Shown in pieces: positions 1 to 46,895 of a DNA stretch of 46,895 nt. This stretch comes from a virus (lineage: Duplodnaviria; Caudoviricetes). The notes under the pieces were generated by a model that saw only the letters and a list, made by a program, of their open reading frames with translations, made no database searches and was not told the origin of the DNA. The position numbers and the translations under genes are program-made. The stretch is taken from the IMG/VR virus record IMGVR_UViG_3300048599_000916, positions 1-46,895 of that record; one strand, 5' to 3'. Positions within the stretch are counted from its first letter, which is position 1. Each line of letters begins with the position of its first letter.

Positions 1-1221
1 ATGTTGAAGAAGTACACTTTTAAAGGCAGTATTTACAAAAAAGATGGCCGGTATTATTGGAAAGTAAAACTTGCCGGGGAACTCAAGCGCAGGACAATAC
101 CGCTTGCTAGAACAAATGAACCAGCAACCAAAAGTGAAGCTCTGGCTTATACCATTGCGCAAAGAATCTGGGACGAAGCAGAGCAAAAATTAAAAGGCAA
201 AAACCCTTCATTAGTCACAATCGGAGAACTCAAAAAATCATTCATAGAAGAAATGCGCGATTATTACCCGCCTAATAGTCCAATGAACAATGAAGTTAAG
301 CTGGCGATGCAATTGCTTGATGAATATGACAAAATGCCCGTGAATGAGTTTGGCCCTAAGTTGTTTAAAGATATTCGCAACAAAATGGTTAATCGTAAAG
401 ACAAAAAATTTCTATCGGTAAAGACAGTTAATGAGCGTGCGGATTTTATTAGGCGATTATTTGAATGGGGCGTAACCGGCGAAATTGTGTTAGAGAATGT
501 TTCGTATTCGCTTACACTTATAAAAAATGTTACAAGCAGAACGCCCGGGGTTGTCCCTTGTAAAACACGAGAAGCGGTTTCCATCGAAATTTTAAAAGAG
601 ACTTTGCCCTATATGAATGAAATAGTTAGAGCAATGGTTCTTGTACAATTCTACACTGGATCAAGACCGACCGAAATTATCATAATGCGTCCCTGCGATA
701 TTGACAGTTCGACAGAATATTGGACATACAAACCAGCTTGGCATAAAACAAAGTGGAGAGGTCATAACAGAAAAATCATAATCAACAAACATGCTCAAAA
801 TATAATTGCTCCGCTTCTTATTGGATGTAGGCAAGACGATTATATATTTAAGCCCATAGATGCTTGCGATAACAAAGAGGCGAAAGTTGGTGAGTTCTAC
901 GCTGAAAGCAGTTATAGAAATTCAATCAAGCGAGCGATTGAAAGAATGAATGAAGCACGCAAAAAAATTCATATCGAAAATGGCGGAGACCTTAAAGATT
1001 TTAAACCTTACGATGAATGGACTCCATATCAAATTAGACATGCAGCAGCTACAAAAATCAGAAAAGAAAAAGGTGATGATGGACTATCCTTGGTGCAATC
1101 TCTACTTGGCCAAAAAAGTATAAAAATGGCCGAAGTATATGCGAAATTAAATGATGCTCTTGCGGTTAAAGCTGCCGAAATATTAGAAGATGTTGTTCTG
1201 TCAGATTCAAATATCCTTTAA
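1..1221 (+). CDS. int: Tyrosine integrase
   Basis: Catalytic motifs GSRPTE, YQIRHAAAT, LLGQ..EVYA; N-terminal arm-binding-like beta segment (GSIYKKDGRYYWKV). Confidence 0.93.
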   Translation: MLKKYTFKGSIYKKDGRYYWKVKLAGELKRRTIPLARTNEPATKSEALAYTIAQRIWDEAEQKLKGKNPSLVTIGELKKSFIEEMRDYYPPNSPMNNEVKLAMQLLDEYDKMPVNEFGPKLFKDIRNKMVNRKDKKFLSVKTVNERADFIRRLFEWGVTGEIVLENVSYSLTLIKNVTSRTPGVVPCKTREAVSIEILKETLPYMNEIVRAMVLVQFYTGSRPTEIIIMRPCDIDSSTEYWTYKPAWHKTKWRGHNRKIIINKHAQNIIAPLLIGCRQDDYIFKPIDACDNKEAKVGEFYAESSYRNSIKRAIERMNEARKKIHIENGGDLKDFKPYDEWTPYQIRHAAATKIRKEKGDDGLSLVQSLLGQKSIKMAEVYAKLNDALAVKAAEILEDVVLSDSNIL

Positions 1222-1230
1222 AAAATAAAA

Positions 1231-1287
1231 AATGCTAAAAAATGCTAAAAGTTACTTGACCTGCAAGCTGCAATGTATTATATAATT
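1231..1287 (+). promoter_or_regulatory. Rightward sigma70-like promoter with two TGCTA boxes
   Basis: AATGCTAAAA x2 (1231-1250), TTGACC 1256-1261, then TATATAAT. Confidence 0.55.
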
Positions 1288-1423
1288 TATAAGTGTGTTC
1301 TATTTTGAATAGAATCGATACATTTTACATTATTATATTGCAACAAGGTGGAAGAAGTGAAGAATCAAAAGCTTTTTGAAACTGTCGTAAGCAATGCAAT
1401 TCATCAACGTTTGGGGAAAAAAT

Positions 1424-1714
1424 TTATTTCCCGCCTCTGCGGCCTTGCTTACCGTTCTTATCGAAATAAATCTCAATCTCTTTCTGGCAAATCTTTTTCA
1501 CTACTTCAGAAAAAGTATCTTTCAACGCATCACCCTTGCCGGTAGATTCCGCAATCACCAATTCAACCCTAATGTTTTCAGGCAGGGAAACCCAAAGCCT
1601 AACCATTGCAGTGGTGACATGCTGACTTGAAACACCTTTTAAAAGTGTCTCCTCGAAACTCTTTTTTAAATCAGGCGGAACTCTAACATTAAATTGCTCT
1701 AAACTGCTGGCCAT
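1424..1714 (-). CDS. Arc/Mnt-like RHH repressor candidate
   Basis: N-terminus EQFNVRVPPDLKKSF resembles the Arc strand-helix; GGAGG RBS; only credible leftward gene in the prophage, in the immunity position. Confidence 0.7.
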   Translation of the reverse strand: MASSLEQFNVRVPPDLKKSFEETLLKGVSSQHVTTAMVRLWVSLPENIRVELVIAESTGKGDALKDTFSEVVKKICQKEIEIYFDKNGKQGRRGGK

Positions 1715-1901
1715 AAAACCTCCATATTAAATTATATTAAAAATATACAAAATACAATCTTTTATATCAATAAATAAAAAGTCCATAAATAACAGTATCA
1801 TAATTATTTCTTTAGCAAATGCAAACAATTTATAAAAAATTATAAAAAAATTTAGCAATCCAACTATTTTTAAAAAAAATAAAAATATTTTAATATTCTT
1901 G

Positions 1902-1940
1902 TTGACAACCTGCTAACAAATGCTAAACTATGCTAAATCA
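1902..1940 (+). promoter_or_regulatory. Early rightward promoter overlapped by three TGCTAA boxes
   Basis: TTGACA 1902-1907; TGCTAA at 1911, 1921, 1931; extended -10 TGcTAAACT. Confidence 0.7.
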
Positions 1941-1967
1941 TTTAAGCTATTTTAAGGAGTAACAGGG

Positions 1968-2138
1968 ATGTACAAGGAACAAAGGACTGTTTTCATCACA
2001 AAAGACCGAGAGCCTAGTTTAATGGCTAGAATCAACCTACTCGGCGAATTAAAGAACTTAAAGCCTTCAGTTGCAATCCGTTTATTGCTTGACGAAAATT
2101 TACCAAAGGTCAAAGACAAAGATGGAAAGATTGATTAA
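1968..2138 (+). CDS. 56-aa RHH-like regulator in the Cro position (absent from the ORF track)
   Basis: AAGGAG RBS at 1954; MYKEQRTVFITKDREPSLMARINLLGELKNLKPSVAIRLLLDENLPKVKDKDGKID, a strand-helix-helix pattern. Confidence 0.65.
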   Translation: MYKEQRTVFITKDREPSLMARINLLGELKNLKPSVAIRLLLDENLPKVKDKDGKID

Positions 2139-2343
2139 TGTCAAAGAGTGCGCTGCTCGCCTTCATATCTGCCGGACAACATTTTTTTCAATTGTCGGAG
2201 AACTTGAATTGCAGGGCTTACGCAGGGTATTTGTTGAAGGTTCTAAAGGGCATTTGTTTTTAGAATCCTCACTTGACAAAGTAATTTTAGATGCAGCGAA
2301 GAATGAAACAGTAATCGGGGCACCAAAGGCCTTAGTAGCATAG
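2122..2343 (+). CDS. Excisionase-like HTH protein
   Basis: MERLINVKECAARLHICRTTF, a typical Xis/HTH_17 start. Confidence 0.7.
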   Translation: MERLINVKECAARLHICRTTFFSIVGELELQGLRRVFVEGSKGHLFLESSLDKVILDAAKNETVIGAPKALVA

Positions 2344-2428
2344 TTATTTTACATCTAATGTACAGCAGGGAATTTGCAAATTCACCTTTTGCAACCTTGA
2401 AAAAATAACATATTTGGAGATTTATTAT

Positions 2429-3331
2429 ATGCCTATTACAAGCGAGCAGCAGAAACTGCGCAAACAATCTCTTGGTTCAAGCGATATGGCCGCAATATTA
2501 GGCCGCGACCCTTTTAAAACCGCTTATGACGTCTGGCTGGATAAAACAAACCGTGTGCCGGATATGGAAGAAAATGAAGCGATGGAAGCAGGCACATTAT
2601 TTGAAAATGGCGTGCTTGATTGGGCCGAAAAACACCTCGGTTTACTCGAAAGAAATGTACATATCAAAATTGCAGGTTTGCCAATAGCATCTAATCTTGA
2701 TGCCCGGGTTAAATCAACAAGTAATCCGGTGGAGGCTAAAACATCCGGCCTAATGTCTGGTATGACTTTAGAACAATGGGGCGAACCTTATACCGATGAT
2801 GTTCCAGAAAGAGTTTTAATACAATCCCATGTTCACATGATGGCAGCCAATGCATACACTTGCCACATACCTGTATTTATTTGCGGGCGTGGCTTCGTGA
2901 TGTTTGAAGTCCATCGTTTTAAAGGCCTCTGCGAAATTATCGCAAACCGAGCTACGCAATTTTGGGAGGAAAATGTCCTTGCTAATGTTGAACCTGAAAA
3001 CTCAATGCCCAGCCCAGAACTTGCAAAGAAAATGAAACGGCAGCCAAGTAGCGTAGCATACCTCAAAGATGACATTATTAGCAAATGGATTGATGCAAAA
3101 GTTGCTGTTGATATGGCAGAGGAAGAACTTGAAAAAGCACAAGTAGAATTGCTTGTAGCTTTGAATAGCTGCGAAGAAGGACGAAGCGGCCTTGGAACAA
3201 TTACTTATTACGAGCAAGGTTCTAAACGTCTGGATTCTGCAAGGCTCAAAGAAGAAGCCCCAGACATTTTTAAAGCCTTCACTAAAGAATCAAGGCACAG
3301 GGTCTTGAGATTCAAACCGGCAAAGAATTGA
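2429..3331 (+). CDS. YqaJ / lambda-exonuclease family nuclease
   Basis: LGSSDMAAILG, SNLDA..VEAKT, QSHVHM motifs; GGAG RBS. Confidence 0.9.
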   Translation: MPITSEQQKLRKQSLGSSDMAAILGRDPFKTAYDVWLDKTNRVPDMEENEAMEAGTLFENGVLDWAEKHLGLLERNVHIKIAGLPIASNLDARVKSTSNPVEAKTSGLMSGMTLEQWGEPYTDDVPERVLIQSHVHMMAANAYTCHIPVFICGRGFVMFEVHRFKGLCEIIANRATQFWEENVLANVEPENSMPSPELAKKMKRQPSSVAYLKDDIISKWIDAKVAVDMAEEELEKAQVELLVALNSCEEGRSGLGTITYYEQGSKRLDSARLKEEAPDIFKAFTKESRHRVLRFKPAKN

Positions 3332-3345
3332 AAGGAATCAAATTT

Positions 3346-4209
3346 ATGTCAGATGAAGAAAACACACAAGAGCAAATACCGCCCGAAAATGTTGAAGTAG
3401 TTTCAGCAGAACGTAGCGCCTTGTCGGTAATGGAACGGGCATCAATCGACATGCAGATTGCAACAGCACATCAATTCCCGCGCTCAATTTCATTATTCAC
3501 AAAACGTGCAAAAGAAATGGTTTCTGTTGACAAAGAAACAGCCGAATCTTGCATTTACAGGCGTCCTGTTGGTAAAGAAGGCGGCAAGGTAGTATATGCC
3601 GAAGGTGAATCAATTCGCTTGGCTGAAATCGTTGCTGCGAGTTATGGCAATTTGAGAGTCGGCGGCATAATCACTGAAACGCATCCAAAGTATGTAAAAG
3701 CTCAAGGTATGGCTTTTGATTTGGAATCAAACTATGCAGCAAAAGCAGACGTAATCGAAAGCACTGTTGACAGAAACGGCAGGCCATACAACGAACGAAT
3801 GCGATTAGTTGTCGCAAAAGCCGCTCAATCAAAAGCACTGCGTGATGCAATTTTCAGAGTAGTACCTAAAAGCCTTTGCAAATCTATTGTCAATCTTGCG
3901 AAAGAAACAGCTTTCGGCAGCAATGAACCGCTGGCGTTAAGGCGAGAACGTGCATTGCAATGGATCAAGAAATTGTGCATTGACGCTAAACGAGTCTGGG
4001 CAGCACTCGCAATCAATGGCGAAGAAGAATTGGGCGAAGAAGAACTGATAACTTTAACCGGCTTGAAAACAGCAATTAAAGACGGTGATATAACAGCGGA
4101 AGAAGCCTTCCCTCCTTTAACAGCACAGAATGAAGAACCTAAGAAAAGCGGCGCAGCAGGCTTGCAGGAATCCTTGAAGAAAGAAGAAGCCGCAAAGGGG
4201 GCGAAGTAA
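3346..4209 (+). CDS. Putative single-strand annealing protein (YqaJ partner)
   Basis: Directly follows the exonuclease; DMQIATAHQFPRS..EGESIRLAE core with a charged tail; function inferred from synteny. Confidence 0.55.
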   Translation: MSDEENTQEQIPPENVEVVSAERSALSVMERASIDMQIATAHQFPRSISLFTKRAKEMVSVDKETAESCIYRRPVGKEGGKVVYAEGESIRLAEIVAASYGNLRVGGIITETHPKYVKAQGMAFDLESNYAAKADVIESTVDRNGRPYNERMRLVVAKAAQSKALRDAIFRVVPKSLCKSIVNLAKETAFGSNEPLALRRERALQWIKKLCIDAKRVWAALAINGEEELGEEELITLTGLKTAIKDGDITAEEAFPPLTAQNEEPKKSGAAGLQESLKKEEAAKGAK

Positions 4210-4216
4210 ATAATCT

Positions 4217-4687
4217 ATGTATGCCGCACAAGCTAAAAATGGAATTTTAGTTTTTATGCAACCTCAACTCATCAGCGATTTGCTTAGAGAAAATGAAGGA
4301 TTGTTTTTGCGGGTCACGATAAATGCAATCAGAAGTCAGCAGCGAAACCCGAAAACATCAAAGCAACTTGGTTACTACCGCGCGTTATTGCTTCCAGAGA
4401 TTCACCAGCAACTTGTCAGGGATGGGCACACTGTTGAGATTGAGGTTGCAGGCATACATAGAGAAATACCAATAACAGAAAAGGCCGTGCATGAATTATT
4501 AATTCAACTCTGCGGGCATGTTGGAAATGATGGCGAAATTCTCCGTACAAGCCAAATGAATAAACCAGAAATGTCAAAGTTTGTTGACAATGTTCTGGAC
4601 TTCGCAGGCGAGTTAAGAATGAACACCGCCGCGCTTAATTCGTGGCGGCCCATAGATGATGAAAGTGTGTCCTGTGATTATTTGTAA
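4217..4687 (+). CDS. NinB/Orf-like recombination mediator
   Basis: KTSKQLGYY, VHELL, RTSQMNKPEMSKFVD pattern. Confidence 0.55.
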   Translation: MYAAQAKNGILVFMQPQLISDLLRENEGLFLRVTINAIRSQQRNPKTSKQLGYYRALLLPEIHQQLVRDGHTVEIEVAGIHREIPITEKAVHELLIQLCGHVGNDGEILRTSQMNKPEMSKFVDNVLDFAGELRMNTAALNSWRPIDDESVSCDYL

Positions 4688-4725
4688 AGCTCCATCTGTC
4701 ACACATCAATTGCAGGACACTTTTT
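4667..4725 (+). terminator. Hairpin with T-tract before the replication genes
   Basis: GTGTCCTGTGATT / AATTGCAGGACAC followed by TTTTT; large loop. Confidence 0.45.
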
Positions 4726-4736
4726 GAGGTAGCATT

Positions 4737-5546
4737 ATGAGAATACGATATTTAAAACCAGATTTTTTCAAGGACGAAGATGTTGCCGCCTTGCCGCTTG
4801 ATGCCAGATTATTTTTTGCTGGACTTTGGTGTATGGCAGATAAAGCAGGCAGGATGGAAGATAGGCCGATGCGATTGAAAGTCGAAATATTCCCTTATGA
4901 TAATGTGAATGTAGATGGCTGCTTATCGCTTTTAGCTAAACCGAAAAACTCCACAGGCAAACCGTTCATTAACCGTTATTCAGTTGGCGGAATTAATTAT
5001 ATACAAATCGTAAATTGGAATAAGCATCAAAAACCACACCACACCGAGAAAGAAAGTTCAATCCCAGCACCGTCCGAAAACTTACCGCCCGTAAAGGAGA
5101 AGGAAAAGGGAATGGAAAAGGGAATGGAAATAATAATGGAAAAGCAGCAGGAAGCAACTGCGAAGTTAAGCACCGGTGATAGCACCGTTATTTCACCGTT
5201 ATTCAACATAGATGAAATTAATGATGATGGTGATGATGTTAAAACAAAACTTTCAATTTCTTTCAACTACGAAACCAGACAATTTGAAAACATTACAATC
5301 GAAGATGAACAGCAATGGTCAGAGGCATACCCAGCAGTTGACATTAAGAAGGCACTTAAGCAAATGGGCGTTTGGCTTATTTCGAATCCAGACAAACGCA
5401 AATCAAAGTGGGGCAGGTTTATTACTAACTGGCTCTGCCGTGAGCAAGAGCGGGGCGGTGGTGCTGCAAAGAAGCTCAATAGCAATCAATCGTCAGCAAA
5501 AACAACTCGCAATGATGTAAATTCTCAAAGATTGGCAGGGCTGTAA
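4737..5546 (+). CDS. Phage replication initiator (O-like / replisome organiser)
   Basis: MRIRYLKPDFF..ARLFFAGLWCMADKAGR N-terminus; repeat-rich linker; RFITNWL C-terminal domain. Confidence 0.85.
   Translation: MRIRYLKPDFFKDEDVAALPLDARLFFAGLWCMADKAGRMEDRPMRLKVEIFPYDNVNVDGCLSLLAKPKNSTGKPFINRYSVGGINYIQIVNWNKHQKPHHTEKESSIPAPSENLPPVKEKEKGMEKGMEIIMEKQQEATAKLSTGDSTVISPLFNIDEINDDGDDVKTKLSISFNYETRQFENITIEDEQQWSEAYPAVDIKKALKQMGVWLISNPDKRKSKWGRFITNWLCREQERGGGAAKKLNSNQSSAKTTRNDVNSQRLAGL
5094..5203 (+). repeat. Candidate replication origin repeats inside the initiator gene
   Basis: GGAAAAGGGAAT tandem repeats, then CACCGGTGAT / CACCGTTATT / CACCGTTATT at 11-12 bp spacing. Confidence 0.55.
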
Positions 5547-5547
5547 G

Positions 5548-6306
5548 ATGTTTAAAGCAGATGCAAAAAATTTCATTGAAAGCGAGATTTTTCCCCGTTG
5601 GACAAAATGGGGTTCATGGGACAAAGAAACTGGTGAGCATACCGTTTCAACGCAAGAACTCGAAAGCTGGATTAGTATTTTAATGGAGTTTGACCCTGAA
5701 ACGGCAAAGCAGGCTGTTGAGCAGCTATACAGAGAAGGTAACAATAGTTCACCTAATCCGAAAAAGTTTATTTCTTTTGCCCGGGATATTCGCACAGCCA
5801 AAAGAACCAAAGTTCCTACTACAAAAAAGACTATCATTGAAACCGGCTATTTTGTTCAATTGGTCAATCATAATGACTGGCGAAAAATAGGACAATACCA
5901 GCCGGTGTATGTAGAGCCTTTGACGGTTCAATTGTCAGATGCGATTTATGAAAAAGCAATGAATCAATTAGCTGCAAGATTGAAAGAATGTTATGGCGGC
6001 GAATGGGTCGGCTTTTCAAAAACTACAAATGGCGAAATGTCAAAAAGAAGATACGAATTACACCTTGCTGCCAAAGAAACGGCAGGGCAAGCAGCTATTG
6101 AAAATCAAAAGCAGACGGAAGAAATAAATACTGTTATTGAGGCAGAGCTTGCAGAGGTTGCTAAAAAATTACAAACAGCACAAAGTCAACAAGTCTCAAA
6201 TGTTTCACATGAAACAGAAAACGAATTAAATAATCTTGATTGGTCAGGGTCAAACGAAGCCGCTGAAGCGATTGTCGGAGACGCTGACGATGACAGACCA
6301 TTTTGA
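5548..6306 (+). CDS. Replication accessory protein (P position) with SSB-like acidic tail
   Basis: Follows the initiator; ends DADDDRPF. Confidence 0.5.
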   Translation: MFKADAKNFIESEIFPRWTKWGSWDKETGEHTVSTQELESWISILMEFDPETAKQAVEQLYREGNNSSPNPKKFISFARDIRTAKRTKVPTTKKTIIETGYFVQLVNHNDWRKIGQYQPVYVEPLTVQLSDAIYEKAMNQLAARLKECYGGEWVGFSKTTNGEMSKRRYELHLAAKETAGQAAIENQKQTEEINTVIEAELAEVAKKLQTAQSQQVSNVSHETENELNNLDWSGSNEAAEAIVGDADDDRPF

Positions 6307-6317
6307 AAGGAATCAAT

Positions 6318-6716
6318 ATGAATAAAAAGACTGCAAAATGTACGTGCGGAAATAATTGCGTCAATCATCCCGCCACAATCTGCATCGAAATTCCAATACC
6401 ATGCAGACCAAAGATGACCCTTACTGAAATGAAAAAGAAAAAACCTTCACTCTATAAAATTTGCATGAAGTGCATTAATTATTATACAAAGAAACTGCAT
6501 GAAAAAATCAACTCCGCGGAAGGTCAAAAAATCATCAATGCAAACAAACAGCATTTGCTGCGAATTGGAGCGAAAAAATTCCAGCCATCTCTGAAAGAAG
6601 TCAAAGAGCAATTTATTAAAGAATATGACCTTGGTTTATTCCGTTTCGGAAAATCAGCAGATGGTAAAGGCGTGAAGCTGATGAGATGGTTTGGCCTTGG
6701 CTATCAGGAGGCATAA
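6318..6716 (+). CDS. Hypothetical Cys-rich early protein
   Basis: GAAAGGA RBS; ORF in a tightly packed operon. Confidence 0.6.
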   Translation: MNKKTAKCTCGNNCVNHPATICIEIPIPCRPKMTLTEMKKKKPSLYKICMKCINYYTKKLHEKINSAEGQKIINANKQHLLRIGAKKFQPSLKEVKEQFIKEYDLGLFRFGKSADGKGVKLMRWFGLGYQEA

Positions 6717-6720
6717 CGTC

Positions 6721-7056
6721 ATGGGAGAAACGATAGATAGTTTTAAAGCATTGCGTCTTGAACGCCAAAAACAAAAATCAATCAATTTGAAAAATGCTGT
6801 TCACGGTATCGACATAACAACTTTTGAAACTGCAAAAAACCTGCGGATTGTTCGACACAGCGAATACCATTACAGGATTGAACACGAAGAACTTGGCTGG
6901 ATGCTCGACATTTGGCCTTCAACACAGCGATTGCGTTCAGTCGGTAAAGTACGCGCCCCGTTCTTGCCAGTAGAAAGGCCGTGGACGCTCAAAGATATTT
7001 TTGAAGCTGCAAACACTTATGAACTACAACGGCAAATACCCGTGCAAAAATCATAA
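6721..7056 (+). CDS. Hypothetical phage protein
   Basis: GGAGG RBS; HYRIE..LDIWPST. Confidence 0.65.
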   Translation: MGETIDSFKALRLERQKQKSINLKNAVHGIDITTFETAKNLRIVRHSEYHYRIEHEELGWMLDIWPSTQRLRSVGKVRAPFLPVERPWTLKDIFEAANTYELQRQIPVQKS

Positions 7057-7177
7057 TAACGTTGTTGCTTTTGTAGTCACGGATGACACCAAAGAATTGC
7101 TCTGCAAGGCGTGTTATCTGAAACGAATCAAAGAACGGGAAGCGGCGGCAAGGAAAGGTTATGGGTTATACAAGTGA
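7019..7177 (+). CDS. 52-aa zinc-finger-like protein (absent from the ORF track)
   Basis: MNYNGKYPCKNH..LLCKACY; fills the gap between neighbouring genes. Confidence 0.45.
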   Translation: MNYNGKYPCKNHNNVVAFVVTDDTKELLCKACYLKRIKEREAAARKGYGLYK

Positions 7178-7364
7178 ACATGATGGATTGTACTACGAAA
7201 CGGTTGAATGCGGATCATGCGGCGCTCAAGTCAGCAATCAGGGCGATGGAACGGTATACGATGAGCATCTTGATATGTATTTCTGCGGCAAGCGTTGCCA
7301 GAAAGCAAAACATCAGGAATTAAATGAAAGTGAGGTCACGGATGACACAACAGCAGCAAATTGA
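7161..7364 (+). CDS. Small zinc-finger protein
   Basis: CGSCG..YFCGKRC; GAAAGG RBS. Confidence 0.6.
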   Translation: MGYTSEHDGLYYETVECGSCGAQVSNQGDGTVYDEHLDMYFCGKRCQKAKHQELNESEVTDDTTAAN

Positions 7365-7788
7365 GTTTGAAGTTCTGGGAGACCCGAAATCTTTGAAGCG
7401 TCCGAAGTTCTTTCGGCGCGGCAAATTTGTCGGAACGTATGACCCGAACAAACAGGAAAAAGAAAATTTTATTTCGCAGGCGTTTGCGAAAAGACCAGAA
7501 AAACCATTTGAGCAAGCGTTATCGCTTCATATCACCTTTTATTTTAAAAGGCCCAAAAGCCACTACAAAAAAAATGGTGAACTTAGGCCCGATGCACCTT
7601 TGCAGCATGTCAGCAGGCCGGACGTTGATAATTTAATCAAGTTTGTTTGTGATTCGCTTAATGGCATTTTCTGGGCAGATGATTCAGTTATTTCAAATGT
7701 AATAGCAGATAAAGTTTACGGTGACGTACCAAAAATGGTGGTAAGTATCAAAACCTTAAACAGTCAGGAGGTGTCAAGTGTTCAGTAA
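7342..7788 (+). CDS. rusA: RusA Holliday junction resolvase
   Basis: RPDVDNLIKFVCDSLNGIFWADDSVI motif. Confidence 0.93.
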   Translation: MTQQQQIEFEVLGDPKSLKRPKFFRRGKFVGTYDPNKQEKENFISQAFAKRPEKPFEQALSLHITFYFKRPKSHYKKNGELRPDAPLQHVSRPDVDNLIKFVCDSLNGIFWADDSVISNVIADKVYGDVPKMVVSIKTLNSQEVSSVQ

Positions 7789-8389
7789 TTACTATGGCTT
7801 TCCACGAATAAATAAGAAATGGGGCAAATTAATCAATCTAGTGCGGGCCGATGACGAAGATTCGCAAATGTTCATTGTCGATGTTAGTGAAGATTTTATC
7901 ACAGCGACAGACGGCAATCAGATTTTGCGAATTGAAAAGCCCAAAGAATTTGAATTAATACCGAGCTACTACATTTTAGCAGACGGGTTATTCGTTCAAA
8001 TACCAGACGAACGAAACGGCGTTGAATGGAAAAAGGTTGATGAAACCTTAAGCCGTGAGCGATTCACAAAAACAGCAACGCTCGATATGAATGAGCATCC
8101 CTTATCAACTATCGCAGTAATGTTCAAAGAGTTTGGCATTTTGCTGGATATTGATTCTATGAAAACCGTTCTTGAAGTTCTTGCGAGTTTCAAACCTGCA
8201 TTTGTCAGGGCGTACGGATTTGATGACCCTGCGAAAGCAGCAGGTGAATTTGTAAAGATTGAAATGCTCGTTGAGCCAAAAGGCCAGCGTCCTCTTGTCG
8301 TAGAGTATGCAGTTAGGCCCATGAAAGCAGAAAAAAAACTGGTAACTATTGATAGTCAACCAATGTTGTTTGACATCAAAAAAGCATAA
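7778..8389 (+). CDS. Possible beta-clamp-fragment-like protein
   Basis: ITATDG motif; C-terminal QPMLF; GGAGG RBS. Confidence 0.45.
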   Translation: MFSNYYGFPRINKKWGKLINLVRADDEDSQMFIVDVSEDFITATDGNQILRIEKPKEFELIPSYYILADGLFVQIPDERNGVEWKKVDETLSRERFTKTATLDMNEHPLSTIAVMFKEFGILLDIDSMKTVLEVLASFKPAFVRAYGFDDPAKAAGEFVKIEMLVEPKGQRPLVVEYAVRPMKAEKKLVTIDSQPMLFDIKKA

Positions 8390-8417
8390 ATATTTATTTT
8401 TTTGAAAGGAGCATCTA

Positions 8418-8948
8418 ATGAATGCAACAGTATTAAGTCAAATCGGAATTGTTATAGCAGCTACGGCTTTCGTATTTGCGGTTATCGCAAACTTAAGGAG
8501 AGGCCCGAAAGTTGGGGATTTAAAATTTCATCAAGGCAACTTATGCCGATGGAATGGATTCGTCTGGGATTCGGTTGATGATGAATACAGAGGAACGGGT
8601 AATGTGAAAGCCAATTTTGACAAAAAAATATATCAGGTAGGAGGTGAGGAATTATTGAATATTCCTTTGCTTTTTACCACTCTCAAAACAATGCAATGTC
8701 AAATTGATAGAAAACACAAGTTCACTGCATTTTTGGGAATTAACAACAACAATTTTCCGATGAAGATTGCAAACTCAAATGTCAGAGCGAAGTTTAACAC
8801 AGCTAATAATAGCAACCTGAAAAATGGTTATGTCTTCGGATGTCCAAACTGCGGAGCTATAGTTTCGCTTTTACCGGGGGAATTGACGGCAGCACAAAAG
8901 AAAACAATCCAAATGCAGTATCCGGATGAATTCGCAAAGAAAGCGTAA
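8418..8948 (+). CDS. Membrane-anchored hypothetical protein
   Basis: N-terminal hydrophobic helix; CPNCG near the C-terminus. Confidence 0.65.
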   Translation: MNATVLSQIGIVIAATAFVFAVIANLRRGPKVGDLKFHQGNLCRWNGFVWDSVDDEYRGTGNVKANFDKKIYQVGGEELLNIPLLFTTLKTMQCQIDRKHKFTAFLGINNNNFPMKIANSNVRAKFNTANNSNLKNGYVFGCPNCGAIVSLLPGELTAAQKKTIQMQYPDEFAKKA

Positions 8949-8981
8949 GCAGTAACATTTTTTCTTAATGAAAGGCAAAAT

Positions 8982-9737
8982 ATGAAAATTTTAAATATTT
9001 CAATGTTAGCCATCTTTGTCTTATCGACAATTATGCTGGCCGCGCTGTTAGGATGTTCAACTGTACAGAACAAACTTACTCCGGCTGATGTACCGCAACC
9101 GGCTGTAAAATATGCTTATCCAAAAGCAAAGGCCGATGCTAATGGTTTTGTAAAAGTTCCATACCGCAAAGGTTGGTTCTGGAATAGCAAAGCTGATTTG
9201 GTTGATGCTATGTTTAATGCAGACCTTGAACATATCAAAAAACAGGCAGATTTAGAATATCAAATTACTTTGGACAAATCAGTTTATAGCAAAATCACAC
9301 AGCAGGCAATAATTGCGAAGCAACAAGCCGATGCAGATCAACAATCTGTCTTTGGGCAAAATGGTCTGCTTGCAATGGCCCTGGGCTTATTAAGCGGCAG
9401 TTCGTTAGCTGGTATGTTTGTCAATTGGTATAAGAGCCGAACGATGTACACAGATGACGAAATAGAGATTGCCAAGAATCAAATCGAAAAAGATTCACTA
9501 AAAGTCAATTACAGTGAAGCTGAATATCAACTTGGTATTACTAACGCAAAGAACGAAGCCCTTAATACATTAAAATTGTCAATGTACACGGAGGACGAAG
9601 TTAAAGATTTCAAAGACCAGATTGCGGCTCTGCTGGCGGATAAAACAAAACTGCTGGCACAGGTACAGGAATATGCAAAGCAGCTTGGTTTATTGAAGGT
9701 AGATACACAAACACCGGAAAAAACACTTAACAGTTGA
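8982..9737 (+). CDS. Predicted lipoprotein with an internal hydrophobic helix and coiled coil
   Basis: Lipobox LLGC; GLLAMALGLLSGSSLAGMFV segment. Confidence 0.65.
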   Translation: MKILNISMLAIFVLSTIMLAALLGCSTVQNKLTPADVPQPAVKYAYPKAKADANGFVKVPYRKGWFWNSKADLVDAMFNADLEHIKKQADLEYQITLDKSVYSKITQQAIIAKQQADADQQSVFGQNGLLAMALGLLSGSSLAGMFVNWYKSRTMYTDDEIEIAKNQIEKDSLKVNYSEAEYQLGITNAKNEALNTLKLSMYTEDEVKDFKDQIAALLADKTKLLAQVQEYAKQLGLLKVDTQTPEKTLNS

Positions 9738-9814
9738 TGTTAGTGGTTCATGCAGCCTGCCGTGCTTTGCTACCAGTGCGGCAGGCATTTTAAAGACAAG
9801 GAGGTCTATACAAT

Positions 9815-10105
9815 ATGAAAAAATACTATCAATGCAATTGCTGCTATGACCTTGTTATATCTGACGATGATATGCACAACTTACATTGCAAAAAATGCGT
9901 TCACGGACATTATAAATTATTCAATTCCAAAACTACACCTGCAATGCTGGCAGCAGCAAAACAAAGAGATATTGATTACAGTAAACAATTTCACAGAAGC
10001 GGGGCGTGTATTGATAACGGCACAGAACCGCGAACGTCTTTACCCTCATACAATTCAAGGCTTTCTATTGGGTTCAGGATGTTGGACGGCACATTAAATG
10101 ATTGA
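9815..10105 (+). CDS. Zinc-ribbon hypothetical protein
   Basis: CNCC..CKKC; GGAGG RBS. Confidence 0.6.
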   Translation: MKKYYQCNCCYDLVISDDDMHNLHCKKCVHGHYKLFNSKTTPAMLAAAKQRDIDYSKQFHRSGACIDNGTEPRTSLPSYNSRLSIGFRMLDGTLND

Positions 10106-10491
10106 ATCAACACACACATTTTATACTGGCAGCAACGACACGGCATCAGTCGATTTCGTCTTTACTTATACGTGTTCAGCCGATGACGCAGGGCAAGGCG
10201 AAACTATGGCTGACATGGAAAAGGAATTATGCTCGAAGTGTTCAAAGTATCTGCATGGCCTGCGTGTGGTGTCTGGCTGGATATGGCATCCAGTTTTTGA
10301 AATGTATGTATTTGTCATCTTTTATCTATTTAGCAATAAAGATTGGATCATGATTATAAGCCATAACGACACAAAGCCTTTAGGTTTTTGGAGCGGGTTC
10401 GTATAGCGTCATCAATAAAGTTATGTGTTAAATACTCCAAGCCTGCCTCGTTGTTTGAGCGGGGCAGGTTTCTTAAACAGAAAGGGCAAAA

Positions 10492-10782
10492 ATGAATCAG
10501 ATAAAAGAAAAACTTAACGAGTTTAGAATAAAAATCAAAGCGGGTATGACAAAAGGGGAAGCCATTGATTATTCTGACGATATAGAATCCCTTCTTGAAA
10601 CCTATGAAAAGAAGGTGCAAGCGTTGAGAGATGAACACAAGCGATTAAATATTTCATTTGGGCTAAGTGATGACAGGGTTCAATCTTTGGAGGCTTGCTT
10701 AGAAGCGATAAAAAAACAAGCTGCCGCTGGAAGTCAGATTGAAATACTTTGCGTTGCCGGTCTTGATAATGGAGGCAATTAA
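10492..10782 (+). CDS. Coiled-coil hypothetical protein
   Basis: GAAAGG RBS; helical composition. Confidence 0.6.
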   Translation: MNQIKEKLNEFRIKIKAGMTKGEAIDYSDDIESLLETYEKKVQALRDEHKRLNISFGLSDDRVQSLEACLEAIKKQAAAGSQIEILCVAGLDNGGN

Positions 10783-10784
10783 TT

Positions 10785-11003
10785 ATGGGAAAACTAAATA
10801 AATTATTCGATGACCCAGAGAAGTTCTGGTCATTCTTAGGGGCGATTGTTTACATCGGTTTGGTTATCGGGGCCGTGTTCGGCAGCGTGCCGATGGCAAT
10901 ATTGGTAGCGGGCCTTACAATCTCAAGAGAAATCAGCGACACAAGAAAAAGCATCGGGAGGTATATGTCATGGCAGGAAATAAAAAAAGCATCAAACGAA
11001 TAA
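10785..11003 (+). CDS. Small membrane protein
   Basis: GGAGG RBS; long hydrophobic segment. Confidence 0.6.
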   Translation: MGKLNKLFDDPEKFWSFLGAIVYIGLVIGAVFGSVPMAILVAGLTISREISDTRKSIGRYMSWQEIKKASNE

Positions 11004-11228
11004 GCATTACAGACTTTGACACAGTAGAGAAAATACAAGCCGAAATGTTATGGCTTGCCGTTAGGCCGGACGTGCGTGAGTTTCAGGCATTGAATTATAA
11101 ATTGCAGACGTTCCCCGGTTATCAGGTCTATCAATGTACGCCCCAGCTTCGTAAAGAGTTTAATAGCAGGGTTTGTCTCGAAATGGATTTAAACAATACT
11201 GTTGAGGATTGAAAGGTCAGGTGCAGCT

Positions 11229-11504
11229 ATGTCGATTATATATGCTTGTGATAATTGTGATAATAAACACGTTGCAGTAAATGGGGCATCTCCTAAGCAT
11301 TGGTTTATACGTGATATAACCGTGAAAGAACCGTTAAACAACGTAAGGCGTTTAATTGCTTGCTCTGATAAGTGCCGTGATGCCTTGTCAGGCAAATACA
11401 AAATAGACAGTAAGGTTGTTAATCAGCAAGCGGCATTGGTTAATATGCTAAAGCCCTTGATTGATAAGGGAAAAGATAACAAAAAAGAGAATGGTCAACA
11501 ATGA
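11229..11504 (+). CDS. Zinc-finger hypothetical protein
   Basis: CDNC..ACSDKC. Confidence 0.55.
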   Translation: MSIIYACDNCDNKHVAVNGASPKHWFIRDITVKEPLNNVRRLIACSDKCRDALSGKYKIDSKVVNQQAALVNMLKPLIDKGKDNKKENGQQ

Positions 11505-11753
11505 GTCTAATCCGCCCTACATTGCGTGCTTGCTTGTTAGGTATCATAGACACCCTCTTGCGTTCTACTCTTTGCTACGTAAGGCTAAAGAAGTTTAGCA
11601 GGGATTTAAAAATATATATTACAACAACAATTACAAATATTTTCAAAAAGGTACTACCGAAGGCAAAAAAGTCCAATACCTCGTAGGGAACACTCAACCA
11701 TTTGTGTTTTCTTTCTTTTTCAGTTTTTTTTATAAATATTTAAGGAATTTTCT

Positions 11754-12359
11754 ATGAGCGATAATGCAGCTAAGTCAAACAACGAAAAGAAATTAAGGTT
11801 AGAATGGGTTGAAGCAGGGACGCTTTCACCTAATCCGAAAAATTGGCGCAGACATTCAGAGACACAGCAGCGGGCAATCAAGTCTGTTTTGAATGACCCA
11901 GAAATCGGCTGGGCCGGTGTGCTGCTTTATAACGAGCGAACAAAAAGATTGATTGATGGACACGCTCGACAGCAGGCCGTAAATCCAAAAGACCTTGTGC
12001 CGGTTCTGATTGGCAATTGGTCAGATGAAGCCGAAGCTAAAATCTTATTGACGCTTGACCCGCTTGGATCAATGGCCGATGGAAGTCGAAAACAGTTTGA
12101 GCAGTTACTTGATTCCGTCAGTGTTGAAGATGCAGACATTCAAAAACTGTTGGCAGATACGGCAGGTAGTTTGACGCCTGAAGATGTTGATTCGCAGGCA
12201 GCCGCCGAAGGTTTGGAAAAGAAAGAAGTTGAACTGAAGCCCTTTAAGTGTACGCATATTCTTTTGAGTTTCCCGCCTGACTTAATCGGTGAAGTCGAAA
12301 AGCATATCGCCCCTTTGCGTGCAATTCAGGAGGTACAATATGAAACCAGTTCAAACTGA
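11754..12359 (+). CDS. ParB/Srx N-terminal-like domain protein
   Basis: LSPNPKNWRRH..LIDGHAR motif. Confidence 0.85.
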   Translation: MSDNAAKSNNEKKLRLEWVEAGTLSPNPKNWRRHSETQQRAIKSVLNDPEIGWAGVLLYNERTKRLIDGHARQQAVNPKDLVPVLIGNWSDEAEAKILLTLDPLGSMADGSRKQFEQLLDSVSVEDADIQKLLADTAGSLTPEDVDSQAAAEGLEKKEVELKPFKCTHILLSFPPDLIGEVEKHIAPLRAIQEVQYETSSN

Positions 12360-12897
12360 CAATAGTTATTTATTTACAAAAATAAAACTGCGGCTGGACA
12401 ATCTGCCAGACAAGAAAAAAATTAGAGTCCTTGATTGCTATTGTGGAAATAGAAAAATCTGGAATTACATAAAACATATCAGGCCGAATATTGAATTTGA
12501 AGTTGTCGGCATTGATGTTAAAAAAGACCGCGATGGCATTTACCTTGTGGGTGACAACGTTAAGTTTATTAAGGCAATGGATTTGAGCCGCTTTGACATT
12601 ATCGACCTTGATGCTTATGGCGTTCCATTCCATCAGCTTGAAGCGATTTTCAAAAATCCTAAAGCAGCCGGAAAAACTGTCTTTGTCACTTTCATTCAAA
12701 CTCTTTACGGCTGTTTGCATCGGGGTCTGCTTGACGCGATAGGATTTAAAAAATCTATGGTTGAAAAAATACCGGCGATATTTAATAAAAACGGAATCGA
12801 AAAGCTCTGCACATATTTACAAATTCGCGGAGTTAAAAAAGTCCAGCTTTATTCCGATGCCAGCCGCAAAAAGAATTACTTGTCTTTTATAGTGTAA
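12340..12897 (+). CDS. SAM-dependent methyltransferase-like protein
   Basis: VLDCYCG (motif I), VVGID, FDIIDLDAYG (motif IV-like). Confidence 0.7.
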   Translation: MKPVQTDNSYLFTKIKLRLDNLPDKKKIRVLDCYCGNRKIWNYIKHIRPNIEFEVVGIDVKKDRDGIYLVGDNVKFIKAMDLSRFDIIDLDAYGVPFHQLEAIFKNPKAAGKTVFVTFIQTLYGCLHRGLLDAIGFKKSMVEKIPAIFNKNGIEKLCTYLQIRGVKKVQLYSDASRKKNYLSFIV

Positions 12898-12910
12898 ATA
12901 AAAAAATATT

Positions 12911-12965
12911 TTCTAACATTTGCTAAAAATTGCTTGACAAATCTATTTTATTGTATATATTGTGT
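12911..12965 (+). promoter_or_regulatory. Promoter with phased TGCTA-like boxes before the YopX gene
   Basis: TTCTAA 12911, TGCTAA 12921, TGCTTGACA 12931, TATATT -10. Confidence 0.6.
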
Positions 12966-13000
12966 ATATAGTGAGTATTGTTATAAAAGGAAGGATAAAA

Positions 13001-13432
13001 ATGGAAAAAATAAAATTTAGAGTTTGGGATAAAACTTTACAATGTATGGGATATCAATTTGAAAAGCATATCATTGCAGAGGATGGCACGGAATTTATAG
13101 TTATTGCATTTTCCTTTGGTTCAAGAATGGTAACTCTTGGGGAAGTATTAAGCAATAAAAGATACGTTCTTATGCAATACATCGGTTTAGAGGATAAGAA
13201 CGGCAAAGAAATCTATGCTGGGGATATAGTAATTTATGATGATTTTACCGATGTTTACAAACGCAAGAGACGTGGCGAAATAGTTTGGCATGGTCTGGAA
13301 TGGTGCATACTGGAATGGTGCATATATGAATCTGCTAATGAGTATAGCAAATATTCGCCTTTAAACTTCAATGAAGATTTATTTTTTACCGGCAAAAAAA
13401 CAGAAATTGCTGGATGTATTTACGATATTTAA
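13001..13432 (+). CDS. YopX family protein
   Basis: IKFRVWDK..LMQYIGLEDKNGKEIYAGDIV..EIAGCIYD. Confidence 0.88.
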   Translation: MEKIKFRVWDKTLQCMGYQFEKHIIAEDGTEFIVIAFSFGSRMVTLGEVLSNKRYVLMQYIGLEDKNGKEIYAGDIVIYDDFTDVYKRKRRGEIVWHGLEWCILEWCIYESANEYSKYSPLNFNEDLFFTGKKTEIAGCIYDI

Positions 13433-13450
13433 TTTTAAGGAGATTCAAAA

Positions 13451-14233
13451 ATGTCAGGGATTTATGAACCAAAAGGCAGGGCTTTAGAATATTCTTTACT
13501 GGCGGTCAATTATTACAATGGCTGTCTGCACGGATGCAAATATTGCTATGCCCGGGATATGGCGCGGAGTTTTGGTAAAACGTTTGACACAGGCCAAACC
13601 GTTATGATTAACAACTTACGCGAAATCGAAAAGGACGCAGTCACTTTTGCAGGAACTAACAAACGAGTTCTTTGCTGTTTTCTTACAGACCCATATCAGC
13701 CGCTCAACGATAAAGAACAAATCACACGGCGTGTGCTTTCAGCGTTCAAGAAAAACAATATTCCTTTTCAGATTCTGACCAAAGGCGGCACCAGAGCGGT
13801 GAACGATTTTGATTTGTATGGAATGTATGACGCATTTGCATCAACTCTTACGTTTATTGATTCTGAAAAATCAAAAGAGTATGAGCCAAACGCAGCATTG
13901 CCAGCAGACAGATTCGAAGCTATTCGAATTGCAAAAAGCAAAGGCATTGAAACGTGGGCAAGTCTTGAGCCGGTGATTGAAGCAGATCAGAGTTTAGAAA
14001 TTATAAAACAAACTCACGAAATAGTTGACCTTTATAAAATCGGAACTCTTAACCATAGAAAAAGCACAATTAATTGGCGTGAATTTGGCATAAAGGCAAT
14101 TGAATTGTGTGAAAAATACAATAAAAAATATTACATAAAGCACGATTTGGCTTTAAAACTCGAAGGAATAAGCTATAAAAGCACAGATACAAGAACGATT
14201 TGCAGGCAGTTCAAAGAGAAAGCATCTGCATAA
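13451..14233 (+). CDS. Radical SAM protein (SPL-like)
   Basis: CLHGCKYCYA (CxxxCxxC), TDPYQP, ILTKG, WASLEPV. Confidence 0.88.
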   Translation: MSGIYEPKGRALEYSLLAVNYYNGCLHGCKYCYARDMARSFGKTFDTGQTVMINNLREIEKDAVTFAGTNKRVLCCFLTDPYQPLNDKEQITRRVLSAFKKNNIPFQILTKGGTRAVNDFDLYGMYDAFASTLTFIDSEKSKEYEPNAALPADRFEAIRIAKSKGIETWASLEPVIEADQSLEIIKQTHEIVDLYKIGTLNHRKSTINWREFGIKAIELCEKYNKKYYIKHDLALKLEGISYKSTDTRTICRQFKEKASA

Positions 14234-14310
14234 TTGGTTTAAAAAATCCTCAAAAAAATAAAAATTTTTTCCTGAAAAATGTTCGTTTTTGGCATTAAAA
14301 CGCCCGAAAA

Positions 14311-14385
14311 GCTACAAGATGCTAAACTTTTATAAAAAAAGCTAAAAATAGTGTTGACCTTAGAGGATATAGCAGATAACATATA
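14311..14385 (+). promoter_or_regulatory. TGCTA-box promoter of the AAA gene
   Basis: GCTA at 14311, 14321, 14341; TTGACC-N17-TAACAT. Confidence 0.7.
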
Positions 14386-14440
14386 TGCACAGATAAGGGA
14401 TTATTAAAAATTTATTTAGGAAAGCAGAAAGGTTACTCTT

Positions 14441-15559
14441 ATGGAAAACACAATGACAGCAACAGAAAACACAATGGAAGTGAACGGCGAAAGCAAATTT
14501 ATCAAAGTAAAATATAATTTCTGGAATAAATGCAGTGCTTGCGGCAGGTCTTTGACTAAAACTGATTCGGTTTGGTATCTTAAAGGCGCTGGCGTTAGAT
14601 GTGCTGAATGCGGTCAACATAAAGCCGGTGAAAAAAAATCAAATCAAAATCAATTATTCGCAATGATGGCGAATGCAATTCAGGAACATCTAAACTTAAA
14701 TCCTCAATTAGACGAAGTTGCAATTACTGAATTGATTGATAAAAGAGTTTCTGAAATATCACCGAGACCGATTGAAGTTACGATGGGCGGCAAGGTAACG
14801 GCTGTGCTTTCGGAAAGAGTTCATAAATGCTTTGACGAAATTATCAATTGCATCAATGAAGGCAACAGCAATGTGATGATTGTTGGCCCTGCTGGAAGCG
14901 GTAAAACTACAATTGGTAAACAAATTGCTAAAGCTCTCAATTTGGAATTTGGTTTTATCTCTTTGAGTGCTGGCGTAACGGAAGCCCATTTATTCGGCAG
15001 GATTTTACCGCAGGCCGATGGAAGCTGGCAATATGTAGAATCTAACTTTGTTCATGTTTACGAAAAGGGCGGAGTTTTCCTGCTTGATGAAGTTGATGCG
15101 GCAGATGCAAACGTTATGGTTGCCGTAAATGCGGCCCTTGCAAACGGTCTGTTTTCTAATCCGGTAAATGGCAAAGTTCATCATAGACACAAAGATTGCA
15201 TCATCTTGGCGGCAGCAAATACATTTGGCAGGGGCGGCGATATGATGTACGTAGGCCGTAATCAGCTTGACACTGCAACGCTTGACAGGTTCGTTTTAAA
15301 TACAGTCCAGATGGATTATGACAAGCATTTGGAACGTGCTTTAGCTCTTAGCCTTTTGCCAGAGGAAAAAGCAAACGAATTACTTGGCTGGATTGAAAAT
15401 CTTAGAGAAAAAATCACTGCTAATAAACTTCGCAGGGTTGCATCAACAAGGCTTGTAGTAAACGGGGCAAAGGCAATTGCAAATAATAAAAACCTGAAAG
15501 ATGTAAAAGCCAGATATTTTGTTGATTGGTCGATTGACGAAATCAAAAGAGTAGCTTAA
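14441..15559 (+). CDS. MoxR/CbbQ/CobS-like AAA+ ATPase with N-terminal zinc finger
   Basis: Walker A GPAGSGKT, Walker B FLLDEVD, AANTFG, LDRF; CSAC..CAEC. Confidence 0.9.
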   Translation: MENTMTATENTMEVNGESKFIKVKYNFWNKCSACGRSLTKTDSVWYLKGAGVRCAECGQHKAGEKKSNQNQLFAMMANAIQEHLNLNPQLDEVAITELIDKRVSEISPRPIEVTMGGKVTAVLSERVHKCFDEIINCINEGNSNVMIVGPAGSGKTTIGKQIAKALNLEFGFISLSAGVTEAHLFGRILPQADGSWQYVESNFVHVYEKGGVFLLDEVDAADANVMVAVNAALANGLFSNPVNGKVHHRHKDCIILAAANTFGRGGDMMYVGRNQLDTATLDRFVLNTVQMDYDKHLERALALSLLPEEKANELLGWIENLREKITANKLRRVASTRLVVNGAKAIANNKNLKDVKARYFVDWSIDEIKRVA

Positions 15560-15572
15560 TAATTAAATGAAT

Positions 15573-15606
15573 GCAGGGCGGCGAAATTAAAAAGCCGCCT
15601 TGCTTT
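15573..15606 (+). terminator. Intrinsic terminator after the AAA gene
   Basis: GCAGGGCGGC / GCCGCCTTGC plus a short TTT. Confidence 0.65.
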
Positions 15607-15626
15607 AAAAACTGGATCAACAGCAA

Positions 15627-15654
15627 TTGTAAATGTTTTATAAAATGCTATAAT
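15627..15654 (+). promoter_or_regulatory. Promoter of the candidate sRNA
   Basis: TTGTAA-N16-TATAAT with extended -10 TGcTATAAT. Confidence 0.7.
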
Positions 15655-15660
15655 CAAAAG

Positions 15661-15722
15661 TTCATAAGAGTCAAGGCAGGGAACGGCGGGCGCGTAAGCT
15701 CGTAGACCTGCCTTGCACCTTT
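15661..15722 (+). ncRNA. Candidate trans-acting antisense sRNA with a split seed
   Basis: TTCATAAGAGT-[CAAGGCAGG..CCTGCCTTG]-CACCTTT; the joined arms complement AAAGGTGACTCTTATG. Confidence 0.7.
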
Positions 15723-15878
15723 AAATAAATTCCTTCTTATTCGGCCATCCATTAAGCTAAAAATCAGCAGGCAATACGATTTAACCTAATTTCAACAAGT
15801 CTCTTTATAAGCCGGATAAAGCAGCCACAAGGCAAAAGCGTAAAAGCGATAAGATTATTCTTATAAATTTTCATAAAA

Positions 15879-15945
15879 TGCTAAAAAAAACTAAAAATTG
15901 CTAAAAAATGCTATTGACAAACAAAGTAATTGCCGATAACATTTA
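15879..15945 (+). promoter_or_regulatory. TGCTA-box promoter of the vWA-like gene
   Basis: CTA at 15881, 15891, 15901, 15911; TTGACA-N17-TAACAT. Confidence 0.75.
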
Positions 15946-15988
15946 TACAGAGTTAGCGATAATACTTTTAAAATGAAAGGTAGCTCTT

Positions 15989-16852
15989 ATGGAAAATAGA
16001 AAAGCAGTACAAGGCAGCGATAGGGTTTTCAGGTATCAATTTGATTCAATTTCTGATGCGGTCGAAAGCGCTTTGAGCAATTTCGGAGCAACAGAGGAAA
16101 ACGCAATACGGGTAACAAATGAAATAGATTCGAGTTTAACGGGCAGGTGCAGTTGGGCAAACTATTATAGCAAAGAATCATTTATGAACTGCCTCAAAGA
16201 AAGCCCGAAAAGATTAGTTGATGCGGTTGAAGAAATGAAAAACGAAATTCTTTCCGATGTAGCTGATTTTGTTGGGTACCAGCCGCGCCGGAAAGTCAAA
16301 AGGGGGCAAGAATTTGGTGATGAGATTTGCAGCGACAGATTTTTAAGCAGGATTCCTAACGTATGGGAGCGAAGCGTTAAAGTAATGATGCCCAAGAAAA
16401 CAGTTAGAATCGGTGCAAATCTTTCAGTAAATTGTAATGTTGGAGCAGAACAATTAATTTACAGAGGCGCGGCGGCTTTAGCTCTTGCAGATATTTTAAA
16501 TTCAAAAGGTTTCAATGTAGAAATAGCATCATATTTTACAATACGGCATTTGACAAATAAAGCTGAATGGTTTACCAGCAAAATCGTTTTGAAAAATAGC
16601 TCGATGCCTTTGAATGTCGGCAGTCTTGCTTTTGTAATGTGCGATATTGCTTTCCCTCGAATCGTCATGGCTCTTGGAAGCGCAAGATTGCTTGATGGTA
16701 CCATTGATGGTGGTTTCGGATATGCAGCAGGATTAACTACAGCAGATAGAAATGAATGCGATTACATAATTGATGCAAATGTACTCTCTAAAGAAGCTGC
16801 AATTAATTGGATTAAAACGTCAGTGAACAAAAAAGAAAGTGAGGCAGCCTAA
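15989..16852 (+). CDS. vWA-like (CobT-like) partner of the AAA ATPase
   Basis: GDEICSDRFL; VRIGANLSVNC (degenerate MIDAS); RGAAALALADIL..GFNVEI; adjacent to a MoxR-type AAA. Confidence 0.7.
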   Translation: MENRKAVQGSDRVFRYQFDSISDAVESALSNFGATEENAIRVTNEIDSSLTGRCSWANYYSKESFMNCLKESPKRLVDAVEEMKNEILSDVADFVGYQPRRKVKRGQEFGDEICSDRFLSRIPNVWERSVKVMMPKKTVRIGANLSVNCNVGAEQLIYRGAAALALADILNSKGFNVEIASYFTIRHLTNKAEWFTSKIVLKNSSMPLNVGSLAFVMCDIAFPRIVMALGSARLLDGTIDGGFGYAAGLTTADRNECDYIIDANVLSKEAAINWIKTSVNKKESEAA

Positions 16853-17016
16853 TGAGTCGAACATTTCACAAAATCAAAGCTGAAAAAAAAGGCAATAAGG
16901 AATATTGGAAATCAAGGCTGCATTCTGGGGGAGAAATCCCCGGGCGATATACAAAAAAGCGAACGCACAAAAAAGAACGTAAGGAAGGCAAATTAAATCT
17001 CAAAGATTTATTATAA
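16852..17016 (+). CDS. 54-aa highly basic protein (absent from the ORF track)
   Basis: TAATG coupling, GAGG RBS; MSRTFHKIK..EYWKSR..THKKER. Confidence 0.6.
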   Translation: MSRTFHKIKAEKKGNKEYWKSRLHSGGEIPGRYTKKRTHKKERKEGKLNLKDLL

Positions 17017-17031
17017 CGAAAGGAATTGAAA

Positions 17032-17430
17032 ATGGGATTGATATGTAAGTACTTTTGCGATATTGCCGGAGAGCCTGAAGAAGAAGCTCGACAAATCAGG
17101 CAAAAACTCGAAGATAACGGTTTTAAAAAAATTAAAATAAAAGTCGAAAAAAAGCCGGATTGTATTGAGGAAAGAAATTATGATGTTTTGTTTTTCGATT
17201 GGGGTGGAATGTCAATAGGCAATTCTATGCTTGAGCATTTTTGTGGACGTATATTAACGCAGGCCGAAGAAAGACCAAACACTTACTTTGTCATGACTTC
17301 CTTGTTTACCGAGAGTGCTATGTTTGACGCTAAAGAGTCTTTTGGGAAAGAGCTTGCCAATTTATTTTTAAACATTGATGATTTTGTGGCATTTTTAAAA
17401 AAAATGAAGGTTAGACATGGCGGAGCCTAA
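17032..17430 (+). CDS. Receiver-like domain protein
   Basis: YDVLFFDWGG and FVMTS pattern; no kinase in the window. Confidence 0.45.
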   Translation: MGLICKYFCDIAGEPEEEARQIRQKLEDNGFKKIKIKVEKKPDCIEERNYDVLFFDWGGMSIGNSMLEHFCGRILTQAEERPNTYFVMTSLFTESAMFDAKESFGKELANLFLNIDDFVAFLKKMKVRHGGA

Positions 17431-17917
17431 AAACGATAAGATTGACACGGTGTTATTGTTATTGACGCAGGGTGCAGCGATTGAAAAAGTCAAAACATAC
17501 TGCATCAATACTTTGAGAATGTCAGACGATGACGCAGCTACTACGATAAGCGAAGCAAGAAAAAAGCTAACACTTGCCGCCGATTATGTCAGGGATGAAC
17601 AATTAGGAACGGCAATAACGCGCTTTAATGATTTATATTCTAAGGCAATCAGTGAGCGAGATTTCAAAACTGCTTTGCAGGCCCAGGACAAATTATGCAA
17701 ATTGATGGGCTTATTTAATTCAAATAAAGACAACAATGGAAATGACAACGATGATTCAGCACGGAGGCTTGAATTAATAGAGCAATATATTTTGCCGCTC
17801 AAGCTAACGAGTGAGAATTATCCAGTTGAGGAACATGTAAGAGTTGCGGCGGAATACCTTAGAAAAAACAAGCTCGGCGGAGTATTCAAACAACAAAGCC
17901 AGAGCGCGGGCGCGTAG
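17417..17917 (+). CDS. Probable terminase small subunit
   Basis: Helical 166-aa protein directly before and overlapping terL. Confidence 0.6.
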   Translation: MAEPKNDKIDTVLLLLTQGAAIEKVKTYCINTLRMSDDDAATTISEARKKLTLAADYVRDEQLGTAITRFNDLYSKAISERDFKTALQAQDKLCKLMGLFNSNKDNNGNDNDDSARRLELIEQYILPLKLTSENYPVEEHVRVAAEYLRKNKLGGVFKQQSQSAGA

Positions 17918-19940
17918 CGCTCGAATAACTCTTGAAGGTCAAGACATAGCCCCGATACCTTTGCCAGAGGATTTGGCAAGGCGTGCGCGTGCAGATGATG
18001 ACTTTCAATTTTATTGTGAGACATATTACCCGCAATTATTTACACTTGAATGGTCACAAGACCACCTGCGAGTAATAAAAAAAATTGAGAGAGTTGTTAA
18101 ATATAACGAAACTCTTGCAATTGCTATGCCCAGAGGAAGCGGCAAAACTTCATTTTGCATTGTTGCAGTTATCTGGGCCTTGCTTTCAGGCCGTCACAAA
18201 TTTGTTTTGCTTATAGCTTCAAGTGATGATGCAGCAAAAACACTTCTGGAAAATATCAAAAACCAATTACAGAGCAATGATATGCTTTTGCGGGATTACC
18301 CAGAAGCGATATACCCGATAAGAAAATTGGAAGGTGAAAGCAGGAAGTGCGTAGGTCAAAAAAATTACGGCATCCCTACTGAAATTACGTGGGGCAAAGA
18401 CGAAGTTGTATTTCCTAACATTTCAGGCAGCGTTTCAGCCGGTGCATTAATAAGAGTTTCTGGATTGACCGGAAATTTTAGAGGCTCAATGCACGTTATG
18501 CCAAACGGCGAAGCTGTAAGGCCCAGCCTTGTTATTTGTGATGACCCGCAAACAGACGCAAGCGCTCGCTCTGCAATTCAAACACAAGAACGCCTTGCAA
18601 TTATCAACGGCGCTGTCGTTGGTCTGGCTGGCCCTGCACAAAAGACCGCCATAATTATTCCCTGTACAGTTATTCGGCAGGGAGACCTTGCAGACCAATT
18701 ACTTGATAGAAATAAATATCCAGCTTGGCACGGCGAACGAACAAAGCTGGTTTATAGTTGGCCCACGAATCAAAAACTATGGCACGAATACCAGCAAATT
18801 AGAGATGCCTCCTTGCGTAACGATGGTGATGCGCAGGAAGCGAATGACTTCTACAGTTTTCACCGTGAGGCAATGGATGAAGGCTCTCAAGTTGCATGGC
18901 CGCAAAGATATGCGCAAAACGAATTGAGCGCAATCCAGCACGCCATGAATTTAAAATATGACAGAGGCGAATCGATGTTTGCGAGCGAATATCAAAACGA
19001 GCCTTTAGTTGATAATGAGCTTGCAGAGTCTTTGACTTTGGATCAGTTTGCATCGAAAGCAAACGGGCGTGAACGTGGCATAGTCCCTATGCAGGCAACG
19101 AAGCTCACGGCATTTATTGATGTACATGATACTTTACTGTATTGGATGATATGCGCTTGGCAAGATGATTTTACAGGTTATGTTATTGATTATGGCACTT
19201 ATCCAGAGCAACACCGCCACTATTTTACTTTGCTTTCTGCGAATAGAACATTGTCAACGGTTTACCCGCACGCGGGCGTTGACGGTGCAATACAAGAAGG
19301 TTTAACGCATCTGGTTACGTCTTTACTCGCAAGAGATTTCAAACGTGGCGAAGGTCTTATTAGAATCGACAGGCTTTTGGTTGATATGGGCTATAAGCCG
19401 GAAATTGTTGCAGCAGTAAAGTTTAAATCTGGCGGCTCTACGATGATGCTTTCAAAAGGTTTAGGATTGAAAGCTGGCAACAAACCTATTGCATCTTACG
19501 AACGCCGCCCGGGCTGGCAGTTTGGTCATAATTGGTATATTCCTAATGTAAGTAAAACGCGGGAATTTCCACACGTAACCTTTGATACAAATTATTGGAA
19601 GTCTCTTTGTCATACAGGATTAAAGACGACAGCCGGTGACGCTGGCAGCATAAGCATTTTTGGAAAAGCAACGAATCACGATTTAGTAGCAGACCATATT
19701 GTCAACTCTGAAACGTGGACACTTACACACGGACAGGGCCGCGATGTCAGAGAATGGAAGGTAAAACCAAATAGGCCGGACAATCACTGGTTAGATTGTT
19801 TCGTTGGTTGCTCTGTTGCGGCTTCCATACTCGGTGCAAAAGTAAAAGGTCAGGAGACTTTAAAGAAAAAGGGCGGAGGCGGTCAGCGTTTAAGTTTGGC
19901 AGCATTACAGGCAGAAAGGAGGGCGGGAAATGGTAGATGA
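17844..19940 (+). CDS. terL: Terminase large subunit (lambda gpA-like C-terminal nuclease)
   Basis: AMPRGSGKT, VICDDPQT, TAFIDV, DNHWLDC; TTG start. Confidence 0.93.
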   Translation: MRRNTLEKTSSAEYSNNKARARARSARITLEGQDIAPIPLPEDLARRARADDDFQFYCETYYPQLFTLEWSQDHLRVIKKIERVVKYNETLAIAMPRGSGKTSFCIVAVIWALLSGRHKFVLLIASSDDAAKTLLENIKNQLQSNDMLLRDYPEAIYPIRKLEGESRKCVGQKNYGIPTEITWGKDEVVFPNISGSVSAGALIRVSGLTGNFRGSMHVMPNGEAVRPSLVICDDPQTDASARSAIQTQERLAIINGAVVGLAGPAQKTAIIIPCTVIRQGDLADQLLDRNKYPAWHGERTKLVYSWPTNQKLWHEYQQIRDASLRNDGDAQEANDFYSFHREAMDEGSQVAWPQRYAQNELSAIQHAMNLKYDRGESMFASEYQNEPLVDNELAESLTLDQFASKANGRERGIVPMQATKLTAFIDVHDTLLYWMICAWQDDFTGYVIDYGTYPEQHRHYFTLLSANRTLSTVYPHAGVDGAIQEGLTHLVTSLLARDFKRGEGLIRIDRLLVDMGYKPEIVAAVKFKSGGSTMMLSKGLGLKAGNKPIASYERRPGWQFGHNWYIPNVSKTREFPHVTFDTNYWKSLCHTGLKTTAGDAGSISIFGKATNHDLVADHIVNSETWTLTHGQGRDVREWKVKPNRPDNHWLDCFVGCSVAASILGAKVKGQETLKKKGGGGQRLSLAALQAERRAGNGR

Positions 19941-20106
19941 CAACGAAAAAGAATCAATAGGTTTAGAGTGCAAGAATTGTGGTTGTCGTCATTTTTATGT
20001 TGATGGAACCCGTCAAGCAAAAAACCAAATCATTCGTTACCGTATTTGCAGAAATTGCGGAAAGCGACATACTTCTATCGAAAGAATAGTATCAAGCGAA
20101 AAGTAA
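19930..20106 (+). CDS. 58-aa NrdR-N/Ogr-like zinc-ribbon regulator (absent from the ORF track)
   Basis: LECKNCG..TRQ..IIRYRICRNCGKRHTSIE; GGAGG RBS. Confidence 0.75.
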   Translation: MVDDNEKESIGLECKNCGCRHFYVDGTRQAKNQIIRYRICRNCGKRHTSIERIVSSEK

Positions 20107-20108
20107 AG

Positions 20109-20190
20109 TTTCCATATATGGAAAGAATCTAACTTGTTTGCTTAAAAATGCTACATAATGCTTGACTTTGTTAGGATGTTTATTCAAATG
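20109..20190 (+). promoter_or_regulatory. Head-operon promoter region
   Basis: Perfect 16-bp palindrome TTTCCATATATGGAAA (20109-20124); TGCT at 20139, 20149, 20159; TTGACT at 20162; weak -10. Confidence 0.6.
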
Positions 20191-20196
20191 CCTAAT

Positions 20197-20388
20197 ATGG
20201 CAAATGAAATTGACATCTTGACGAACGCACAAGCACCTGCAAAGGTTACAACCGATGCGGGTTCAGTTGAGCAACATTCACTGCAAGACCAGATTGCGGC
20301 AGATAAATATTTAAAAAGTAGAGAAGCTGCAAGGTCAAGAGGTCTTGGATTCAAAACAGTTAAGTTAGCAGCATCGGGGGCGGCATAA
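20197..20388 (+). CDS. gpW-like head-tail joining protein
   Basis: Small ORF before the portal; PAKVTTDAGSVEQHSLQDQIAADKY. Confidence 0.65.
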   Translation: MANEIDILTNAQAPAKVTTDAGSVEQHSLQDQIAADKYLKSREAARSRGLGFKTVKLAASGAA

Positions 20389-21848
20389 TGTTTGGATTCT
20401 TAAAGAAAAGAAAAAATCCTCAAGTTTCCTCGCTAACAAACGCTTTGCGCGTCCCTGTACGCGCCCGCTATGATGCGGCCCAGACAAGCCCAGATAATGC
20501 AAAGCATTGGAGCTTGGCGGATTCCTTAAGTGCTGATGCTGCTGCAAGTCCAAACGTTCGAGACGTCATCAGAAAACGCGCAAGGTATGAAGTGTCAAAC
20601 AATTCCTACGCAAAAGGCATTGTTTTGACCCTTGCTAACGATTGCGTTGGCACCGGCCCACGTCTTCAAATGCAAACTGGCAATGATTTAGTCAATGACG
20701 CAATAGAAACATTGTTTATGGAATGGGCTGAAGAAATCGGCCTTGCTGAAAAACTCCTCACGGCTCGAACGGCTAAAGTTACCGATGGGGAAGCAATTTT
20801 GCTTTTAGTTCGCAATGACGCTCTTAAGTCGCCGGTCAAGTTAGATGTTCAATTGGTAGAGCCTGAACAATTAACAACGCCGTGGGAAAAAATACAGCTT
20901 GCGCAAGGCCAGATGATTCAGGTTGACGGCATCGAGTTTGATGAGTGGGGCAATCCTAGTCAATATTACATTTTAGACCAGCATCCATGCGGCACAAGCG
21001 TGCAGCGAATGTTTGAATATAAAACTTATAAGCCTAATTCTGTTTGTCATTGGTTTAGAGCAGACAGGGCCGGACAACATAGAGGCGTGTCAGAAATTAC
21101 CCCTGCATTGCCTTTGTTCGCAAATCTTCGCAGGTATGCTTTAGCCGTAATTGCGGCAGCAGAAACGGCAGCAGATTATGCCGCGGTTATCTATACCGAT
21201 ATTCCAGCAGGCGGGGAAGCCTCTGAAGTAAAACCGATGGAAGTTGTAGAACTCGAAAAGCGGAGCGCAACGGTTTTACCTGACGGCTGGAAGCTCGGAC
21301 AGGTTGACGCAATGCAGCCTACTACCACTTATTCAGACTACGTAAAAGCCGTTTTAAACGAAATAGCACGATGTTTAAATATGCCTTATAACGTGGCTGC
21401 CTGCAATTCGTCAATGTACAATTATGCAAGCGGCAGATTAGATCATCAAACATATTTCAAGTCAATTCGAGTCGAACAGAAAGGCTGTGAGCGTGTAATT
21501 CTTAATCCTATTTTCCGCGCTTGGCTTGATAGAGCAATTCTCATAAGTGACTATTTACCAATTCAGGCAAGAGCTTTGAAGTCTTACGCTCACCAATGGT
21601 TTTGGGATGGACGTGAACATATTGACCCCGCCAAAGAAGCAGCAGCGCAGGCCCAAAGGCTCACAAGCAATACAACTACACTTGCGGAGGAGTATGCAAA
21701 AGCCGGTAAAGATTGGCAAAAGGAATTGGATCAACGCGCAAAAGAAAAAGCCTACATGAAAAAAATCGGCCTGACAGAAAACGAAGCCATGCCGGTTCCG
21801 AATACGAAGTCAAATAAAAACGAAAAGGACGAAGAAAATGCCGAATAA
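20388..21848 (+). CDS. Portal protein, lambda family
   Basis: RKRARYEVSNNSYAKG, GQHRGV, NYASGRLD, IDPAKEA. Confidence 0.93.
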   Translation: MFGFLKKRKNPQVSSLTNALRVPVRARYDAAQTSPDNAKHWSLADSLSADAAASPNVRDVIRKRARYEVSNNSYAKGIVLTLANDCVGTGPRLQMQTGNDLVNDAIETLFMEWAEEIGLAEKLLTARTAKVTDGEAILLLVRNDALKSPVKLDVQLVEPEQLTTPWEKIQLAQGQMIQVDGIEFDEWGNPSQYYILDQHPCGTSVQRMFEYKTYKPNSVCHWFRADRAGQHRGVSEITPALPLFANLRRYALAVIAAAETAADYAAVIYTDIPAGGEASEVKPMEVVELEKRSATVLPDGWKLGQVDAMQPTTTYSDYVKAVLNEIARCLNMPYNVAACNSSMYNYASGRLDHQTYFKSIRVEQKGCERVILNPIFRAWLDRAILISDYLPIQARALKSYAHQWFWDGREHIDPAKEAAAQAQRLTSNTTTLAEEYAKAGKDWQKELDQRAKEKAYMKKIGLTENEAMPVPNTKSNKNEKDEENAE

Positions 21849-23778
21849 AGTCAAAACAATTCAATTTGAATGGGGCGAAACTTCAGCCCTTGAAATAACA
21901 GCAGCAGCAAAAGCTGAAGATACACAGAAAAACAGACGCTTTTCTATGTCTGCTTATAATGGCGGATTGATGAGGTTAAGCGGTTGGAGTATTCCTGTTT
22001 GTGTTGACCTTAAAGGGATGAAAATCACACAGCAGAGCAAGCCAATATTTTTTGGTCACGAGCAAAGCATAGATAGTCTTATCGGCCAAACCGACAAAAT
22101 CAAAATAACCAGCGGTGCTTTGTTCGCAGAGGGTGATGTTATTGGTGTATCAGATAAGTGCAAGCAGGTAATTGCTTTGAACGATGCTGGTTACAAATGG
22201 CAGGCAAGTATAGGCGCAGGCGTGGAGCAGGCAGAGCTACTCGCAGAAAACGAAAAGGCCAAAGTAAACGGCCAAGAAATCTTAGGCCCTTGCTATATCG
22301 TTCGTTCATCAATTCTTGGAGAAATAAGTTTTGTGATGCTTGGAGCGGATGAGAGTACATCTGCGAGCATAGCGGCTGAAGCCGAAATTAATAACCTTTT
22401 AATTAATAAGGAGGCAATTATGCCTGACGTACCAGAAAACAAAGTTGAGGCTAAATCCTCACAGGCCGCGCCGGATGCTCTCACTGACATTACGGCAAAA
22501 GCTGCGGCAGAACATCAGAGAATCAGCGACATTGAAAAGATTGAAGGTATAAGCCATGAAATCGCTGCAAAGGCAATTACAGAAAAATGGACTATTGATG
22601 CAACAAAACTGCACGTCCTTCAGGCTAATACTCCGAAGGCCCCGGCAGTTCACACCGAGAAGCGTTTAAATTCTTCGGTTGTTGAAGTTGCAGCCCTGTT
22701 AAGCGCAAAGGCCGATGAGAAAATGATTCTGAAAGCCTACGGCGAACAGACCGTAAATGAAGCAGGCAAATATCACAAGGTCGGCATTATTGACCTGTTC
22801 AGACTTGCGGCAAAGTCAGAGGGTGTAGAATTACCTTTGATGATGTCAGATAAAAATGCTTTCATTCGTGCAGCATTTTCAACCGTTTCATTGCCAAACA
22901 TTTTGAGCAATGTAGCAAATAAAATCCTGCTTGATGCTTATCTCGGTCAGGAAAATTCGTGGCGCAAAATCGTTAAGGTTGCTAGCGTTAATGACTTCAA
23001 AACTCATTCACGTTATCGCTTGACGGACAATCTTACCTTCCAGAAAGTCGGCGCTGACGGCGAATTGAAACACGGTAAACTTGGCGAGCAGGTTTACACA
23101 CAGAAAGCCGATACATCGGGCATCATGTTTAGCATGAATCGTCAGACCATCATCAATGACGATTTGGACGCCTTCGCAGACATTCCGAAGATGCTCGGTA
23201 TCGGTGCAGCGGATGCAATTTCCGATGCAATCTGGGGCCTCATCATGTCGAACCCGGGCAGCATGTACACAGCTACTCCGACAGGTTATCAGGCAAATTA
23301 TAAAGCTGGCGCAGATACGGCTTTGACAATTGCAGGCTTGACCGCGGCAGATTTGTTATTCCGTAACCAGCAGAAACCGAACGGGAAACCGCTGGGCATT
23401 GCACCAAAATATTTGGTTGTCCCGAATGCTCTGGCAGTTACCGCAAAGCTGCTTATGTCCAGCTTAAAAGTCAATGAGTCACCGAGTACACCGCAGCCGC
23501 AGGACAATCCGTGGGCAGGCGCATACGAAATCGTTGTAAGTTCGTGGCTCGGAAATACCACAATCACCGGCAACAGTGCAACAGCGTGGTATCTGTTCGC
23601 AGACCCGAATAGACTTGCATCGTTCGAGATTGCTTTCCTTAACGGAAATGAAAATCCGACAATCGAGTCGGCAGATGCAGACTTTAACCAGCTTGGCATC
23701 CAGTTCAGAGGCTATATTGATTTCGGTGTTGCAGCACAAGACCCGAGAGCAAGCGTGAAGATGAAAGGCGTTGCATAA
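21838..23778 (+). CDS. Prohead protease-scaffold-major capsid fusion (Mu gpT-like capsid)
   Basis: Protease motifs PIFFGH, WQASIG, EISFV..GAD; capsid motifs IINDDL, PKYLVVP, IEIAFL-like FEIAFLNG, IDFGV. Confidence 0.88.
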   Translation: MPNKVKTIQFEWGETSALEITAAAKAEDTQKNRRFSMSAYNGGLMRLSGWSIPVCVDLKGMKITQQSKPIFFGHEQSIDSLIGQTDKIKITSGALFAEGDVIGVSDKCKQVIALNDAGYKWQASIGAGVEQAELLAENEKAKVNGQEILGPCYIVRSSILGEISFVMLGADESTSASIAAEAEINNLLINKEAIMPDVPENKVEAKSSQAAPDALTDITAKAAAEHQRISDIEKIEGISHEIAAKAITEKWTIDATKLHVLQANTPKAPAVHTEKRLNSSVVEVAALLSAKADEKMILKAYGEQTVNEAGKYHKVGIIDLFRLAAKSEGVELPLMMSDKNAFIRAAFSTVSLPNILSNVANKILLDAYLGQENSWRKIVKVASVNDFKTHSRYRLTDNLTFQKVGADGELKHGKLGEQVYTQKADTSGIMFSMNRQTIINDDLDAFADIPKMLGIGAADAISDAIWGLIMSNPGSMYTATPTGYQANYKAGADTALTIAGLTAADLLFRNQQKPNGKPLGIAPKYLVVPNALAVTAKLLMSSLKVNESPSTPQPQDNPWAGAYEIVVSSWLGNTTITGNSATAWYLFADPNRLASFEIAFLNGNENPTIESADADFNQLGIQFRGYIDFGVAAQDPRASVKMKGVA

Positions 23779-23800
23779 GCAGTGTCCTGATTGACGTTAT

Positions 23801-23832
23801 CCGGCCTCACTTCAAAACGTGGGGCCGGTTTT
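23801..23832 (+). terminator. Terminator after the capsid gene
   Basis: CCGGCCTCAC / GTGGGGCCGG plus TTTT. Confidence 0.75.
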
Positions 23833-23872
23833 AAAAAGTAAATGATTTTTCAAATTAATTGGAGAAATACAA

Positions 23873-24601
23873 ATGGTAGATTTTTATTGTGATGGCAAAT
23901 CCATTGATTATACGCCTTCCGTAGCTGTTGCAGGCGGAACGGTAGTCATAATTGGTGGTATGGTTTGTGTTGCAAAATCTGACATTGCAGCAGGTGCTTT
24001 AGGCGCTCTTGCAAATGTTGGAGTTTTTGCATTTCCAAAGAAAGATGAAGCCTTTGTCGCTGGCCTGCCTGTCTTTTTTGATATAGACGGAGACCCGAAA
24101 GGCGGGACAGCGGGCAGCGGAGCCGCTACACAGCTTTGCAGCGATGCACAGGCCGCAGGCGATTATCCCGTTGGCACTTGTGTTATTGGCGCAGCAGCGG
24201 CAGATACGGTTGCTTATATAGCAATCAATAAGTTCAATCCCAAAATGCCTACTCTGTCAAGAATCAAGAAAACTGCAAATGCAAACGCAATAGCCGGTGA
24301 AAATGGCGTATGCTACGAAGTCACAGCAGATGCAGCTTGCATAACCTTGCCAGCAACAGTGGTTGGTCTTGAGTTTACAGTCATGAACATGGCAGCCGAT
24401 GGTGCAGCCGGTATTGACGTAGATTTTCAGGCAGCCGACAAAAATATCGGCGGTTGTGGTTTTGCTGCTGGCGGCGATGGCAAGAAGTTGACCAATACCA
24501 AAGCAACAGCAAAGAAAGGCGATTACATCAAATTTGTTGCTGATGGCGCAGACGGTTATCGAATAGCCGCAATTCGTGGTATCTGGGCACAAGAAGCCTA
24601 A
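23873..24601 (+). CDS. DUF2190-like capsid cement/decoration protein with a C-terminal extension
   Basis: DGKSIDYTP..GALANVGVFAFPK; follows the capsid gene. Confidence 0.75.
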   Translation: MVDFYCDGKSIDYTPSVAVAGGTVVIIGGMVCVAKSDIAAGALGALANVGVFAFPKKDEAFVAGLPVFFDIDGDPKGGTAGSGAATQLCSDAQAAGDYPVGTCVIGAAAADTVAYIAINKFNPKMPTLSRIKKTANANAIAGENGVCYEVTADAACITLPATVVGLEFTVMNMAADGAAGIDVDFQAADKNIGGCGFAAGGDGKKLTNTKATAKKGDYIKFVADGADGYRIAAIRGIWAQEA

Positions 24602-24701
24602 TTGTTTTCCTAAACAATTTTTGATTCCTTTCTGTTGAGTGAGTTGGCCGGTTAGGTTCAGGCTTGACCGGCTAACTCGATATAAGTGTACCGGAGGCAC
24701 A

Positions 24702-25073
24702 ATGACAAATCTGTTGAAAAAAGGAGTTGAGTTTCTTGCAAACGCTTTGAAGGCAAACGCTTCAGATGACGTAACCTATGCAAGAGGCTCAAACAGTGTT
24801 GAGCTAAAAGCTACACTTGGAAAAACTCCTATTCAAGTTCAATCAGATTCCGGCGTTCAAGTCGCAGGTGAAATTATTGATTTCGTTTTCCTTGCTGAAG
24901 ATTTGATTCTTAACGGTTCTTTAACGGTTCCGCAGCACGGGGATAAAATTACAACTGACAGGGCAATTTACGAAGTTAATCACTTAGGTGTTGAGTCATG
25001 CTGGAAGTATTGTGACCCATACGGAAAAAATATCAGACTGCATTGCAAACAAGTTGGTTCATTAGAGGCATAA
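24702..25073 (+). CDS. Head-tail connector/closure protein
   Basis: Position; VTYARG..PQHGDKI..IRLHCK. Confidence 0.65.
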   Translation: MTNLLKKGVEFLANALKANASDDVTYARGSNSVELKATLGKTPIQVQSDSGVQVAGEIIDFVFLAEDLILNGSLTVPQHGDKITTDRAIYEVNHLGVESCWKYCDPYGKNIRLHCKQVGSLEA

Positions 25074-25078
25074 GATTT

Positions 25079-25429
25079 ATGGCAATAGGCGGAAAAATAT
25101 TAATATCAAGCGTACCATTTTTAGCACTGGCCGAAACGAGCAATCCTGTGGCAACGTCAAATGATGTCGTCACTATCGCAGACCAATTTATGAAATATGG
25201 AGAATTGGGCCTTTGCTTTGTTCTCGTTGCATATTTGATGTATAGCAATTGGTCACTTGTGCAATCACTAAATCGCCAGCTTAAAGAAAAGACTGACAGT
25301 GAGGAAAGAATGATTAATGCCTTGCAGACCTTTTGTGAGGTTTGCCGTGAGAGGCCGTGCCTTGCAAAATCAGGCGCGTTCAAATCAGATAACCCTAATA
25401 GTATTTTAAACGCAAAGGACGGGCAATAA
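25079..25429 (+). CDS. Membrane protein, holin-like
   Basis: TM segment YGELGLCFVLVAYLMY followed by a coiled coil. Confidence 0.45.
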   Translation: MAIGGKILISSVPFLALAETSNPVATSNDVVTIADQFMKYGELGLCFVLVAYLMYSNWSLVQSLNRQLKEKTDSEERMINALQTFCEVCRERPCLAKSGAFKSDNPNSILNAKDGQ

Positions 25430-25863
25430 TGGCGAATACCACTGCATTAAATCTTGCCGATGCCGTTGTTGATTCGCTCAAGACTTTAACTTATGGCGGC
25501 TCGCAATTGTCAGCGGTTCGCTCGCTGTTTCCTTTTTATGAATTGAAAGATTTATCGAATTTGAAAATTACGGTTGTTCCCAGAGAAGTGGAGATAAGCA
25601 ACTTTGACCGTGAAGCAAGTGCATTCGATTATGAAATAGATGTATCAGTGCAAAAGGCTGTTGAATCGCCCGATGCTGAAGAAGTTGGAACCTTGATGGA
25701 TTTAGCAGAAACGATTGCTAAAAGTTTCCGCCGAAAAGTATATGCAAATCTTAATAATGCAGCGTGCTTCAAACAAAGCATAACTCTTTATTCGAGTGAG
25801 CATATTCAGGCCCCGTCAGTTTTTACAAGCATAGTGAAATTGAGTTTTAAAATTATCAAATAA
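25429..25863 (+). CDS. Tail terminator-like protein
   Basis: Position, 144 aa, alpha/beta pattern ending in a strand. Confidence 0.55.
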   Translation: MANTTALNLADAVVDSLKTLTYGGSQLSAVRSLFPFYELKDLSNLKITVVPREVEISNFDREASAFDYEIDVSVQKAVESPDAEEVGTLMDLAETIAKSFRRKVYANLNNAACFKQSITLYSSEHIQAPSVFTSIVKLSFKIIK

Positions 25864-25873
25864 GGAATCTGAA

Positions 25874-26080
25874 ATGGAAGAACAGGAACAATTACAAGAC
25901 GAAAATCCCAAAGCAACCTATGGATTTAGTAGAAAATCAAATGTTGCGATTGCGGCGATTGCTGGCCTTGCCGCCGTTCAACAATCAAAAATAGCAGTTA
26001 TCGCGATAGTCATCATTGCTTCGCTTACAATAATTAGCCAGCACGTACTGGATTGGTTCGATAAAGATGATTCTTATTAG
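25874..26080 (+). CDS. Small two-TM protein, holin candidate
   Basis: Two hydrophobic segments with charged termini. Confidence 0.45.
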   Translation: MEEQEQLQDENPKATYGFSRKSNVAIAAIAGLAAVQQSKIAVIAIVIIASLTIISQHVLDWFDKDDSY

Positions 26081-26092
26081 GGGATTTGTGAA

Positions 26093-26566
26093 ATGAAATA
26101 TTTATTAATTATTTTGATTTTAGTTTCGATTTGTTATTCCGCCGATGGAAATGACGTAAATTCTTTAAGTGCAGCCGTTGTTGCTATGAGGCAAGAATTA
26201 CCGCAGAAAGAAAAGGAACTCGCTGAAAAAGAATATCATGGAAATATTGAAGATATTACAGCCCAGCGGCTTCAAGATGTAAATGAAGTATATAAATACG
26301 CAAAAGACATGAATGACATAGCAATGCGAGCGTGCAAAAAAATGGGGATAAAAGTCGAAAGTGGGCAGGCGATTGCTAAAATTATCAATATCAAAAAACA
26401 AAAAAATGAACTTCGCAGAAATAATGCCGAAGTAATCAAATTTGTTGCTGAAGTAATCAAAGACCCTAATAATCTTCCTGAACCGAATGACCCAAATTAT
26501 GTTTCCGTGGTAGAGGAAAATAATAAGTTTTTGCTTCTTGTTATGGAGAGTTGTCAGCCGTGGTAA
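26093..26566 (+). CDS. Exported or membrane-anchored coiled-coil protein
   Basis: Signal-like MKYLLIILILVSICYSA. Confidence 0.65.
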   Translation: MKYLLIILILVSICYSADGNDVNSLSAAVVAMRQELPQKEKELAEKEYHGNIEDITAQRLQDVNEVYKYAKDMNDIAMRACKKMGIKVESGQAIAKIINIKKQKNELRRNNAEVIKFVAEVIKDPNNLPEPNDPNYVSVVEENNKFLLLVMESCQPW

Positions 26567-28095
26567 ACAAATCATTTCAAATTATTTTTATTTGCTGTCT
26601 CATTTATTGTTCATGTTTTGCAATTACCGGAGACGTGAACAATGACGGAAAAGTCAACACTGAAGACCTGTACATCTTCGGCAGTGAATGGCTTACATCT
26701 GGAACCGATTGCGATTTTGTTGATGATGACATTGTTAATTTCAGAGACTTCGCAGCTATGGCTGGAAACTGGACAGGAATTGATACGCCTCCGAGCAAAG
26801 CAATTAATCCGATTCCGTCAAATAATGATTCCGATATTCCACTGGATCAAGTCTTAAGCTGGTCATCAAGTCAAGCTGCATCTTATGATGTTTATTTTGG
26901 CACGGCTAATCCTCCGGCATTTAAACTTAATCAGACCGGCACTTCATATAGCCCTGCATTGAAATATGGCACTACATATTATTGGCGAATTGATTCTAAA
27001 AACAGTCACGCCACTATTGAAGGTGATATTTATAATTTTACAACTGTGGCATTTATTGACCCTAATCAGGCGCCCACTGCGGATAGTAATTCATATACGT
27101 TATCAGCTTATACAACTGAAAAGATTGATTTAAGAGCATCAGATGATGGACTACCACAAGTGCCCGGCAAATTAAAATATACAATCAGGTCTTTGCCTAC
27201 TGTTGGAAAACTTTATGACCCAGCAAGCGGCGGGGGTGAGATTAAAAATACACCTTATTCCTTAAGCTCTTATGGTAATCAGGTTATTTTTATCAGCACT
27301 TCGGCTGGCAATACATCTTTTACTTTCGATGTTAATGACGGGATTGCTAAATCAAGTACAGCAACTATCAGCCTTACTATTTCAGAGTACGTGCATGATT
27401 CTCTTTACGTAAGCAAGCCATACATAAAGGCGGACAGTAATCATTTAGACCTTGATGGACAATGGGGTATTGTTTTCTGGATTAAAACATCAGATTTATA
27501 CGGGACAGTTCTGCAAAAAGGAAATTTCAAAGTACAAGTAATAAACGGCGTCTTGTCAGTTGATTTTTATGATGCAGAAAATTCCACAGTTTATCGAATT
27601 GGTTCACAACGGAAGTATGAAGGTCTGGAAGGTTATATCAGTGATGGCCAGTGGCATTATATAGCGTTATATGCGGAGCCAAACGACCTTTACAATAATA
27701 CTATGCTTGACGTCGAAGTTATGAAGGAAGAATACAGTCCTTATGGTTATATAGGCGTTGCAAGCGTAAATACAATTGGAATAGATTGCAATAATACATC
27801 TGATTTTATAATCGGAAGCGATAATTTTAAGTTTCAGATTGACCGGCTCTGTCTCTTTAATAATGACGAATGGGTATCTTGGAATATAGGTATATTTATT
27901 GCGGCTGGTGCAACTCGTGAAAACACTTCTTACGGTTGGAGCGCTCCACCAAAAGGCGCTGAATGGCAATTTAACGAAGGTGATGGAAATAGTACAGTTG
28001 ACGCCATAAATAATATACCAATCGATTTGAATGATGGCGAATGGACAGGAAAAATTTATATGCCCGTTGACATGACTGTTCAGCGGCGGAGGTAA
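26560..28095 (+). CDS. Secreted dockerin / FN3-like / Ig-like / LamG-like multidomain protein
   Basis: Signal peptide; GDVNNDGKVN..DFVDDDIVNFRDFA dockerin pair; SYDVYFGT..YYWRID; SFTFDVNDG; DGQWHYI..WQFNEGDG. Confidence 0.8.
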   Translation: MVNKSFQIIFICCLIYCSCFAITGDVNNDGKVNTEDLYIFGSEWLTSGTDCDFVDDDIVNFRDFAAMAGNWTGIDTPPSKAINPIPSNNDSDIPLDQVLSWSSSQAASYDVYFGTANPPAFKLNQTGTSYSPALKYGTTYYWRIDSKNSHATIEGDIYNFTTVAFIDPNQAPTADSNSYTLSAYTTEKIDLRASDDGLPQVPGKLKYTIRSLPTVGKLYDPASGGGEIKNTPYSLSSYGNQVIFISTSAGNTSFTFDVNDGIAKSSTATISLTISEYVHDSLYVSKPYIKADSNHLDLDGQWGIVFWIKTSDLYGTVLQKGNFKVQVINGVLSVDFYDAENSTVYRIGSQRKYEGLEGYISDGQWHYIALYAEPNDLYNNTMLDVEVMKEEYSPYGYIGVASVNTIGIDCNNTSDFIIGSDNFKFQIDRLCLFNNDEWVSWNIGIFIAAGATRENTSYGWSAPPKGAEWQFNEGDGNSTVDAINNIPIDLNDGEWTGKIYMPVDMTVQRRR

Positions 28096-28099
28096 AAAA

Positions 28100-28813
28100 A
28101 TGATATTTTGCGGATATTTAAAAAAGAAAACAGCAGAGAAAAGATTAATCGGGCCGGTATTTAGCTACTCGGATGGAAAAACTCCCTTGTACAATGCTAT
28201 CGGCGGCAATGACAATTTTGACCCGTCTCTTTTAAAATGCACTTTATCTAAAAATGTAAGTCAACAATCAATATCTCTTACAAAAGATAGAAAAGCTAAT
28301 TATTTAGTTGTGACAGGGGACGGCATGTTGAATGATTATACTGGCAATCCTCTTTTCTATGGTTCACCAAATGGAACCTATTACGAAGATGGAATCGTTG
28401 ACGGCCAAAAGTCATACCGAAGGGAAGACGGCATGTGGTTTATTACCTATTATTACAATGGTTCAAGCTACCGTCTTGCAAAGTCAAAAAATCCCCAAGA
28501 ACAATGGAGCTATTTTATAAAATATAACCCAGACCCTGTGGCTGGCACTTATGACCCTCAAGGTTTTGGCATAACCGGTAATCCCATTGTTGAATCAATT
28601 GTAACGGGCGTATCTGGTGATAATGACATAAATCTTGTTTTGGGCGGCATGGCAGAATTTGAATTAACAGCGGCTAACACCGATACAGACGGTATGCTGA
28701 TAATATCACTCGAAAATGCAACAGCCGGAAACGAGTTATTATTTGTAGAAAGTTATTTTTTTATTGTTGGCAATCCACCTTCAAATCCATTCGCAAGAAG
28801 ATTTGGCTTATAA
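28100..28813 (+). CDS. Hypothetical virion-associated protein
   Basis: Late-operon position; beta-rich. Confidence 0.6.
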   Translation: MIFCGYLKKKTAEKRLIGPVFSYSDGKTPLYNAIGGNDNFDPSLLKCTLSKNVSQQSISLTKDRKANYLVVTGDGMLNDYTGNPLFYGSPNGTYYEDGIVDGQKSYRREDGMWFITYYYNGSSYRLAKSKNPQEQWSYFIKYNPDPVAGTYDPQGFGITGNPIVESIVTGVSGDNDINLVLGGMAEFELTAANTDTDGMLIISLENATAGNELLFVESYFFIVGNPPSNPFARRFGL

Positions 28814-28827
28814 GAAAGGACTATAAA

Positions 28828-29307
28828 ATGAACGAATCTAAATGGCAAATATTACGCTCTGTTACGCAAGCAGACGTTGCGCTTGATGCGGCAAAATACG
28901 ATGGTAAGCCATCATACGCAAGAGGGGTTACAAATGTTAATTTTAACAACATTGAAATTATTGTTGCGGGCATTGGTGCAGAAAACGGAACCGTAGAGAT
29001 TAACTTATGGGGCGGCAGAAATATAGAATCTGGCCCCGCGCAACTTATCGCTACAATTACGTTTACTCTTGGAACAATGCAGGTCAATAAAGACCCTGCA
29101 ACACAAGAGGCAACAGAACTGCAATTATATGCAGACTCTGCTTCCATCGTTTCTTATTGGCCCACTGAAATCAAAAACCCAAACAGCGGAAATAATCTGC
29201 TTTGTAGTGTAAGTTTCGACATGCTCGATATGTCTTGGCTTGCAGCAGAAATAAAAAATATGACTGACGTTTCAAGAGTAGATGTATTTTGCGGAGCAAT
29301 TGAGTAA
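28828..29307 (+). CDS. Hypothetical virion-associated protein
   Basis: GAAAGGA RBS; beta-rich. Confidence 0.6.
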   Translation: MNESKWQILRSVTQADVALDAAKYDGKPSYARGVTNVNFNNIEIIVAGIGAENGTVEINLWGGRNIESGPAQLIATITFTLGTMQVNKDPATQEATELQLYADSASIVSYWPTEIKNPNSGNNLLCSVSFDMLDMSWLAAEIKNMTDVSRVDVFCGAIE

Positions 29308-29766
29308 ATGGCCGGATTTGCATTTGACAGACCGATTGTTCAGTTTAAGGCGTACTTTTCCGACAGGGCAAACGTTCAGGCCGCCGTAAACAAAACTATT
29401 CTGTCAAAGCTGAATTACATCGGCGGTTATGTAAGGACTGTCGTAAAAAATTCAATCAGGAAAGCCAAAGGCAGACATTCGGTTAGTGTTGCCGGTAAGC
29501 CTCCTCTTGGTCATATAGGTTTATTCAAAAAGAATATTTTCTTTGCGATAGAACCTGAAAGAGACAGCGTAATTATTGGCCCTGCGTTATTAAATGCAAA
29601 AGGTCAGAATGTGCCGGAAACGCTTGAGTTTGGCGGCTCTACAGTTATTTACAGTCACAAGAAACGGAAAAAAGTTACCATAAAGGCGCGTCCTTATATG
29701 CAACCAGCGTTGGAGCATAGTCAAAATAAGATTGCTCAAATATGGGCAAACAGTATTAAAAAATAA
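29308..29766 (+). CDS. Tail completion protein (HK97 gp10-like)
   Basis: LEFGG..IKARPYMQPAL. Confidence 0.8.
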   Translation: MAGFAFDRPIVQFKAYFSDRANVQAAVNKTILSKLNYIGGYVRTVVKNSIRKAKGRHSVSVAGKPPLGHIGLFKKNIFFAIEPERDSVIIGPALLNAKGQNVPETLEFGGSTVIYSHKKRKKVTIKARPYMQPALEHSQNKIAQIWANSIKK

Positions 29767-29775
29767 GGAGCATAT

Positions 29776-30222
29776 ATGGCAGCAGCAGATTTTGTATTAG
29801 GCATCAATGCAAAGTTATACTACGGCACGAAAGATGCGGAATTAACAGCATTAACTGAAGCGGCAAACGTTAAAGATGTGACCGTTTCCGTATCAGCAGG
29901 CGAAGCCGATATAACAACTCGCGCAAATCAGGGCTGGCGAGCTACAACAGCAACACTTCGAGAATGTGAATTAAGCTGGACAATGAACTGGAAACAGGGC
30001 GATGCGTTCTTTACCGCGGTAAAAGCCGCAGCATTAGCCAGCGGTGAAATTTGCCTCGCAGCAATGACTGGCGGCAAAGCAGAGGCTTACAGTTCTGGCC
30101 CGCACGGAAATTTCTCAATCACAAAGTTTGACCGTAAAGAAGGTCTCGAAGAAGCAATCACAGTTGACGTCACTGCGAAAATGTCAAAATTTATCGCATG
30201 GGTTGACGTTGCCGGAGCTTAA
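29776..30222 (+). CDS. Major tail tube protein
   Basis: EADITTR..GWR..FSITKFDRKE; precedes the chaperone and tape measure. Confidence 0.8.
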   Translation: MAAADFVLGINAKLYYGTKDAELTALTEAANVKDVTVSVSAGEADITTRANQGWRATTATLRECELSWTMNWKQGDAFFTAVKAAALASGEICLAAMTGGKAEAYSSGPHGNFSITKFDRKEGLEEAITVDVTAKMSKFIAWVDVAGA

Positions 30223-30241
30223 TTTTTTTAGGAGGTGTTAA

Positions 30242-30688
30242 GTGAAAACTTTTACAGATAGTGCAGGTAGAAACTGGACAATTTCGTTGACCATCGACAG
30301 CGCAAAGCGAGTTCGTGACTTAATGGGCGTTAATCTTCTTGAGCCGGAGGCCGGTGAGCCTCCATTGCTTACAAGGCTTGGCACAGACGAAATACTATTG
30401 TGCGATGTGCTTTATTGCATGGTTAAGCCTCAAGCAGATTCGCAAAATATTTCAAGTGAACAATTTGGTCAGGCCTTGGGCGGTGATGTAATACTGGCCG
30501 CCCATAATGCCTTTTATGATGAGATTATAGATTTTTTCCAGAAACGGGGTCGGACGGACAGAGCAAAGGCGGCCCTGACGCAGCAGAAAATGATAAATCT
30601 GGCAATAAACCGGATCATGCAGAACCTAAGCCAAATAGACATCGACAAGAAGATGAACGAGATATTTGGCGAACCGTCTACATTTTAG
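30242..30688 (+). CDS. Tail assembly chaperone G
   Basis: GGAGGTG RBS with GTG start; position; contains slippery T TTT TTC. Confidence 0.8.
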   Translation: MKTFTDSAGRNWTISLTIDSAKRVRDLMGVNLLEPEAGEPPLLTRLGTDEILLCDVLYCMVKPQADSQNISSEQFGQALGGDVILAAHNAFYDEIIDFFQKRGRTDRAKAALTQQKMINLAINRIMQNLSQIDIDKKMNEIFGEPSTF

Positions 30689-31002
30689 CAGGTTATATCG
30701 GGATTGACCCCGGGCCGCGCACGCTTCGTGAATTATGGTGGATGTCTGAAGCCATTGAGATGCGTGACCGGATGGAATGGAATAGGGTTTCCGCGTTAAT
30801 GGCATTGCTTTGCAATATCAACCGAGACCCGAAACATTCAAGTGTGGCTTTCCCGTCAGAGTTTAATCCTTATACCGCTAAAGAATCAAAGCGAAAAAAT
30901 GTTGTCGAAGTAAAAGACGCAGAATCAAGGGACTTATTTAAAGCAGTGTTTACAGGACAGAAACCAATATCAGCAGTTGAGGTGTACAGCAATGGCAAGT
31001 AA
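30523..31002 (+). CDS. Tail assembly chaperone T segment, reached by -1 frameshift
   Basis: -1 frame opens at 30523, just before T TTT TTC (30532-30538), and stays open to 31002; GIDPGPRTLRELWWM. Confidence 0.75.
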   Translation, partial: DYRFFPETGSDGQSKGGPDAAENDKSGNKPDHAEPKPNRHRQEDERDIWRTVYILAGYIGIDPGPRTLRELWWMSEAIEMRDRMEWNRVSALMALLCNINRDPKHSSVAFPSEFNPYTAKESKRKNVVEVKDAESRDLFKAVFTGQKPISAVEVYSNGK

Positions 31003-33070
31003 ATCAGGTTCAATCAGGGCCGGTGCAGCGTATGTCGAAATCTTCGCGGACAAAAGCCCTTTAATGCGAGGTTTGAAACTCGCTGAAGCAGACATTAGAA
31101 GATGGGGCAATTCAATTTCATCGTTTGGCAGAAAAATGATGGGTATTGGTACTGCCATTGTTGCGCCTCTTGTTGCCGCGGCAAAGCACGTGGCCGCATA
31201 CGCGCATGAAATAGAAATGATGTCACAGATTACAGGCGTAGGCGTAGAAGCCCTGCAAGGCTTGTCTTACGCTGCTGACCAAAATGGTGTCAGTATGCAG
31301 GGGCTTGGCAAAGCAATGATATTCATGCACAAGAATATTGCTGCTTTCAATAAAGGAACAAAGGCGCAAGTAGAGGCTTTTGGAAAGCTCGGATTAGCCG
31401 CAACTGATTTAATAGGCAAATCTCCCGATGAATTGTTTATGCTTCTTGCTGACAGGATTGCATCTGTTGAAAATCCTACTGAACGAATAAGCATAGCATT
31501 AAAAATTTTCGGAAAAGCAGGGGCCAGCATTATTCCTTTATTGAACAAAGGTGCGGGGGCAATTCAGGCATATAAGGCAGAACTTGAAAGGCTCGGAGCG
31601 GTAATGAGCGCAAACGACATACAAGCTGCTGCTGAATTTCATGCGGAACTCAAAAAACTTTGGTACATCATCAAAAATGGTCTAATCAATTCAATTGGAA
31701 GTGCATTGGTTCCACTTCTCAAGGATTGGACAGGCAAGATGACTGAATTAATAGGCGCTGCTACTCGCTGGATAAAAGAAAATCGTGGCGTTGTTTCTAT
31801 GGTATTTTGGCTTGGTTCCGCTTTTATTGCTGGCGGTATTGGCCTTCTTGCCTTTGGCAAGGCTATGATATTTTGCAGTAAAATTTTTGGCATAATTCGC
31901 GGCGGAATAATTGCAGTGCGAACTGTCTTAGCATTTCTTATTTCACCAATAGGCGCAATTATCGTGGCTATTACAGCAACAGTGGGAGCGTTCCTATATT
32001 TCACAGGGTACGGCGGCAAAATGCTTAATTGGCTTGGCAGCCGCTTCAATACGCTAAAGCAGGATGCGACAGACGCAATCGGAGGTATTGCGGCAGCATT
32101 TGCAAAAGGTGACATTGGCCTTGCCGCTCGTATTGCATGGCTGTTTGTAAAAATGGAATGGCTTAGGGCTAAAGAGTGGATGATTGGAATATGGTACAGC
32201 ATCAAGCTTGCAATTATGGAAATTTGGTATGCAGCCGTTTATTCAATTGCAGTCGGCTGGGATGCAGCAGTTTACGGCATTCAAGTGGCTTGGATTGAAA
32301 CTGTTGCTTTCATAAAAAAGGCCTGGGTCAAATCAGGTTCATTTCTTGAAGGTGCTTGGATAACAACTGTTGAGGTTTTCAAAAAAGCATGGGCGGGCTT
32401 TAAGCAATTTTGGGGGAGTACTATTGATTGGATTGCGAAAAAATTAATGAACGTCTGGATATGGTGGAAGAAATTAACAGACCCTAATTTTGATGAAGGT
32501 TCAGCACGAAAGCAGCTTGACAGTATGCTTGCGGATGATAAGCAAGAACGTGACGACACGGCGAACGCAGCAAAAGAGAAAGCCGAAAAAGACGCAGCCG
32601 CAAAACGCCTTCAACTGGAAAAAGATACACAATCGGAAATTGATGGTATTGAAAAATCTAGAGGCCAAAAACGAGAGCAGGCAAAGAAAGAATTTGATGC
32701 AGGTCTTGCCGGAGCAAATCAGTACGTAGAAGAAGGTTTGAAAAATACCATTGACGGAATCAATGCAGGCAAGAAGGGCGTTGCAGACGAATTAGCAAAG
32801 ACCAAAGAAGAATTTAATGCAGCCGTTGCAAAAGCAAAAGAGCCTGCGAAGTCAAAGAACGCAAAAACCCCAGCCCCAAAAAAGGATTGGGAAGCAAATA
32901 CAGGATTAACCAAAGCATCGACAGCGGGAACGTTCAGTGCATTTGGTCTCGGTCAAATGGGTGCCGGCGGAGTTATGCAGAAAATTGCAGATTCAAGCGC
33001 ACGCACAGCCGAAGCTACCGAAGAAATTGCAGACAAGATGGACGACAGCGATGTTGAGTTTGGAGATTAA
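30992..33070 (+). CDS. Tape measure protein
   Basis: IRAGAAYVEI N-terminus, Ala-rich helices, Trp-periodic repeats. Confidence 0.9.
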   Translation: MASKSGSIRAGAAYVEIFADKSPLMRGLKLAEADIRRWGNSISSFGRKMMGIGTAIVAPLVAAAKHVAAYAHEIEMMSQITGVGVEALQGLSYAADQNGVSMQGLGKAMIFMHKNIAAFNKGTKAQVEAFGKLGLAATDLIGKSPDELFMLLADRIASVENPTERISIALKIFGKAGASIIPLLNKGAGAIQAYKAELERLGAVMSANDIQAAAEFHAELKKLWYIIKNGLINSIGSALVPLLKDWTGKMTELIGAATRWIKENRGVVSMVFWLGSAFIAGGIGLLAFGKAMIFCSKIFGIIRGGIIAVRTVLAFLISPIGAIIVAITATVGAFLYFTGYGGKMLNWLGSRFNTLKQDATDAIGGIAAAFAKGDIGLAARIAWLFVKMEWLRAKEWMIGIWYSIKLAIMEIWYAAVYSIAVGWDAAVYGIQVAWIETVAFIKKAWVKSGSFLEGAWITTVEVFKKAWAGFKQFWGSTIDWIAKKLMNVWIWWKKLTDPNFDEGSARKQLDSMLADDKQERDDTANAAKEKAEKDAAAKRLQLEKDTQSEIDGIEKSRGQKREQAKKEFDAGLAGANQYVEEGLKNTIDGINAGKKGVADELAKTKEEFNAAVAKAKEPAKSKNAKTPAPKKDWEANTGLTKASTAGTFSAFGLGQMGAGGVMQKIADSSARTAEATEEIADKMDDSDVEFGD

Positions 33071-33072
33071 AA

Positions 33073-33894
33073 ATGGCAGGGACGTACACAGTATCTGAAA
33101 GCTGGGCTGGAAGGAAAAGAAGTGGCGGCAACGCTCGAAGTGCAACAGTTGAATATATAATCATTCGTACCGATAATGGAAATGCGCCAGCAGAGGATGA
33201 TGCCGAAGCAATTCAGGCTCTTGTTGACAATTCGCCTGCTTTGTGGGGGACGGCATTAATACCCCGCACATCTTATGACGTAGAACAGATTGCAGATAGA
33301 ATCTGGACGGGTACTGTTCAATATGGTTACAACAGCAGGAATACAAACGATATTGAATTTAATTTTGACACAGGCGGCGGAAGTCAAAAAATTACGCAGA
33401 CTATTTCACCATTGACAGTCAGGTCATACGGTACAGACCCGCCGAACTTCAAAGGGGCAATCAATGTTGATGATAATTCCGTTAATGGCATAGATGTTAT
33501 TGTTCCTGTATATAATTTCAGCGAAACAAAGCGAGTTAGCTATGATTCTGTAAATGCCGGTTTCAAATCATCAATCTTTACTCTTGTCGGAAAAGTCAAT
33601 AGTGCAGATTGGCACGGTTTCAAAGCTGGTGAAGTTTTGTTCATGGGGGCAAGTGGATCAAGACACGGTAGAACGGGCGATGTTGAAATGAATTATAAAT
33701 TCGCGGCAAGTCCTAACAAAACCAATGTAACTATTGGTGATATAGCAGGCATTGAGAAAAAAGGCTGGGAATATCTATGGGTTAGATATGAAAAAGCAAC
33801 AGATAAAAACTGTTTGATTCAAGTTCCCAAAGCTGTTTATGTCCATCAAGTTTACGAGTCAGGCAATTTTTCGGCTTTAGGTTTGGGGAATTAA
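33073..33894 (+). CDS. Tail tip / distal tail protein
   Basis: Follows the tape measure; FKAGEVLFMGASG, KKGWEYLWV. Confidence 0.65.
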   Translation: MAGTYTVSESWAGRKRSGGNARSATVEYIIIRTDNGNAPAEDDAEAIQALVDNSPALWGTALIPRTSYDVEQIADRIWTGTVQYGYNSRNTNDIEFNFDTGGGSQKITQTISPLTVRSYGTDPPNFKGAINVDDNSVNGIDVIVPVYNFSETKRVSYDSVNAGFKSSIFTLVGKVNSADWHGFKAGEVLFMGASGSRHGRTGDVEMNYKFAASPNKTNVTIGDIAGIEKKGWEYLWVRYEKATDKNCLIQVPKAVYVHQVYESGNFSALGLGN

Positions 33895-33895
33895 T

Positions 33896-34939
33896 ATGCC
33901 TGATTCTTTTAAAAAAGTCCATAATGGAGAAAAGCTGAAAATTCCAGCCCGCGCCTACAATGCAATGATTGATGCAGCCCAGGACTACATCAATAGAAAA
34001 AGCAATCAATCATCAGATACAGGAACCTCGCTGCCTCCAAATATGGTCTTTGTGAAAAATACAACGGGCGCGGCTGTTGACCGTTTAAATGTCCTCGGTA
34101 TCGGCGGCAGCGAAATTGACCCAGCCGCAAATACTTTTAAACAATCAATAGTTTTTACTGGCGTTGTCCCTACATCGGAACATATAAATGGCAGGTTTTT
34201 AATCACAGCAGAGCCTATTGCGCCTAATTCGATTGGTAAAGCCTATGCTTCAGGTTTCACAATTGTTCAGCTTAATATAATTGATGAAGGTCATGGCTTT
34301 GCTGATATTAAAGATAGTGATGTAACCCAGCTTGAAAGCGTTGCTACTGGCCCAGCAGTTATTTTACATAAAGAAGAAGGGACAGGCAGCAAGTTAGCCA
34401 TTGTAAGATTTGGCGGTTCTGGCGGTGGTAATACCGCAACTGAATTATGGGCAAAGATTATAGTTTCACCAACACCGCAAGACCCTTATGCTTCAAGCGA
34501 TTCCCCAGAATACACTGGAAATCCTTATATTGTAAGACTTGATTCCAGCAATTATTCGCAGTGGGAAGAAAATCACGAACCGCCATACACGCAAAATACG
34601 GCTGTAGTTGACTCATCAAATAATCGAGTTTACATCAAAAAAGCGGGAGATATTACATATCCATCTTTGGCCCCACATGAAAATCCTGCAGATTGGGATT
34701 TATCAGAAGAAATCAAAATCGAATACGCTCTTGGTTCGGGGAAAGATGACGGCTCGGAAGTTTCAGTAAATGATTGCGTGTATGTTTATCCGGTGGGCGC
34801 AAGAGTTAGGATAACAAGCAGGGTATTAGCTAACCAGACGAAACGATATTATCTTGATGAAACACTGCTGCCAGTAGGGCCGTTGGATGTTAGAAATATT
34901 ACAATGTATGAAGGCAGATTGACGGCGGTGTATCAATAA
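33896..34939 (+). CDS. Tail protein with one CBM5/12-like repeat
   Basis: Position; WEENHEPPYTQNTAVV..VY..P...DW. Confidence 0.6.
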   Translation: MPDSFKKVHNGEKLKIPARAYNAMIDAAQDYINRKSNQSSDTGTSLPPNMVFVKNTTGAAVDRLNVLGIGGSEIDPAANTFKQSIVFTGVVPTSEHINGRFLITAEPIAPNSIGKAYASGFTIVQLNIIDEGHGFADIKDSDVTQLESVATGPAVILHKEEGTGSKLAIVRFGGSGGGNTATELWAKIIVSPTPQDPYASSDSPEYTGNPYIVRLDSSNYSQWEENHEPPYTQNTAVVDSSNNRVYIKKAGDITYPSLAPHENPADWDLSEEIKIEYALGSGKDDGSEVSVNDCVYVYPVGARVRITSRVLANQTKRYYLDETLLPVGPLDVRNITMYEGRLTAVYQ

Positions 34940-37900
34940 TGGAGAAAAACCAAAAATACTGGCAGAGATTCGATTGGGAAAAATTCAGGCAAGATGTTAG
35001 AGTAAAAAAATGTCATCCGATTATAAATTCTCTTGCTTATGATGATTTGCGCAGATTGGCTGTTGTATTAAATTTCAGTAATCCGGGGCAATATGATTCA
35101 TCTTTTTATCAGTATAGTTCTGCTGCCATTCCTTTAAATCCTAATGCTGCGTATTTGCAAAGTCCTACTCCTTTTAAATACAAAGCAGATTATGAAGTTT
35201 CTACGTTTGATATGTCTCACGGCATGGGAACACCTACAGGGGCAAACGGAGAACAAAAGGTTTATTCTGGCAGGTGGTTACGATGGAAAAATAGATATGA
35301 AATTCCAAGAACTGCTTGCTATTGTAAAGACACAACTAACGGGACAAAAGATTGGAGTCCGACAGAATCTTATTTAATAGGCTTCATAAAATTCTATAAG
35401 CCAAATGGCAACCTTTATACAGCTTTGCAGAATAATACTAATAATCCTCCTGTTAAAGCAGATGGAACACCTGACACTAATAATTGGTCACTATTTTTCG
35501 CTGGCCCGCCATGCTGCTATTGGGACAATACTAAAGATAGAATACAATCAAAAATTCATCCCGACACATGGATAATAAATAGCAATTATTCAAAGGGAAT
35601 TACTGTAAGCTGGCAAGGGGCGTGGCAGTTAAAGGATGTGCTTCCTGCGATAGTCAAAAACATTCCTCCTCATTTGTGGAAGGGAGACACTTGGGGCGGG
35701 GGACAATATCCAAAAGGCAAACTCGTATTAGATAATAATTCACCTAATATCAAAGTTTATAGAGCGATACAGAAAATTATCAATACATCACAAAATCAAA
35801 CGATAGAAAGTACTCATCCAGAGCAATTACCTTCATATTGGCAGAGAGTTCCTGAACTTGATATTTATTGGACAAAATTAAATACAGAATGGAACACAAG
35901 CAATTCAGCATGGCAGCTTGTTACTGATTCAGGTAATTACATTAATGATTTTTCAAATAATTTCCCCGGCAAAGTCATGTATTTTGATATTAAATTAGAT
36001 ACAGGTGCCGATGATATTGAGGAGTTTGTAATTACCGAAGATGTTGAATGTCATCCTTCTTTATTTTTCCCAAAACAAGTACTTCCTACTGAACAATATG
36101 AACATATAATCAGAGCATATAAAGAGCAGGACTTTGCAACTTTTTCCGGCATCGTTAATGACAGATATGCAAAAGATAATAAATGCAAAGTTCCTTTGTC
36201 TCAATTACATATTACAGACCCGTCCACGCTTGGCCCTTGTTATGAAGCAAGGTCGAGAGTTAGTTATTATAAAAGATGGAGCGAAACAAGGAATTTATGG
36301 GTATGGGGCATGAGAGATGTTGACGGCAATAATATACTGGCCCAACACACAACTAAGATGTGGAATTTCCCGGGTAATCAATATTGCAATTATGGCGGAG
36401 CGATTCGGTACAATACGCCTGCTGGTCAAGGCGGTACGTGGTCAGAAAATCCAAAAATTACAGGAGCTTTGCAAAATCATCTTGAAGTTATTTTGTCCGA
36501 TGCTTGTTGGAGGTATCCGGCCAATGGTATCTTTTCTGCAAATTGGAGATTGATTAAGGCGTTAGGTTCCTCTGACCCATCTAATTCCGAGCAATCTGAT
36601 TGGGATGCTTATCCGCTTGTTACCGATGAATGCTGGGGCGAAAATGAATCAGGCATCGAATTATTTTTAAAAATATCAGGCCTGTACGATTGGTATTATG
36701 ATGATGAGTTTGTCTATACTCCTTCAAGCATGAGGAAAATTGCCATTAGGCACGAAATTGCCCCATTCAATCCAAACAACACGCCTAGCGAGTCTCAATT
36801 GAATTCACAATGGAAGTTGATTCCAGTGGCAACGTTGCGGCGCGGCTTCCATAATACTATGGGTCGATACAGAAACTTTATGCGTGCTATGGAAAGAGAC
36901 AGCGATGTATCATCTTTTAGGAAGCAGGCTTGGAATCCATCGTTTACGCCTTATACCTATGGCATTAATTATAATGGATCAAGTGGTGGAGCATATACCT
37001 ATGACGCTTCAGCTAAATGGTTTGGTTCCCGTATAAATGAAGTTCCTGCAATAAATAAATTTGATGATTATTTTACTTCGATTACTCCTCAAAAAGTTAA
37101 GGGTATTCAGTGGAGAGCAAATCAGCCATATAAAAAAGGCACGATAGTAAATCATAATTCTATTTCTTATTTTGCCAAACAGGATGTTTCTGATTTAACC
37201 AATAATCCTGCATCAAATAATCAGTATGGCAAACTTCCAATATATAGCTTTACCGTTAGTGGCAATAGGGTATCGTCTTCAACGGAAACTGACAATTTAA
37301 AAGTTGGCTGGATGCTTCACCTCTGCGATGGATCAAGCGATTTAATTTCCCTTGACTCCGATAATATGAAATCACTTTATATTGTAGATTTAAAATACAA
37401 TGAGATTGAGGGCAAGACTTATGTAACAATGAATGAAGAAATATGCAAGGGTACACAAAACAATAATACATATTTCAGCACTATTGGTTGGAGCAAAAAT
37501 ATAAGCGAGCGGCATGATGGGACAGGTGCTACTTATTCATTTGATAATAACTATGTAATGACCTCTAAAATACATTATACGTGTAAACCAGAACTATTAT
37601 TAGAGATGTTTGATTTGATTAAATTAGCAAAATATAAAGATGTTAGTGTAAATCGTACTACAGCCGGAAATAGTTTTGCAATGGGCACCGTTTATGGTTC
37701 CTGTGGTGGTCAGGCTTATAGAGCAAAAGAGTTATTAGCATCACAGCTTTTAGCAAACATCAATGATTATAATATGGATAACGGATTTAGTTCTTCAATT
37801 CAGATTCCGGGAGATTATAATACAACAGTTGATGTTGGAGCTGCAGTTGGTGGTGAAGAACCTATAGAAGTAGGCTCCTTTAGTAATTGTGGTGATGTAA

Positions 37901-39273
37901 GAGGAGAACAGCCTTCTTATTATGAAAAGATAGTCAAGTATGAATGGCCTGAGACACTTAAAAATCCACCTAAAACTGTTTTAGCTAAATATCGCTTAGA
38001 CGAATTTTACAATTATGAACAATTCGTAGTAGTTAATGAGTATACTGGTGAATTGTCTTTTTATTTAAAAGAGATGCCACAGTCGTGTACTGTTGGTGGT
38101 TTTACCTGTTCAAGTCATCCTATTGATATACACTATTTAAATAGAGAAAGACCCAATGATGGTTACGAAGATGAGCCACCTCTTAAAAGTTATTTTGAAT
38201 ACGTTCCACTAAGTAGTACTGGAAAATGGCATAGGTTAATACCTAAAACTTTATTCCCACAATCACCGGGCGGTCATGGTTATGGTGAGGCATGGATGCA
38301 CATGTCAGATGTTACAACCAATAAAATAATTACCATATTAGATTCAGATGATGCCCCCGAGGAGTTCTTTAATGTAGCTTTTATTCACGTTGATGCGCCA
38401 AGAGATATAACCACCGACAATAAGCCGCCGACACCTAAACCTATACATCATTACAATCCATATACAGTGCTATATTATGCTTTGCCATATTATCTATTAA
38501 CAAAGGAGCAGCAAGATGCCATTCCTTTTTGGAATAAATATGATAATTACTCTGCAAATGACAAAGTTAAACATTTTGTAAATGGGAAGTATCATTTATA
38601 TAAAGCTCTGGAAAATATAACAGGAGATGAGAGCAATGTATCTCCAAATGCTGACCCTACAAAATGGGAATGGCAGAAGCCTTATGTTCAGCTTAGACTT
38701 TATGCTACTTCGTGCCTTTGTCAAGATGTAAGCAACCCTGTGCTTTATAAACTTATTTGCAGCAATCCTGCTTATTCAACAGAATTTACAGGGGACAGAA
38801 ACAAGATGATAGAATTGAAACGTATCGAACCTATCATAGTTGCAGCCATAAATGTATATTCTTACGATCAATCAATTAATGGCAGGGTTATTAAACTTTA
38901 TTACACGGGCAATCTGCAAGCTGAAGCAGGTGACAAAATAGAATTAATAAGAGGTTTCAATAATCAATTCGAAGGGGTGTATCAAATTATCGAAGCTGGA
39001 ACAGATAGCAACGGAACTTATATTACTTTTGATTTTTCTTCGTGGAGTGATGATTTTGAAGGCATTCAATTGTCATGGACGCTTATTTTAAATCGAAGTA
39101 AAACATATAACCATGCTCAATGGCTGATTGATGGATTTGGAGATTTAACATTTGCGTTTCAGGCTAGAGACTCGGCAAATACTTGTCAGGGAGTTCCAGA
39201 CAATTATACAGAAGTTGGCAATGCTCTGCATCCGCAAGAACCAACAGATTACATAAATTATTGGGATAATTAA
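34939..39273 (+). CDS. Large tail tip / receptor-binding protein with CBM5/12-like repeats
   Basis: 1444 aa, last late gene; repeated W..Y..G..V..Y.A..P..W units. Confidence 0.65.
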   Translation: MEKNQKYWQRFDWEKFRQDVRVKKCHPIINSLAYDDLRRLAVVLNFSNPGQYDSSFYQYSSAAIPLNPNAAYLQSPTPFKYKADYEVSTFDMSHGMGTPTGANGEQKVYSGRWLRWKNRYEIPRTACYCKDTTNGTKDWSPTESYLIGFIKFYKPNGNLYTALQNNTNNPPVKADGTPDTNNWSLFFAGPPCCYWDNTKDRIQSKIHPDTWIINSNYSKGITVSWQGAWQLKDVLPAIVKNIPPHLWKGDTWGGGQYPKGKLVLDNNSPNIKVYRAIQKIINTSQNQTIESTHPEQLPSYWQRVPELDIYWTKLNTEWNTSNSAWQLVTDSGNYINDFSNNFPGKVMYFDIKLDTGADDIEEFVITEDVECHPSLFFPKQVLPTEQYEHIIRAYKEQDFATFSGIVNDRYAKDNKCKVPLSQLHITDPSTLGPCYEARSRVSYYKRWSETRNLWVWGMRDVDGNNILAQHTTKMWNFPGNQYCNYGGAIRYNTPAGQGGTWSENPKITGALQNHLEVILSDACWRYPANGIFSANWRLIKALGSSDPSNSEQSDWDAYPLVTDECWGENESGIELFLKISGLYDWYYDDEFVYTPSSMRKIAIRHEIAPFNPNNTPSESQLNSQWKLIPVATLRRGFHNTMGRYRNFMRAMERDSDVSSFRKQAWNPSFTPYTYGINYNGSSGGAYTYDASAKWFGSRINEVPAINKFDDYFTSITPQKVKGIQWRANQPYKKGTIVNHNSISYFAKQDVSDLTNNPASNNQYGKLPIYSFTVSGNRVSSSTETDNLKVGWMLHLCDGSSDLISLDSDNMKSLYIVDLKYNEIEGKTYVTMNEEICKGTQNNNTYFSTIGWSKNISERHDGTGATYSFDNNYVMTSKIHYTCKPELLLEMFDLIKLAKYKDVSVNRTTAGNSFAMGTVYGSCGGQAYRAKELLASQLLANINDYNMDNGFSSSIQIPGDYNTTVDVGAAVGGEEPIEVGSFSNCGDVRGEQPSYYEKIVKYEWPETLKNPPKTVLAKYRLDEFYNYEQFVVVNEYTGELSFYLKEMPQSCTVGGFTCSSHPIDIHYLNRERPNDGYEDEPPLKSYFEYVPLSSTGKWHRLIPKTLFPQSPGGHGYGEAWMHMSDVTTNKIITILDSDDAPEEFFNVAFIHVDAPRDITTDNKPPTPKPIHHYNPYTVLYYALPYYLLTKEQQDAIPFWNKYDNYSANDKVKHFVNGKYHLYKALENITGDESNVSPNADPTKWEWQKPYVQLRLYATSCLCQDVSNPVLYKLICSNPAYSTEFTGDRNKMIELKRIEPIIVAAINVYSYDQSINGRVIKLYYTGNLQAEAGDKIELIRGFNNQFEGVYQIIEAGTDSNGTYITFDFSSWSDDFEGIQLSWTLILNRSKTYNHAQWLIDGFGDLTFAFQARDSANTCQGVPDNYTEVGNALHPQEPTDYINYWDN

Positions 39274-39298
39274 AAGTTTTTCACCACACCTCCGGTTT

Positions 39299-39338
39299 TC
39301 GCCCTGTTTGTCGCAAGATTAGCAGGGCGATTGCTTTT
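39299..39338 (+). terminator. Late-operon terminator
   Basis: TCGCCCTGTT / AGCAGGGCGA plus TTGCTTTT. Confidence 0.7.
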
Positions 39339-39505
39339 AAGTAAAAATTCCTTCTTATACCGGCCAATTTTAAGAACTACCGCCTTCGTCCATACGAATC
39401 ATCATAAAAAGCAAAAACCTCTTATATCGCATCCTACGCCGTTTATGGCTTTACGGACATAATCGGGAGTTTACATGCTATAAATTTTAAGAATTTTAAT
39501 AAAAA

Positions 39506-39560
39506 TGCTAAAAAAAGCTAAAAATTGCTTGACTTTTATACAAGAATAGACGATAATCTA
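39506..39560 (+). promoter_or_regulatory. TGCTA-box promoter of the right accessory operon
   Basis: GCTA 39507, GCTA 39517, GCTTGACT 39527; N17-GATAAT. Confidence 0.7.
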
Positions 39561-39608
39561 TATATACAGTTAAGGAATTAAAAACATTTTTTTAGAAAGG
39601 TGACTCTT

Positions 39609-39830
39609 ATGGCAACAAAAAGAACAATAAATAAAACAACAAAAAGACCAAACGCTTTGAGAATTTGCGGGGTAATCGCTTCCATAGTTAAAGAATTTGA
39701 CGGAGAAAAGGAAACAACCGCTTGCATCGAATCGAAGAAATATCGTTATACCTTCTTGAATGCACAGCAGGCCGAAAAGCTGGGCAAACAATTACTTGAA
39801 ATGTCAAAATATTTGAAAGCTCAAAAATAA
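39609..39830 (+). CDS. Small hypothetical protein
   Basis: AAAGGTGACTCTTATG initiation region. Confidence 0.7.
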   Translation: MATKRTINKTTKRPNALRICGVIASIVKEFDGEKETTACIESKKYRYTFLNAQQAEKLGKQLLEMSKYLKAQK

Positions 39831-39868
39831 CATTTACAAATAACATTTGCAACAGAAGGGATGCTCTT

Positions 39869-41542
39869 GTGAATACGTTAGATAAGATAAATTTATTAAA
39901 GGAATCAGGACAGGATTTTGAATGGTACCCTACAACTAATGAAATGATTGCAGCCGTTTTCGAAGAATGCAAAGGCGATAGCAATATATCTATGCTTGAT
40001 ATAGGTGCTGGGGATGGCAGAGTACTCGAAAGAATAGATAAGCTATATTTCGATTATTATAAAAATAAAAATCAATGGCTCGAATTTCGTAGCAGTGTCA
40101 AAAAATATGCTATTGAAAAAGCAGAATTGCATATACAAAAAATGCCTCAAGATATTAGTATTGTTGGCACCGATTTTCACCTGCAAACTTTAATTGACAA
40201 AAAGGTCGATGTTATTTTCTCTAATCCGCCGTATTTGGAGTTTGAGGAATGGGCTGTAAAAATTATCAAAGAAGCAAACGCCGAAAATATATATCTGATT
40301 TTGCCTGCGAGATGGAACAATTCAAAACTTATCCAGCAGGCCATAAAGCAACGTAAGGCAAGCAAAAAAATTATATGGACAGGTGATTTTTTAGAGTCGG
40401 ATAGGTCATCAAGGGCGAAGGTCGATATTATTCAAATCTCAATTAACCCGGGAGATAGGCGCAATTCATGGAATAATCACAGAGATGTAAGCAACCCATT
40501 CGATGCTTGGTTTGATGAATATTTTGCGGGCTTTGGTAGTTTGGATCACACAGAGGATGAAGATTTAAACTATTCAAAGAAGAAAGCAAAATTTTCCGAG
40601 ACCGTAAATAATCTTGTTGATGGGCAAAATCTTATTGAGCGTCTGCATAGCCTTTATACCGCTGAAATAAAAACACTGTTAGGCAATTATACTGCATTGT
40701 CTAATCTGGATAAAGAGTTACTAAAGGAACTCGGAGTACAAATTTCAGAAGTTAAAAAAGGATTGAAGCAGAAAATTGAAGGATTGAAAAATAAATACTG
40801 GCAGGAACTTTTCAGCCATTTATCAGAAATCACAAAGAAGCTGGCTAGCAAATCAAGAACCGAGATTTTAGAAAAATTAAATGCAAGCTGCAATGTTGAC
40901 TTCAATCCAGATAATGCCTATGCGATAGTTATTTGGACTATTAAGAACGCAAACAAGTACATCAATAATCAGCTTGTCGATATATTCAAAGAACTTTCAG
41001 AGCCGGAGTGTGTTAAAAATTATAAATCAAATCAAAGGACTTGGGAAAAAGACCGATGGCGATATAAACAAGAAAAAAATCATACTCATTACATGCTGGA
41101 TTATCGCATTGTTTCAAATCACTGTTATAAAGCTATTCATAACGGCGATTACACTAAATGGGAAAATCCTAATAATTTACATAAAGAGGCACACGATTTT
41201 ATAAATGATATTTTCACTATTGCCAACAATCTTGGTTTTTCAAATAACGCTAATACGCATCATTACGGCGATTGGGAAGCCGGTAAAGCTGAAACTTTTT
41301 ATTGTTCAACAGATAAAATCTTGCTTGAGGTCAGAGCGTTTAAAAATGGCAATCTACATTTCAAGTTTAATCAGGATTTCATAAAAGCCCTGAACATCGA
41401 AGCAAGCCGCCTTTTGGGCTGGATTAAAACGCCGGAGCAGGCTGTTGATGAAATGGGTGTTGAATTGACATTTGCAAGAGCAAAATTCAAGTCAAACCTT
41501 CTTATTGGTACGATTGAAGGCCGTAAATTATTGGTTGGATAA
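39869..41542 (+). CDS. Amino-methyltransferase fused to a DUF4942-like domain
   Basis: EWYPT, LDIGAGDG, FSNPPY; C-terminal VRAFKNGNLHFKF. Confidence 0.8.
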   Translation: MNTLDKINLLKESGQDFEWYPTTNEMIAAVFEECKGDSNISMLDIGAGDGRVLERIDKLYFDYYKNKNQWLEFRSSVKKYAIEKAELHIQKMPQDISIVGTDFHLQTLIDKKVDVIFSNPPYLEFEEWAVKIIKEANAENIYLILPARWNNSKLIQQAIKQRKASKKIIWTGDFLESDRSSRAKVDIIQISINPGDRRNSWNNHRDVSNPFDAWFDEYFAGFGSLDHTEDEDLNYSKKKAKFSETVNNLVDGQNLIERLHSLYTAEIKTLLGNYTALSNLDKELLKELGVQISEVKKGLKQKIEGLKNKYWQELFSHLSEITKKLASKSRTEILEKLNASCNVDFNPDNAYAIVIWTIKNANKYINNQLVDIFKELSEPECVKNYKSNQRTWEKDRWRYKQEKNHTHYMLDYRIVSNHCYKAIHNGDYTKWENPNNLHKEAHDFINDIFTIANNLGFSNNANTHHYGDWEAGKAETFYCSTDKILLEVRAFKNGNLHFKFNQDFIKALNIEASRLLGWIKTPEQAVDEMGVELTFARAKFKSNLLIGTIEGRKLLVG

Positions 41543-41570
41543 TTCAGAAAATTTTCACGGAGGTTAAATA

Positions 41571-41753
41571 ATGTATCAGAATAGAATCGTTAAAGCTGGC
41601 AAAGCAAATAGAGCTAATGACGAAAATGGATTTGCAAAGTTTAACAGGCCAATGCGAAGGCCTGTTGAAACCTGTGTATGCCTTTGCGATACGTGCATTA
41701 ATACTTGCCGGTGCAGGGCAATATCTTGTATTAATTATTCTTTTGAATGTTAG
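41571..41753 (+). CDS. Small Cys-rich protein
   Basis: GGAGG RBS; CVCLCDTCINTCRC. Confidence 0.5.
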   Translation: MYQNRIVKAGKANRANDENGFAKFNRPMRRPVETCVCLCDTCINTCRCRAISCINYSFEC

Positions 41754-41763
41754 GGGTAAAGTC

Positions 41764-42150
41764 GTGGATTCTTTAATTTCAATCTTATTGCCCTTATTGA
41801 TGCGAGCCGAAAGCAGCGGCGGAAATCCTAAATATTTTGTCGGTGATGCAGGCAGGGCGCTTGGAGCTTATCAAATCCATGAAGATTATTGGCAAGAAGG
41901 CTGCGAAGTCTTAGGAGTGAAGTGGGATTATAAAAAACACGCGATGAATAAGAAGAAGTCGGCAGTCATTGTAAGGGCGTATCTTGCGAGGTGGGGAAAG
42001 CATTACGAAAAGAAAACAGGCAAGCGGGTCACAATAGAAGTCCTTGCCCAAATTCATAATGGCGGCCCTTACGGATGGAAACAGCAAGCAGCACATTCAT
42101 ATTGGATCAGCAAAATCAAACCTCAATTATCAGAGAAAGGGAAAAAATGA
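41764..42150 (+). CDS. Lysozyme-fold endolysin candidate (destabilase/transglycosylase-like)
   Basis: AESSGG..GDAGRALGAYQIH..YW..IHNGGP; start chosen at GTG 41764. Confidence 0.75.
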   Translation: MDSLISILLPLLMRAESSGGNPKYFVGDAGRALGAYQIHEDYWQEGCEVLGVKWDYKKHAMNKKKSAVIVRAYLARWGKHYEKKTGKRVTIEVLAQIHNGGPYGWKQQAAHSYWISKIKPQLSEKGKK

Positions 42151-42566
42151 AAGTAGACAAAACTATATTTGATGGACTCGAAAAAGAGTTGAGAGGTATT
42201 TCAAATATTTGTCGCTTAGTTAAGTCAGTATGCGGTCATTTAGATTGTGAGTATTCAATTATTCAGGATTGTTTATTGATTGAGGATATTACGAATTTTG
42301 GCAAAGAAGATTTTGGACATATAACTTTACCTAAAAAACGATTACAAGTAGAAGCCGTTCAGAGGTTGCTTTATTGCAGCAGAGCGGCTTTAACAGTTAT
42401 CAAATACGAAACTTTTTTAACATTTCAAGATATAAATTCTGTATCTGAAAGAGTGTCTGATATTTTGAGCAAATACAGAAAAATAAAAGGCGATGAAGTA
42501 ACCTTAGAGTATGATGATGATAACAAAAAAATAAAAAACACTTTAGAAACGGAGGAATTTATCTAA
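42147..42566 (+). CDS. Hypothetical protein
   Basis: ATGA overlap with the upstream gene. Confidence 0.55.
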   Translation: MKVDKTIFDGLEKELRGISNICRLVKSVCGHLDCEYSIIQDCLLIEDITNFGKEDFGHITLPKKRLQVEAVQRLLYCSRAALTVIKYETFLTFQDINSVSERVSDILSKYRKIKGDEVTLEYDDDNKKIKNTLETEEFI

Positions 42567-42901
42567 TGCGAAACATGAGTTTTATGATGACCACTGCACA
42601 AATGCAGAATGAAATTAAATCAGTTACCCGCCGTTTTGGTTGGTGGACTTTAAAGGCTGGCGATAAAGTCATGGCTGTTAAGAAAGCTATGGGGCTGCGA
42701 AAAGGGGAGCAAATGCAAAAGCTGTACCCTATTGAAATTGTCAGTGTCAGGAAAGAGCGTCTTTGCGATATTACAAAAGCAGAGTGCATCAAAGAAGGCT
42801 TTCCAGATTTTGAGCCGAAAGATTTTATCGAAATGCTCTGCAATCATTACAATGTCGAGCCGACAAAGGAAATTAATCGAATCGAATTTAGAAAGGTTTA
42901 A
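42566..42901 (+). CDS. ASCH/PUA-like protein
   Basis: KSVTRRFGW..LKAGD..DITKAECIKEGF..RIEF. Confidence 0.75.
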   Translation: MRNMSFMMTTAQMQNEIKSVTRRFGWWTLKAGDKVMAVKKAMGLRKGEQMQKLYPIEIVSVRKERLCDITKAECIKEGFPDFEPKDFIEMLCNHYNVEPTKEINRIEFRKV

Positions 42902-42902
42902 A

Positions 42903-43304
42903 ATGGCAAAATCGCAAATTGACATACAAGAAATAATCAAATGGGCGGCAGAGAATCAAGTTAAAATCGGCAATTTTGGTATTGATGATAGGGCTGGCGG
43001 CTGGCTGGCGGTAGTAAAACTTTTGGAGCTATTAGTACTTGATAAAAATCTCAAAGGCAACAAAGGTATTGAAAAAGTTTTAAATGTCATATTGGATTTG
43101 AAATTAACTATCGCACAGCAGACTAGTAGGATTGAAAAACTTAAAACCCTGCTTGATGATATGGAAAAAGGTTGTACCAGTTTAAGGTTTGGCGGGGTTT
43201 GTGAATGCAAAGAAGAAACTGTATGCGAATGTAAAAAACATAAAAAAGTCTTAAAAGAAATTATTGAGGCAGAAATCAATCTGCCAGAAATAGCAAAAGA
43301 ATAG
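42903..43304 (+). CDS. Hypothetical coiled-coil protein
   Basis: GAAAGG RBS. Confidence 0.55.
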   Translation: MAKSQIDIQEIIKWAAENQVKIGNFGIDDRAGGWLAVVKLLELLVLDKNLKGNKGIEKVLNVILDLKLTIAQQTSRIEKLKTLLDDMEKGCTSLRFGGVCECKEETVCECKKHKKVLKEIIEAEINLPEIAKE

Positions 43305-43392
43305 AGCCTGCACCGTTAAAAAACTTCTTGACAACGGTTAAATATCGGTGAAAATACGTTCAAGATGTATTACAGCTTGAAAGGTTTCATTT

Positions 43393-43638
43393 ATGCCGTT
43401 TTGTCCAAAGTGCGGTCACAGATTAGACGATGTTAATGCAACTGTCAGCGGCGGAGTTCAGACGATAGAGCTTCGCAGTAAAAAATTAAAAGGCAGGCAG
43501 ATAGCTTTCTTTATCATTATGATAGCTGGCACGATTACAACGTGCGTAGGCTTGTTACCTGTCGGAATCCCTCTTGTGGCAATTGGCGTTCTTGGTGTTA
43601 TTTACACAAGAATTATGATGTGGTGGAATCACAGTTAA
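43393..43638 (+). CDS. Zinc-ribbon two-TM membrane protein (moron-like)
   Basis: FCPKCG plus two TM segments; own TTGACA at 43328. Confidence 0.7.
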   Translation: MPFCPKCGHRLDDVNATVSGGVQTIELRSKKLKGRQIAFFIIMIAGTITTCVGLLPVGIPLVAIGVLGVIYTRIMMWWNHS

Positions 43639-43640
43639 TT

Positions 43641-43711
43641 GGTGGACACTTTCGGTAGACACTTTTAAACGCAATAGCGTTTTGTATGAACGGCAACGCA
43701 CTGGTATGAAC
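43641..43711 (+). repeat. Candidate integrase arm-type and Xis sites
   Basis: GGTGGACACTTT / GGTAGACACTTT (43641, 43654); GTATGAAC x2 (43684, 43704). Confidence 0.6.
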
Positions 43712-43787
43712 TCGATAAGGTTCTTTGCTAAAAAGACTTAGAATCTTAAAGCCTTGTGTAGCAAAGTCTTAAAAAAACTACAAAACT

Positions 43788-43831
43788 GCTCGACACGCAT
43801 GAGGCCACAAGTTCAAGTCTTGTACCGCCCA
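43788..43831 (+). other. attR: 3' half of tRNA-Val(GAC)
   Basis: GACAC anticodon-loop remnant, T-arm ACAAG-TTCAAGT-CTTGT, acceptor strand ACCGCCCA; no D-arm or 5' acceptor strand. Confidence 0.85.
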
Positions 43832-43835
43832 TTTG

Positions 43836-43872
43836 AAAAACCCTATTTCTGCTTCAGGAATAAGGTTTTTTT
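43836..43872 (+). terminator. Terminator downstream of the tRNA fragment
   Basis: AAAAACCCTATTTCTG / CAGGAATAAGGTTTTT. Confidence 0.7.
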
Positions 43873-44126
43873 GTATTTTTAGACTTCTAAAATAGAGCAA
43901 TCTAATTTCCAGCGGCAATCCAGCGGTAAAGTCCAGCCCACTTTGAGTCTACAGGTAGTGTATAGTCAGTCTATTTTCAAAATTAAAAGATTTATTATTT
44001 GAGAAGAAGGTAGGTGGTTTTTAGTTCTTAGAAATTGATTGTTGACTTGTGGAGAGGAGATATAATTAGGGGTGTATGAGCAATTATACTAAAGTTAAAT
44101 AAGCTACATACTGAGAAGGGTTGATA

Positions 44127-44501
44127 ATGAAAACGAAGGTAGGATTTTTGATATTAGGACTGGTTGTCGGAATCTTCATCGGCTTTTTTGTCGGATGGTT
44201 TCATAATGCCTATTCTGTTTTGGGTACAAGCGAAGAGTTTAGATTTTGTAATTGGAATTTAGAACATCAAGATAAGTTGCAGCCGCAACTTAGAGAATAT
44301 CTTAAAGCTCGACTCTATTGGACTGCCTTGGCGTATGTAAAGAAGGGTTATTATCCCGAATATTCAAATTTCGACTATGGGCCAGTGGATGAATCTTTAC
44401 TTGAAAATATTGAGTGTTACAAGGAGTTAATCAGTCATAAAGAAGTCTATGAGATGGCTATAAAAAAACACGGTGCATCAAAAGCAAAGCTTATAGAATA
44501 G
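44127..44501 (+). CDS. Membrane-anchored hypothetical protein
   Basis: N-terminal TM segment. Confidence 0.6.
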   Translation: MKTKVGFLILGLVVGIFIGFFVGWFHNAYSVLGTSEEFRFCNWNLEHQDKLQPQLREYLKARLYWTALAYVKKGYYPEYSNFDYGPVDESLLENIECYKELISHKEVYEMAIKKHGASKAKLIE

Positions 44502-44575
44502 TGCTTGATAGCAGGGTAGCGAGAGGAAAAGTTTGAGCATTGGGAGGATAGATGGTAAACTTTTAAGGATAAAAA

Positions 44576-44977
44576 ATGAATAAATTGCTTTATATTTCAT
44601 TATTATTATTTTTTACTTTAAATTTAACTTCTTGCAAAAAAAGTGGTGCAGAAATGGATGTAGAATTCGCAGCTTTCAGGCTTATACCTGAGCAACAAGA
44701 CCCTTGTAAAACTTCTACCCCACCAAATGACCTCCAAATAAACCTTAAAGAATCCGGCATTCCTTTCCGAATTGAAGAAATCAAATTAACAGCCGAAGAG
44801 GCAAAGAACCATCCTGATGCTTGTGACCTTTTTGGAAAAGATAATGTAGATAATCCGAGAGAAGTTGTTATTTATAAATTTTTTACATATCACAAATATG
44901 AACAACAAGCTGCGGCTGTCCTTGAAAAGTTAATGCAAACATATGAAGCAAAAGAGAAGCAGAAACAAGTTCGGTAG
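44576..44977 (+). CDS. Predicted lipoprotein
   Basis: Lipobox LTSC after a hydrophobic signal. Confidence 0.65.
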   Translation: MNKLLYISLLLFFTLNLTSCKKSGAEMDVEFAAFRLIPEQQDPCKTSTPPNDLQINLKESGIPFRIEEIKLTAEEAKNHPDACDLFGKDNVDNPREVVIYKFFTYHKYEQQAAAVLEKLMQTYEAKEKQKQVR

Positions 44978-45014
44978 TTTTAAATCTTGATTGTTGGTTT
45001 TTCTTTGTTCTTTT

Positions 45015-46220
45015 TCACCCAACACATATTTTTTCCAGCTCCTTAACAGCTCTTTCCTCATTAGCATCTGAACTTTTTAAATAATATTTTTGACAGGTAG
45101 CTATATTTGAATGTCCCATTAATTTCATAAGAGTATGCACTGGTGTCCCTGCATTAGCTAAATTAGTAGCATAAGATTTTCTCAAACAGTGAATTGTCAT
45201 TTTTTCATTAAATTTTATACCTGCATCCTTACATCTTTTCTTGAAATTTTTAAGAGCATTTGGAAGTACATCTCTAAATATCCAATCACCAGCTCTATTT
45301 TTATCAATATATTTCTCTTTCCAACAAAGCTTAAGCTCTTCAAATCTTGCTTTCGTTATAAATACGAAAGGATTGCCTGTTTCCGCCTCATCCTGTAATT
45401 TTGTAAGTATATCAATAACCTGTTTTGGCATAGGAACTGAACGTTCTTCATAATCTTTAATTTTAAATGGCGGTATTTCCTGAGTTGCTGTTCTGTTTAC
45501 AAGTGTTATTTTGTTTTTCTCAAAATCAATATTAATTCCATCCCAGAACAGATTAAGAGCTTCTGCTAATCTTAAACCGCAGAAATACATAACTGTATAA
45601 AGTGCTTTTGTTCTTAAATCTTCAGTTTTATCTATTATTGCTTTAAATTCTTCAGGACTGAAATAGTGCCAATTCTGTTTTCTTATTTTTCCTGATTTTA
45701 TTCCTTTAAAAGGATTCCTTCTCAAATAGTCCCATTCCATGGCAACATTAAATATTTTTTTGCAATGACGGAGATGTTTATCTCTGGCAGAATCTGATAG
45801 CTGTTTACCTTGCTCTATATAAAATTGTTTAGAAAAATTTACATTTGCTATGAATTCCTCAGCATCTTCCTGCTTTATTTTTTTAATTGAAACAGTAGGG
45901 CAGAAATATTTCAGCAGTTCATTGATTGTATGTTCATATCCTTTGAGAGTCAGGCTTGATAAGGAATTTTTACGAGTAGAAATGAACTTATCTGTTAATT
46001 GTTTTAACGATATATCAATATTATCTCTTGGAAGACCTGCATTGAATTCTTCTTTGAGTTTCTCAATGAAGTTCTCTGCATCTTTTCGCTTAGTAAAACT
46101 CTTAGAATAACGTTTTGATTTGCCGATTTTGGGGTCAAATTCGCCTTCCCATCTGACCAGATAAGGTTTGGTTCTTATAGGTCTTTCATCCTTCTGTAGA
46201 TATATTTTATGAGTGCTCAT
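45015..46220 (-). CDS. int: Tyrosine integrase of the second element
   Basis: GLRLAE, HCLRKSYAT, LMGHS..YY. Confidence 0.93.
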   Translation of the reverse strand: MSTHKIYLQKDERPIRTKPYLVRWEGEFDPKIGKSKRYSKSFTKRKDAENFIEKLKEEFNAGLPRDNIDISLKQLTDKFISTRKNSLSSLTLKGYEHTINELLKYFCPTVSIKKIKQEDAEEFIANVNFSKQFYIEQGKQLSDSARDKHLRHCKKIFNVAMEWDYLRRNPFKGIKSGKIRKQNWHYFSPEEFKAIIDKTEDLRTKALYTVMYFCGLRLAEALNLFWDGINIDFEKNKITLVNRTATQEIPPFKIKDYEERSVPMPKQVIDILTKLQDEAETGNPFVFITKARFEELKLCWKEKYIDKNRAGDWIFRDVLPNALKNFKKRCKDAGIKFNEKMTIHCLRKSYATNLANAGTPVHTLMKLMGHSNIATCQKYYLKSSDANEERAVKELEKICVG

Positions 46221-46284
46221 AATTTTTTAGTCCTTAAGCAGAGGCCACACACTACCGCTAATTTAATTAGTGGCAAGTGAAAAG

Positions 46285-46566
46285 TTAGGCTGACCTGCGT
46301 TTATTTGACCTTTCTGTCTGAAGAGCCAGAAAGTTGAGCACTTCTTGTTTAGTATATCTCAAATTTTTGCCTATTTGGATGCCTTTGAGAAGGTTTTTAT
46401 CTCTGTAATATTTAAGGGTATAAGAACATCCTTTTCCATCCTCATCCAACCTCAGGAATTTTATTACTTCTTGTTCAGATAGAACCTCTGGAGCTGGTTG
46501 TCCATCAGGCATAAAACAAATATTCGATATGTATTTAAACTCATTATTCTCGCTCATATAATTCAA
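46285..46566 (-). CDS. Excisionase-like HTH protein
   Basis: VLSEQEVIKFLRL..TLKYYR..GKNLRY. Confidence 0.75.
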   Translation of the reverse strand: MNYMSENNEFKYISNICFMPDGQPAPEVLSEQEVIKFLRLDEDGKGCSYTLKYYRDKNLLKGIQIGKNLRYTKQEVLNFLALQTERSNKRRSA

Positions 46567-46895
46567 AAACTCTTATAAAAATAGTATTACTGAAATAGAT
46601 TATATAAAAAAACGTTTCACTTTTCAGAAGAATTTTTTGGAGGGGAATAAATTTTTTAAGAACGTTCAATTTGACCGAAGTGATTTTGAAATGAAATTTT
46701 GTTTTACTGTCTTTGCTATGTCCCAGATTTGTCTCAGACTTCACAGGCGGCTCTGTGATAAGTTTTTCTATTATTGTATGTCGTCAGCAAGAATGGCACA
46801 AAAGAAGCTTAATTCTAAGAGAGCTTTTTCGGCTCCACTACACTCATTTTACTATTAACTTTTTTTCTTTCAACCATTGTTTTATGCTTTAGCTC

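What the first reader, a model, noticed from the sequence alone, without database searches (positions are those of the whole stretch)
15627..15722. Split-seed antisense sRNA predicted to cover the SD and start codon of four dispersed phage genes
Seen: a promoter (TTGTAA-N16-TATAAT, extended -10) sits after the AAA terminator and points at TTCATAAGAGT-[9-bp stem CAAGGCAGG/CCTGCCTTG with an inner hairpin]-CACCTTT. With the hairpin removed, CATAAGAGT|CACCTTT is the exact 16-nt reverse complement of AAAGGTGACTCTTATG at 39596-39611. Near-identical initiation regions precede the AAA gene (AAAGGTTACTCTTATG, 14428-14443), the vWA gene (AAAGGTAGCTCTTATG, 15976-15991) and the MTase gene (AAGGGATGCTCTTGTG, 39856-39871). 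Differences among them are G-U wobbles or fall at the arm junction. I saw this motif at no other start codon. Known: P1 C4 and P4 CI RNAs use two separated single-stranded segments to pair with targets. Inference: the RNA forms a three-way junction on each mRNA and silences a regulon of genes up to 24 kb apart. The hairpin could recruit a protein. I do not recognise the family.
Basis: partly seen in the sequence, partly recalled or inferred. Interest (0 to 1): 0.92.

Follow-up and report, generated by a model that had tools for sequence, protein, structure and literature searches.

The report
Split-arm antisense RNA in a prophage
A prophage, likely of a Planctomycete bacterium, has a promoter-like site followed by a 63-base hairpin whose two flanking arms are complementary to the shared ribosome-binding and start region of four of its own accessory genes, so it likely encodes a small RNA that blocks their translation, although no transcript and no related copy turned up.

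Summary
The arms either side of a perfect 9-bp stem are together the exact complement of 39596-39611. The four named start regions rank 1-4 of 58 in cofolding, and a three-target match this good arose in 4 of 333,578 random arm pairs. The promoter resembles the phage's main early promoter, and the fold favours the + strand.

Corrections: (1) The targets are not four independent genes. Three sit behind copies of one promoter cassette and the fourth is probably co-transcribed with the third. (2) In the free RNA the arms are predicted to pair with each other, leaving a 6-nt 5' toehold. (3) The 5' arm carries nearly all the net binding energy; the 3' arm resembles the host 16S tail. (4) The stem is an ordinary host terminator-type stem.

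No homologue was found, so covariation could not be tested. The closest related prophage lacks both the element and the shared motif. No sequencing run was listed. It is not a C4 or P4 CI family member.

Best reading (0.55): a ~63-nt trans-acting repressor that enters by its toehold at the start codon and closes a three-way junction over the SD. Main rival: a terminator-like hairpin inside an inverted start-site relic.

The parts
15573..15606 (+). Hairpin after the AAA gene, probable terminator (10-bp stem, 11-nt loop, only three T)
   Evidence: Sequence; folds at z -4.9; not called by the terminator scan
15627..15654 (+). Promoter-like site for the candidate RNA (16-nt spacer, extended -10)
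   Evidence: 10/12. One of two sites in the window matching a pattern drawn after seeing it; the other is the early promoter at 1902
15660..15722 (+). Candidate small RNA, about 63 nt; both ends inferred
   Evidence: -29 kcal/mol, z -4.1, 0 of 200 shuffles as stable; the - strand folds at -22.5, z -2.6
15660..15671 (+). 5' arm: 6-nt open toehold plus seed, complementary to spacer, start codon and first codon of the targets (10-12 bp)
15672..15715 (+). 9-bp outer stem (15672-80/15707-15), 5x3 internal loop, 6-bp inner stem with two G-U pairs, 6-nt loop
   Evidence: the same 8-bp stem forms terminator-like hairpins in 6 of 26 genomes of the related host family
15716..15722 (+). 3' arm: anti-SD segment; latches the 5' arm in the free RNA, pairs with the SD in the complex
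   Evidence: resembles the 16S 3' tail read in 10 of 10 host-family loci
14428..14443 (+). Target 1: SD and start of the AAA_5 (MoxR/CobS-like) ATPase gene, 14441-15559
15976..15991 (+).
39596..39611 (+). Target 3 (perfect 16/16): SD and start of an orphan 73-aa ORF, 39609-39830
   Evidence: no homologue; weak structural lead to PC4/YdbC-like folds, below the tool's bar
39856..39871 (+). Target 4: SD and GTG start of the DUF4942 methyltransferase-like gene, 39869-41542; no promoter of its own was called
14354..14382 (+). Cassette promoter of the AAA gene
15727..15991 (+). About 260-bp promoter/RBS cassette before the DUF7192 gene (promoter 15914-15942)
   Evidence: Aligns with 39344-39611 and, at its 3' end, with the AAA upstream region
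39344..39611 (+). Second copy of the cassette, before the 73-aa ORF (promoter 39529-39557)

Best explanation
The segment likely encodes a ~63-nt trans-acting antisense RNA that would block translation of four accessory prophage genes sharing one start-site motif. Shown: the promoter-like site, the hairpin, the complementarity of both arms to the four starts, and that these starts lie in three cassette-type transcription units. Inferred: RNA polymerase starts near 15660 and the RNA ends, by termination or trimming, just after the 3' arm. In the free RNA the 3' arm latches part of the 5' arm, leaving six open 5' bases. These nucleate on the start codon and first codon, zip through the spacer, and free the 3' arm, which then covers the SD. 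The product is a three-way junction across the 30S landing site. The pairing could plausibly form without Hfq. Purpose (weakest step): the targets have strong consensus promoters, so they would be made in a burst on entry into a naive cell and shut off as the stable RNA builds up.
For: Targets rank 1-4 of 58 starts: -14.2, -10.5, -10.2, -8.7 kcal/mol against a median of -2.95. Null: 4 of 333,578 draws for three targets. Under a strict flush-stem rule it is the best hit (16 pairs; 7 others at 13-14) in 208 loci, 2.54 Mb. The three-way junction is the predicted complex for 3 of 4 targets, and 4 of 4 with coaxial stacking; the 3' arm adds 0-4.0 or 1.7-5.8 kcal/mol inside the complex. Of the methyltransferase site's five differences, three are G-U pairs and two sit at the junction, leaving 12 continuous pairs. 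The RBS block is invariant in 16 of 18 columns across three cassettes, against 74 of 283 upstream and 14 of 47 between -10 and SD. The fold favours the + strand. The promoter type matches the early promoter at 1902 and its counterpart in the closest relative. That relative has AAA and DUF7192 genes with duplicated promoters but neither the hairpin nor a shared RBS: absent together, one case only. Hfq was not found in 5 of 5 incomplete host-family genomes.
Against: No homologue found, so no covariation: covariance-model searches of 100, 33 and 87 loci and of 151 genomes, and pattern scans. Removing the 3' arm changes net binding from -14.2/-10.2/-10.5/-8.7 to -13.4/-10.4/-13.1/-9.5, so the split design is not needed energetically. 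There is no proper U-tract after the stem. If the RNA runs on to 15745, a second anti-SD raises the median to -6.5 and the DUF7192 start falls to rank 7; at 15732 the start at 11754 overtakes the methyltransferase. With a looser stem rule, single-target matches of 16 or more pairs occur 16 times in 21 phage records (two are this element) and 9 times in the backwards control. The shared motif can be explained by cassette duplication. AAA starts in relatives often carry an SD mini-hairpin of their own (35 of 70, against 164 of 605 other starts).
Confidence: 0.55

Rival explanations
1. It is a terminator-type hairpin that came to lie inside an inverted relic of the cassette's SD/start sequence. 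It insulates the DUF7192 cassette from upstream transcription and has no antisense role.
For: The stem is a common host terminator stem: 8 hairpins in 6 of 26 genomes, 0 in the control. It resembles the AAA terminator 70 bp upstream. It sits at the cassette's 5' boundary, where the second cassette and the closest relative also have a hairpin. On the - strand the arms read SD, hairpin, spacer, ATG and a 3-codon ORF. The phage evidently duplicates this cassette.
Against: A neutral relic should decay, yet the match is 16/16 flush to the stem. The insert shows no target-site duplication. No - strand cassette promoter was called upstream of the relic. A + strand promoter of the phage's own type starts just before the 5' arm, and G-U pairs favour the + strand. 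The tail is a poor U-tract.
Confidence: 0.2
2. It is a cis-acting leader: transcription from 15627 reads through into the DUF7192 gene and the 5' arm folds onto that gene's start 310 nt downstream. This silences the long mRNA, while the internal promoter at 15914 gives an unrepressed one. The other matches follow from cassette paralogy.
For: No clear terminator between 15722 and 15914. Folding 15660-16010 pairs the 5' arm with the DUF7192 start motif at probability 0.9-1.0, and the 3' arm at under 0.2. P1 C4 and P4 CI are cut from longer transcripts (PMC5320573, PMC4825925, passages).
Against: The best match is the distant 73-aa gene (16/16), not DUF7192 (14/16). The methyltransferase start, outside any full cassette, keeps 12 pairs. 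Compatible with the best explanation if the leader is processed.
Confidence: 0.13
3. The shared start motif is a protein-binding site (a DNA operator half-site or an mRNA mini-hairpin), and the inverted half-site just downstream of the 15627 promoter is another operator for that protein.
For: The motif is a quasi-palindrome able to form a 4-5 bp mini-hairpin. In four related loci (L202, L261, L266, L268) the AAA SD region is an inverted copy of a conserved upstream motif that also occurs where the SD does not match it. Start-associated sequences of unknown ligand are known (PMC3203893, passages).
Against: It does not explain why the second half lies exactly on the far side of a 44-nt hairpin, nor why variation is confined to G-U wobbles and the junction.
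Confidence: 0.07
4. Coincidence between an AT-rich hairpin flank and a T-rich spacer that is common in this host group.
For: T-rich spacers before ATG are frequent in the closest relative. Loose single-target split matches are common.
Against: About 3e-4 after correcting for the number of stems. With the 3' arm given free, 3 of 5,993 draws reached the top score and 0 the fourth.
Confidence: 0.05

Closest known systems
C4 antisense RNA of phages P1/P7 (Rfam RF01695)
   Same: Small phage RNA with two separated segments that pair around a ribosome-binding site and block translation (PMC5320573 passages; PMC12197685 section 7).
   Different: C4 is a ~77-nt three-stem RNA cut by RNase P, pairs through loops a' and b', and controls the antirepressor operon. 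Here there is one hairpin, the segments are 5' and 3' tails flush to the stem and read a continuous 16-nt target, and the targets are accessory genes in three units. No RF01695 match.
CI RNA of satellite phage P4
   Same: Processed prophage RNA pairing with two complementary sequences (PMC4825925, passage).
   Different: CI acts on seqA and seqC flanking itself and causes premature transcription termination; here the targets are SD/start sites up to 24 kb away.
Trans-acting sRNAs with a 5' seed and a 3' terminator hairpin (e.g. RybB; recalled, no call)
   Same: 5'-terminal 10-12 nt seed over the start codon, several targets, one strong hairpin. Energetically this is what the RNA mostly is.
   Different: A second arm 3' of the hairpin continues the duplex over the SD and latches the seed when free. 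No U-tract. Hfq was not found in the related hosts searched.
Synthetic three-way-junction (3WJ) repressors (bioRxiv 10.1101/501783, passages)
   Same: Toehold entry, branch migration, and a three-way junction that denies ribosome access; shown there to work in E. coli.
   Different: In the synthetic design the retained hairpin belongs to the mRNA and hides the RBS; here it belongs to the regulator, whose arms pair directly with SD and start codon.
Start-associated sequences of cluster K mycobacteriophages (PMC3203893, passages); establishment regulons of p576, pLS20 and pKM101 (PMC6294495 passages; PMC8708921 abstract and outline)
   Same: One repeated start-site or upstream sequence marks scattered accessory genes as a regulon. 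SAS genomes also carry a rare inverted copy.
   Different: The SAS ligand is unknown and p576 uses a protein repressor of transcription. Here the candidate ligand is an RNA encoded between two of the targets.

Membership tests
C4 antisense RNA (RF01695) | Match to the Rfam covariance model | tested here: not met
   No match at E<=10; none
C4 antisense RNA (RF01695) | Three stem-loops P1-P3, about 77 nt, with a' and b' in loops | tested here: not met
   Predicted single hairpin with pairing segments as terminal arms
C4 antisense RNA (RF01695) | Two separated segments complementary to a ribosome-binding region | tested here: met
   (computed pairing only)
C4 antisense RNA (RF01695) | Target is the antirepressor (icd-ant) operon | tested here: not met
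   Targets are AAA_5, DUF7192, an orphan ORF and a DUF4942 gene
C4 antisense RNA (RF01695) | 5' maturation by RNase P | not testable with these tools
   No reads listed
P4 CI RNA | Complementary seqA upstream and seqC downstream in the same leader; acts by termination | tested here: inconclusive
   A downstream cis partner exists if read-through occurs; no upstream partner within the predicted transcript; termination effect untested
5'-seed trans-acting sRNA | Own promoter and exposed 5' seed complementary to several start regions | tested here: met
   only 6 of the 12 seed bases are predicted open
5'-seed trans-acting sRNA | Intrinsic terminator with a U-tract | tested here: not met
   Not called; the tail after the stem has only short T runs
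5'-seed trans-acting sRNA | Discrete expressed transcript that represses its targets | not testable with these tools
   No run listed
Conserved structured RNA family | Homologues with compensatory changes in stem and in arm-target pairs | tested here: inconclusive
   No homologue found; the single-sequence model is insensitive (it missed the known weak hit in G303)

The most novel reading that the evidence does not exclude
A natural trans-acting three-way-junction repressor: a self-latched hairpin RNA that opens by a 5' toehold and clamps SD and start codon with arms on either side of its own stem, switching off a multi-operon set of prophage entry genes (AAA-DUF7192 pair, orphan protein, DNA methyltransferase) without Hfq. 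It would be an RNA version of zygotic induction, and a natural mirror image of synthetic 3WJ repressors.
Probability: 0.3. Interest if true: 0.8.

Novelty: new variant of a known kind. Interest (0 to 1): 0.52.

Why it matters
If real, it adds a simple pairing geometry to phage riboregulation that loop-based and contiguous-seed target predictors would miss. It offers an RNA as the ligand for a repeated start-associated motif, an open question for such motifs in other phages (PMC3203893). It would also be a candidate regulatory RNA from a likely Planctomycete phage. It is directly testable in E. coli with reporter fusions. The score is held down because it is a single sequence with no transcript and no covariation, and phage antisense repressors of ribosome-binding sites are a known kind.

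Tried and rejected
Rfam: nothing credible. Sequencing runs: none was listed; this is no evidence either way. Single-protein searches of viral contigs for the AAA and DUF7192 genes found no relative; alignment searches gave 219 loci. The split-seed scan covered 207 of these plus the window before timing out at L328. Pattern scan 25 had a 3' base that the window itself lacks, so it would miss an exact copy; 120 of about 180 matches were returned and none had a convincing stem. The weak model hit in L131/L310 (E=3; same 8-bp stem and 6-nt loop) looked like a homologue. I rejected it as evidence: the stem is a common host terminator stem, the arms are not there, and its adjacent anti-SD stretch has no matching start in the 26 kb held. 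The target motif occurs in 3 of 401 order genomes (4 sites, one before a long ORF) and in 21 viral loci with no tblastx similarity to the window and no split element. The methyltransferase was not found with this query in 301 genomes. The 73-aa ORF has no homologue. An anti-SD loop upstream of yqaJ (about 2365-2400) is not kept in the closest relative. Homology of the window's cassettes to the leaders of L202/L261/L266/L268 is not supported by alignment. A kink-turn or loop-E reading of the internal loop did not fit by eye (consensus recalled). Four mis-entered start coordinates were dropped. Literature: two full-text searches for a natural RNA with this geometry listed none; the library lacks most subscription papers. 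No supplements were read.

Full report
Context. The window is a provirus record with integrases at both ends, YqaJ/RusA recombination genes and a lambda-like head module. Its closest relative found is a 46-kb contig of a genome titled Planctomycetes bacterium GWF2_42_9 (L201, G001:C210), whose shared head and recombination proteins are mostly 60-83% identical. The host is therefore inferred to be a Planctomycete; genomes titled Sedimentisphaerales fall in the same order sample. The 16S 3' end in 10 of 10 loci from that family ends ...CACCUCCUUUCU, which fits the + strand excess of GAAAGG in the window (23 against 3). AAAGG is thus the ordinary SD here.

Observation. Everything quoted is present. 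The joined arms match 39596 exactly, 14428 with one and 15976 with two mismatches; no other start comes within three. Cofolding 15660-15722 with 58 start regions ranks the four named starts first (-14.2, -10.5, -10.2, -8.7 kcal/mol; fifth is 11754 at -7.7; median -2.95). Random arm pairs reach the best single score in 248 and the third-best score in 4 of 333,578 draws, about 0.02 and 3e-4 after allowing for some 24 strong stems (my arithmetic). A single 16-pair split match is not rare under loose rules: 16 real and 9 control hits in 21 phage records. What is unusual is the flush perfect stem, the promoter and the several real starts together.

Anatomy. A probable terminator ends the AAA gene at 15573-15606. 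A promoter-like site follows at 15627-15654; it shares spacer length and extended -10 with the early promoter at 1902 and with two sites in the closest relative, though I drew that pattern after seeing the sites. The hairpin folds far better than shuffles, and better on the + strand because of G-U pairs. In the free RNA the two arms are predicted to pair with each other (cost to open 2.8 kcal/mol), leaving the first six bases open. In the complex the 3' arm adds 0-4 kcal/mol, or 1.7-5.8 with coaxial stacking, and the three-way junction is the minimum-energy form for 3 or 4 of the 4 targets. Because the 3' arm also latches the seed, deleting it leaves net binding about the same. The 3' end is uncertain: there is no good U-tract, and a longer RNA would carry a second, generic anti-SD and lose specificity. 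The stem itself is ordinary: the same 8 bp form terminator-like hairpins in 6 of 26 host-family genomes.

Targets. The AAA_5, DUF7192 and 73-aa genes each follow a copy of one promoter cassette. The DUF4942 methyltransferase-like gene follows the 73-aa gene by 38 bases with no promoter called. So there are three units, not four independent genes. The SD-to-start block is still far better kept (16 of 18 columns) than the rest of the cassette (74 of 283) or the 5' UTR (14 of 47), which points to selection on the spacer. Part of that could be an older cis feature: AAA starts in relatives carry an SD mini-hairpin in 35 of 70 cases against 164 of 605 other starts (the 70 are related to each other).

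Relatives. No homologue of the element was found in the covariance-model searches of 220 loci, overlapping in part, in 151 genomes, or by patterns in viral contigs and 361 genomes. The model rests on one sequence and is insensitive. A sequence-independent scan found no comparable flush, multi-target element in 207 AAA loci or among the top hits printed for 20 related records. The closest relative keeps AAA and DUF7192 behind duplicated promoters but has different start regions and no hairpin between them. Element and motif are absent together there, which fits a matched pair but is one case. The weak L131/L310 hit was rejected (see Tried and rejected).

Mechanism. Best supported (0.55): a trans-acting repressor with toehold entry at the start codon, displacement of the latch and closure over the SD. 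Shown are sequence, complementarity and computed folds. Transcription, ends, repression and purpose are inferred. The purpose I favour is transient expression on entry followed by shut-off, by analogy with plasmid establishment regulons (PMC6294495, passages); the targets' functions are unknown and a search for DUF4942 listed five papers whose titles and abstract openings offer no function. Rivals: terminator in an inverted relic (0.2), cis leader of the DUF7192 gene (0.13; the cis pairing is predicted at 0.9-1.0 if read-through occurs), protein-binding motif (0.07), chance (0.05).

Comparison. It works like C4 in using two separated segments over a ribosome-binding site, but fails the family tests: no RF01695 match, no three-stem fold, different targets (PMC5320573 passages; PMC12197685 passages and section 7). 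P4 CI acts by termination on flanking sites (PMC4825925, passage). Synthetic 3WJ repressors show that such junctions can repress, with the hairpin on the mRNA side (10.1101/501783, passages). SAS motifs are the nearest case for the target side (PMC3203893, passages). PMC2864571 (passages) only lists the C4 motifs; PMC8708921 was seen as abstract and outline. Two searches listed no natural RNA of this geometry. Earlier AI notes of this scan describe several other phage RNAs complementary to shared start motifs; they are unchecked leads, and suggest the general theme is not rare.

Verdict. A real, non-random feature and a credible but unproven small-RNA repressor; a new variant of phage antisense control. 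Interest 0.52.

Noticed in passing
L122, L208, L210, L216, L219, L277, L287, L298 and others, 15-60 bases before the AAA start: Many Planctomycete relatives carry a conserved GC-rich hairpin directly before the AAA gene's SD, followed by an SD mini-hairpin; no Rfam match in the 17 loci scanned. A candidate cis-regulatory RNA; absent from the window.
   Followed up: partly
L276:2603-2671; similar sequence by eye in L220, L226, L285 upstream of the AAA gene: Hammerhead type II-like ribozyme in the AAA leader (25 bits, below the gathering score of 37).
   Followed up: no
L202:3295-3315, L261:3946-3966, L266:9887-9907, L268:2235-2251: A contiguous inverted copy of the AAA SD region lies 110-135 bases upstream of the start; the motif also occurs in L215, L285 and L293 where the SD does not match it. 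No compensatory change seen.
   Followed up: partly
window 1230, 1240, 1918, 15643, 15876, 15906, 20146, 39503: The 8-mer AAATGCTA occurs 8 times on the + strand, all within about 40 bases of promoter-like boxes, and once on the - strand; a possible operator. The copy at 15643 overlaps the candidate RNA's -10.
   Followed up: no
window 2365-2400: Hairpin before yqaJ whose loop shows an anti-SD; the hairpin is partly kept in G001 but the loop is not.
   Followed up: partly
L310:8072-8135 (= L131:4898-4961): Strong non-terminator hairpin before yqaJ with the same outer stem and loop as the element, preceded by a contiguous anti-start/anti-SD stretch with no matching start in the 26 kb held.
   Followed up: yes
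window 39609-39830: Orphan 73-aa ORF with a weak predicted-structure resemblance to PC4/YdbC-like proteins, below the tool's bar.
   Followed up: partly
L133, L136, L162, L222, L225: Other AAA-bearing phages also repeat one SD/start motif before several genes, without a split antisense copy under the strict rule.
   Followed up: partly
window 1-1221 (+) and 45015-46220 (-): Two tyrosine integrases at opposite ends; the right-hand 3 kb may be a second integrated element.
   Followed up: no
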